From contig CM059430.1 of assembly GCA_030390025.1 (NCBI GenBank), positions 99,758,001 through 99,822,000 on the forward strand: a stretch of DNA of 64,000 bases, read 5' to 3'. Shown one piece after another: positions 1 through 64,000 of this stretch. The position numbers and the translations under genes were made by a program. Position 1 is the stretch's first letter. Each line of letters starts with the position of its first letter. The DNA is from Squalus acanthias (lineage: Eukaryota). Under the pieces are notes generated by a model. That model saw only the letters and a list, made by a program, of their open reading frames with translations, did not search any database and had not been told where the DNA came from.

Positions 1-744
1 ATAAAAAAAAATGTTTTAAATCGTGCTGAATCATTTCGGTTGTAACCCCGACTAGTGGGTCCAAGCCAACCATTGGTTGGGATTTTATTGAAATCGAATC
101 TTGTCATTTCTACCGGCGGATCATAAATGCGGCTCTTTGGTGACTTTAAAACAAAGCGCGGTCTGCAGAGAGCGGATCTCTGTCAAGAGAGGCAGCAGAA
201 TCCCGACAGTCAGGATTCTGAGTATAAAACTGACTTATTCTCTCGCCTGTGAGTGGGGGTAATGTCTGAACACATTCCCTCACCCCACCCCAGGAAAAGG
301 CTATGCTCGTATCACAAAAAAGAGAAATCCAACTAAGGCTGGTATCATTTGATGTGGTTTTAAGTTAGAAAGAGATGTCTGCCTTTAAATCAGTGTGTTT
401 GATGTCCAATAAAATGGAATTTTCGCAGCACAGGAGGTGATTATAAGACGCAAATAGACACCGCCTCTGCTCTTAATACAGGTTATAATTACGGTATTTA
501 AACACAATAACAATTATGCTGGTCCACACAGATTGATTCTTCAATTTACATCTCAGTTAATCTCCTACTTCCTAGTCTTTTAATGAAACTGTAAAAGTCT
601 TTTCAAGGTGCCGAGTAGGGATTCCATTTGTTTTTTTCTCAATCTGTAAAAAGGAGTAGCTTTTAAACCGTCGTTGGGAAAATGAACAAAACAATTGTGT
701 TCAATTGTCAAGCTATTTACAACTTGATTTACTTTACTTGTTTT

Positions 745-1610
745 TACACACATACTCACACACATACATACACACTCACTCTCACACACATACACACACT
801 CACAAACACACACACACACACTCACATACACATTCTCACACATACACACACTCTCACACACTCATACATACACACACTCTCACACATACTCACACTCTCA
901 CACTCATACACACTCTCACACATACACACACTCTCACATACACACTCTCACANNNNNNNNNNNNNNNNNNNNNNNNNNNNNNNNNNNNNNNNNNNNNNNN
1001 NNNNNNNNNNNNNNNNNNNNNNNNNNNNNNNNNNNNNNNNNNNNNNNNNNNNNNNNNNNNNNNNNNNNNNNNNNNNNNNNNNNNNNNNNNNNNNNNNNNN
1101 NNNNNNNNNNNNNNNNNNNNNNNNNNNNNNNNNNNNNNNNNNNNNNNNNNNNNNNNNNNNNNNNNNNNNNNNNNNNNNNNNNNNNNNNNNNNNNNNNNNN
1201 NNNNNNNNNNNNNNNNNNNNNNNNNNNNNNNNNNNNNNNNNNNNNNNNNNNNNNNNNNNNNNNNNNNNNNNNNNNNNNNNNNNNNNNNNNNNNNNNNNNN
1301 NNNNNNNNNNNNNNNNNNNNNNNNNNNNNNNNNNNNNNNNNNNNNNNNNNNNNNNNNNNNNNNNNNNNNNNNNNNNNNNNNNNNNNNNNNNNNNNNNNNN
1401 NNNNNNNNNNNNNNNNNNNNNNNNNNNNNNNNNNNNNNNNNNNNNNNNNNNNNNNNNNNNNNNNNNNNNNNNNNNNNNNNNNNNNNNNNNNNNNNNNNNN
1501 NNNNNNNNNNNNNNNNNCACACTCCCACAGATACACTCACACACACTCTCTCACACACATGCATCCACTCTCATATATATACACATCCACTCTCACACAC
1601 TCACACGCAT
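745..1610. repeat. Degenerate (CA)n/(CACT/CATA) microsatellite interrupted by an assembly gap (N at 953-1517)
   Basis: CA-rich simple sequence on both sides of a 565-N run. Confidence 0.95.
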
Positions 1611-1699
1611 CTTACAAGCTCCACCTCTCATGATGGGATCACAGGAGTGGCGGCTCATCCTCTCAGCTCCTGAAATTGTTGAAAAGAACTTGTCAATTT

Positions 1700-1900
1700 C
1701 CAGCTGTCAATCAATCCCCGCACTTGGCTCTCATTGGCTGGAGCTAAACTGGTCCCGGGACTCAGCCGCGCTAAGCAGAGTCGCCACTGATCAGTTGCAC
1801 TTTGCAATCGCAGCCTTGTGAGCGCGGACCTGCGGCAGCCGAGAGTTCCACCTCCCAGCCCACACCGTACAGATGTACAAATGCATATTTCTAAAATAAA
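1700..1900 (+). promoter_or_regulatory. Candidate pcdh19 proximal promoter
   Basis: CTGTCAATCA at 1704-1713 (reverse complement TGATTGACAG, Pbx-Meis/Prep decamer), ATTGG (CCAAT box) at 1733-1737, and rising CpG content 350-550 bp upstream of the start codon. The TSS cannot be determined from sequence. Confidence 0.4.
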
Positions 1901-2251
1901 CTTCGATCGGGAAGGAAAAAAAGAGCGCAGACTGGGATTTGAATCCAAATTAAACCTCCTGCCGCAACATACAACCTCTTTGTAGAGCTGCAGATTTCGA
2001 CACGGTTGGGTGCTGAAGTAAGTGCTGCACAAATAAGAACAGGGGTTTCGGTGCACACCAGTTTCTGCAGCTTGCAGCGTCAAACCTTCCGATCCGGGTT
2101 CATTTTCGTAAAGACTTTTAGTTGCAGATATTTGCAAGGTTGAACCGAAAAGTGCGTGTGTGTGTTTTTTGGGTTTTTTTTTTACTTTGCAATGGGACAG
2201 TGATGATTTGAGGATTGTTTTCATCATGCCAGCGTCCAGGAGCTGTTTGCA

Positions 2252-4741
2252 ATGAATCCAGAAATCAACAGGTACCGATCGGGGATGGATTTGCTATTGC
2301 TGCTTGCCCTGCTCTTCTGGGCTCGGGCTGCCGCCGTGATTAATTTGAAATACTCCATCGTGGAAGAGGAGAGAGCCGGGACGGTGATCGGGAACATCGC
2401 GAAAGACGCCGGCTTCTCAACTTGGGATCAGACGGTGCCTCTGTTCCGCGTTTTATCCAACTCGGCGCCGCATCTGGTGGACATCAACCCATCGACCGGT
2501 TTACTGGTGACCAAGCAGAAGATCGACCGAGACCTGCTGTGCCGGCAGAGCCCCAAATGCCTGATCTCGCTGGAGGAGATGGTCAACTCCATGGAAATCT
2601 GCGTGGTCAAAGTGGAGATCCTCGACCTCAACGACAACTCGCCCAGCTTCCCCACCGAGCAGATCGACCTGGAGATCTCGGAGACCGCCAGTCCGGGCAC
2701 CAGGATCCCCCTGGAGAGCGCTTACGACCCGGACGCCGGAGACTTCGGGGTGCAGACCTACGAGATCACGCCCAACGATTTGTTCGGGCTGGAGATCAAG
2801 AGCCGGGGAGACGGCTCCCGCTTCGCCGAGCTGGTGGTGGAGAAGCCCCTGGACAGGGAGCTCCAGTCCCACTACAGTTACATGATCACCGCGCTGGACG
2901 GGGGCCAGCCCCCCAACTTCGGAACGGCTCAACTCAACATCAAAGTCATCGACTCCAACGACAACTACCCGGTCTTCGACCAGAGCGCCTACACGGTCAA
3001 CGTGTTGGAGAACGCGCCGGCCAGCTCGCTGGTCATCGACCTGAACGCCTCGGACCCGGACGAAGGGACCAACGGCCAGATCGTCTATTCCTTCAACAGC
3101 TACGTGTCGGATAAGCCCAGGGAACTTTTCAAGCTGGACCCCCGCACGGGAGCCATCACAGTGAAGGGCAACATCGACTACGAGGAGGGAAGTATCTACG
3201 AGCTTGACGTGCAGGCGAAAGACCTGGGACCCAACTCCATCCCGGCTCACTGCAAGGTGACGGTGAACGTGCTGGATGTGAACGATAATGTCCCGGTCAT
3301 CACTCTGTTCTCCGTCAGCAGCGAGACGGTGGAGGTGAGCGAAGCCGCCCCTCCCGGCTACGTGATCGGTCTGGTGCGGGTCTCCGACCGGGACTCCGGG
3401 TCTAACGGGAGGGTCCAGTGCAAGCTGCTCGGCGACGTCCCATTCAAACTGCAGGAGTACGAGAGCTTCTACACCATCCTGGTGGACGGCAAGCTGGACC
3501 GAGAGCAGAGAGACCTCTACAACCTCACCATCCTTGCCAAAGACGGTGGCTCCCCCTCGCTCCAGTCCACCAAATCCTTTACCGTCAGGATCACGGACGA
3601 AAACGACAACCCCCCTCACTTCTCCAAACCTTTCTACCAAGTAATCGTTCAGGAGAACAACACCCCGGGGTCGCACCTCCTCTCGGTGTCCGCCAGAGAT
3701 GTGGATCTGGGGTTAAACGGCAGCGTCTCCTACCAGATTATACCATCCCAGGTCAAGGACATGCCCGTGTTCACCTATGTCTCCATTAACCCCACTTCGG
3801 GGGATGTGTACGCACTGAGGTCCTTCAATCACGAGCAGACCAGGTCCTTCGAGTTTAAGGTCATGGCCAAAGATGGGGGAAACCCCGCCCTGGAGAGCAA
3901 CGCCACCGTAAGGGTGATTGTGTTAGATGTGAACGACAATGTGCCGGTTATAACTGCTCCGCCTTTGGTTAATGGGACCACCGATGTCTACATACCCAGA
4001 AACGTCGGCTCTGGCTACTTGGTGACGGTGGTCAAAGCCGATGACTATGACGAAGGTGACAACGGCCGCTTGACCTACGAGATCGCCGATGGCGACCGAG
4101 GCTTCTTCGAGATGGACCAAACGAATGGAGAGATCAGGACCACCAGAAGCTTCGGGGACGGCGCAGAGACCAACTATGAACTGATCGTGGTGGCTCAGGA
4201 TCACGGGAAGCCCGCCCTTTCTTCCACTGCTTTGATCGTGGTGTACCTCTCTCCTGCTCTCGATGCTCAGGAATCGACAGGGTCCTTGAATTTATCCTTA
4301 ATTTTTATAATCGCCCTGGGATCCATCGCTGCTATCCTCTTTGTAACCATGATCTTTGTAGCAGTCAAGTGCAAGCGAGATAACAAGGAGATCAGGACGT
4401 ACAACTGCAGGGTTGCAGAGTATTCATACGGGCAACAGAAGAAACCCAAGAAAAAGAATAAGATCAGCAAGAATGACATCAGGCTGGTGCCCAGAGACAT
4501 GGAGGAGACTGACAAAATGAACGTGGTCAGCTGCTCTTCTCTCACCTCCTCCCTGAACTATTTCGACTACCACCAGCAGACCTTGCCCTTAGGATGTCGT
4601 AGGTCGGAGGCCACCTTTTTAAACGTGGAGAATCAGAACTCGAGGAACACGACTGGAAACCACGTCTACCACACCTTCACCAGCACCCAGAGCTCCCAAC
4701 AGCAGCCCGATCTCATCATCAACGGGATGCCGCTTCCAGAG
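2252..4741 (+). CDS. pcdh19: Protocadherin-19 (delta-2 protocadherin), first coding exon: signal peptide, EC1-EC6, TM, proximal cytoplasmic domain; partial CDS
   Basis: Translation closely matches vertebrate PCDH19 as I recall it (INLKYS.., [124 protein letters not shown]), with DxNDN/DRE calcium motifs. Similarity stops at PLPE, where GAG|GTGAGT forms a phase-0 donor (4741/4742). The second ATG at 2285 (GGGATGG, strong Kozak, directly before the signal peptide) may be the real start. Confidence 0.96.
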
Positions 4742-7700
4742 GTGAGTGCGCCGACCAATCTTGCAGTCAACCCTACAATTGCTGGAGGCTTGTTACGTGA
4801 CAGGTGGACCAGCCTTCCTTTACCGATGGAGCGGCCTGGTCAGTTTCACCACATCGATTGCCGCGTGATATTGACAAGCAGGCTAGGGCTGGGGAGAAAT
4901 GTAGTTTCAAAAAAGATTGTTAGTTGAGCCTCTCTTCAAAACAATTGGACTCATTTGCAAAATTATTCATCGAGAGGTCAACGAGCAGTTGACTGCTGGC
5001 AAATCTGATTCAGCAAACTTTCAAACAGGTGTTGGACTAGTGTATATTTCAGGGTTTTACATTCTATTTGGTGTAATTTCACTGCAGTTCTAACTCAGAA
5101 AGCATTGCAGGCAAAGCGGATCAGCTGTATTGTAACATTGTGCAACATGTCCATTCATTTTTTTCTGGGCATGAAAATGGGTTTACATGCTACATTTAAT
5201 ATGACTCAAGGAGTCAATGAAACAGTGGAGCTGAGGTAAACGGTTGACTTTACAAAACTTTAAATAGCATGACGCTCCATATGTAAGGACCAGTTACTCT
5301 GCCTCTAGCCATAATCTGGGAGTGGGTAAGTGGGGTTGGATGGGGATGAGGAACCATGCACGGGACAGAAACATCTTTGTCCAAAGTGTCCTCCTTGGGA
5401 CACTTTGTTCATGAAGTATTTCAATCCACCGGTTTGCACTTAAGCATTCACTTAGTGGTATTGTACAGTATTTCTTGTTGTCATCGCATATTGAGTTGTG
5501 GTTGGATGTGAAATTGGAGGTGAAGGAATTAGATAATAAATCCTTTAAAATGAAACTTAAATAATGTAGGGAAGAGGCTAAAATGGGTTTGAAGGGTTAG
5601 ATGTGACTAGAAAGTCAATTCATGAAATGAGAAGTACAGATAAACATCAGGAGCTGAAAACATTGGAAAAAGACAGATGTAGGAATGTGAAAGGAGTTTG
5701 GATGAGGGGAAAACATTTTTAATACAGCATCAGAAAGTTATTGGACAGATTGATGTCTTTTATCTCCATTCTCAAAGAAAAGAAAACAGAAAGCAAGAGT
5801 GAGCTTTTTGAAAAGTTGCTCTGACCTTTAAAAAAGTTAAGTTGAAAAAAACCCGAGGACAATCTGGAAACATGCAAGCAGAAATGAAAGATAACCAAAC
5901 AAGTAAAAATAGAGACATAAAACAAACACAACATCAAACAAAAGTGAAGAGAAAGATTACTAACAAGGCATTATAAGTATATTGGCAAAATAAATCAGGC
6001 ATTTTATTAAAAAAAGCAATGTTCCTTTCCTACATATGCAACAGTTCTTATTGACACTGAGTCATTTAACTTACTGAAAGTTATAGTGAACTAATATTTT
6101 TCCTGGACTGATCGTCTTATACAATAGTTTTCAATTTCTGTTGAAAAAATGGACAATTGCTTACTGCAATAAACATGGTGGCAAAGGCATCTCAAAAAAG
6201 GTGCGTTTGCCATTGTCCCTCCAAGGGACAGACTGTGCATACTTACCACCTAAATACTCCCACTGCATTCCCAGTGCTACATAAGTTACTGAAAGTGCAA
6301 TTGCAACTGGCAAAACTAGGGTGTTTCCACGGCTGGATTGCCCAAGGAAGTTTTTTGCCCTAGAGGGAGAATGTAGGTGGTGTTTAGAAGGTAGTGGTTA
6401 GTTTTCCCCTCGCAAACCTTACCCCAAATTGGACCTTAATTCTAGCTCTGTCCAATTGTTCTCTTTTACCCTGAACACACAGACAGCTCAAGACAGCAGT
6501 GTGTGTCAGATAAATAACTGATTGATAACTCAAATTATTCAGTGGGCAGAAAAGAAAGATTAGCTGAATGTAATGAATATGATCCGTGCAAAAGCAAGAT
6601 TTAACTCTTCTGAGTATCAGCTGCCTAACGTAAAGAAAAAATCAGAATCTGAAAAAAAATTCTAATGTTGAATATTCAAAAAGAGAATTAAATAAATTCC
6701 TAGATCCATAAAATATACTTAATTGATGTGTTCTGTAATGAAATGGATAAGGGGGGGGGAAACTACAGCCATTCTCAAAAGGTTATACCACACAACCAGG
6801 ACTTTAGATTCAACAAGAGGAGTGCTACAATCTGAGTTTCTGACAGTGAGCTAATTCTCTTAGGATAGTATCACTGGATATCAATAGTCATGATTGGGTT
6901 GAATTCTCCCACAGACACCATCGAGCATTCTCCCTCCACCCACCCCCACTAAAAACATTTGAATTACCATCAGAGATGCAGTACTTGCACTTGACATCAA
7001 CAAAATACCAGTGTGTGTAAGACTGTAGCAGCAGAGTCAACAGGATTCAGCCTTGTTTGGCTCAAGCAGCTGCTTTGCTGTGAGCTTCTTAGCCCATTTT
7101 CTCTTGATCTGCCACGATCACAATGATCACAAAGGCTAAAAAGAAGGCAGCATTGATTTTACATTGTTGTGCGACCCCTATTGCCTGGGCCACATACTTT
7201 CCACAAGCTCACTCGTTAACTACTTGATGAGGGAAGATAATAACATTTAGTTGACTGTTACTTTCTTAAGAAAAAAATCATGAATTGCACATGAATTAAA
7301 AATGTGCTTTGAATGTTTTATTTGTCATCCGATGCAGTGCATCACACTTGTTTAGTTCCTCTAAATTTGAAAATTATTGATTTCTCCCCCCTCCCCCCTT
7401 CCCCCGCAGAAAAGTGTCACAATTTTATCACCCTCATTACCTATGACTAGTGACCTTTCCTTGCAGACAATAGTTACTTGCTGTAGAACAGCACGTTATG
7501 TTGCATGGTGTCATAATAACATAATTAAAGCATGCTTGCTGGATATTTTTTCAAAAATAAAATGGCAGTATAATGGAGAACTATCACATCACAGGTTGGT
7601 GCGAAATAGCTTTGATGCGTTACCTCTGCTGAGCTCTTTAAACTTAGCCACCCTGCTGGTGTAGGCACTGAGCAAAGATCAAGAAACTCCTGGCTGGAAA

Positions 7701-8051
7701 GAGGAGAATTGAATGGTTGGAATCTCCACCAAGTTCCACTTATGCACATCCTGGCACCCAGCCATGAGCATCATTGGCTGGGAGCAGAGGACATGTGCCA
7801 TTTTCTCTCGGGTACTGGAAATGTGTTCTGTGGGATGAGAGAGGGGAAAGTGAAGACAGAAAATTGGGCGGGGGGGTGGGCGGGGTGCAAGGCAAGCGCC
7901 CTTTTAGAAGGATACAAGCTTCAAATAAAGTTAAAATTAAAGTTATATTTAAGATTTTAACAGCCTTCGTACCTGATTAAATATCAACTAAGAGATATTA
8001 TGAAGTTTCTAATGTTACTGAATTAAATAGCACATTCGAATCACAAATTAA

Positions 8052-8267
8052 TCAGGACGTGACTGCTGCCAATGAACCGGAAGCGGACTGCGCATGCATG
8101 CTGCCGGTTCGTCACAGGAGCGGGTTCGTTAAAAAAAAATTAAATGCCGGGAGGGAGCGGGCTGTGAGGAAAAACGCTCTGTGGAAAAAAAAAGAAGCTT
8201 TCAGTTCCAGTTTAATGCACAGTACGCTTCTGCGCAGCTTCCGGTCGTTGGCAGGAGTCACTCCGAA
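8052..8267. mobile_element. Foldback MITE-like element with ~40-bp inverted ends
   Basis: Left GTGACTGCTGCCAATGAACCGGAAGC versus reverse complement of right GTGACTCCTGCCAACGACCGGAAGC; TTAA on both flanks (8048-8051, 8268-8271). Confidence 0.7.
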
Positions 8268-8277
8268 TTAATGAATG

Positions 8278-8450
8278 AACAGATTATCTGGTCATTATCA
8301 CATTTCTGTTTGTGGGAGCTTGCTGTGCGCAAATTGGCTGCCGCGTTTCTTACATTACAACAGTGACTGCACCTCAAAAAGTACTTTGTTGGCTGTAAAA
8401 CACTTTGGGACATCCTGAGGCCGGGAAAGGCGCTATTGGAGTCTTTCTTT
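8278..8450 (+). mobile_element. Deu-domain SINE (SacSINE1/AmnSINE1-like), 3' fragment
   Basis: CAGATTATCTGGTCATTATCACATT..GGGAGCTTGCTGTGCGCAAATTGGCTGCC..AAAGGCGCTAT; matches the other copies in the window. Confidence 0.85.
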
Positions 8451-8574
8451 AACTTTGATGATCCTCGTCAGAGAATACTGCTGGGTAAAATAGTGGTCGT
8501 TATTGATGTAATGCAGAATTGTGACATCATACAGGGAAGGGGATTAATAATTAGTCAATTACCCAACTAAATGA

Positions 8575-8750
8575 GAACATAAGAACATAAGAAATAGGAG
8601 CAGGAGTAGGCCATTCGGCCCCTCGAGCCTGCTCCGCCATTCAATAAGATCGTGGCTGATCTGATCTTGGCCTCCACTCCACTTTCCTGCCCGCTCCCCA
8701 TAACCCTTGATTCCCCTGTTTTTCAAAAATCTGTATCACCGCCTTGAATA
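8575..8750 (-). mobile_element. CR1 LINE 3' end
   Basis: AGAACATAAGAACATAAGAAATAGGAGCAGGAGTAGGCCATTCGGCCCCTCGAGCC is the reverse complement of a CR1 3' UTR with an 8-bp repeat tail; near-identical copy at 40988-41135. Confidence 0.8.
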
Positions 8751-9029
8751 TATATAAATAACAATCAATTTTAACAATCATTTTAAGTTAGACGATATAA
8801 AATGATTATGCTTACTTTTTTGGGTTGCTGATAGCTGTGTTGTGTAAATTATGACTTTTTATGCATATTATGACCAAGCGTTAGTTCAGGCCCCTTAATG
8901 GACTTTTTAGCTGTCTGGCATAGTAATCTGAACCATTCAATCTGAAGATTTACTGCTAAGATTAGATTTCTACTGTTTTGTTAAAGGAAGGTGCTGCAGG
9001 CATGTTCCAATTATCATTCATCAAGATAA

Positions 9030-9350
9030 GGTAAAGGCCAAACTCACACAGGGATGGGTTGCAATGTAGGTTATTGACCCATAAGCAGCTATCATTGAAT
9101 CTATTGTGTGAAATACCCCAGTACGGTCACATTCCACAAGGATTGGAAAGGTTACAAAAAGGCCCGTGAAGTTCAGTAATGCATGGTACACCCTTGGAAA
9201 GAATGTGCATCCTTTACATTTGTCCCCATTGTCATCTAAATGGCCACCTCGGGTGTTTGTGTGATCTGTATAGAAGCTTGGATCAGACCAGACTCTTTCC
9301 ATAACAATGGCATCCCTTTTAATGATGCGGAGATGCTGGTGTTGGACATC
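9030..9350 (-). mobile_element. Old, degenerate CR1-like ORF2 C-terminal/3' fragment
   Basis: Minus-strand translation ..TNTRGGH..FFPRVYHALLNF loosely resembles the CR1 ORF2 C-terminus (TRGH..FF.RVV..WN.LP). Confidence 0.35.
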
Positions 9351-10188
9351 CAGAGGGCAGCCTCTCATCAAAACTGAGCTTCTGGACAAAGCGTTGAGTA
9401 TTGGTATCATCTTCTTACCAATAAAGAGGGGATAAACGAAGGCCAGCGTTCGGGGATTTTACATTACAGGAGTGCAGCAGATGCGTATTCTCTGGTGCCG
9501 ATTACATTGCTACCTATAAACAGCGCGAGACCCGGGGGTAAAACCAATGGGAGCCCCGTGAATCTGCTGTTGGGTTAAGGCTTGCCTATTCCAGGACAGT
9601 AAACGATGAGATTCAGTCCCAGATGTTTGCAGTCTGAGTCTCTGTATTACACCCCAGAGCCTCACATGCTTACAGAAACCAGCACCTGATCCAAATGTTA
9701 AAGGAAGGAGAATCGCATGTAGCTCACGGTCGCCAGACAGGAACTAAAACAACCCAGTAAGTGCCTTAAAGCTGTCCTGATGGGTACAGGGGTCACCTTA
9801 CCTGTTGCTGCTGTATGCTAAAAAGATTGCTAGAATAGAACTGACAAATGCGATTTAGGTATATATAAAATTTGTTGGCCAAACATACAGACTCTTAGCT
9901 GCTCAGGCTATTTTCTAGCTCTCATTCTCACTGGTTCATATGGTAAACTTTTTTTTAATTACCTATTGGCTAAATTAAAAAAAAAATCCTCTTGTGCTTA
10001 ATTGATTTCATTCCTAATGAAAAGAATGTGTTTTACTTTGTGACACATTTCCATTTGACAGTCGGTGTGCTGAAATGCTGTGCTTTACTTTACAGCTAGG
10101 ATTACACTGGCAGCCCTCTTCACACATGCTTCCATTTCCAGTAAACTTTTTTAAAAACTTAAGGAAACCATTGGGGGGGCCTCAATAC

Positions 10189-10335
10189 TGTGCAGCTGTG
10201 ACTCAGTGGGTAGCACACTCGCCTTCTGAGTCAGAAGGTTGTGGGTTCAAATCCCACTCCAGAGACTTGAGCACATAAAGAAAGTTAGGCTGACACTTCA
10301 GTGCAGTGCTGAGGGAGTGCTGCACTGTGGGAGGT

Positions 10336-10366
<31 letters not shown>

Positions 10367-10612
10367 CCCCGTCTGCCCTCTCAGGTGGACGTAAAAGATC
10401 CCATGGCACTATTTCGAAGAGTTATCCCCGGTGTCCTGGCCAATATTTATCCCTCAATCAACATAACAAAAACAGGTTATCTGGTCATTGTCACATTGCT
10501 GTTTCTGGGAGCTTGCTCTTTGCAGATTGGCTGCTGTGTTTCCCGCATTACAACAGTTGGCTGTAAAGCGCTTTGAGATGTGCAGTTATACAGCAAATGC
10601 AAGTCTTGCTTT
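10189..10612 (+). mobile_element. Near full-length tRNA-headed Deu-domain SINE (SacSINE1-like)
   Basis: A box (GTGACTCAGTGGG), B box (GGTTCAAATCC), central Deu domain (GGTGGACGTAAAAGATCCCATGGCACTATTTCGAAGA..CCTGGCCAATATTTATCCCTCAA) and tail AAATGCAAGTC. Confidence 0.9.
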
Positions 10613-11809
10613 TAGAATGTGTTAGAATGTGGAGTTGACTGAGGTCTGGGGTTGGATGGAGGGGGATAGGTGGAGACACCAAGTGGAGGACAGGAGACTT
10701 CTCCGGGAGGTAAAATTGAAGGGCCAACCGGCGGTTACAGAGCAGCATTGCTGGAAACCTGAGAATAGCATTGTCCTTGGAGAACCAGCGCAACAGCAGC
10801 CGGCTCAAAGCAGCATTTGTAGAAGCCTTGACACAGGTCATCTCTGCCAAAGCACGGCCCAGTGGGAGAGGGAGAACAAGAAATCTCCTATGAAACAGAA
10901 TTTACTCCTATTCTGTTGTTCCAGACATAAATAGTAGTCCAAATGTAACAGATGTGTTCAATAGCTCATTGCACCGAGTACAGCATATTGCTGAGATTGT
11001 GTCATGAGTGGGAAATGTCTCAGAATTAATGAAACATTTTAAATGCATCAACTGCTAATCATTTAATTTGACCTTTTTTAGACATCCTGAATACGACATA
11101 GGAAAAAAAAAGCAGATTTGAAAAAAAACAAGCACAACTCAGGGCCTTCATGATACCGCAGTGAATAAAAATAAAAGTGCAACATGAAATTGGCAGCAGG
11201 TTTCTAAAAGTTTAGTTGTTAACACGCAGATATATGCAAGTAATCATGGAAAGAAAATGTACTTGCCCCTGGGGACCTGCTGTAAGGGAAGGAGGAGGTT
11301 GCCCTGACTGAGTAATACGGTACACTCATTCGAAGCTCTGGGTTCAATAACAGGGGAGGTATTTGGTATGTCCTGCCAAGAGCTACAGAAAAGCAGCTCC
11401 TTGCGAACATGCAACTCAAGAGACGGTTGCAAAAACACACAAAATCTAAGGCACCAATCAATAGAATGCATGTACAATTTAATGTTTTCAACTGACCCGC
11501 GTAATTTTACTCCGATATAATTTACGCATGAGCGGCAGTTTAACTTTTATCACTGGGAAGGTCAGGTTTTTTTTTGTTGTGTGGGTAGGTGATGAACTGA
11601 GGGTGTCGGGGCAACCTGTTCCCAGGCCTCCACTTGTGTTGCTGAGAATCAGCCACTAGGAGGTGCATGCGAGCTGCCTGGGGGATGGCTTTCCTTTAGA
11701 TTTTCTTTTGTCACGTCTGTGGGGAAGCAACCGGTCTTTTCCTGGAACTGTGGATCTCAGTAGTTAAGGGGGGGGCGGTGGGGCGGGAGGGGGGTTCAAT
11801 TTATGAGTC

Positions 11810-11985
11810 TTGGCCCTACCTCTCCTCCTTTAGGTCGTTCCTTAAAACCTAGCCCTTTGATCAAGCTTTTGGTCACCTGTCCTAATATCTCTTTATGTGG
11901 CTCGGTGTCAAATTTTGTTTGATAATTGCTCCTGTGAACCACCTTGGGACGTTCTACTACGCTATATAAATGCAAGTTGTTGTTC
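11810..11985 (+). mobile_element. L2-clade LINE 3' end
   Basis: CTTAAAACCT..CTTTGATCAAGCTTTTGGTCACCTGTCCTAATATCTC..GCTATATAAATGCAAGTTGTTGTT; same family as the reverse complement of 58665-59501. Confidence 0.8.
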
Positions 11986-12142
11986 ATCGGCACGCTGCCC
12001 ACTGAACAGGCTTTTAAAAAAATATCTGGCTGCTATACGGCAGGTAAAAATGATTTCTTGAATTTCAAACCAAATCTCAAAAGGTATGAGATCTTGCTGC
12101 ATGGTTCACACCAGTTGTGGTATGGACTTCTAACTGATCTAT

Positions 12143-12370
12143 AACATGTCCTGGCCAATATTTATCCCTCAACCAACATCACTAAAAAAAAAACAGATTA
12201 TCTGGTCATTTTCTCATTGCTGTTTGTGGGACCTTGCTGTGTGCAAATTGACTGCTGTGTTTCCTACATTACAACAGTGACTACACTCCAAAAGTACTTC
12301 ATTGGCTGCAAAGCGCTTTGGGATGTCCTGAGGTCATGAAAGGCGCTCTATGAATGGAAGTTCTTTCTTT
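12143..12370 (+). mobile_element. Deu-domain SINE, 3' half
   Basis: TGTCCTGGCCAATATTTATCCCTCAACC..AAAGGCGCTCTATGAATGGAAGTTCTTTCTTT. Confidence 0.88.
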
Positions 12371-13619
12371 TAAAGTACGAGCGTGCGAGCTCGGAACTGG
12401 CACTGAGCCGGGCCAGTGCACCTAACAAATATGACACAACTTCTGTGTCAGAATGCTAGCACACAGATGCACTCCCTGGCCCAGTGCACTTACAAGGCTA
12501 TTGTGGCAGGTGGCAATACTGGGTGCAGATTCATAGACCCAAGTATAGAGGGGCCATTGCTGAGGCCTGAATAGAGGGCGGTCAGTTTATAGTTGGCAGA
12601 TCCATCGACCCCCCCATGAGACCCACACGTGCTGAATCAGTAATGTAAAAAATGCCTTTAGAAAGAGCAATCCAGTCTGGTGTGTGAAGTTATTGAATTC
12701 TTTGGAACTCTAGCTTTGTACATGAAAGGTAATGAATTGCTTGTATTGTTGGTCACTAATTGAAAGAGTTTTAAAAAAGACAAGAAGTGACATGATTGCA
12801 GTAATTGATGTGTGTGCGGTCTGTAGAAGGAGGAAACGATTCAAAAGCCTTCATTTCACTGTTGCCCTGCGTTGTAAAGTACGGCCTGAACACTGCAGGC
12901 CAGGTGTGTCTTTCATTAGGTTTTAGTACACAGTAAGTGTGAAATGAGAGGAGACTCTGCTTTTGTAAAAGTACAACTGTAGCTCTGCAGCAGCAGTGGA
13001 TTTGTATTACTTTTGGTGCACTGAAATGGTGGATTGGCATTGCTGGCAAATGGAACAGTTTGTGACTTTTGCATATTAATGCAAGTAGGAAAGGAATTTC
13101 TCACTACTGGGTGAGGTCGAATCACATTGTTTAACAATGGCCTGAAAATTACCCCTAGCGGTTCCCTTTCGGACAGCTGATTGTTATGCCCCATTTAGAC
13201 TGCTTTCTTGGATTTAGTCCATGCTGAAGTGAGGTCTAGCTCGGCTTGGTTGAAAATGCTCGACTTTGTTGATGCGGGTCAATGTGGGGGAAGGTGGGTG
13301 GAGGGGTGGGTACAGAAATAACTGCTAACGGTGCAGAGAACCATCGGCTACCACGTCATTGACGGAACAGAGCACTGCCACAAAATGCTCCCTTTATCGC
13401 GTACCCGTGCCAGCTGCTTCGCACGCGGGAGGTGTGCAGCCGGCAATCGACACACAGTCCTCCCTCTGTGGGCTGCACTCCTCAGTGTGAACTGTCACTG
13501 AGTTCTGTCTTTCTATTCCAGGGGAGTAAACACAGGCCGCTGGTCTCACACATTTACACAGTGGTGCCCAACATGGCTATGGGGATGGGCTCGCAATGGT
13601 ATATATAAAAGAGGTAGTG

Positions 13620-14278
13620 TGGCACTCTGAAGGGAGCATGGTACATACTAGGGAGCATGGTACACACTAGGGAGCATGGTACACCGAAGGTAGCGTGACA
13701 CACTGAAGGTAGCGTTGCACTCAGTAGAGAGCATGGCACACTGAAGGTAGCATGGCACACTGAAGGTAGCATGGCACTCGGTAGGGAGCATGGCACTCTG
13801 AAGGGAGCGTGGCATTCCGAAGGGAGCATGGCACACTGAAGGTAGCATGGCACACTGAAGGGAGCATGGCACACTGAAGGTAGCATGGCACACTGAAGGG
13901 AGCATGACACACTGAAGGGAGCATGACACACTGAAGGTAGCATGGCACACTGAAGGGAGCGTGGCACACTGAAGGTAGCATGGCACACTGAAGGGAGCAT
14001 GACCCACTGAAGGTAGCATGGCACACTGAAGGTAGCATGACACACTGAAGGGAGCGTGGCACACTGAAGGTAGCATGGCACTCTGAAGGGAGCATGACAC
14101 ACTGAAGGGAGCGTGGCATTCCGAAGGGAGCATGGCATTCTGAAGGGAGCATGGCACTCCGAAGGGAGCATGGCATTCTGAAGGGAGCATGGCACACAGT
14201 AGGGAGCATGGCATTCCGAGGGGAGCATGGCACTCTGAAGGGAGCATGGCACTCCGAAGGGAGCATGGCATTCCGAAG
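13620..14278. repeat. 19-bp minisatellite, about 35 units (GCATGGCACACTGAAGG[G/T]A)
   Basis: Directly visible tandem array with variant units. Confidence 0.95.
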
Positions 14279-15364
14279 ACTGCTCTCCCGCAACATGATC
14301 CAAAAAAATGGTAGTTTAAAAGCGGCAAATAACTTACAGGTGCAAGTTCTTGGCCCACTTCAGGATAGGCCAAGCAGTACTAAACTGGCACACAATAGGC
14401 CACTTGTAGGAACCAGTATAAATGCAAAAGCAGACACCATTAAGACACAAAGTGAAAACAAGAGTTTTGGAGGTGCATCTTCAGTCTTTATCATTGAGAC
14501 ATAAACTAGATTGAACCCATCCATCATACTGGTGTACAATAACTACAGGGGAAAAGGTCACAATTCCTGTTCTGAACAGGGGTAATAAAGACTCTTTTAA
14601 ACCGCATTACTCCTCAAGTCACTAAAACGTGAAGTATTCTGGCATTTTACACTGTGCAGTTGTAATTTTCTATAAAGATCAACAAAGAAAGGATCATTTC
14701 TGAGTGTATGTGTAGAACACATTTTAGCCGATGAAGAAGATGACTCCTTGTGTTGAACTTAAACTTTCCATTTAATTTAATAATAACAGAATGTTGAAGA
14801 GCAGGTAATGCTATGTTATACGTTGAGCAAAAAGGGATGTGTGGTAAAATTATAGATCTGTTGTATATCGCTCTTCACCTGTCTGTGCGAATGATAATTA
14901 TAGGATCTCGTCTGAAAATACTGATTGCTCCCAATATGTTTATCTGAAAAAACTTTTTCTGTTTTGTACTGCATGTATCCAGAGCAAACCTATTAGCCTG
15001 ACAATAATGACTCACTTAGATTAACCTTTTTATGATGATTATGCTACAATTATCGGGGCAGCTGCATTAACAACCTTTTTTTTTGAAAGAAAAGGCATGT
15101 GACGTATTTAATAACTAGTCATTAAAATGGTTTGACCTGATTTTCAGGGTAGCTGCATAAAGTGAAATAACACCGAGATAATTTACCTTTTCAAAGGCAT
15201 GGAACCAGTTAGTTGACATTTCACTCCAGATACAGCACTCGTTGGTGGATATAGAATTTATATAATTCATGTCATGGAGCTGGCCACATAGATGAGGGAT
15301 ACACTGACCCAACAACTGCTTCTCGAGCTCTTAAGTGAGAGGAATATTTTGCGAGTTGCATGTG

Positions 15365-15485
15365 ACGCTCCTTACAACCTATCTCTTTGACCGATCTTCT
15401 GGTCACCTCTCCTAATTATGCTGCTGTGAAGCGTCTTGGGACGTTTTATTACGTTAAAGGCGTTAGATCAATTAAAGTTGTTGTA
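15365..15485 (+). mobile_element. L2 LINE 3' fragment
   Basis: GACGCTCCTTACAACCTATCTCTTTGACC..GTGAAGCGTCTTGGGACGTTTTATTACGTTAAAGGCG..GTTGTTG. Confidence 0.7.
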
Positions 15486-15754
15486 GTACGACTGGGTTCC
15501 TGTCATGTGTCCCGTAATTCGCCAGCACTTGAGGCATGGAGTGAATTATAAGGTCTTTGTCCCCTTGTTATAGGAGCTCAGTGAAAGACCGCTACTGGGG
15601 AAATCGTTTACTTAGACATGAATTTCTGCTTGAATATGGAAAAATATAGTAGGCTTTTCTTTTTTTTAAAAACATGGAAGCGTAAGCTGATCAGCATGAA
15701 CAAGAAGGGCATGAAAAAAGATCATAAAAGACGAAGCTTTAGAAAGACCATATG

Positions 15755-16502
15755 GGGCCGGACATTCCGACCCCCACGGGTGCGTACGAGGTGTGTACGC
15801 ACTCGTAGGGGCCCCGCAAGTGCCGGTTTCAGGCATGCGAAGCGCATGCGCTAAAACCCGGCACTTCCGATCTGTCAAGGATTCTCTTGACAGATCATCC
15901 GCCTGCCCGGGAGAAGGGCCTCCGCAGGGGGAGAGTTCCGCTTTCTGCAGAACCTCCGCCCGCTGAAAACCGTAAAAAATTTTACGCCTGCTTTTAACAG
16001 CATAAGAGTTTAAAAAAATTAAAATATATATTTTTTCTCCACTCATTTATAATTTAAAAATACTTTTAAAAAAGGTAAGTTTATTTTTAGCCCCGTAAAA
16101 AACTTTAATTATTTTTTTCTAAAAATTACATTTTTGTTTAAAATATTTAATTTAATGTAATTTTAACTAATTTTAAATACGTGATTTAAAAAAAAATGTA
16201 TTTAACGTTTAACTTTTTTTTAAGCGATCCCCATTCATACTTTTGACAGATCGGTGCGGAGAGACCTGTCAAAATTGTGCTGGGGGATTCCCTTCTTTGA
16301 TTGGTTCCCCATGGACCACGTGATCCCAGGGACGTTTGCGAACCGCGTGCGCCCCTGGGATACCTGGGCCTCTGCGCATTTCGTAGAGCAGAGGCCCAGG
16401 ATCGGACGTCTCGGGACCTACGGAACCAGCAGGTAAGTGCGTAGATTTTTCCCGATCGGAGGCATCCGCCTGCAGGAAGCCTCCGATCGGAAATTCAGGG
16501 CC
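15755..16502 (+). mobile_element. Non-autonomous DNA transposon (PIF/Harbinger-like MITE), copy 1
   Basis: Imperfect 16-bp TIRs (GGGCCGGACATTCCGA / TCGGAAATTCAGGGCC), 3-bp TSD ATG (15752-15754, 16503-16505), GC-rich ends with an AT-rich core; homologous to 54519-55023. Confidence 0.8.
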
Positions 16503-17130
16503 ATGTTTGCTTCACACCATCACCGACTCCTGCCAACCTGGAACACTTAAGGCTTCATACAGATTGAGCCAAAGATTTGGGATGTCTTAATAGTCTAATT
16601 TTATAATGGCAGTGCTGGGGATGGAGGTGCTCAGTGTTGAGCGAGTGTCCGCTACAGAAATGTGTAGCATAGTTTCCATAGCAGTGAAATCCTGGTGTTG
16701 CGGGAAGGTGAAAATAACCACAAATGGGTGTTTAATAAAATTAATATTTTTTCTTTAGGGAACTCTCCAATCTTTTGTAAAAATTGTTATGTCAGTCGAT
16801 GTTGATAATTAGAGCAAGTTCTTTAATCAGGTGTCCTTGAATCATTTGTTGAGCCAGACAATACAATAAGGAGAATAGGCCACAGCTCAGATGCAATATG
16901 CATGGAATTACATCAATCTGCTCTGTATTACATACGTGTCAGTGCACTTCAAGAGAACAGAATTTAGTCGTTAAGAGTTTTGTGCTGCGCTACATATCCA
17001 TTGGGTTTCATGTTTTTATCAGGTTTTGTGGAATTGTGATTTTTAAGGTGCTTTTACAACACAGTGTAGCTGAGGGCAGATGTTTTTCTCCCTCCATTGG
17101 CCTCCCTGCATAGCGCAAACGGACCCAGGT

Positions 17131-17190
17131 TAGAATCATAGAATGGTTACAGCACAGAAGGAGGCCATTCGGCCCGTCGAGCCCGTTCCA
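17131..17190 (-). mobile_element. CR1 LINE extreme 3' end
   Basis: TAGAATCATAGAATGGTTACAGCACAGAAGGAGGCCATTCGGCCC. Confidence 0.7.
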
Positions 17191-17512
17191 GGAACCAACC
17201 AGGGAAATGTGGGTCTCTGATTGTGCCGGTGGGTTACAGCAGTCAGTTTCAGTAATGGGAGACATGGGGAGCTGGTGATACATGTTTTGTTGTCTGGGTA
17301 CCACCGGACTCAGAGCAGAGCCGAATGCCAGACTCCCACAGAGGCTGCTCCCCTGAAACGGGGCGCTTCGCTTAATCACAGAGCAAAAGTGGATCAGATG
17401 ATATCTGAAAGGGATAGTGCTGTTCAGTAGGCTCATTTGGAAGACAGTTACCAGAAGAGAGTGTGCATTGAAGCAAAGAGTAGAGGCAGCAGTGTCAGTG
17501 TGTCACTAGTTG

Positions 17513-18291
17513 TTCATCCCTGCGATCTACCTCATCTTTCACAAAACTGTGTTGTTCTAGTTAGTTCTACATTGAAAATGGCAATTTGGCATCAAAGTTA
17601 CGTGTCCAGTTGTAACGAAAATGGTGTAAAGCAGTTCATAAAAGTGAAGCTACAGCAGCTAGCACGTCTGACACAGCGCAAACAAAGCAACAGCACCATT
17701 GGGAATTCTGAGCCGGTGGATCCAAGCCTTTCAAGGAACTGCATCCAATCAGAAACATGAGTGGGACAATATCAACCCATCAATTAAAATGGGGAGATTC
17801 TTCTGTCTGGGGAAGAATTAATTTACAATGGCACCTGCCTAAATATCCCCGATAGGTTTTAAAATTGCAGAAAGTACTGATTGTCAGGTATATGTCAACT
17901 TTCGAGACCTGTATTACACCATTTCGAGACCTGTATTACACCATTTCGAGACCTGTATTACACCATTTCGAGACCTGTATTACACCATTTCGAGACCTGT
18001 ATTACACCATTTCGAGACCTGTATTACACCATTTCGAGACCTGTATTACACCATTTCGAGACTGTATTACACCATTTCGAGACTGTATTAGACTATTTCA
18101 AGACCTGTATTGCACCATTTCGAGACCTGTATTAGACTATTTCAAGACCTGTATTACACCATTTCGAGACTGTATTACACCATTTTTGCTACAACTGGAC
18201 ATGTAACTTCGATGCGAAATTGCCATTTTCAATGTGGAACTGACTAGATCAACACAGTTTTGTGAGAGATGAGGTAGATCACAGGGATGAA
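17513..18291. mobile_element. Non-autonomous element with ~115-bp terminal inverted repeats
   Basis: 17513-17629 is the inverted copy of 18174-18291; both strands translate to HPCDLPHLSQNCV.LVSSTLKMAI in the ORF track. TSD not resolved. Confidence 0.85.
17899..18185. repeat. 22-bp minisatellite, about 13 units (TTTCGAGACCTGTATTACACCA)
   Basis: Tandem array; the first ~7 units are identical, later units include 21-bp and substituted variants. Confidence 0.95.
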
Positions 18292-19029
18292 AAAGCAATA
18301 ACAATAACATTAGAAAGTGATTCATTTAAAACGCTGATGTTATGAAGTTAAGCCCTGGATCAGAGATAATCTTAGCCTGTCTGTCTGTATTTTTTGCATT
18401 CACCTGACTTGAAAGCCCACAGGCCATTACAAGTTGATTGGCATCAAATTCTAATTCCATTAAGAACTCTGGGATATTTGTAGTCCCTTTGGTCTGTACA
18501 TTAGTGATTTGAGCTACTTTAGTCAGGAGAGGTTAAAGTGACTGTTGGATTGTGCTATCCAGTGCATCCAATATCTAGTTTCTAACATTAATTCACTTTT
18601 TATCATTTTATCTACCCAGTAAATTTTCTACCTACCTGGTTGCTCCATCGGGAAAATAAATGAGCAGTCTTTTTTGTCACAGGATGACCATGTCACAGTG
18701 CATTGCTGTTTTTAAAACGGTGCCTTCTTTCTTTCCACAAAGTACACAGAAAATTCGTCCTGTTAAATCAATAGAAAGGAACTGAGTGCCTGTTGTTACC
18801 AAGTGATGATTCCGTACCCCTGGCTGAAACTAGAAACAGCAACACGGAGAGCCTTTTAAAAAGTGAAATTGTACCGTGGGACACTGGGTCCGAACACTTA
18901 ATATATCCACGTGAAATTCCTCTCCCCGCTAGTTTAGGCATTACCTCATTTATTTTGAATGGGTTAATGACTTACCTAAAATAGAGGAGAGGGGAATTAC
19001 AAATGAAAGGTGAGACAATGTAGTTAGAA

Positions 19030-19365
19030 ACAGACCGTTTCCAATGATTGAAGGGTTTAGAATGAGGGGAAATAGATATAAGATTAAATATAAGAGATTT
19101 AGGACAGAGAGCAGGAGAAAGCTATTTTACACAGAGGGTTTATGAGGTTGTAAAATGCACTAGCAGAGTTTGTGATTGAAGCAGAGACCATGTCATCATT
19201 TAAGAATAGGTTAGATAGATGATTGAAGGAAAAATGAGATATAGGGTAAAGGGAACAGAGCAGGGGCATGGTACTAGGACTACTGCTTGTGTGAAGGATG
19301 AACACCAACACGGACTGGTTGGGCCGAACCGCCTGTTTCTGTGTTGTAATGTCTATGTAATTCTC
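19030..19365 (+). mobile_element. CR1 LINE 3' fragment
   Basis: ..TTTTACACAGAGGGTT..ATTTAAGAATAGGTTAGATAGAT..GGGCCGAACCGCCTGTTTCTGTGTTGTAATGTCTATGTAATTCT. Confidence 0.75.
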
Positions 19366-20176
19366 TGTAGCTCTTTGTGTTGTGCATTACAGCTAGCAAA
19401 CAGTCCACTTTTTAAGGTTTGAAATACTGTACCATCATACAGTAATGAAAAGAACTGACTTGTCAATCATTAGAAATCTCACTGGATACTATAAGCCGGT
19501 AATCAGGGCTCTGTGCTCCTGTTGTAATGTGGGGACTCTGCATTCCCCACACACAACAAAGCAACGGGGCAGTATAACCATGGCTCCCATTCAAATCAGT
19601 ATTGTAACTGCGGTCAATAATGCACTGGTTAGGGCAGGACAGCTGAGGCATAAGCTGCTCGGAGACAACGGTTTTCTTTCATTGAGTACACAAATGGTTG
19701 ATTACTGCACATATTGATTTTCCAATTGTAGTCAGCAGGCACTGTGGCCTAATGATCTCCTTTTCTAAAAACGAAGAACAAAACACTTTTGGTGAAACGG
19801 GTTTGAATTCCTGATGCCTCCATTTTGTTTGAAGTGGTCGCATCATCCTGAAAAGCTGTCCCTTGAACTTTTTTCTCCTTTGTTTGACATCAAATGCACG
19901 CTGTTTGCAGGTGAATTTGTCACGAGGAAATTTCACCCGCACGGCCTCTTTTGGCTTTTCTTCCTCGCCGAAAGAAACGGGGCTGACCGCCATGAACAGA
20001 AAAGCCTTTTAAGTCTTTATTACCACTTTTACTCATTACAAACGCAGAGACAAATAGTGTTCTGCAGAGTCACACAGCAGGGGCAAAGGCAAAAACCTGA
20101 GAAACATTCATTGACAGTGAAAAGCCTCCTGCCTTGGTACAGTTTCAGACATTTAATAACCGGTTGTCATTTTTTA

Positions 20177-20280
20177 AGAAAGGACTTGCATTCATAGAGC
20201 CCCTTTAACAAGCTCAGGACGTCCCAAAGCACTTTACAAGCAATTAAGTACTTTTGAAGTGTAGTCACTGTTGTAATGTC
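20177..20280 (-). mobile_element. Deu-domain SINE tail fragment
   Basis: AAGGACTTGCATTCATAGAGC..CAGGACGTCCCAAAGCACTTTAC..GAAGTGTAGTCACTGTTGTAATG. Confidence 0.75.
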
Positions 20281-21477
20281 GTAAATAAGTTCAATGTTAA
20301 AAATAAGTGACCTATTTTTAAAAAAAATCCCGTGGAAATTCCCCAAATATAATCCATAAATGACAGTGTGTGATATGAGCAGATGAAGGTTTCACAAGTT
20401 CGTCCAACATTCCTCTATGTGAATGGAGGAGTTAATCTGCTCAAGATAAATAGCTAGCATTATAGGTGGGAAAAATCCTCAGTTTTCTTACCACTTGGAT
20501 AAGTAAAGCTCGTAAGTAGTAGTTTGTCCCACTTTCAACAGATGTTTCTGGATCACTCGCAAATGGGAAATTTTCAGGCTTGCAAAAGTGCCTTTTACAG
20601 ACGATAAATCTTTCAGTTTTATAGAAGGTTTAAATAGCTTATCCGAAAGCCTGTGCTGAAATCGCATAATACACATACATCAGAAAGGTTACACTGCCTT
20701 AGAGGATTCATTCCAAAATACCTAGAATTTGTTAAAAAATATATAATCCATAGTTTTTCTTAATGTAGTCATATAGAGCAATTTTACAATTGTATTTGAT
20801 TTTACATCATCGCTTGTCAAAATATGCCAGAGGCTCTCTAGTTTTCTTTCTTCATGGGAGACCATTAATAATTTCACATCCATATTATGCTGAACACTGG
20901 CCCAAGTATTCTACGGGTCAACGACTTCTAGACACACCAATGTGCAGTTGTGCAGTGACAGAAAAATGACCACCCTCCGCACCCCCCCACCCTCCCCCCA
21001 GCCCCTGTCCTCCCCAATTGAATAACCAGGAGATTTCCATAGGAAAATCCACACTGTCTAGCTCATACCAGCAGCTATAATATTAGAGCAACAACAAAAG
21101 GTAGGTATACAGTAGAGCAGTTAAGCGGAGATTTGTAAACTCATATGTTCCCCCTGCAGGGCACAATTTTCCCTGTTGTGAAGGTGATGGATTTGCGATG
21201 AGCAAGTAAAGCTGCCGGCAAGTCTCCTTTCACCCAAAATCTGAGTGTTGTCCTTAATTGCAGCAGGAACAGCGAGTGTAAATATGGTAATGCCTCCTGA
21301 GCCAACTTTCCATTCTCTCCCTTTCAAGTCTTGCTGAGAACTGGAAACCCAGAAGAAGCTGGGAGGTAATTCCACCAAGGTGGCAAACGGGACCATTTGA
21401 GATTTTTGTATTTGTGGAATATCTGGCATGCCTGGCTGGAATCAAACCCCACTGAGACACATTCCTACTGCAGGAAC

Positions 21478-21785
21478 CAACAACACCAACAATTTGCATT
21501 TATATAGCGCCTTTAACGTAGTAAAACATCCCAAGGCGCTTCAGAGGCACGCTATCAGACAAAATTTGACACCGTGCCACGTAAGGAGATATTAGGACAG
21601 GTGACCAAAAGCTTAGTCAAAGAGATAGGTTTTAAGGAGCATCTTAAAGGAGGAGAGAGTCAGAGTAGTTTAGGGAGGGAGTTCTAGAGGCTCAAAGCCT
21701 GGGCAGCTGAAGGCACGGCCACCAATGTTGGAGCAGAGAAAATCGGTGCGGCACACGGGGCCAGAATTGAACTCAAGGAAACAAA
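21478..21785 (-). mobile_element. L2 LINE 3' fragment
   Basis: CAACAACACCAACAATTTGCATTTATATAGCGCCTTTAACGTAG..GACAGGTGACCAAAAGCTT; same family as 58665-59501. Confidence 0.85.
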
Positions 21786-22429
21786 GAGTTTTTTTTATCT
21801 CTGTGGCAGAGATAAGGCTAGGTTCTGTCTGACTGTGTCTCTGCCAGTGACAGAACATAACAAAACAAGGGATATACTAGGTGGCACATAAGCAGTTCTT
21901 TTTCCGAGCAGCTTGTCCCTTCCCCCAACTCCTGGGGTAGCAACATTTTCACTATCACTATTACATTCTAAGTGAAAAATGATTTTGCCTTTGGCAGTAA
22001 TATCACTATCCTCAATGAGAATAAATTTAATTTGCTAATTATACTGTGCCAAATGGTGCAGTAACGACCGCATTTTGAAAAGTGACACAAGCATAGAGTC
22101 GGAGTTTTGTTGAACCACTTGCCACCCTGTTGAACGTTAAGCGAAAGAAGGCAGGGCTCTGTTTGGTCACACACATGGATGGCTGCTTGCTGGCCTATGA
22201 TTGCTGATGAGATTGGTAATGATTGAAAGAGGCTGATAGGACAGTCAGCTCTTTTCATCAGTCAATAGAAATTGCATGTTTGTACAGCAAATTCCCCAAG
22301 AGTTGATGTTAAATTTTCAAAAAGTGAGGTTTACAAAGTAGAAACTGTTGGCCGTATTCTTCACTACATCTAGTTAGTTGTGAAGACTACATTTTACCAG
22401 CTGAAGAATATTGTCCACTTATGTCCTAT

Positions 22430-22990
22430 CTGTCTTCCTCCACCACTGTAACCCTAATTTATACCTTCATCACATTGAGGATTAATGTTTTCCTCACCAG
22501 CCTCTGCTTCTCCACTCTTCACAAATGTCACCTAATCTGAAACACCAAAGCCCGTAACCTCTTGTACTAGATGGCCCACTCCCATTATTCTTGTCCTTGC
22601 CAAAGTCTAGTAGCTCCCTCTCCTTCAGCATATCAGTTTCAAGGTTCTACCCATTATTTTCAAATCCTATGGTCTTGCCTTTTTTTACCTGAGTAATGTC
22701 CTCCAACAGCGCACTCTCCGCTGCTTCGACTCAGGCTCGTCTCCCACTGCTTTCACTCCACCATTGGTGGGGTTCACTTACTATATCCCTGCCCTTTAAA
22801 AGTCTCCTTCTAAACCCTCCATGGTTCCCCTTCTCTCAGTGTTTCAAGAGCCTCTTAAAAGCTTGACCCTTCAACCGCATGTTTTGTGCCCTTCCCAACT
22901 CCAAGTACTTCAATCGCTACCCAGTGTCCCCTTTCTCCTCGTTAAGAAGTTTGAGACATTTTGTCACCTGAGGTTCTATAGAAATGTATC
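22430..22990 (+). mobile_element. Old L2-like LINE 3' fragment
   Basis: Degenerate ORF2 C-terminal region (CCCTAATTTATACCTTCATCAC..TTTCAAGGTTCTA..TTTTCAAATCC..CTTAAAA) ending in a tail-like CTATAGAAATG. Confidence 0.5.
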
Positions 22991-22995
22991 ACTAG

Positions 22996-23271
22996 TAAGT
23001 TGCCAACTCTGGTTGAAAGTATTCCTGGAGGTTTCATCACTTGACCTCCCGCACCCAACAATTCCCCTCCCCCCAGTCAAACGGCCTCTTTTCCCCACTT
23101 CTAATATTTTTATAAATAATAAACAAAAGTGTTCAAAGAAAGTGGGGGAAAAAAACACAATTTTTTTAATGTTCCAATGATTTTTCACCTAGGTTGCTCG
23201 CAGCAATGTCCAGGAGATGAATCATTAATTCCTAGAGACTCCAGGACAATTCTGGAGGGTTGGTAACCGTA
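22996..23271 (+). mobile_element. hAT-type MITE, copy 1
   Basis: TIRs TAAGTTGCCAACTCT / GAGGGTTGGTAACCGTA; 8-bp TSD ATCACTAG (22988-22995) / GTCACTAG (23272-23279); homologous to 37554-37886. Confidence 0.8.
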
Positions 23272-23854
23272 GTCACTAGTGGTGCAAGGCCACCCCTTCC
23301 AGAAAACATTGCTGCCAGTTCCAAACCACATATTTGCAGCATTGGCAGCATTACGCTGCGTAGCTGATGTTGGTCGTGTGGCTGATATTGAGCGTGCAGT
23401 CCAGCTGAGATAATAGAAACTCACAGCATCCACTAAGTGCTGGAATGCTCAGTAGTGAGGTAACTGCAGCAATAATAGGTGATACAGATATACAGGGTAT
23501 TGGATGGATGGATTTGAAAAGGTCAGGGTGGTGTTGGAGTCTAGGAAATTCTATCATTAAACCAAGAAGGTAGCAGTGAATGACATTCCATATCTGTGGT
23601 AAGGATCTTATTGGTAAGTGATGTGCTGTACAGATATTCTCAGCCTTGTAATTACTGAAGTACGAAGGCAGCACACTGCTATGCTGCGGTGTCATGATCT
23701 TTCAGCATTTCATGGAAGATTGTACTCCAGACTGGTAATTGTAGGCTTGCTGGAGGTGTGTAAGTCCAAATAGGTCAAAAGAAAACTGTACAATGCTTAG
23801 AGAATGGTTTCAGCACGACTTAGCAGAATAGGTTAACAAGCCCACCACAGTAAC

Positions 23855-24062
23855 CTCGACTGGAAAGTGTGCGTGCGTGGATTAGGCTCAGCTGTGATGC
23901 CCCCCCCACCCAACTTCCCCCGGGCTTTGAACAGCCTGCCGACTCTCACTGTCAAAGGCTTATAGATAAAGAATAGCTACTTGTATGAGGTTATAGAGTG
24001 GCTATGAAAATGTGAACCAGTGAGAGGCAGCGCCTTTAGAAGAAGAATGGAGAAAATTGGTA
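23855..24062 (+). mobile_element. Third SINE family (tentatively AmnSINE2-like), 3' part
   Basis: CTGGAAAGTGTGCG..GGCTCAGCTGTGATGCCC..AGCCTGCCGACTCTCACTGTC..GGAGAAAATTGG; related segments at 27432-27625, 29380-29705, 57985-58205 and 62990-63200. Confidence 0.5.
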
Positions 24063-25360
24063 AAATGAAAACCACTTTTGTAACGTTACACATCATGCGT
24101 ATTTGAATGTTAGGCGGGATGGCTAGCGCGAGAGTTGGCATTTCTGAGGTACACACTTTGCAAGCAGACTGTCCCTTGTCTGAACTTTTAAGAGTTAAGC
24201 TCTTGATTGTGAAATGTGCTTGATTCAGCCTTCATATAATGGACAAAAATGTAATAAGCTAGTATGTCATCAATTGAACATCACCTGCTACCTCAGTACA
24301 TCAGAAATGTCACAATGTGCAGTGGGGATTGCTCACAAGGGATTAGGGTCGGAGCTGGTTGTATTGTCAGGGCAAAGCTAAGACCTGCTGATTTGCATCA
24401 TACTTGATCAAAGCAGATTTGTACTGATATGAGACAGAAAGTATTATACTTTGAATCACTGTCAAACCATACATTCTGGTCACCAAAATGAATGAATAAA
24501 AATAGTAATGTAATACTTACCTACTCAAATGCTGTTTAATTTTATCATGTCAGAGTCAATTTCTGGGAGCATGTTTCACAGAGGTTTGCATTCTAACTTG
24601 TGTCACAAGTCTTATTATTATAAATCTTTTTTGTACATTGTGTTAACTCCCTCTTTCGTATATGTTTCAATCCTTTGTTCCAATCTCAGATTTTAATTTC
24701 TGCATTCCAATGCCTCTTCCAGTAATCTAATTTCATATCAGTCTTTGGATTTGATTTTGGATTTATGAGTTTTTTAGGCTGGATATTTTTATATGAAAAG
24801 ATTACAAAGCAGTGGAAATCAAATCCCTTGACTTTAACCCTTTTGACTACTGAACAGCATTGACTATTCAAAAATACCCTGCACAGTTACAGCGCTGATG
24901 GAAAGCAGGAGCGACAACAAATGCTAGCCACTCAAACTCTTTCAAACAGCACTGTAGGTTTAAGTACATTCAAAATCCTACCCTTTCCAAGCCCAGTGGC
25001 TTCAGTGAAGCTGTGGGGCACGGAATAATGGAAAGCCCGTTTCCTAGAGGCATGCTTAAACAAAATAGTCAGATCTGCTTGATAGCATTTTCATTCAAAG
25101 TGCGAGTTTGAAATAAGTGCTAGTTACTGGAATGTATTTTCTTAAACTGTTTTGAAATTCTTTACAGTCACCTGACTCAACGGAAAGTAACCAGAGAGTA
25201 CAAGTTAAAACGCTTGAAGTTATCGTTCAAACTCTCAATGCATTCACATCAAATTCCTCTCCACTATTTTAACTGAGGCATCAACACATTTATTTTAACT
25301 GTTTGTACGATAACACCAACAGTAATTTCTGCCCAAAGATCACATGGATCTTGGCGCCAA

Positions 25361-27428
25361 TTTTTTTTTTATTCGTTCATGGGATGTGGGTGTCGCTGGC
25401 AAGGCCAGTATTTATTGCCCATCCCTAATTGCCCTTGAGAAGGTGGTGGTGAGCCGCCTTCTTGAACCGCTGCAGTCCTTGTGGTGAAGGTACTCCCACA
25501 GTGCTGTTAGGGAGGGATCTCCAGGATTTTGACCCAGCGACGATGAAGGAACGGCGATATATTTCCAAGTCAGGATGGTGTGTGACTTGGAAGGGAACTT
25601 GCAGGTGATGGTGTTCCCGTGTGTCTGCTGCCCTTGTCCTTCTAGGAGGTAGAGGTTGTGGGTTTGGGAGGTACTGCCGAAGAAGCCTTGGCGAGTTGCT
25701 GCAGTGCATCTTGTAGATGGTACACACTGCAGTCACGGTACGCCGATGGTGGAGGGAGTGAATGTTTAAGGTGGTGGATGGGGTGCCAATCAAGTGGGCT
25801 GCTTTGTTCTGGATGGTGTTGAGCTTCTTGAGTGTTGTTGGAGCTGCACTCATCCAGACAAGTGGAGAGTATTCCATCACACTCCTGACTTGTGCCTTGT
25901 AGATGGTGGAAAGGCTTTGGGGAGTCAGGAGGTGAGACACTCGCAGCAGAATACCCTGCCTCTGACCTGCTCTTGTTGCCACAGTATTTATGTGGCTGGT
26001 CCAGTTAAGTTTCTGGTCAATGGTGGCCCCCAGGATGTTGATGGTGGAGGATTCGGCAATGGTAATGCCATTGAATGTCAAAGGGCAGTGGTTAGACTCT
26101 CACTTGTTGGAGATAGTCATTGCCTGGCACTTGTGTGGTGCAAATGTTACTTGCCACTTAACAGTCTAAGCCTGAATGTCATCCAGGTCTTGCTGCATGT
26201 GGGCATGGACTGCTTCGTTATCTGAGGAGTTGTGAATGGAACTGAACACTGTGCAATCATCAGCGAACATCCCCACTTCTGACCTTATGATGGAGGGAAG
26301 GTGATTGATGAAGCAGCTGAAAATGGTTGAGCCTAGGGCACTGCCCTGAGGAACTCCTGCAGCGATGTCCTGGGGCTGAGATGATTGGCCCCCAACAGCT
26401 ACAACCATCTTCCTTTGTGCTAGGTATGACTCCAGCCAGTGGAGTGTTTTCCCCCTGATTCCCATTGACTCCAATTTTACTAGGGCTCCTTGATGCCACA
26501 CTCGGTCAAATGCTGCCTTGATGTCAAGGGCAGTCATTCTCACCTCACCTCTGGAATTCAGCTCTTTTGTCCATGTTTGCACCAAGGCTGTAATGAGGTC
26601 TGGAGCCGAGTGGTCCTAGCAGAACACAAACTGAGTATTGGTGAGCAGGTTATTGGTGAGTAAGTGCCACTTGATAGCACTGTCGACGACACCTTCCATC
26701 ACTTTGCTGATGATTGAGAGTAGACTGATGGAGCGGTAATTGGCCGGATTGGATTTGTCCTGGACATACCTGGGCAGTTTTCCACATTGTCGGGTAGATG
26801 CCAGTGTTGTAGCTGTACTGGAACAGCTTGGCTAGCGGTGCGGCTAGTTTTGGAGCACAAGTCTTCAGCACGACAGCCGGGATGTTGTCAGGGCCCATAG
26901 CTTTTGCTGTATCAAGTGCACTCAGCCGTTTCTTGATATCACGTGGAGTGAATCGAATTGGCTGAAGACTGGCTTCTGTGATGATGGGGACCTCAGGGGG
27001 AGACCGATATGGATCATCCACTCGGCACTACTGGCTGAAGATGGTTGCAAACACTTCAGCCTTGTCTTTTGCATTCGCGTGCTGGGCTCCATCATCATTG
27101 AGGATGGGGATATTCATGGAGCCTCCCCCTCCCGTTGGTCGTTTAATTGTCCACCACCATTCATGACTGGATGTGGCAGGACTGCAGAGCTTTGATCTGA
27201 TCCATTGATTGTAGGATCGCTTAGCTCTGACTATAGCATGCTGCTTCTGCTTTTTAGCATGCATGTAGTCCTGTGTTGCAGCTTCCCCAGGTTGGCACCT
27301 TATTTTTAGGTACACATGGTGCTGCTCCTGGCATGCTCTTCTACATCCTTATTGAACCAAGGCTGGTCCCCTGGCTTGATGGTAATGGTAGAGTGAGGGA
27401 TATGCCGGGCCATGAGGTTACAGATTGT
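25361..27428 (-). mobile_element. 5'-truncated CR1-clade LINE (~2.1 kb) with frameshifted reverse transcriptase ORF2 and A-rich tail
   Basis: Minus-strand ORF pieces: KAMGPDNIPAVVLK, ALDIKAAFDRVWH, GVPQGSALG..FINHLP..MFADD, ILGATIDQKLNWTSHI, IYKAQVRSVMEY; T10 at 25361-25370. Confidence 0.95.
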
Positions 27429-27431
27429 TAA

Positions 27432-27625
27432 GTTCACTCCTGTCCTCACCGATATCTACACGTGCTTACTTCCAGTAGGGAATCGCTGGATAGCAGTCAG
27501 GAGCAGGAACCGTGGCCAATTTTATTCCCTTCCTAACCTTAAGGGTTATGGGGAAATTGCAATACCCCTACTGCTGCCCTGGATCAGCTAACTCAGTACA
27601 TACCAGGGCTCGGACTCAGGGCCTT
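27432..27625 (-). mobile_element. Third SINE family (AmnSINE2-like, tentative), 5'/central part
   Basis: Reverse complement resembles 29380-29560 (TGAGTTAGCTGATCCAGGGCAGCAGTAGGGG..GGTTAGGAAGGG..GGTTCCTGCTCCTGA). Confidence 0.5.
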
Positions 27626-28029
27626 ATTAATGCTGGGTTTCAGAGACTGAATGTTTCTTTCAGCCTTGCAAACCAAGTTTGTCAATCTGGTGGCATGATG
27701 TAATTGCTGAATTTTTGTCATGTGTCTGTCCTTCTTGTCAAGCTGGCCAGGTTATGAGCTACAGATGTGCTGTGGATGAGGCAATAATGGAATGCTGGTA
27801 GTGTTGCTGCTGCTAGAGTTTGGTGTGCATCACCACGAGTGTTGGTTTATCCATCAGCGTCTGCACCATAAACACAGAGACCTCAAAGTACAGGTGCACT
27901 TAATGCCTTTGCATTAAATTCCCCAAACCATTGGTAAAAGATTCTGCTGCCAGCTAAAAAGACGCAAGCAGCATTATTGAAACAACTCCACAAGGTTCCC
28001 CCATTGACTTAGTGGGTATCGGTGTAGTA

Positions 28030-28282
28030 TTGGCGGCCGTGCCTTCAGCCATCTAGGCCCTAAGCTCTGAAATTCCCTCTTTAAACCTCTCCACCTCTCT
28101 CTCCTTTTATGACATGCCTTAAAACCTACCTCTTTGACCAAGCGTTTTGTCAGCTGTCCTAATGTCTCCTTATGGGGCTCAGTGTCAATTGTTGTCTGAT
28201 TACAGTCCTGTGAAGCGCCTTGGGGTGTTTTAATACGTTAAATGTGCTGTAAAAATGCAAGTTTTTGTTGTTTGTTGTTGTT
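28030..28282 (+). mobile_element. L2 LINE 3' end
   Basis: GGCGGCCGTGCCTTCAGCC..CTTAAAACCTACCTCTTTGACCAAGC..GTGAAGCGCCTTGGG..AATGCAAGTT(TTG)n. Confidence 0.85.
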
Positions 28283-28289
28283 CCACATC

Positions 28290-29376
28290 TGGATGCTGCC
28301 CTCAGTGATGCCATCTGCAGGCATGGAGTGAGCTTTCATAAGTAGCTAATGACACCGAGCTCTACTTCACCACCATTTTCTCTTGGTCCTGCTGCACAAC
28401 CAACTCAGTGCTGGCAGACTGTTGTCGGTGCTGACAACCTTCTTCAACTGAACTTTAGGAAGACAGAAGCCATCGTTTTCAGCCCCCCACCACAAACTGC
28501 ACTCATCTGTCACAGATTCCATTCCCTTGCCCGGCCACTCGCTCAGGGTGAACCAGCCTTAATGTCCCATGTGATCCTGCGCTGAGCTTCAAAGCCCACA
28601 TCCTATTAATTACCAAGACTGCTTATTTTCACCTCCGCAACACTGCCTGCTTCTGCCCCCGACTCCACCCCTGCCTCCACCTGAAACCCTCAGCAACCCT
28701 TCCGGTCACCGCTAGACGCAATGACACAGTGCAGTAGTGTAAAATGGGTGATTGCAAATTGGCAGCCCGCTTTACACCTCTCCCCATTCTTTCAAATAAA
28801 AATTGGGAGAGATGTAAAGCGGGTTGCCGATTCGCCATCACCTGTTTTACACTACCGCACAAAGACAACATCTGCCCCCAATTTCTCCAATGTCCTCTGC
28901 AATTTCCCATCGTTCATAAACTGAAACTGGTCCAAAATTCAGCTGTCTGCACCCTGACCTACACTAAATTCTGCTTGCCCAATTTTAAATGCTTGTCCTC
29001 AAATTGTCCCGTGGTCTCGCCCCACCCCACCTCTGCATTCTCCTCCAGCTTTATATCCCTTCCTGCAACTGCTAATCCTCTAATTTGGTCTTTTGCGCAT
29101 CCCCATCCTCTTCACCCCACCATTGGGAACAGAGCCTTCAGTCACCTCAGCTCTCCTCTCTGCATTCCCTCCCTACACCACTCTTCTCTCTGCATCTTTG
29201 TAAATCTTCTAAAAACCCATCTTTTCGCCAAAGCTTTCAATCACCTTTCCTAATCTCCCTCCATTGCTCAATGTCTTCTCCCTGATCTATTCCTATTTTC
29301 TTTCCTCTCCCTCCTCTGTAAAGTTCCTTGGGACATCTATGTTAAAGGTGCTACATAAACCCTTGTTGTTGTTGTT
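28290..29376 (+). mobile_element. Older L2-like LINE fragment interrupted by a palindromic insert
   Basis: Degenerate RT C-terminal region (..LLQLNFRKTEAIVF.., ..LKLVQNSAV.., ..TIGNRAFS..LLKTHLF) and a (TTG)n tail at ~29363-29376. Confidence 0.7.
28729..28860. repeat. 132-bp near-palindrome (foldback MITE core)
   Basis: Arms of ~56 bp: GTGCAGTAGTGTAAAATGGGTGA..CCCGCTTTACACCTCTCCC and GGGAGAGATGTAAAGCGGG..TCACCTGTTTTACACTACCGCAC. Confidence 0.9.
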
Positions 29377-29379
29377 GCT

Positions 29380-29705
29380 AAGCCATACTGACCAGGGTGA
29401 TCCATGGTTCAATCCCTTGCCTGTGCTGAGTCAGGACAGCAGCAGGAACTTCACATTTGGCCTCAGCACCTTGGGGTTAAGGGAGAAGAAAAAGATCAGC
29501 CGGGCTTCCGACTTTGGATCTCTTCAGCAACTCCTGCAGGAAAATGCTCACATACAAATATTGGGTAATGTCCCAACACTCAAATAGCCTGTCTACTACT
29601 CACCATCTAGACTCACATGTGAAGTGATGGATGAAGATGGCCAGTGCCCTTGAAATCATGTATGCCAGCATGAGCCAGTGTCTGAGGGAAGGGGGAAAAA
29701 ATCAA
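29380..29705 (+). mobile_element. Third SINE family (AmnSINE2-like, tentative), diverged near-complete copy
   Basis: B-box-like GGTTCAATCCC, then TTGGCCTCAGCACC..GGGAGAAGAAAAAGATCAGCC..AATAGCCTG..CTCACCATCTAGACTCACA. Confidence 0.5.
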
Positions 29706-29745
29706 GGAAATGCACAATTGTGCATGTACAAGTTTGTACACGTGT

Positions 29746-30270
29746 AAAAGAAAGACTTGCATTTACATAGCACTTCTCATGACTTCATTACAACACATTA
29801 CAACAGCAACTCGACTTCAAAAGTACTTCATTGACTGTAAAGCACTTTGAGACGTCCGGTAGTCGTGAAAGGCGCTATATAAATGCAAGTCTTTCTTTTT
29901 CTTTCTTTCTTTCAGGATGTCCCAAATCGCTTTACAGCCAATGGAGTACTTTTTGAAGTGTAATCACTGTTGTAATGTACGAAGCGTGGCAGCCAATTGG
30001 GGGAACAGCAAGGTGCCACAAACACAATGTGATAATGACCAGATAATGTGTTTTAGTGATGTTGGTTGAGTGATAAATATTGGCCAGGACACCGGGGAGA
30101 ACTCTTCTGCTCTTCTTCAACATAGTGCCATGGGATCTTTTACGGCCACCTAAGAGGGCAGACTGGGGGCCTCGGGTTAACGTCTCATCCAAAATATGGC
30201 ATTTCCGACAGTGTAGCACTCCCTCAGTGCCTCACTGGAGTGTCAGCCTGGAGTTTGTATTCAAGTCCCT
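29746..30270 (-). mobile_element. Deu-domain SINE (minus strand) containing a nested plus-strand SINE tail at 29788-29914
   Basis: The minus copy reads AAAGACTTGCATTT..GACTTCA|..|GGATGTCCCAAA..; the insert is a plus-strand tail ending in (CTTT)n, with TTCA at both junctions. Confidence 0.85.
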
Positions 30271-30764
30271 GTGAAGTGGTGTAGCTTCTGTGGTAACCAC
30301 CCTGCAGTATAAATTGGACCTCTACTGGGACCAAGAACTGGTACTGCAGAAATACTTAAGGAATAATTGCACTATTAGACCCATTACTGCTGCCTTCATT
30401 AGTGACGCAGATGATTAGATAATGTAGTTAGCGGTGCTCAGTTGTAATAAGGGTATAGTGATTAGCTACAAGAAAGGTAAAGCTGGGTCATCTTCGTGAC
30501 AGTTGTTTTTTTAAGGATTTTTGTCCTTTTACGGACAAGAATTCCTCCTTTGTAAAAATACTTATTTTTTGGTTGGAAGTGTGTCCTGAATAACATTACC
30601 AAACCAGGGTCGAATGGCCATGGTTCTGTCATTACACCACACAAGAACACCACAAAACTTGCACCAAACCTCCCAGATCGTTTACTGTCCAAACCTCCAA
30701 AGCAGCTGAAAACAGCATCCTTAATCAAAGGAGGGCAAACATTAAGCTGCATTTTCATCACTGT

Positions 30765-31088
30765 AGGGAGAAATTGTTTCCCGGTAGGAGGGTCGGTAAC
30801 CAGAAGACATAGATTTAAGATAATTGGCAAAAGACCCAGAGGCGAGATGAGGAGAATTTTTTTTTACCCAGTGAGTTGTTATGATCTGGAATGCACTGCC
30901 TGGAAGGGTGGTGGAAGCAGATTCAGTGATAACTTTCAAAAGGGAATTGGATATATACTTGAAAAGGAAACATTTGCAGGGCTATGGGGAAAGGGCAGGG
31001 GAGTGGGATTAATCGGATTGCTCTTTCAAAGAGCCGGCACAGGCACAATGGGCTGAATGGCCTCCTTCTGTGCTTTATGATTTTATGT
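30765..31088 (+). mobile_element. CR1 LINE 3' fragment
   Basis: GGTAACCAGAAGACATAGATTTAAG..ATCTGGAATGCACTGCC..GGGCTGAATGGCCTCCTTCTGTGC..TATGATTTTATG. Confidence 0.85.
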
Positions 31089-32314
31089 GAGAGAAACCCA
31101 ATTTAGCAGCATCACTAAAAGAAAAATAGAACTCAGTGGCATGAGGGAACTCCCCTCAACTGTTGCTTCAACCTAGCAAGGTAATGGCCCAAAATATCAG
31201 CAATGAGGCACACTGTTTAACCCATTAACACAATAACTGTCTTCTCCGGGGGTAAAATGTCATCACACCAAATGGAGTTGCATCAGTACCCTCTCGAGTA
31301 TTAGTCAGAAAAGTTGTATTAAAGAGTAAATTGATCTGATTTATACGTGGCACAGGAAAAAAAATTAGCTGTCACATCGGACAGAATAATACAATAGAGA
31401 ATTTAGAGCGTTTGAGTTCAACTGCAGACAAAGCCTGCTTAGCATTTGTTCATACCGAATCTCTGTGTGCAGTAACAGAATCCCTCGAGACTAATCCAGT
31501 AAATTGTGTCTTTTAAAAAAATCTTTTTTGTTACAACTGACTGCTGGAAATCAGCTATTCGTAATATGATTCAACAGATAAATCAAAGCATAGTTACACC
31601 AGCACCGAATAACTCCCTGCAATAACAGTGCTGCATTTTAAGTTTGAAGAAAAGGAGGGGAAAACACCGAGTACTATACAGCCATCAGTGTTGTCTTTGG
31701 TTTTATTGAGTGTATTGTTATTAGTATCCTATAGGCAAAATTAAGACAATACACTTCAATGTTGTGCCACTGTGCTTTTTGTGTGGTACTCTTAATTCAT
31801 CACCTTTACCATCAACGGCAGTCCTATAGTCACCATTACTTCATCCTAGTGTTAGATAGCCTGGAATGCTCACTCAAGGCACAACCCAGATTGGAAAGGA
31901 CAGAATCTATAATGGTATTGCTGTGTATATTCACAGCAAATGGCCATAATACTGTATGAAAATTTCACACACCAACCATTACACTTTCCTGAAATCCTAT
32001 TGACAACAAATCTGAATGTTTTGCTCCTGTTTAATTAAGATCATTCCCATGAACCAAGTTCATTTTTTTCACTTTCTGACAGTAATTCAGAGCTGATGCT
32101 TACCCTGCCCTCTTCTACAGCCTGGTCAATTATAGCACAAGCCCCCGTGACAGAGTAACACTGAGCTACAGTAGAACCGCTTCTTGCTCTTCAAAACAAA
32201 AGCCACTGAATCAAACTTGTGCAGACTACGAGGAGAAGCTAGCACCAAACACTTGTCCCAGTCACTCTGGAAGTGTGCTGAGAGTAAGCCTGATCCCAAT
32301 GAGTGTTAGAAGTG

Positions 32315-32424
32315 AAAACAGAAAATGCTGGAAATACTCAGCAGGTCAGGCAGCATCTGTGGAGAGAGAAACAGAGTTAACGTTTCAGGTTGATGACCTT
32401 TCGTCAGAACTGGAATTCCAGTTT
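32315..32424 (-). mobile_element. Short Penelope-like retroelement terminal fragment with 11-bp TSD
   Basis: AAAACAGAAAATGCTGGAAATACTCAGCAGGTCAGGCAGCATCTGTGGAGAGAGAAACAG.. (a common shark repeat as I recall it); TGTTAGAAGTG at 32304-32314 and 32425-32435; hammerhead core inside. Confidence 0.75.
32375..32411 (-). ncRNA. Minimal type I hammerhead ribozyme motif (Penelope-type)
   Basis: Minus strand AGTT-CTGACGA-A-AGGT(CATCA)ACCT-GAAAC-GTT-AACT: core CUGANGA/GAAA, stem I AGUU/AACU, stem II AGGU/ACCU, palindromic minimal stem III, GUU cleavage triplet. Confidence 0.7.
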
Positions 32425-35400
32425 TGTTAGAAGTGGTAGTGCTCACATTCTGGTGCATATTATGTATATGTTGGACACACAAGAATAATATGTTATTATT
32501 TTGTCTTCTTTTAAAAATTATTTCCGTCCCCTATTTTGCGACCCCCCACCACTACCACCATTTTGTAAATCATGAGGGTGGGAAAGCAGCCTTTGGTGAT
32601 GCCACTCTGAACCAGTTGCTAGTTGGAGCATGTCAATGGTACAGTCTAATTTTTCACTTCCAAAGTGAAGTATCGTACTTTCATTTAACACCACCTGAAA
32701 TTGCCAACTCGCTTCATGGAGACCCCATGCCCCCAGCATTCTGTAATGCGTTAAAGTGGTGTACACACATGCTAATATAACAAACCATTTTATTCTCCTT
32801 ATATTTTCTTTGAAGCTTTTTGTTCTTATCACAGTGAGTGTTACCAACTTCAGGTTAGTGGTTCGACCTCTGACCCTTTTCTTGTGCCAATTAGACCAGC
32901 TACGCAATCCCAAGAGTAGATTTCTACCAGACAACCTCATGCTGTTTCTCCCATCATCTTATGAAAGCTTATTGGAAGCACCTGAATTGAGAGAATGAAC
33001 TCCCTATTGTCCCAGATAGTTATGGGTAACAATGTTAATCGCTGGCTCATTAACTCTTGGGTGAGCTTATTAATGCACCAATCCCCTCTTTGTCTTAGTG
33101 GCACCAGTCAGTCCAGGTGACAGTAAGGATTTGGAATTTTGCAGATTAAATCTTAAAAACCCTGAATCTCAGTTTATATATTACAGTTTAAACTGAAAAT
33201 CCCTGCTTGATCAAATAACCAATAATCCCTAGCTGTGAGTGAGGATCATCAACTGGGAAAAAAAGAACAATCCAAAGTCAATTATAGCATCAGATGCAGG
33301 GTAAAACTTTTTCTTCTGTGCCATTAATATGCCTTAACCTCCATTGAACCTGTGCAACATTTCCCACTCCTATTTCTCAGTCAAATGGATAACCTAATGC
33401 CAATTTATGAAGAAACGTGCGATATTGGATGGTGAACTGACGAGGAAATGGGTGGAGACTGGCCAGACCTATTTCATATACAACCCAAAAAAGAGAGAAG
33501 AGACCTTGCTTCCATCGGTCTTGGCCGGATTCAGACTGAGCCCCCTGAGGTGAATCATCAATGCTGTCGGCTACTTAGCCACTAGATCTGCCAACAGCTC
33601 TTCGCTTAAAATCACACAATATTCTTGGTTCTGTAGAAAATATTGGAAATTAAATATTCTGTGCAGCTAGGCATTTGCCTTGTTCTAATCAAAATTATAT
33701 ATAAGATATATGTACAGATATATATTATTTATAATACATTATTGGATTAGAGACAGCAAGCAATCAATACTGCGTTTCTATAAAATCAACGAGTTCAATA
33801 TGCTGCAGTAGACAAGTGATCTGGGGACATTGTGGGTTACACCAAATTAACTGTGAAATTTCCAACAGAGTAGCATACAAGGAACATAATTTAGAAACAG
33901 GCTGCTATGACCCACCGTACAACAAAACTAATTGCTTTCAAAGAAACAATGTTTTAAAAAAATGAAAAAAAAACTGCTGTGCTTTTTCCAAGGATGTATT
34001 TAAATGGACAATTATGCTGTGCCTGACTGTTCAGTCAAAGAAGCAGTTCTTACAGCAATATGAAACTGTCAAGCAGAATTAGGGTAATTAATGTAATTAA
34101 TGCTTGTCTTTTGCCCTTTTCACAAGGTGGTTCATGGGCAATTCAATCTTGTCTTAATGGTACAAGTGATTTTGCAAAGCAATAAGGGAAAGAAATGGAT
34201 GAATGGCATAATGTGTGGCTGCATAATGTGCTCTTATGGCATACTTCTCCTTATTCAAAGAACTGCCTGGGCCGGATATCATTAAAAATTGTACATCAAC
34301 GTGTCGCTTAAGGATGTCACATCTATCCCAACTGGACAGGGCCTTTGCTTTAACTAATGTCGGGAATTTGGATCCGTGAGCCAATTTCTTAGTCATTTTT
34401 GTCTCAACCCGGTTTTACAGCAATATTTTATGACAGCTCGGAATTCTCCCTAATGGTTAGCGATCTTATGAATATATGTTTAAAATACTGTGGAAGGACA
34501 AATAAAAGTTAAATCAAAAGGAATGGTGTGTAGCAGCACCTGAGAAGTTGTGATCAAATTGGTGCCATGGGAAGGTATACTTGTCCTACGTTAGATTTAT
34601 ATTTAAATGCATTTAATACATTGTTTAAAGTGGTCACCTCGGTGGCAGTGTTTGGAGCACTGGTTTGTTATACCAGGGAGCAGAATGGTCACAGGATTGT
34701 GACCACTATCTCCCACAAGCTGCGTTCCCTTCCTCAGCCTCGTCACCGTGGGCGGCACCTCCAGCCTCATAGGGAGGTTGGGAGAAAAATCAAGAGCGCA
34801 GCAGCCACAAGGCCCCAAGGTCAGTGGCAAAGTCTGCGGCTGTCCACTTTTTCCCTGCCCAGTTTTCTGGCACCAGGTCCTGCCACATGGTGGGCCTGCA
34901 CACATGGGTCATGGCAGGAAATTCAGAGGCAGCACAGTAAGGGTGTGCTGTTACCGTCCAGCACTGGAGCAGGAGAGCAGGAAAGCCCTTCCTAAAATAT
35001 CTCAAAAAAGGAGTCTTGTCTTCATTAAAAAAAAAATACACATATTTCAGAATAAGTTCGAGAACATACACCAGTGCTCTCCACAGTTCAGTGATCCGGT
35101 AATATATTTAGAGTTTGGATGTGGTCATAGTTTTATGGCGGTTATCCTATTGAGTTACTGTAACATTGTTTGGTTTTCTTTCACTTTTTATAAAATTCCT
35201 TTTTTTCCTTTCACTGTCATTCTTTTCCCCTCTTTTGCCTTTCTCCATCTTTCCTTCCATTTATTTCTCTTTCTCTCAGATGCTAATTTCACTTCCGTTT
35301 GTTTTTCTTTCTATATGTATGCTTTTGACAGTTTGCCTTTTCACTTCCCCGACTGCGTGCAGTCAATCACTTCAGAGAGGTTGAAAACATTCAGGGAAGG

Positions 35401-37457
35401 CAAGCTGAAAAATGAGACTAGGCTTCAGTTGGCACCTACCAGGATGATAAACCTGCCCACCGCCTTTCAACTGTGATTTTAAACAGCTGGTGTAAGTCGG
35501 ACATTGCTCAGAAGCAATTTGAAAGGGTGGCAAAAATTCAAGAGCCATGCTAACATACGTTCTTTGCTAAAATGGAAAGCACATGCAAATACCCTTAGTA
35601 AAACACCGAAGGTTAAAGAAAACAGTCAAATCTGGAATATGTCTATCATTGGCAATAAAAGGTGGACTACACTGTTTCTACAAGATCCTTTTCTGAGCTG
35701 GGGAATGTGTTTTGCACATCATCAGGTAAACAGAGAACCTTATCAGTTCGGCCAGTTCATATACGATGCAATAAACCATATAATGGTTTTCTTTTGGATT
35801 ATATACCACCCACCGTGACATCTGAATTTTTTCCCTGAGACTATTGATTTGGCAGTTTCACTAACACAAGGGGAGCCTTTTTTAATCGAGAGACCTGCAG
35901 TGTAGCATTTTGGCAATTTGAAACTGAGTGCCTTGTAATAACACCGCATTAGAAATACTGCAGATTGAAAGTACTTAGCAAGTTTTGTCACCGAGCCAAA
36001 ACCTGCATTTTTTTCTTTCATTTTCATGTCATTCTAAATTAAATTTTGTATTCTGAATATCATAATGTGTTTGATAATGGTTTCATGTTGATCCAAAATT
36101 TGCCTGTCAGTAAAAGTGACATCACTGAAATCCAGATGTCACCATGAGTCACTTTGGTAACGTTTAGGTACATTTCTATTAATGGCTTCTATAAGCAGGG
36201 AGAAGCAAGCATCGCCACACGAGGACTTTCAGGCAGCCCACTGTTTCCTAGAGGGAAGAGTTAGCTGTATAAATGATGCTCTCCATTATGACTCTGAATG
36301 TGTTGTTAAACAGAGTTGCTGGCAAAAGTTGCACTGACTAAATCCGTGCAAGTCCCTCAGTGATGTGCACCATGGCGATGAGCCTTGCTAATGTGGGGCA
36401 GGGAAGGCACAATATGCTAATTCATGTTAACAAGCAATTCCAATGCATTCCGCAGCATTTTCTAATGAATGCCAAAAGATGAGAATCAGTCATTACCGCG
36501 GACTTCCTCATAATCTCCTGCCATAACTTTGGAGAAACGGCTGGTTTCCATCCATCTCCAGCCAAAGAGGAGGGCTCCATGTGGAGATTCCACCCTGAGA
36601 TTTTGTTCTAAATTCATGTGGATCACCTCTTTTGTTAAGGTTTTAGAACCTTCCTATCCTTCCCCCTGCACGTCATCACATTCTCTGCAAAGGTGTGCAA
36701 AAGCGATGAGGTTTCCGTACCCTCCCATTGTATTGTTCTTCCCTATGGTAGAGCTCTTTCTCCCCCACACTCCCCATCCCCCCACCCCATGCAAGATTGT
36801 AGGAAATCTATGAAACAAAACATCTCCTCTGCCCTTTTATGCCATAACGCATTTGTACATTGAAGCACCCAGGCAGTGAGGCTAGTGTTTTTTTTCCCCC
36901 CTCTGCTGTACTCATTAGGTAAGTGCTGTCATTGGTGGTGTACAGAGCATTTTCTCAATTTTGAGCTACTAACAGCAGGCGCTCCCAGATCACACTGAAT
37001 CTGGTAAATGCAGAGGAAAGCTCCATCTGCTCTCCACACCAACAATATGCCTTAACTCCACCCTCAAAAGAGCACTGTCTACTGGCACAGTGTGAATTTT
37101 TCCATGTCCCACATCAGGCATTTCCCTGCCTCTGGGTGAGCTTGCCAGTTTTAGTGCCAAGTTGTGCTGAATTTGGAGGTGGGGGGTGGGGGGGGGACGG
37201 GTTGTGTTATGGGTGCACATTTACTAGGTTGAACTGCCCAAAGTAATTTAACTTGGGATCCTTAGAGCTAGCTTTAAGTATATTCAGCCCAGATTGGTGG
37301 GTGAAAAGCCAGATCCTAAAGGAGGATAGAGAGTGTGCCTCTCAGCTTGAGTGTTTTAAAAAGCACTAGAATGAAGTCAAAAAACCTTCAATTTTGGTGT
37401 ACTGATGATAATTGTGAGGACAACACAGCTTTAACTAATGTTGGTAAAACCTCAAAA

Positions 37458-38130
37458 ATGTGGTATGGTAGTTTAATGGTTTGGTACTGGACGAGCAACC
37501 CAGAGGTTGTAAGTTCGTATCCGACTGTGGCAAGTTGTGAAATTGAAATCAATTAGGGGTTTGCCAACCCTCCAGGATTGTACTGGAGTCTTCAGGAATT
37601 AAAGATTAATCTCCAGGAGACTTTTACTTTTGTTTTCTTCGCACACTTCTGTTTATTAGTTATGCAAATATTGGCGATGGGAAAAGGCTGTTTGACTGGC
37701 AGTCGAATCATCCAATTGAGTAACGAAGACTCTATTTGCTTTCCCCTTGGAATGGGAAGGTGGCGCACCACGAAGATGGACATGTCGGGTAACCAATGGC
37801 GGGAACGCGGGGGGCGGGGCGATTGAAGGCGGACGCTCATATAATGAAAGCTCCATGAATACACCCAACCAGAGTTGGCTACCTTAAAGTCAATAGATCT
37901 GGTAATTTGTGGGCTAGCACCAAACCAAAATTATAATGGAAGCTGCCGGATTGTTGTAAAATCCCAACTGGAGGGGAACTTGTCAGCCCTGTCCAGGCTA
38001 GCCTGTACGTATCTCCATTGTCACACTATGCGGCTGACTTTTAATGACCTCTTAGGTGGCCTAACAGTTGTCAAGGAAATGAGCGATAGGCAATAAATGC
38101 ACCCATATCCTGAGAACAACATTTTTTTTT
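37458..38130 (+). mobile_element. tRNA-headed SINE with CR1-type tail, interrupted by a hAT MITE
   Basis: Head GGTATGGTAGTTTAATGG..ACTGGAC..CCAGAGGTTGTAAGTTCG; tail GGCAATAAATGC..CCCATATCCTGAGAAC resembles the 3' end of the LINE at 25361-27428; related copy at 63210-63590. Confidence 0.7.
37554..37886 (-). mobile_element. hAT-type MITE, copy 2
   Basis: TIRs TAGGGGTTTGCCAACCCTC / GAGTTGGCTACCTTA; 8-bp TSD AAATCAAT (37546-37553) / AAGTCAAT (37887-37894). Confidence 0.8.
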
Positions 38131-40425
38131 AAATTGTGATTTTGAGGGCATTTGACTGCAAGTCAGAAAGTTTACTGTTATCCTGCATAACTCATTGGTG
38201 TTACCACATTTGAAATATTATGTGCCAGGTACTCAATCATGTGAGCACAGTACATATTCTCTTGCAAGAGTAGGAAATTCCACCCAGTAGTGCCTAGTTG
38301 AATATCTCACTCTGGGAGTCTTCGTCAGTGTTATCATAGATAGGGAGGCAGTGAGGGGGGAAAAGTAGATTCTTCAGCGAGGGTGCAACCAAGGGCTATT
38401 CTGTACCCAGGAAATGTGCAGGATAGATGTTTGAAGCTAACAAAGAGACGGCAGAATTAAGATCTGAGGAAGAGATAGTTTGAAGGAAGGGCATTTCAAA
38501 GTGCTTTTATGTTGCTACTGTGATTTCCAGAGAGTAGCCTATTCCAGCCATATGTTTCCCCACATAGTTTTCCCATCTGACATAGGGAACCAACCTGGCA
38601 CAGCATGTAAAAGTGCTGGGTGGCGGTGTGAATCTCGGAGATTTGGAGAAAGTGGGAAGGAAATATTGGCTATGTGGAACAAGTAGGGATCAGGGATCAG
38701 GGATCTCGGAGCCATGTAAATAGTTTAGGGGATTGAGCAGGAAAAATAATTGTGGAGATTCCAAGTGAACATGAAAAGAGATGCCAGCAGGAAAGGGGTA
38801 AAAAGGCCTGTTTTTGTCAATTACACATCAATTTCAAAAATGTGAACTATCATTGGCAATCCTTTTACAGCAGTAATTGACACGTCAGATCTTTGCTCTA
38901 GAAATGGTAACATGCGTGACAAAGGTTATTAAATATTGAATATTCTGATGTGTTACTCTACTCCTTTCCATCTGTGCTCTATTTGGGTGTGTGTGAGCAA
39001 GAACGAGAGGTCAGAATAATTTGTGTGTGAGAGAAGGGAATGATAAGAGATGCAGAGGAGGATGCTGTGGTCTGGATTCATTTAGGTCAGATGTTCTCTT
39101 CTAGTTATTGATACAATCTATCCATGTCTAATGTGACATTCCATCCTTACTAATGGTCTTTTCATCTTTTATGAATATGTCAGTATGCTGCATTATTCAA
39201 GAAATATTCATGAAAAATGTTCCAATTCATGAAAATAATAAATTATTAGTGATCCAAGCTAATGACTCAAAGGGTCAAGAATCTGCTGGCCCAAATTAGT
39301 TCAGTCAGCCCAGACAGACTTTAAGGGCTGACATTTGGTAGATAAGAGACATATTTTGAATGTTATGCACTATCTGTCTTTGAAGCTTGTCCGGAAGCCT
39401 TGATACTGTCCCTTGATAATAAAAAGGCATTTGAAAGGGTGATTTGCCCTTTTCTCTTTGTCACACTCCATTGATACAAATTTCCTGATGCTTTCCTTTG
39501 ACTGGTCCAAATATTCCCAACCTTGGGCTACAGTAAGCATTAATAGACTGCCTCGTTGCATAGCGCACTTTGATAAGGATGACTTTTATTTTTGCCCTGG
39601 TAGTACCTTTAGCTGTGCCAATGTTGTATAACCCAGATGTTCAGGGAGCTGACCTGAATCATGCAAAATCTCACTGTATGCCGATGATTTTTTTTCTCAA
39701 ATGGAAAAGGTACAGGTTTTCTAGCTTAACACGTTGTCACATTGTGCCCGAAGGCTTTGTTGATATTCTAACAAAAAAAAAGTCTTATTTAAATATAGAT
39801 GGGTGTTCTCTCACTGTAGCATGCCAACGATCTGGTTAAACTCCCATTTTCAGGATCTGTATTGGTACCACTCTTCACTATAAAGGCCATTTAAATGTTA
39901 TGTATAACTGCCTGCCTAAAATGGGTTAACACCCACGAGCCTTGCAAGATAACAATATGCCACGTAGTAATTTAATTTAAAAAAATTAAATTTTAATGTT
40001 TACATATAGCTGAATATTAAAATCCAAAATCTTATTATAATAGTGTCACTGAAACAATCTCAAGGATTGTACAGAACAGGGTCCTAAATCACACTAAGAT
40101 GATCATTATTTTTTCTGTTGTCTAATACACTGCCTGTGCAGTTTCCCATGGTCAGTTGATAAATATAAGGTTTTTTTTTAATATAGAAGATGGCTACAGT
40201 GTTGGGAGAGAAGAGCTTCATAAACCTACTCGACAGAGCCACCTGGTGCCCAGGGCCTCAAACTACATCATGACTGTTGACATAGCAAAATTGAATGGGA
40301 AATGTTGATACTGCAATTTTCAGTGGTAAATGATGCCGGAAAAGCTTAACCAAAAATTGTGACAACGGGTAGTAAGGTTTGTGGACAGAAAGTGTGCGGC
40401 CAACCCAAGAATTTTAAAATCGTAG

Positions 40426-40655
40426 AAAGAAAAAGAAAGACTTGCATTTATATCCTGCCTTTCACGACCCCGGGACGTCCCAAAGCACTTTACAGTCAAT
40501 TAAGAATTTTTGAAGTGTAGTCACTGTTGTAATGTAGGAACCATGGCAGCTTCTTTGCACGCAGCAAGCTCCCACAAACAGCAATTAAATAAATGAGCAG
40601 ATAACCTGTTTTAGATGTTGGTTGAGGGATAAATGTTGGCCAGAACACCAGGAGA
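40426..40655 (-). mobile_element. Deu-domain SINE, 3' half
   Basis: GAAAGACTTGCATTTATATC..GGACGTCCCAAAGCACTTTACAG..GTTGAGGGATAAATGTTGGCCAG. Confidence 0.85.
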
Positions 40656-40659
40656 ACAT

Positions 40660-40800
40660 GACTTCCTTATTTTTGTATTCAATGCCTCTATTTACAAAGC
40701 CAAGTATTTCATACGCTTTCTTAAACACCTTATCAAATTGCCCTGCCACTTTCAAAGATTTGTGAATAAGCAGCCCCAGGTCCCTCTGCTCCTGGAAAAT
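40660..40800 (-). mobile_element. CR1 ORF2 internal fragment
   Basis: Minus-strand translation QEQRDLGLLIHKSLKVAGQFDKVFKKAYEILGFVNRGIEYKNKEVM. Confidence 0.85.
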
Positions 40801-40987
40801 ACTGCCTCTCTTCCGATTACATTCTGGTGAATCCATATTTCAATAGTTTCTCTGTAAAGGTGCTCTGTATACTTCTTTTAGACCCAATGAGCCTTGCTTC
40901 ATGCAAGTTTGGTTCATGCCCGTTCTACATCACGTGCTTAACTAACACTGATTTACTTCTTTTGTCTTAAAGTACATTCCCTCGTCT

Positions 40988-41135
40988 CATAAGAACATAA
41001 GAAATAGGAGCAGGAATAGGCCACTTAGCCCCTCGAGCCTGCTCCACCATTCAATAAGATCATGGCTGATCTTGGGCTCAAAGCCACTTCCCCGCCCGCT
41101 CCCCATAACCCTTCACTCCCTTATCTTGCAAAAAT
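40988..41135 (-). mobile_element. CR1 LINE 3' end
   Basis: CATAAGAACATAAGAAATAGGAGCAGGAATAGGCC..; same family as 8575-8750. Confidence 0.8.
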
Positions 41136-42688
41136 GTGTCTTTTTATTTGTTGTATTGCTTCAGCCAATGCAACCCTCCAATCAATCCAGACACATGAAC
41201 CACTGCTTCACATTAGAAATGGTATACTGGATAATTATTCCAGTGGTAGCATGAGCTTTGTTGTACCTGCACGCTACTTCTGTCTTTGGTTGCCACATAA
41301 GTGTCATGAGCAATGGCTGTAATGGGTGGTCTTGGTCTACTTGGACGCATTCTTCCACACGTCATTCCTCCTGAAATAAAGGTGGCACAGCTGATTACCT
41401 TAAAATGAAAGCACTGAAAGAGCTTCAAAGAGAGCAGGCATGCACCACCATGCCTCTGTGCTGGTGGCCATGTCACATTGATAGAAAAAAATAATCTTTC
41501 AGTGAACCACTGAACATAAACCCCAACATATACAAAAGCCTAGAGAGGAGAAAAAAAAACTTTGAACTAACCCAACTTTAAATGAAGACTTCAGCTTTCT
41601 CTTTGTAGTAACAGGCTAGTACATCCTTCAATCACACGGTGTGCCAGTGGTGCATGATATATTGCTCCTGCAATATGGGACACTTCCCTTTTAAGCGCTG
41701 AATGTGTTGGCCTAATTACCTTAGCGCATGAATTGAGTGCATTCGGGTTTACACTTCCCAATCAGTAATTTTGTTATTGTCAGAAACCTTGTGGTAAGCA
41801 AATGTTTTACCACAACCACGATGTTCCTAAGCACTATCAAACAGTTGTCAGAGATATAAGGTCATACGCTGACAGCAATTTCTAGATTATATCTTCCTCT
41901 AAAAGCCTGTTTTAGCTGCATAAATTTAGAAACACCGTAGGGGTGAAAGTGTGCCTTTTGAGACCATTAATTTCTTCTTGGTGCCTTCTCTGATGGATCT
42001 ACTGAGTAGCACCTTGCAGAAAGTTTCATAATGAAATAACTTTCTGTCATGTATCCCAGGTCTCTGGACATCAGCCAACTTTGTAAAACGATTTAAAGAG
42101 AAGTGACTTGCGCCATTTCATTATGATGAGACCCATTTTATTAAACATTAGGACCACTAATGCGATTGCTGCAGTGCTCCTGGCACTGGGGCTCCATATT
42201 ATTGGGCACGGAGGCCTGAGGCGAACTCATGCCCAACATGCTCAATGCTCTCCAATTGCAGGCAGAAAGTACTTAACACACTCGGTGCCTTCATGCTCAA
42301 TGTACGCAAGGCTCATTAAGCCATGAGTTCTATTTAAATTAGCAGTCATTACCATAATACAGCTGGAGCTCCTGAACAGCACTCCAAAAGCTCAGTGTCT
42401 GTTCGCCATGGATGTAAAACGGACAACTGTAAAATTGAAATTGTTTTCCTGGTTGCAACAAGGCCAAGTATTGTTTATGCCCACCAGTGGCCAATTTTTG
42501 AAAGTGGATCTTTATCTGGCCTGGTATTAACGTTGCGTCAGGAGCAGTGGTCCCAGCCAAGGGGATTTGAGGGGAAAAAAATGATGACATGGGAAGGGGG
42601 CAGCCAGCGGCCCTTCACTTGCTGCTGGCACTTGACATTCTGGCCCCCCGATCCACGTGGCACTGCCAGCGTCTCATGCCCTATCGGA

Positions 42689-43197
42689 TATATTGGCCTT
42701 GGAGTGGGTGCAAAGCAGATTTACCAGAATGATGCTGGGGCTAAAAGGGTTAAATTATGAGGACCAGTTGGATAGACTCAGCTTGTAGTCCCTCGATTAT
42801 AGAAGATTAAGGGGTGATCTAATTGAGGCGTTTAAGATGATTAAAGGGTTCGATAGGGTAGATAGAGAGAAACTATTTCCTCTGGTGGGGGGAGTCCAGA
42901 ACAAGGGGGCATAAACTTAAAATCAGAGCTAGGCCGTTCAGGGGTGATGTCAGGAAGCACTTCTTCACACAAAGGGTAGTGGAAATCTGGAACTCTCTCC
43001 TCCAAAAAGCTGTCAAGGCTAGTTCAATTGAAAATTTCAAAACTGAGAGTGATAGATTTTGTGTTGTCCAAGGACATTAAGGGATATGGAACCAAGGTGG
43101 GTAAATGGAGTTAAAATACGGATCAGCCATGATCTAATTGAATGGCAGAATAGACTCGAGGGGCTGAATGGCCGACTTCTGTTCCTATATTCCTATA
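42689..43197 (+). mobile_element. CR1 LINE 3' fragment (~500 bp)
   Basis: GCAGATTTACCAGAATGAT..AGGGGTGATCTAATTGAGG..TTCTTCACACAAAGGGTAGTGGAAATCTGGAACTCTCTCC..GGGCTGAATGGCCGACTTCTGTTCCTAT. Confidence 0.9.
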
Positions 43198-43461
43198 TAA
43201 CGGAAACCTCACAATGATAGTTAAATGAACTGGCCTGGTATTAACGTGCAAGGCCAGTTCATTTGGGCATAGGTGCATGAGTTGCGTCAGGAGCAGTGGT
43301 CCCAGCAATGCTGCACTAGCACTGCTTTAACTACCCCCGTACACTATTTATGTGAAAAGATGCAGGAACCAGGCCTGTTGATAACGTCACTAGAGGACCA
43401 AGAGACATGTTCTACTGGGTTACCAAACCTGTTCAATCTAACTTATAGTTAGAATAAAAGG

Positions 43462-43772
43462 TCGTTTTGCATTTATATGCTCCTTATCCTGTCTCTCAGA
43501 AGTGTCTCAAAGGGGCTTCACCGCGAATTGTTTTGAAGCGCTGTGACTTTTGATATACAAGCAAGAACAGCCACTATTTTGAACATGGCAAGATCCCACA
43601 AACGGCAATGAAATGAGTGAGCAATTAGTCTGTGAATTTATTTTTGGCAATGCTTGCAGGAGGAATGTTGGCCAGGTGATGGAATACAGAAGAAAGCCCG
43701 CTTCTTGTTTGAATAGTGCCATGGAATCCTTAACGATTATCCGAACAGGCAGATGGATCCATGGTTTAACAG
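43462..43772 (-). mobile_element. Diverged Deu-domain SINE
   Basis: TTGCATTTATAT..GCAAGATCCCACAAACGGCAATG..TGTTGGCCAGG..GAATAGTGCCATGGAATC..GGTTTAAC. Confidence 0.65.
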
Positions 43773-46497
43773 CCCTGTGATTTAATGTTTCCTAGTATCC
43801 TTGTCACAAGCCTAGGCAGCATTAAAGGCTAGAAATGACTGTTAATGATATTAACAGTTGAATGCTTTACATGTTCCTCTGACATTTTTGGAGCTGTTAA
43901 AAATGAATGAGTTAATACCTCCAAAATGGGCGAAGGAATATCCTACAAATGCACTTTTGTTCATCTGCTAATTTGCTGCCCGTAATGCCTAACTCTGACT
44001 GCACTAGCTGCTGGAGTTAAGCTCTTAAATACTATTACCTACCAACTGCCTGAATACGTTGGCTGGTAGATGAACAGCTTATCAAGTGTCATCAGATAAT
44101 GGTTAATGATACGAGACCTGTATAATAGACCTGTAGATGTTATAATCAGATCTGGTGCTGTTCTGCTGCATTCAGAAACCACCCATGTAACCTCAATACT
44201 TTCGTTCGGCAATAAAAAGATTTTTTTTCCCACTTGTGGCAGAAACAATATAACAAAATATGCTTCAAACTGTGTTCCGTGAAATAAAGGGCAAAGTTGC
44301 CTGTCTGACCGCACAATTCTAAATAAGCACAACTACAAAGCTTAGAGGAAATCAAAATCGGGTAATGTTCTTTTGGTCTTCTCATTCCGCAGCCTGCCAG
44401 AGATTATGTAAAATGTTAATTGCGCACACCCTTTCCCTCCCACAGGATTTAAATTGTGAAATGAACAACAAACTCAAAAACGATGGGACAATGGGAGGGA
44501 AAAAAAAAACATTATTCCAAGCTGCTTTGAATTTAAAAATCAGGTTCAGGCTGTCAGTCGTCGACGATGATCCACCGGGATGGCGCAGTCACTCAGCCAC
44601 ATACGTGGAGTGACATCGGAATCGTGCATTCTTGTATGATTGACAGCCCCTTGTGAGCAGCCTGTGAGGGTTTTTGTGCACAATGACTGAACTTATTGCA
44701 ACTTCAAAATACAATAGATCTAAAGTTGTAATCATCTTTCTAGGATCTTAACGTTTGGTGGGTATAGTGGAGTTATTTTATCTGATTACTTCCCGCCTAA
44801 CTATGGTCGATATATGTCAGAACCCAAAGGTATGGTTTAACCCACAGAAATTGATTTATAGTGATATTGACCAGTATTTTACACTGTCCTCGCTAAGAAG
44901 TCAGGTGCATTACTTATCCTATTGTCACTTGGGATTGGATGTGCAATGTCGTTGCTGGTGCTGGCTTTTTCCTTAATACAACTAGTGCAATCTAACTTTA
45001 ACAAGCTGAGGTTAAGAGCTGACTCTCTAAGGGTTAAAAAAAAAACCTTGCACACATTTTTTTTTGAAAGCATATATATTTTACAATATTCAATCAAACT
45101 CGTGTCGATTTCCAGTTTAATTTTATTTTTTAACTGCAGTTTATGCTCAAGCTGTTATCTGTTGCCGTGCAGATGTTGGAAAGCCAGTACACAGCCCAAA
45201 GCAGCAGTATCTAAATGCACCAATGTGGGCTCATTTTCAAATACCAGATTTTTAAAAAAGGAAGCGGAATCAATGAAAGCAGCAGGAGACATTTTATTTA
45301 ATTATTTTCAAAGAAAATTTATATGGAGGGAGAATAGTTTATAAGGATACAGTTGTTTTTCCTCCTCATTTAGCGCGCAGTTTTAGTCATTCATTGCGAT
45401 AGTGTTTTTGCCCAGTATACTGCTGTTTCTATTGGGGAATCGCTTTTTTTTTTACCTTTATTAAACTGCAGCCTCACAGTAAGGCTACGTCTGACAGGGC
45501 AGCTCCATTTAGTGGGATGCGTGCTAATATTCCTAAATGACGTGTTCAACAAGAAACAATGTGCCAGTAATGAGGGGACGGGACAGACGTTCTGCCAATT
45601 TTCTCACAAGTACGGGGACAATTGTAACGAGCAATGTGACCTTTCTGAATGTCACCCATCACAAAATCTGGTGACACAAAGTGACAGGATGTCAAAATAA
45701 AAGAAGGCATGCCTTTTTAATACCGTTATCTGTGCAAATGTGTTGTGATATACATTATAAAAATGATCCTCACATTTTGAAGGTAGAATGAAAGTGAAAG
45801 CCCATGGCATGCATCGAAGCCAGTCTGGATGGTAGTGTTTGCATCTTTATGTTGCGATAGCTTGAGGTACAGAGTAGGACACATCACTACTCCCAAACTC
45901 AGCCCCGGTTTACCGATGAACCCAGTGCAAAATACATTAATTAATATTTTGTCAAATAAAATCTAACATTCCAAATTATATTTGAAAAGGAGTGGGTGGA
46001 TTTGACAGCAAACTAGAAACAAAACCAAAGCAATTTGAGCTGGCAGTCAGCTTTTCTGTTTGCTGCAACATCAGATCTCATTTTGAATTTAGTAATTGTG
46101 AAAATGTTGGTTTTCTTTGTTGTTGTAATTTTACAACCCCCCCTCCCCATAGCTTCCCCCCTCCCCCAGCATTCCCTGTTACCCTGCTGCCATCCAACTC
46201 CATGCATTCTACAGCAGCTGGGAGGGCAGAAAAGGCGAGCTAGGCAGTTGCATGCCAAGCTGTGAACATTAAGGCATGTTGGATAGTGGACAGTAGATAG
46301 ACTTACCTCCCAGATGGGAACACTGCAAATCGCACTCCACAGAGCTTAACTTACCAATGGCATAAAGTTGAGACCCAATCAGCACAAAGCTGCAGGAATC
46401 ATAGCTAAGCATCCAAACAAGCAACATATGAGCACTTGATCCTATAATTCGCTGGGCAGGAATTACACTGACAGTGCCGATTACAAAATAATTCGCC

Positions 46498-46740
46498 ATG
46501 CCTCAGAAAAGCAGGAAGGTTTGGTTCGCTAAACAGAGGGTGTCCCTCACTGTAAAGTAGGCCATGGAGCGAAGGGCAGCAGTTTTTGGAACTGTCTCTG
46601 AACCCGTGCACCAGGAGAAAGACTGGAATTGGGATGGTACAGTAGTTGAATGCATTCTCCACAAATGAAGGAGCATGGCAGGAGGTACAGGAAAAGTTCA
46701 ACAGTGAGAAGAAAACAATCAAAGAGAAGATTGGCTTCAG
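46498..46740 (+). pseudogene. Decayed Myb/SANT-like DNA-binding ORF (Harbinger second-protein / NAIF1-MSANTD-like relic)
   Basis: Manual translation MPQKSRKVWFAKQRVSLTVK*AMERRAAVFG..EKDW, then after a frameshift MVQ*LNAFSTNEGAWQEVQEKFNSEKKTIKEKI; this fits the R..F...........R..VFG..W......NA.S....W.EV.KK pattern. Confidence 0.45.
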
Positions 46741-47089
46741 TTGCTAAGTAAGGAGAGGAGCTCAGTTGGCTCTGTTCCACTCCTATTGACTCTGCTACTG
46801 TATGACCTCTTCCCTACTGCTATCTGCTCGCTTCCCCTGGCCACTGACTCTGCTTTCAGAACTTCTCCACCACCCTTTGCGAAACTAGGTTGGACCGGTT
46901 CCACAGGTTCCTGCTCCAATTTTGTAAGCATCTTGCCACTCTACAGCTGTTCCTTGAGCCTGATACCTTGGCTTTACCTTTCACCGACATTGGCTCCATA
47001 ATCTTTCCAGTTCCTGGCCCCTGGGCTTCATTCCACACTCCTTTGCTGATCTGCGCTGTTAGGATCTGAGGCCACTACCTATGGCCCGA

Positions 47090-47770
47090 AACAATATCAC
47101 AGATGACATTGTGATTGTGACTAAGGTGCATTATTCCCCATCATGTTCCTTGAGCTCGCTGCAGCTTGCATTCAGAGTTGATCACATGATCCTTTCCCAA
47201 TGCATATCCTCCATTGTCCAGATCTGCCCTCATTTTGTTCCACTTTTACTTATCTAATCCAGAGCATTTCTAGCAATATATACTCTCCCCACCCCGCACC
47301 ATCACCTCCAAAGTTTCCCAAGGATCCAACCTTGGCCCCCTCCTCTTCCTCGTCTGCATACCGCCTCTTGGCGACATCATGCGCAAATGTGGGGTCAGCT
47401 TCCACATCTGCATCGCTGACACCCAGCTCTTCACCACCGCTCTCGACTCCTCCACTAGCTGTGTGCTATCAGACTGTTTGCCTGATATCCAGTCTTAGGT
47501 GAGCCATAATTTCCTCCAGCACAACATTGAGAAAATCAAAGCCATTGTCTTTCACCGCAAACCCCATACTCTTGTCATTGATTCCATTCCCCTTCCTAGC
47601 CTCTGTCTCAGGATGAACCAATTTATTCATAACCTCAGCATCCTGTTCAACCGCGAGGCGAGCGTCTGACCTCATATCCTCTCCATCGAAAAGACCATCA
47701 ACTTCCACCTCTGCAACAATGCCCACCTCTATGCCTACCTCAGACCTCCTGCTGAAATCTTCATTCATGC
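47090..47770 (+). mobile_element. Degenerate L2 RT fragment
   Basis: CCCAAGGATCCAACCTTGGCCCCCTCCTCTTCCTC (PQGS.LGPLLF), GCTGACACCCAGCTCT (AD.TQL), CTCCAGCACAACATTGAGAAAA. Confidence 0.75.
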
Positions 47771-47771
47771 A

Positions 47772-48070
47772 TTTGATAAAGTACCACATAATAGACCTGT
47801 TAGCAAAATTAAAGCGCATGGGATTAAAGGCGCAGTGGCTGCGTGGATACTAAATTGGCTAAGGGACAGAAAACAGAGAGTAGCGATGAACGGTTGTTTT
47901 CAGACTGGAGGGAAGTGTGCAGTGGTGTCCTCCAGGGGTCGGTGTTGGGACCACTGCTCTTTTTGATGTATATTAATGACCCGGACTTGGGTATACAGAG
48001 CATAATTTCAAAGTTTGCAGATGACACGAAACTCAGAAATGTAGTAAACAGTGAGGAGGACAGTAACAGA
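47772..48070 (+). mobile_element. CR1 RT internal fragment
   Basis: Translation FSDWREVCSGVLQGSVLGPLLFLMYIND..ISKFADDTKL. Confidence 0.9.
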
Positions 48071-49059
48071 TTTAAAGCTACCTGAGCCAGTTTGTGGAAT
48101 GCTGTGATTCACTGTCTACTTCAGTCTGAGATAGTGACGGCCAGTTGTCTTATCCCATGTTCATTAAACCAGATCAGCCCCTATTCATCTTAGCAGAGAA
48201 TAACAGATGTTTTCTTTAACTCCACACCCCCTATGGACAGAGGAGATGTAGCCAGTTTTATTAAGAGGCCTACTTGCAAATTACTGCAGGGGTGGGGGGG
48301 AAGTCAGAGGGACTGCCCTCCCACTGGCTGGGAACACAGGCAAAGAGGGACAAAGGGACACATGGGCAGTCAAGTCAACCAGCCGGGTCTGGGGAGGGAG
48401 CTTGGCCCGGTGAGGAGAAACTTGCACGTCTCAAGCCCAGAAACCAAGATCAGAAGGCTGACCAGTAAATGTTACGCGAGTCCACTGATAAGAACATACG
48501 AGCAGGAAAAGACCAGCTGATCCATCAAGTCTGCCCTACACATACAATGCCTGGAGCATGGCGACCAGACATTTCCTACCCCCACAGCCCTGGGAGTGGC
48601 AAAAAAACCACCAGGGTCAATCAGGAAAATAAAATCCTCTCTGACCCCTTCAGGTGATCAAAGCCAGTCGAGGAGATCCCATTGACCATGCGTACATCCA
48701 CTTACCTTTAACATGTGTTATTTTTGTATTTTTCTTGTTGTTGAGGAGGGTTCTATAGACAGTTGAATCAGGAAGTGATTGATTACACCTTTTACCCTAT
48801 ACGTTCACTGGCTATCTATAAAATAAAACAGCTTATTAATTTGTACCTGGCCTTGCATCATTAAGTGTTTCACTCCGCCTGCAGAAAAGCACATGTGAAA
48901 GAATGTCTTAAAACATGATATCCAGTCAGATCGCAAAGGGTTCCTATCATTACGCCCATGGATAACATTATCATAACATTACATATTGTGCAGTACAGCT
49001 ACCCTTCTGAATGTAAGATGCTCAGGCCACTTACAGGAGTGACACCGCGGTATCCAAGA

Positions 49060-50705
49060 GAATATCCAAGGTAAACACGGGTGAAAGAGGTCGGTGAGGA
49101 TAGGGGTAACAGGCAGGCAGGACTTGGTGTGGGATGGGGCCGCAGAGTTTTGGATGCGTTGAAGTTTACAGAGAGTGGAAGCTGGGAGACCATTCAGGAG
49201 AGAATTGAGTCTGGAGGTAACAATGGCAGTAATGAAGTTTGCAGCAGCTTAGGTAGGGGTGGAAGCGGGTAGTGTTACAGAGGTAGACATAGGTGTCTTT
49301 GTGAAAGAAAGACTTGCATTTATATGGCGCCTTTCACGACCACCGGACGTCTCAAAGCGCTTTACAGCCAATGAAGTACTTTTGGAGTGTAGTCACTGTT
49401 GTAATGTGGGGAACGCGGCAGCCAATTTGCACCCAGCAAGCTCCCACAAACAGCAATGTGATGATGAACAGATAATCTGTTTTTGTTATGTGGATTGAGG
49501 GATAAATATTGGCCAGGACACCGGGGATAACTCCCCTGCTCTTCTTTGAAATAGTGACTTGGGATCTTTTACGTCCACCTGAGAGAGCAGACGGTTTAAC
49601 GTCTCTTACGAAAGACGGAGAGGATATGAGGTTGGACACTCAGTTTGGGGTCAAACAGCGGGTTGAGATTGCGAACAGTCTGGTTCAGCCTGAGACAGTA
49701 CCAGGTTGGTGTAGATGGAGTTGGTGACGAGAGTACAGAGTGTGTGCCGTGAACCAAAGACAATGGCTTTAGTCTGCCCAATGTTTAGCTGGAGGAAATT
49801 ACGTCTTATCCAAGACTGGATGCTGGACAAGCAGTCTTACAGCACGAAGGTAGTGGAAGGATTGAGAGAGGTGATGGAGAAGTAGAGCTGGGCATCATCA
49901 CTGTACATGCAGAGGAGGCCAAGCATGGAACCTTGGGGAACTTCAGACGTGAGAGCGCGGAGGTGGGAAGAGAAGCTATTTCTGGAGATGCTCTGGCTAC
50001 AATTGGATAGGTAAGAGTGGAAATAAGCAAGGGCAGTCCCACTGAGCTGAACAATGGAGGAAAGGCATTAGAGGAAGGTGGTGTGATTCACCATTATTAT
50101 GGCTGCAGAGAGGACAAAGAGGGATAATGACCACGGTCACAGTAACTGAGAATGCCATTTGTGACTTTGGTTAGGGCTGATTCAGTGCTGTGGGAGGAAT
50201 GGAAATCTAATTTGATGGATTCAAACAGGGAATTGCGGGAGATGAGCACAGATCTGGGAGGTGGCTTCACATTCAAGGACCTTGGAGAGAAAAGGAAGGT
50301 TGACGGTGGGATGAAAATTAACATGGTCAGAGGGATTGAGAGTGGGTTTCTTGAGGAGGGGGTTGATGATGACAGTTTTGAAAGGCAGGGGGGCATTGCT
50401 TAGGAGAGGGAACCATTTACATTGTCAGCTAGCAAGGGGGGAAGTTTGATGGTCATAAGGTTAATATGAATGTGATTGAGAAAACAGGAGATCAGTCCTG
50501 TGGATGAGAATGGCTTTGAGAGGACATGGGGGTGGGGAGGGGAGGGGGGAGGTGGGAAAGAAACTAGAGAGATCGGGGCACAGGGCTAGGATATGAGGGG
50601 TACTGGGGAGATGATTGGCTTGTTGGGCAAGCAGCAAAGGTAGCTGAACAGATGGTCTCTATCTTGGTGACAAGAACATCCATGAGCTAATCGCACTTGT
50701 TTTTA
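49060..50705 (-). mobile_element. Degenerate L2 LINE fragment (~1.6 kb) with nested SINE
   Basis: Minus-strand remnants (HSTESALTKVTN, RLNQTVRNL, KKPTLDP-like region); collinear with 47090-47770 and 59200-59500. Confidence 0.75.
49303..49618 (-). mobile_element. 5'-truncated Deu-domain SINE inserted in L2
   Basis: GAAAGAAAGACTTGCATTTATATGGCGCC..GGGATCTTTTACGTCCACCTGAGAG..GAAAGACGG; L2 sequence resumes on both sides. Confidence 0.88.
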
Positions 50706-51904
50706 GAGCTGAGCTCCTGGGGTAGGTCTATACATTATCATTTAAGTCCAATATCCTCTCCCTAGACTAAGGTCTCCTTCTTAATCCTCATCTAAGCGAA
50801 TGATGACTGCTGCAGTTGTCGCCATTGCCTTGCTAGCTCTCTTCTATCAGTGTCCCTTTAGTCTGCTAGCATAAATTTAGGTCTGGTCTGAGTGTGATTT
50901 ATAACTCAAATAGAGTGAGCTGTGTAACAATCCAGAATTTGCAGCATGACTAGAATTAATTGGATGCAAGTCTTCCCTCCCAATAATTGCCTCAATTGAT
51001 CTTTTATAGTTCATCGGTGTAAAAGATTTATTGCTGTGTTATACCTATGTCAGGATTTGCAAACTAATGTTAATACCACTGAAGTGCAGCATAACACCTA
51101 GACTGCAATTTTCTCTGAGGTGGGTAAGTCAGCATTAAAATTACAGACAGTCAGAGTATCCCCGCAAGACCCCTGAATGCCTAAAGCCAATGTTGTGCTG
51201 TGATTTAGGTGAAAGGAGGCACTGTTGCCTCTGCCAGTAAAGTGGAATGTCAATTTTCTTTACCCTAACATAGGAGGATCCATCTAGTGGTCCAGGAGAG
51301 AAATAACAAAGGCTTGCAGACAGTGTTGTGCGAGTTCCTTGCTGGAGGTTCCACTAAGTTGAGTGTCTCGAAGATTGTAGTTGAGATCAACATTGCAACA
51401 ATGTTCCTTAAATACAACGCAGTATTTTCCAACAATGGAAATGCATTCTTAGGTTTTCTAAACATACTGCCTGATGATAAGTAAATATAGCATTACACAA
51501 GTGGTCATCGCGAAATTAAACCCGTTAAAGGGTTATGTGAATCAGACTCTACTAAAGCTTTTGGGGAAATAAAGAAAATACACAGTGATGACTTGGTCTA
51601 ATTGGACCCAATTTATGCCCCTCTATGAACTACTGATGGGCAACTATGGGTGTCATCTTACAATGCTATTTGAACTTGCATGACAAATTTATTGAGTGAT
51701 CACATTCATGACTACACTGCCCAACATGTTACAGTGAGGATCTGATACCATATGTGACAGAATCAAGGGAACTGTCCCTTTTCAAACCATAAAAATCTTG
51801 ACATTATAGGAATGATCCCATACTCCCACTCAACTGAAGCATGGGTTGGAGAACTGGGGCTACAGTAGCCCTATCTCTGACCGATGTTCAGTGGCAGCAA
51901 TAAA

Positions 51905-52345
51905 TGCCAGCCATGGCTCAGAGGTAGCCCTCTTGCCTGTGACTCAGAAGGTTGTGGGTTCTAAGCTTCACTCCAGAGACTTGAGCACATAGTCTAGGCT
52001 GACAATTCAGTACAACACTGAGGGAGTGCTGGCCTGTCAGAGGTGCCATCTTTCAGATGTGATGTTAAACCGAAGCCCCCTCTGCCCTCTCAGGTGGATG
52101 TAAAAGATCCCATGGCACTAATTGAAGAAGGGTATAGGAGTTCTCCCAGTGTCCTGGCCAACATTTATCCTTCAACCAATACCTAAAAATAGACGATCAT
52201 TTATTTCATTGCTATTTATGGGACCTTGCATTGTGCAAATTACAGTACAACAGCGACTACACTTTAGAAGTACTACATTGGCTCTAAAGTGCTTTGGGAT
52301 ATCTTGAGGTTGTGAAAAGTGCTATATAAATGCAAGTTATTTTTA
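51905..52345 (+). mobile_element. Near full-length Deu-domain SINE
   Basis: Head TGGCTCAGAGGTAGC..GAAGGTTGTGGGTTC, Deu domain, tail GCTATATAAATGCAAG. Confidence 0.88.
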
Positions 52346-53256
52346 TGCTCCCTATGAATGCAGCTTCATTGATGGGAGTATGGGACTACAGAAACGACCA
52401 TATATCATTGTATAGGATATGAGTTTGTTGAATGGGCTTTCTGTTATGTGGGTGTAAGGCAACATATTATCAGGTTTTTTTGATAACGCTTCTGTTTTAT
52501 TACGTTAAATGCACTATATAAATATTACGTTGTTGTTACATGGGACCCCATCAGCTGCTGAACTCTGCTAATCAAGTTAATAGGACAATGGTCATTTTAT
52601 TTTGTAGATTCATATCAGATTAGTATTCAAGAATACAAGCTTTCATACACACCTGTTATTCCTAATGGTTGGCCTATCAAAATTATAATCGTTTTTTAAT
52701 CAAAATAGGCCAGAATGATTGATCTGGTAATCAAGCAGATGGGAGCCAGCAGGCAGATCACACTGTATCTGCCGAGAAGATATAATTGATTAAAAAAAAA
52801 AGTTTGCTTGCCTGTTGCGAAGGGATCTGGGGCTTCTTCAAAGCAACTCGCTGAGGTATGAGGAACTGCCTGGACCCGCTATATCCAAACCATTGTCCTA
52901 CCTACTTCAGGTCACTCAGATCAACTGTATTTCCTTATCACATTGTCAGTGCTAGGTCAGCACGAGTGAGAGTGGTAACCGGAGTGTCCACTTTGTTCTA
53001 ACGTTAGAAAGTTCCATCCAACAAGAACCCAGGATGTTCAGTGGAACTGATGCAAACTCAGAGTGGTGTGAGGCAGCCTCTTGAAAGGGGTTTGAAACGA
53101 TGCAAAAATGCCAGTATAAATTCCATCATAAGTGGTATAATGAGCAACATTTTTTTAGAAAAGAGCATGATTTTGTGTAATTGTACAAAAACGCAACCAC
53201 TGTATTGTTAGTTAAAATGCACAGCTGGCATTGATTTCAAACTTCAAATTTCAAAA

Positions 53257-53484
53257 TGTCCTGGCCAATATTTATCCCTCAATCAACATCATTAAAAAAA
53301 AACAGATTATCTGGTCATTATCACATTGCTGTTTGTGGGAGCTTACTGTGTGCAGATTGGCTGCCGTGTTTCTTACATTACCACAGTGACTACACTTCAA
53401 TTGTACTTCATTGGCTGTAAAGCGCTTTGGGCCGTCCTGAGGTCATGAAAGGCGCTATATAAATGCAAGTCTTTCTTTTCTTTT
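53257..53484 (+). mobile_element. Deu-domain SINE, 3' half
   Basis: TGTCCTGGCCAATATTTATCCCTCAATC..AAAGGCGCTATATAAATGCAAGTCTTTCTTT. Confidence 0.9.
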
Positions 53485-53874
53485 ATCACCGCGGCAAGAC
53501 AGAACTCCGTTAACGTAAAGTTGTGCACTAATATAAGAAGAGTCAATTTGTGAAGAAGAATAGGGGGCAGAAAAGATTATGCAGCCATTGGGCGATCCCA
53601 AAAACGAATACCCTTCAATCACCATATGAGCATTGGAAAGCACAGTGTGTGCAGTCTATCACAATACATAGCTATATGGAAGATACACAGCAGGGACAGG
53701 GGAGTGCAGTTTGCTTCATGACAGAGGATATTTGCTTAACCCAGGGGTACCCAGAGTCCCACAATCTGTTTAATCTGTTTTCTTTATTCTACTGGCAGAC
53801 ATTTAAAGGAGAAGTATACTTCTTAATATTTTATATATCCTAATTATTAATTCTTGTGCACTAATGTAGCTGGT

Positions 53875-54252
53875 CCTACCATCCTTCCCTCCTTTCTCAC
53901 ACCTCTTACTCTCCCCTCTCACCCTTTCTGCCCCTCACCTCATTCACCCCTTCCCCTAAACATCCACTCTCTTCCCCATTACTGTCCCTCCACCCTCCTC
54001 TCCCCTACCCTCCCCGTCCCTCCACCATAATCTCCCTCCCCTCCCCATCTCTCCACCCTCCTCTCCCATCCATCCACCCTCCTCTCCCATCCCTCCACCC
54101 TCCTCTCCCATCCCTCCACCCTCCTTCCCCTACCCTCCCCGTCCCTCCACCATACTCTCCCTCCCCTCCCCATCTCTCCACCCTCCTCTCCCATCCCTCC
54201 ACCCTCCTCACTCCGACCCTCCCCATCCCTCCACTCCAACCCTCCTCCCCAA
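53875..54252. repeat. C-rich polypyrimidine tandem repeat (~21-bp unit CCATCCCTCCACCCTCCTCTC with a higher-order duplication)
   Basis: Directly visible; 53986-54070 recurs at about 54110-54210. Confidence 0.85.
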
Positions 54253-54518
54253 TCAGTAGGAGTGACAGGATTGACCATCAATTCTAACCCCATCTACAAG
54301 TAATCTATAAAACAGGATTAGGTGAAAGGTGAGTATAACTCAGCTAAATACTGAATTACAATATTAGCAACTGTAGCAGCAGCATTAAAAAACACTTAAA
54401 GCACATCATTTACAAAAATTATCTGTAATCAGGTGGAAAGAGAGTTAAGGAAGTCAGATAGGTTTCCTGATGAGGTCATGGGAAAGTTAATCATATCAGA
54501 GGTGAGTATGCATAAATT

Positions 54519-55023
54519 GGACCAACATTTGCGATCGGAGGCTTCCCGCGGGGCAGACGCCTCCGACCTGCAAAATGTCTACGAAAGTACCTGGTGGCCC
54601 GGGAGGAACAGAGGCTTGCGATCCTGGGCCTCTCCGGGTCAGCGCGGGCAGAGCCCCACCTATCCCAGGGGCGCAGGCGGTTCATAGGTGTTCCTGGGAT
54701 CACGTGGGCCGGCCCAACCAATGGAAGAAGGGAATCCCCATTCATACTTTTGACAGTTCTGTACGTACGGAACTCCCATAAGTATGAATGGGGATCACCT
54801 AAAAAATACACCAACACATTAAATAAATTTTTACAAAACATTACATATTTAAAATTAATTAAAATGCCATTTCATTAAATATTTTAAACAAAAATTAAAT
54901 TTTTGGGGGTAAAAAATTAAATGTTTTCACGGAGCTAAAAATAAACTTGCCTTTTTGAAGAGTATTTTTAATTTATAAATGAGTTATCAAATTTCATTTT
55001 TCTATTTTTTTTAAATCCGGCCC
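54519..55023 (-). mobile_element. PIF/Harbinger-like MITE, copy 2 (internally deleted)
   Basis: Reverse complement of about 16010-16502; ends GGACCAACATTTGCGA / AAATCCGGCCC; 3-bp TSD ATT (54516-54518, 55024-55026). Confidence 0.8.
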
Positions 55024-55779
55024 ATTTTATATAAATAAATGCTCAATAATGAATTAGACAATAAATATATTAAATAGTTCTTGTAACATCATAAACCTTG
55101 ATAATGCATCATAGATGATTTGTTAACATCAGTAGAAATCCTTTTTATTGAGTTACTGCCATAAATGTCCTGGCAGCCATTTTGTATTCTTCATCACGTA
55201 CTGCTCGTTCTACCAATAAAACGCTTTTTCTCCATGGCATTCTGCAGTTGCTGTGAGCATTCACCATGGTGTAATGAAGATGGAAAGAGTAGTAAAAATG
55301 ATAGTGATGTAAGAACTCAAGAAGGTGTTGAGTATCTTCATTGTTCAATAAGCAAAGGGCCTCACATGGCGAATGAGTTTTACAGGTCTCCTTCAAGAGT
55401 GGAATGAACATGGCATTCAACATTCTTATAGATGGCATAAATAAATAGAATACAATGTATGTGTATGACTTTTGTGTGGCGAAGTTTGAGTGTGTCCGAG
55501 ACACAGCCTGTGGTCAGATTTGGGCCACGAGTTCCCATAATCCAAAGCTCTGGTTATTTTTTACTTGCTCAAGCAGCATGTTGATCTTCATGGGTTTAGA
55601 GGACTGGAAATCTGTTGGATTTAAACCAATGACAATGTGGCCTTTTCCCACCAATCAGGGAGGAGCATTATACCGAGTTCAAAATGCTGCAACCAATAGA
55701 GGAAGAAATGACAACTTCAGAGAACGAGGGGGGAGGTTAGGACATGGACACGCCACCAGCAGAAACAGTGCTGCAAGCA

Positions 55780-55938
55780 GAATCCATAATAGCATTCAAA
55801 AGGGAAGTGGGTAATCATTCATGAAAGGAAAAGAAAATATTAAAAGGGTACAGGAAAGGCAGGGGAATGGCTCTTTCATAGAGCCAGCACAGCCATGATG
55901 GGCTGAATGGCTTCCTTTGGTGCTGTAAAATTCTATAG
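55780..55938 (+). mobile_element. CR1 LINE 3' end, degraded
   Basis: GCATTCAAAAGGGAAGTGG..GAGCCAGCACAG..GGGCTGAATGGCTTCC..GCTGTAAAATTCTAT. Confidence 0.7.
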
Positions 55939-57984
55939 TTCTGCCTGACCCAAAAGAAATTTAATGATACGCTGCCCTCTCCATATCTGTAGCACATGGA
56001 CCTAGCTCTATGCTCTAGGGGATTGAACAACCCTGGTGTAATGAACAATGAAAAAGACATTTTGCGCGTTATGAGTGCTGTTTTGGTTATGTATAGAGGT
56101 TCTTTTTTGTCTTGCGGTGTAGAGTAGGAGTAGTATATAGATAGTATCATCATGGGATTCACAATGCCATCACATCCAACTTGGTTGGTGACGACGATAA
56201 AGTGACAAAGTTGTGCTGGTTAATGGGACTTGGCCTTGGTGGAGTGGTTTGGTTGGTTGTGTTTTAAAGTTATTTTTTGGGTCAGTTGTGTAGCACCAGT
56301 GAGATTTTAAGTGTGCTGCTGATGCTCCAGAATGTTTAGGGGGCTAGGGAGTTGCCATGGTTACAGCTGTGCGCTCACTAATGGTAAGAGTGAGCGCACA
56401 GCTGTTTGATTTATTTTTTAAGCAGAGTGACACATGGGAAAGTAGTTCTGGTCAGACGATTATCTCACATACACGGACAAATTCTGTAATCTATGCACAT
56501 GAGGTAAGAAATGTGTCCTGGGCCTCATACGTTATACAGAATGGATTATTTTAATAGGTACCATGGGGAAAAAATATTGTAACAGCTTTACAAGAACGGA
56601 ATGAAAATCTCCCAGTGTTAAATCTTATACTTAACTAAGGTTTGTGTAGGTATTGTGAGCATTTACAAGTATGTAAAGTTTATATCCAGTTGTGTGCGTA
56701 CGCACAGACATGCATAGTGGGTCACTTATCTATGATTCAGCCAACTGCATGGACTGTAGAACAGTTAATGCTTGCAGTAAAGTCATAGGCACCTTCTTTA
56801 CACTTGTGTTGACAATTTCATTACAAATAACCAACCTTTCTCCATCTCCTGCTTTTGAGGCCTGTGTGTGAATTAAGCCCAACTTGACAGAAAGAACCCC
56901 CCCCCCCCCTCTCTCCAGTTGGAAGTCTCCTGAATAAGAGACATTTGCCAGTTTTAACCCAGTGTCTAAATTGGTGCAAGCCCCCTTTGCAAAATTGTCC
57001 ATAATTCCATACAACTTGCAAATAAATCAATAGTATGATTAACTATGCAAGAGGCACAACATGGTGTGGGGATTGGAAATGCCACACTAGTGCAATGGAG
57101 TTGCTCCACTGAGGTAGGGTTTAAGGAAGGGGAGGGGAGATAGGATTTCCTCCACGCTCCAGAAATAGCAGAATCGTAAATGTATTTATAGCGAACAGGT
57201 TTACAGTTTTACTATATCTAGCACAAAGAGGAAATTGTCCCTTTTTGTTGGGGCAGTGCATAGGGAGCTTTACTCTGCTTATAATTTCTACTATAGCTTA
57301 GTTGGGAGTACATGATGACCACATTAGATGCTCAATGTTCCATTTGGAGGAACTGCCATCCTCACATTAATGAGCACAAAATATTACACCCAAAATTAAT
57401 TTTATTCACACAAAAAAGATCTTTGAACTTATTAGTTCATTCTGAGTAATGTGAATTAAGGTTTTTTTGGAATCCATTCCTGCTTCTAATTCCACTTTCA
57501 GAGTTCCATTATTTAAGTAAAGTACTGCACAAAGGAGAAGGTGTGTGTGGTTCAAAAGCTGATGACATCTCAGTACTCAACGGGTTGATGTTCAAGTGTG
57601 CATTTTTACATTGGATAATGTGAACACTTGATGAAAGTGATATATTGGGTGCGCTAGAGAGACAGAGAAATCAATGTTAGTGCAGTGGTGTATATATGAA
57701 AAGAAGATAGTGTGTTGATACGTCAGAGGTTTTTGTGGATTTGTGAATGTGCCCTCCTGAGGGTGGCCACTTGGTCTCAAAGTAAAGGTCGGGTTGGAGT
57801 GGAACTTATTTTTCTCCATTTGTTCATATCAATAGCAACGAGCATTCACAGCCAAGATATGGTGTAACTTTGGGGGCTCTCCATTCCATGGCAACGCACC
57901 TTCATCTGAACTTCGGTATTATGAGCTGCCCTGTACCTGCCAACTCTAACATTTGAGAATGAGCAGCACAATTTGGAAGATCGT

Positions 57985-58205
57985 GCCATGCTCCCATCAT
58001 TTTGTTCAATTTCTTACTGCCTCCTCTCCTGAAGGCACTGCCTCATGTTTGGGTTCCACGAACACCAGCAATCCTCCAGTATCTTACGCAAGTGGTCATC
58101 TTTGTGTATGGACCTTGACAGTGAGTGTCAGTGAGCTGCTTGACTGTGGGAAGGTGCATCACAATGAAGCCCAATCACATCCTCAGCTGTACTCCCATGC
58201 TTTTA
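57985..58205 (-). mobile_element. Third SINE family (AmnSINE2-like, tentative), 3' part
   Basis: Reverse complement resembles 23855-24062 (TGTGATGC..GACACTCACTGTCAAGG..CCTTCAGGAGAGGAGG..GAAATTG). Confidence 0.5.
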
Positions 58206-58623
58206 AAGGGACCACCAATCATTTTAATCAAATTATGTGGTTGATTTTCACTTTCTAGACCCATATTTCACTTTCCATTATGATAGTCCCAGAGCAATAA
58301 CATTCATTTTAGAATCTGGTAAGAATTATGCGGCAAACATTATTTTTCCCCCCTCATAGTATGTCTGGTAACTTAATGCGTAAACGAGCGTACAGGGGAT
58401 GGGAAAGACTCCTGTTAGACTTAGCTCTGTAATGTCATCACTAATAAATCACAGGCTAATTGCTCACAAAATGGTCACATCTGATATGGAGCTGGTTTGT
58501 GTTTGTAGGGTTGGAATAGATCCTTTTTTAAAAACATGTCCTTAAAGTGTAGTTCAAAAGGTTTCTTTTTGGTATATTAATGTGCAACGTGAAGAAAAAC
58601 CACACTGCTTTACACAAACACCA

Positions 58624-59517
58624 GCTCCCTTGGGCATCACATATACTAAAATTGGAACGATACAACAACAACTTGTATTTATATAGCGCCTTTAACATAG
58701 TAAAACGTCTCAAGGCGCTGCACAGGAGTATTTTAAGACAAAAAATTTGACACCGATGCACATAAGGAGAAATTAGGGCAGGTGACCAAAAGCTTGGTCA
58801 GAGGTAGGTTTTAAGGAGCGTCTTAAAGGAGGAAAGAGAGGTAGTGAGATGGACAGGTTTAGGCAGGGAATTCCAGAGTTTAGGACCTAGGCAACAGAAG
58901 GCATGGCCAACAATGATTGAGCGATTATAATCAGGGATGCTCAAGAGGGCAGAATTAGAGGAGTGCAGATAACTCGGGGGGTTGTGGAGCTGAAGGAGAT
59001 TACAGAGATAGGAAGGGGCGAGGCCATGGAGGGATTTGAAAACAAGGATGAGAATTTTGAAATCGAGGCGCTGCTTAACCGAGAGCCAATGTAGGTCAGC
59101 GAGCACAGGGGTGATGGATAAATGGGACTTGGTGTGAGTTAGGACACGGGCAGCCGAGTTTTGGATGACCTCAAGTTTACGTAGGGTGGAATGTGGGAGG
59201 CCAACCAGGAGTGCGTTGGAATAGTCAAGTCTAGAGGTAACAAAGGCATGGATGAGGGTTTCAGCAGCGGATGAGCTGAGGCAAGGGCGGAGACGGGCGA
59301 TGTTACGGAGGTGGAAGTAGGCGGTCTTCGTTATGCTGCAGATATGTGGTCAGAAGCTCATTTTAGGGTCAAATATGACACCAAGGTTGCTAACAGTGTG
59401 GTTCAGCCTCAGACAGATGTTTGGGAGAGGGATGGAGTCAGTGGCTAGGGAATGGAGTTTGTGGCAGGGACCAAAAACAATGGCTTCAGTCTTCCCAATA
59501 TAGAGAAGATTAGCATG
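58624..59517 (+). pseudogene. RNU6: U6 snRNA fragment (U6 nt ~3-58) split into 58624-58664 and 59503-59517 by an L2 insertion
   Basis: GCTCCCTTGGGCATCAC-ATATACTAAAATTGGAACGATACA matches U6 nt 3-43 (3 mismatches; nt 20-43 exact). GAGAAGATTAGCATG matches U6 nt 44-58 exactly and lies immediately after the LINE. The 3' half of U6 is absent. Confidence 0.9.
58665..59501 (-). mobile_element. 5'-truncated L2-clade LINE (~840 bp), well preserved
   Basis: Minus-strand ORF LADLHWLSVKQRLDFKILILVFKSLHGLAPSYL..AFCCLGPKLWNSLP..SSFKTLLKTYL (L2 ORF2 C-terminus); tail GGCGCTATATAAATACAAG(TTG)n. Confidence 0.92.
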
Positions 59518-59814
59518 TTGTACTCAGCATGGCAATTGTATTCAATTTCCCCTTTAGCTAGAGATGAAAGGCTAAAAATTAATGTCAGCAGAATCAGTAG
59601 ATGAATACTTATTTGTATGACATTTTGCTGCCCAGTATTTTAATGAAGGCATCAACCGTTTATTTCAAAATGTTTCCACTGAAACAATGGAGAGAGGAAT
59701 ATTATACAAGCAGTGTTCATTCATTAATGTAGCCAGCAGCCATTTCTAGTCTGTAGAGAGAATTTCCTCCATTTAGATTGGCAGACTTTAGTTAGGGTAG
59801 CAGAGGATGACAGC

Positions 59815-59824
59815 GCGTGCCAGC

Positions 59825-59867
<43 letters not shown>

Positions 59868-60870
59868 GTGAGTTCAAGGCCCACTCCACAGACTTTGGGT
59901 GGAAAAGTTGGGTCACGCCCCCTTTGGGGTGCTAATTTTGTCGGGGTGCTACTTTTAGCACCCCAAAAAAGTTATCACCCCCACACCGGAAATTGAATGG
60001 TAGCGCCCCAAGCATGAGGCGGGGCGCTACTGGAAGCGCTCCCCCTCCCTCTTGGGGCGCTCCCATTGAATATCGTGGCGGTACGTGCAACGTCGGCACG
60101 TAGTGCCGCGGTATTACAGGCCTCCCTCCCCTGATTAAAGGGGAGGGGCCTAGCGCAGCGCGCACCGGGGCCCTGCTGGACCACCGATCGCAGCCGGCGC
60201 CCCGCAGGAGGAGGCGAAAGGGGGCAGGTGCTGGCAGGCGGCCCTGAAAAAATGGCCACCCGGCACTTGCCCTTTAATTTGCGCCGCCGCGGCCACAAAC
60301 ACAACACCCTTACCCTGTCAGATATAGCGTCTGGCGGTAGGTCAGGGGGCGTGAGCGAAGTTTGTGAGTGGGGCGCTGCACGCAGCGATGACGTCATCGG
60401 CGGAGGCGCAACGCCGCAGGCCGCTACCAGCTACCGTCACCGCTAACCTCCCGCTGAATTTCATGGGCGCCGTTAGCAGCGCCGTGCCTGGGCTCTAGGT
60501 GCTTTGCGTCCCGTTAGTACCCCCTCGCTACGGGAGGCGCAAAGCAGCCCAATTTTTCCTCCTGAAGCACAGAATCTAGGCTGACACTCCAGTACAGTAC
60601 TGAGGGAGTGCTGCACTGTCGGAAGTACCATCCTTCGGATGAGAGTCTACTCTCTGAAGTGGACTTAAAAGATCCCACAGCATTATTCAAAGATGAGGTG
60701 GGGAGTTGTTCGCAGGCCAATATTTATCCCTCAACCAACATATCTGGTCATTATCATTATGCTGTTTCCGGGAGCTTGCTGTGCACAAATTGGCTGCCAT
60801 GTTCCCTACATTGCAACAGGGATTACACTTCAAAAGTACTTCAGTCGATGTAAAGTGCTGTATAAATGGA
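59815..60870 (+). mobile_element. Full-length Deu-domain SINE split by a GC-rich MITE
   Basis: Head 59815-59896 (TGGCTCAGTGGGTAGC..GTTCAAGGCCCACTCCACAGACT); the body resumes at about 60563 (AGCACAGAATCTAGGCTGACACTCCAG..). Confidence 0.88.
59897..60562. mobile_element. GC/CpG-rich MITE (second Harbinger-like family)
   Basis: Imperfect TIRs GGTGGAAAAGTTGGG / CCCAATTTTTCCTCC; cleanly interrupts a SINE; its right end is homologous (inverted) to 63876-64000. TSD not cleanly resolved. Confidence 0.75.
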
Positions 60871-63209
60871 GGTCTGTCTTACAGGTGTGTTTTTAATGAT
60901 CTGCTTTTTGAAGAGCTTTTCTGGCACAGATTCTGAGCATTACTAAAAGTGCTGAGGGGATATGAGGGGTTGAGGAAAAGCAGAAATAATAGCCAAGGAG
61001 ATCAAGAAGCAAAGGAATGTTAAGCAGGTCGAGAGCAGGAATCAAGAAGCACACGAGAAGTCATTATAAATAAATAGTAAATAAAATTGCCTAGGCAAAC
61101 CTTCTTGTTCAGATAATTACGTTGCTATTATTGGATTGGATTTCGGAGTACTTACAGCAAATCTAATGTTAATTTCAAGTAACACAGACGTTCAGACCAG
61201 GACCGCTGAACTAGCGCTAAATCATAGCCGGTTCAGTGCAGTCATGTTCCGTGGAAATCAATCCATCTCCAACTGGATTCAGACTCCCAAAACTCATTTC
61301 ACTTAACACCTTTATCAGCCATCATAGAAAAGCAGGCCTCATCCAGGCTGGAATCAAACCTGAGTCTCAGAGGTAGAAACACGAGTGCTTCAGAATAGCG
61401 CAGTAATGCACTGTTCCCACCCCATTGCCAATGCGTGCAGCACAGCATACTCAAATATCAATAGGCAGGGGTTTGAATAAGTGCTTCTCAAGTCCCCCAA
61501 GACGGACGAATTATGGGAAATGAGGGCCAAGCTAAAACATAGGTCCTTTCTCTAGAACGAGCCTCAGCATTTCATTTAAAAGCCTGCCTACTGCAAGCAT
61601 TTTTGGTAGTTTTTGTGCAGCAGTTAAATTAATCGTTTTTTTTAAATCCCTTTGATGGATGAGGACTAAGTCAAAATGTTAGATTCTCAATGCAGGAGCC
61701 ACTCAGCATTTTATTTGAAGTACTGTCAGTATGATTTCTTATTTTAAAAAATACATATGATCTTATGGAACAAATTTGAAGGCCTTACGGGATAGACCCT
61801 GCTTGTGATACTAGAGGATTTTTATTACGGTCTCAGAATTAATAGGCTCCTTAGTAAAGCACATGCAAATAACACTGGGGTGAATAAGGATTACAAAAAT
61901 AAAACTTTTTATTTAAAAAGAAAAATAGAACTGTGGTGCATCAGTTTAGAGCCTCCTTTAAAAAGCAGATATAAAGAATTATGATTAATCTTGTTTTTGT
62001 TCAAAGTGAACACTGATATCATCAGGAGACCTGGGACCAGGGAGGAATCAGATATTGAATCTAACAGTGTGAGGGAAGTGAATCAACAAACGGTTGAGGT
62101 GATGAGATTGTAGCATGTCAGGCTAATGACTGCCCTTCTGTAAAATCAGCTTCCTCACACTGTCAGGTTCAGTAATTCTCCTGCCCCTGTTCACCTGGTG
62201 TGGTGATCAAGGCCAGTAAATGTGCGGTTTTCATGGAACGAAGGAAGCAATCATGGAATTCTATCCCCAAAACACATCTTAAAAATCCCAGAATCCCATC
62301 TAATAAAACTCATTTAGTTACTGTAAATCAATAGCCTTGATTGTTATTCATTTTTGTCTCCGTAATTCTTTGATTTTTTTGTGTAAAATTACATGCGATA
62401 CAATCTTTAGATCACAGAAAGAACACAGAGTCCTAATTCTTCATTCAATTTACAGTTAACAATGTGTTCAATAAGACTAAACAAAAGCTGTTCGCTGTAT
62501 TGTACAATATTGGTTTGATATGAACAATTTCTTGTATATTTTTGCAGGGGTGGTCTTGCAGAAAATGAATGTCCTTTGAACTTTTGACAGGGTTTCTGTT
62601 TCCTAAAGGTTAATCAGGTAGCATCAGCAACATTTTAGATCATTTGCAAATGCAGACGCTACCAGCTCGAATCCTGGGAAATACAAGGCCTGGCAGACAT
62701 TTTGTTACGAACGATCTCAACCATGATATGGTGCCCGGGGTATTTTAAATACTGTTCAATGGTCACCAGGTCGGAGGATGTCTGTGACCTGGCACAGCAG
62801 GAAATGGCAGATTGATTAATGTAAAACATGAAAAAAAATGGTGTTTTGAGAGCTGAATTGCTTGAACATCTTGCTCTGGAGACTGCAGCAATTACAGCGG
62901 TCAATAGACTTCGTATTGTGAGCATAAATCACCTTGGTGGAGCCATTTCTTATTTTAGATACGTTATTATTATATTGCGTAGGGTATGGCACAGCCTGTG
63001 CTGAGTGTAGTGCCATGGAGCAGGGTGACACAGCTTTGGTTTCCCATTCCACTCAGCTCCTGATCTGAGCTGCTCTGAATGGGGAGGCCTGGGGGGGGGG
63101 TGGGTGCAGTTCCTGAGGGGTGGGGGAAAGAGGGGTGAAAATCAGCCAGGGATGTTTGACCTTGGTGATGCTTTGCCCCTTCCTAATGGGCAGTCATATT
63201 GAGCATTGG

Positions 63210-63590
63210 CAACATTTTTGTTTCCATTCTCAGGATGTAGAAGCCGCTGGCAAGACCGGCATTTATTGCCTGTCACTATACGGCTGAGTGGCTTGCCAAG
63301 CCAGTTCAGAGGGCAGTTTAAGAGTCAACCACATCCTATGACTATTGGTGTGGCTCTGGACTCAAGTATAGGCCAGATGCGAAGTTTCTTTTCCTAATGG
63401 ACATTAGTGAACCAGTTAGCTATTTACAACAATCCGACAGCTTCACTCTTACTGATTTTAATTTCCAGATTTTTTTGTTTTAAAACTGAATTTAAATTCT
63501 TCAACTGCCGTGATTTAAACTCATTCTCCGGATTATTAGTCTAGGCCTCTGGGTTACTAGTGTATTAACAATAACCGCACTACCATACCC
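63210..63590 (-). mobile_element. tRNA-headed SINE with CR1-type tail
   Basis: CATTCTCAGGATGT..CGCTGGCAAGACCGGCATTTATTGCC matches the LINE 3' end at 25372-25420; the head (reverse complement GGGTATGGTAGTG..ACTAGTAACCCAGAGGCC) matches 37460-37510. Confidence 0.75.
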
Positions 63591-63875
63591 AGTCTGTAAA
63601 CCGGTCTCATGCCAACCATCCCATCAGCAACAGACGTTAATGAAACTGGACATAAATGACATATTAATGTAACATTGAGATGTTTACCAAGTTAAGTACT
63701 TGTAGCAGCCAGACATTTTAAATGTACCAGTGGGGGTATGGAAAGGAATTGCTGATGATATCTGCACAGACTGCATGAGTGTGTCATTCTATCTAGAGAC
63801 AGCCCTGTGCAACTATTTGACTAGAGTGCCCATTTTCAAATGGAAGCTAATATGTGCGTCTCTGTGTGAGACTAT

Positions 63876-64000
63876 GGGCTAGAAATTCGGCTCCTTTGTG
63901 CCTGCCGTTAGTGTCTCCAGGGGGCGCTAACGGGGCGCAACGGGCTTATCGTCCAGGGGGGCGAAAAAAGCGTCTCCAAAGAAATTCAGCGGGCGTTGCT
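63876..64000. mobile_element. Start of another GC-rich MITE (family of 59897-60562), truncated by the window edge
   Basis: GGGCTAGAAATTCGGCTCCTTTGTGCCTGCCGTTAG..GGGGGCGCTAACGGGGCGCAA..GAAATTCAGCGGG aligns with the reverse complement of 60450-60562. Confidence 0.7.

Follow-up and report, generated by a model that had tools for sequence, protein, structure and literature searches.

Mobile elements resident in small nuclear RNA (snRNA) sequences, chimeric and tailless retrocopies of U6, and insertions of L2-clade LINEs are the described systems closest to the locus analysed here. Among elements of the first kind, Keno inserts in U2. As far as the available portions of the sources go, Utopia likewise inserts in U2 (PMC4640811), and Dada-U6 is a DNA transposon that enters multicopy genes at the constant site CTTGCGCAG and duplicates 6-7 bp there (PMC8869645). 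Partially available reports describe chimeras of U6 and LINEs as template-switch U6-L1 products, as U6-L2 fusions in platypus and anole, and as twin-priming products with inverted snRNA and L1 (PMC4476161; PMC11838501). Tailless snRNA pseudogenes are characterized, in the excerpts at hand, by clustered truncation, 3' complementarity to the target and target duplications, and are reported from mammals and the anole lizard and not from platypus, chicken or Xenopus (PMC4476161; PMC5322556); therian mammals and anole are the only vertebrate lineages named for the class in the available text (PMC5322556). For zebrafish ZfL2-2, the accessible part of the description gives 3' microhomology in about 80% of genomic copies and 5' microhomology in about 50% (PMC2666801).

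The locus lies in the window (the whole 64,000-nucleotide stretch of DNA analysed, G000:C6:99758001-99822000), and searches covered the 3.71-Gb genome. Comparison with the top-scoring U6 gene of the same genome (L003) revealed U6 sequence on both flanks of an antisense LINE, with no U6 base lost, as the first-pass annotation had claimed. The left part (nt 3-42, 58624-58663, forward strand) matches the reference at 38/41 positions over nt 3-43, with A43 also readable at 58664, and its three substitutions (nt 7, 11 and 16) all fall within the 5' stem-loop. The right part (nt 43-58, 59502-59517, forward strand) matches at 16/16 positions and ends inside the nt 52-59 zone in which dispersed copies are truncated; its assignment to U6 stood, with a start at nt 43 (59502), one base before the nt 44 originally given. 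The whole piece (nt 3-58) is thus identical to the genomic U6 at 53 of 56 positions, and flanking sequence begins directly after it. The U6 call by way of RF00026 was also borne out, this being the best Rfam match on 58600-58664 (16.6 bits, E 0.02, 3' end cut), at a score under the 44-bit cut-off of the family; a scan of the 6 kb at 56000-62000 returned seven chance-level matches, U6 being absent. No U6 promoter was seen upstream of 58624, where the flank differs from those of the clustered U6 genes. The U6-derived piece is truncated at its 3' end and carries no poly(A), and a possible target site duplication of the retrocopy, AGC, was noted by eye at 58623-58625 (left copy, forward strand) and 59512-59514 (right copy), its 3 nt lying within chance when compared with the null distribution. 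The window also contains, 54 kb upstream of the locus, a 906-codon single-exon ORF with cadherin repeats (2207-4927, forward strand) that is protocadherin-like; the U6/L2 locus may be intronic or intergenic.

Family comparison identified the sequence between the U6 parts as a 5'-truncated L2-type LINE of 838 bp (58664-59501, reverse strand), in agreement with the antisense element of about 840 bp proposed at first, comprising the end of ORF2, the 3' UTR and the tail. The tail is (TTG)n on the element strand, with 11 nt in phase (58662-58672, reverse strand), and the insert harbours a 183-codon open stretch (58798-59349) with an in-frame stop immediately 5' of it. Identity to its 29 closest copies is 93-95%, and the insert diverges from their majority by 4.2% (35/833), or by 2.5% (19/759) outside CpG. 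Pfam gave no match for the 180-aa ORF piece of the window alone, and a PDB search for the LINE clade also returned no match, while RVT_1 was found in a longer family copy, L120 (E 5e-13 and 7e-9). The copies compared display the traits of the L2 clade, namely an RT ORF, variable 5' ends and a short tandem-repeat tail, and C-terminal protein motifs provide the basis for a putative assignment of the insert to this clade. Evenly spaced samples totalling 400 kb contained 6-9 young 3' ends, from which some 56,000-83,000 young copies of the family are estimated. One independent copy (L116, G000:C14:9741727-9742561) shares its truncation point with the window copy, to the base, possibly at a hot spot in an AT-rich stretch; a common truncated master for the two was considered and rejected, as they share two non-CpG variants, no more than other copies do.

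At the 5' end of the element the family continues CCCAATAT-T and the window reads CCCAATAT-A, which sets the limit of LINE homology at 59501 and assigns the next base, the A at 59502, to U6 A43. The break point is traversed by 26 of the 29 family copies, with L116, L129 and L131 ending at or before it, and the sequencing run X6 of a relative also has loose ends at 59501. Seven bases beyond the break the family sequence is GAGAAAATT, which resembles U6 nt 44-52, and the right 16 nt could on this account be altered L2, or a chance match, within a chimera of U6 (nt 3-43) and inverted L2. We consider this exceedingly improbable. The right segment is in exact register at 16/16 positions, includes six bases not supplied by L2 and ends in the truncation zone, and a match of this kind resuming beyond 838 bp of foreign sequence would be far beyond chance. 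Furthermore, the U6 3' end adjoins the L2 tail, not the L2 5' end as in twin-priming chimeras.

On the other side of the insert, the first three forward-strand bases of the LINE tail (from 58662) coincide with U6 nt 41-43, constituting a 3' microhomology. The proposed overlap between the (TTG)n tail and the ACA of U6 was hence upheld, the 11-nt tail phase running back through nt 41, and both flanks of the insert offer an A that can be read as nt 43. Because of this overlap the break can be resolved to nt 41-43 only, and its original placement exactly at A43 was too precise. The observed letters are equally compatible with three joins, namely a blunt insertion at the C42/A43 boundary, which requires no mutation, duplication of a single nucleotide, and replacement of nt 41-42 by the tail. 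A43 is the methylated (m6A) base of U6, and a tie between the break and this site is not supported. Among the 35 family copies compared, 26 were measured for duplications, the other nine being omitted with a 5' end out of reach or unclear. Duplication-like words of at most 2 nt were found in 18/26 copies (null, 1430/2000 shuffled pairs) and words of at least 5 nt in 3/26 (null, 57/2000), and AT directly precedes the tail in 9/26, window included. The window junction is typical of its LINE family.

The unique left flank of the locus was present in ten sequencing runs from five studies. Organism A accounts for five of the runs, and shares in the other five range from 0.07 to 0.23. Four of the latter were compared over 59300-60300, of which X6 and X7 (shares 0.17 and 0.07) were without junction coverage. 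Organisms C and D, from one study, each yielded a gap-free 371-nt contig (59474/5-59844/5) with 10-11 differences. These contigs start 27-28 nt inside the L2, under a bridging bar of 31 nt for the tool, but at the position expected for the start of a 31-mer contig that exits a high-copy repeat. Both carry the right U6 piece with one change, a G at nt 53, which fits neutral decay. From these contigs, the split from C and D, at about 3% divergence, very likely came after both the right U6 piece and the 5' junction of the L2 were in place. The uninterrupted 58-nt U6 fragment anticipated in relatives was accordingly not found at the orthologous site, C and D sharing the L2 5' junction in the comparison of the right junction. 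Comparison of the right flank with the genome itself returned weak low-copy repeats, none spanning the junction, so no paralogous empty site was available. The ages of the two components overlap, with 3/56 positions changed in the U6 piece and 2.5-4.2% in the L2. As no empty orthologous site was found, we infer the order of the two events, U6 copy first and L2 second.

The first-pass annotation had left room for a preference of the L2 family for U6, and called for a genome-wide search for further junctions. A single occurrence was found across five pattern searches. The exact left junction has one match in the genome, the window itself, and a CpG-tolerant version has 12 matches, against 24 for the control, with the L2 tail in the window alone. 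U6 nt 19-38 has 76 matches; flanks were fetched for those outside the full-length U6 list, and only the window continues into L2. Similarly, antisense L2 lies directly upstream in the window only among 60 matches to U6 nt 44-58, and in 1/26 matches (the window) to nt 43-56 without the preceding C. All 48 scored full-length candidates are uninterrupted; tandem arrays on C13 and C3695 account for 41 of these. No L2, CR1 or Tx1 sequence was present in the 330 nt upstream of lone 15-mers (L082, L087-L090, L092 and L093) or of U6 pieces lacking the 5' part (L084, L091, L195 and L196), and additional U6-like words of 12-14 nt in L196 and L198 were dismissed as chance.

A further pattern, U6 nt 38-54, produced 429 matches against 19 for the control. 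A U6-bearing repeat family was considered as the source of this excess and rejected: among the first 100 matches listed of the 429, 36 were fetched, of which 16 are a GA-rich repeat unrelated to U6 and the other 20 are U6 copies or chance. The GA-rich repeat (L199-L206, L208-L212 and L223-L225), located mostly on unplaced contigs, carries a 17-nt exact match to nt 38-54 and shows no U6 similarity beyond it. The array on C13 (59.92-60.42 Mb) comprises at least 30 near-identical U6 genes in tandem, with 11 more on C3695. Upstream flanks in these arrays are of at least two types, and some variants carry insertions near nt 55.

These data bear directly on the idea that the L2 family prefers U6 at the ACAGAGA box, in the manner of Dada-U6 or the U2-targeting elements. 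The one insertion at nt 41-43 occupies a site that suits the loose AT-then-tail context of the family, and 8/9 bases of U6 nt 44-52 are matched by family sequence adjoining the break. Against this stand a single copy in U6 out of some 56,000-83,000 young copies, the absence of insertions in the 48 scored full-length copies (41 in arrays) and the absence of a U6 flank in all 29 closest LINE copies, as the earlier observation of family members outside U6 had suggested; moreover, other elements occupy other U6 positions. Neither repeated insertion at a fixed site of a multicopy gene, the hallmark of snRNA targeting (one junction, 0/48), nor a majority of family copies flanked by the target (0/29) was observed. 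A preference for U6 is largely refuted, and we give it very little credence.

The window copy belongs to a broader class. Twenty-one dispersed U6 retrocopies truncated at the 3' end ("tailless") were identified, window included, and every one of them ends within nt 52-59, a zone that would mark where a single-stranded region of U6 terminates. The other members are L034, L036, L062, L065, L067, L070, L071, L073, L075, L078, L079, L084, L091, L194-L198, L207 and L255, and the count is a lower bound, since the search patterns tolerated at most one mismatch. Longer dispersed copies number 22, tallied by eye. A flanking target duplication of at least 5 nt (5-10 nt) was detected in 9/19 tailless copies (window and L255 excluded), against 292/2000 shuffled pairs, and the duplications of the class, 1-10 nt in length, mostly begin with AGC (e.g. 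L036, L065, L067, L070 and L198). Nineteen of the 21 copies are unsplit, meaning that the class exists without any LINE. Tx1-like elements are also present in the genome and are joined to U6 at L085 and L094. Tailless U6 retrocopies, known from therians and anole, hence also form a class of at least 21 in a shark genome, where they may point to a relaxed L1/Tx1-type enzyme; in the literature as far as it was accessible, no report on U6 pseudogenes in sharks was found.

The second split member of this class, L197 (909-2518; G000:C14:41995566+), is a tailless copy of U6 nt 15-55 interrupted at nt 36-38 by a LINE that is presumably CR1-like. U6 nt 15-36 is followed by 1.57 kb of same-sense LINE and then by nt 38-55, and a 6-nt duplication encloses the whole block. 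The LINE encodes RVT_1 (E 4e-14), has a tail overlapping U6 nt 38-40 and holds a short palindromic element. Additionally, a U6 gene of the C13 array (L227, 744-1491) is interrupted between nt 24 and 29 by a MITE-like element of 748 bp bearing inverted ends, and L207 is a tailless U6 piece within what appears by eye to be an L2 copy. Random nesting predicts varied elements, orientations and positions, and the pattern of L197, L227 and L207 fits this prediction.

The number of splits was compared with chance expectation using the density of young repeat segments, which, at pairwise identities of 92-85%, amounts to 0.35-0.72 for each kb of DNA remaining and is a rough proxy that counts segments rather than events. 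For 41 of the 43 dispersed U6 copies, 0.98-2.0 splits are expected across identity thresholds of 92-85%, and two were observed; insertions of this L2 subfamily alone are expected in dispersed U6 DNA at 0.04-0.06. Within the tailless class, 0.32-0.65 splits are expected and two were observed, with a probability of two or more of 0.04-0.14, which falls to 0.01-0.03 when the count is restricted to the middle 20 nt, where splits can be detected. Selection of the window case on account of its split biases these figures; an unbiased estimate asks how likely one or more additional splits would be, and gives 0.27-0.48 for the tailless class and 0.13-0.25 for the middle only.

Both splits fall in the tailless class and within 7 nt of each other, which counts against nesting by chance. 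In an alternative reading, U6-LINE-U6 sandwiches would form in one insertion, the template being left at the single-stranded nt 36-43 and rejoined at the same base. A single LINE enzyme would copy U6 from nt 58, switch template at nt 41-43 during second-strand synthesis onto the tail of its own L2 RNA, copy 838 nt and return to the U6 cDNA. Such an assembly would account for the LINE being antisense with no need for another nick, and L197 would be its same-sense version, produced by a CR1-like enzyme. Splits affect 2/21 tailless copies against 0/22 longer dispersed copies (within the flanks fetched), with breaks in nt 36-43; one 6-nt duplication encloses the U6-LINE-U6 block of L197, and the component ages overlap. 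Opposite-orientation twin-priming chimeras of snRNA and L1, as well as U6/L2 chimeras, are in print, according to the part of the source available (PMC4476161). However, the scheme demands an exact return to the same base, which a later insertion gives for free, and a later insertion also leaves an enclosing duplication such as that of L197. Splits can be detected only near the middle of a 45-nt piece, and their total count matches chance. The accessible text of the literature further presents published chimeras with the snRNA on a single side of the LINE (PMC4476161; PMC11838501) and L2 proteins as strict in requiring their own 3' end (PMC4476161), and no description of a one-step sandwich route for L2 and CR1 enzymes was found in it. 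An RNA-level co-integration of U6 and L2, also contemplated in the first-pass annotation, is unlikely, and we hold the one-insertion origin of these sandwiches to be doubtful, with roughly one chance in eight. If true, it would represent a new form of template switching by LINE enzymes, including enzymes thought to be stringent.

Several other U6 copies of this genome adjoin foreign sequence. Rfam matches show full-length U6 joined directly to a same-sense 5S rRNA copy at L074 (1983-2198) and L077 (1811-2038), and their sequence marks both as apparent U6-5S chimeric retrocopies. The U6 copy is followed by a same-sense CR1-like end (87%) at L069 (2088+), by a same-sense Tx1-like end (75%) at L085 (1563+) and by tRNA-like sequence, identified by eye, at L064 (1938-); these three are ordinary U6 chimeras. 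L076, L081 and L083 are CR1-like by eye, without a match to the references used. In the C13 array, L094 (132-2210) is a U6 gene with its upstream flank that extends to nt 71 and is joined to a 5'-truncated Tx1-like ORF of 651 aa bearing RVT_1 and zf-RVT; the 3' end of this U6 was not found within 10 kb. At L032 (G000:C1:125673460-125673566), a U6 copy is accompanied on the opposite side by an inverted partial duplicate of U6 and its 3' flank.

Taken as a whole, the evidence favours an L2-type LINE nested by chance in a pre-existing tailless U6 retrocopy through two sequential retrotranspositions, a reading to which we assign a probability of about 0.85. The microhomology-primed chance insertion into a small U6 pseudogene envisaged at the outset fits all the tests performed, including the uniqueness of the junction. 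In the first step, a LINE enzyme, probably of the L1/Tx1 clade, would have nicked the chromosome, and the cut strand would have paired with U6 RNA around nt 53-58, allowing U6 to be copied back to nt 3. Later, a member of the abundant L2 family would have cut the sense strand of U6 at nt 40-43, and pairing of the exposed end through ACA with the (UUG)n tail of the L2 RNA would have allowed 838 nt to be copied before the end was joined with a 0-1 nt duplication. Priming by the tail microhomology is, from the junction letters, most likely. No function is predicted for the product, which would be an inert passenger that arose before divergence from C and D. The locus is a real and ordinary nesting of repeats of known kinds, and its biological weight is small, as one repeat inside another dead copy, yet the presence or absence of its two layers could be scored as a marker in related species. 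No account of a LINE splitting a U6 pseudogene or nested in one was found in the accessible literature, whose supplements may hold split copies.

Compared with the known systems, the locus resembles Dada-U6, Utopia and Keno in having a mobile element within snRNA sequence (U6 in the case of Dada), but departs from Dada-U6 in element class, in site and in the length of the duplication, and in being a single insertion in a dead fragment, with none in the U6 gene array. Like the U6/LINE chimeras, it presents U6 next to a LINE, in opposite orientation as in the twin-priming cases, whereas chimeras carry the snRNA on the LINE 5' side and on one side only; here U6 occupies both sides with continuous numbering, and its 5' part adjoins the LINE tail. 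The window copy and its class share with tailless retropseudogenes 3' ends confined to one short segment, the lack of poly(A), a 3' end overlapping the target and target duplications in part of the class. They differ from them in the shark host and in AGC-initial duplications in place of an A-rich L1 site, and the window copy also differs in having been split by a probably later LINE. Lastly, as far as the available portions of the descriptions extend, the insert agrees with L2-clade insertions such as ZfL2-2 in its 5' truncation, short tandem-repeat tail and 3' microhomology, in a target duplication that is very short or absent and in a possible 5' microhomology of 1-3 nt, and is unlike them only in its landing place, a U6 retrocopy (PMC2666801; PMC4760211).
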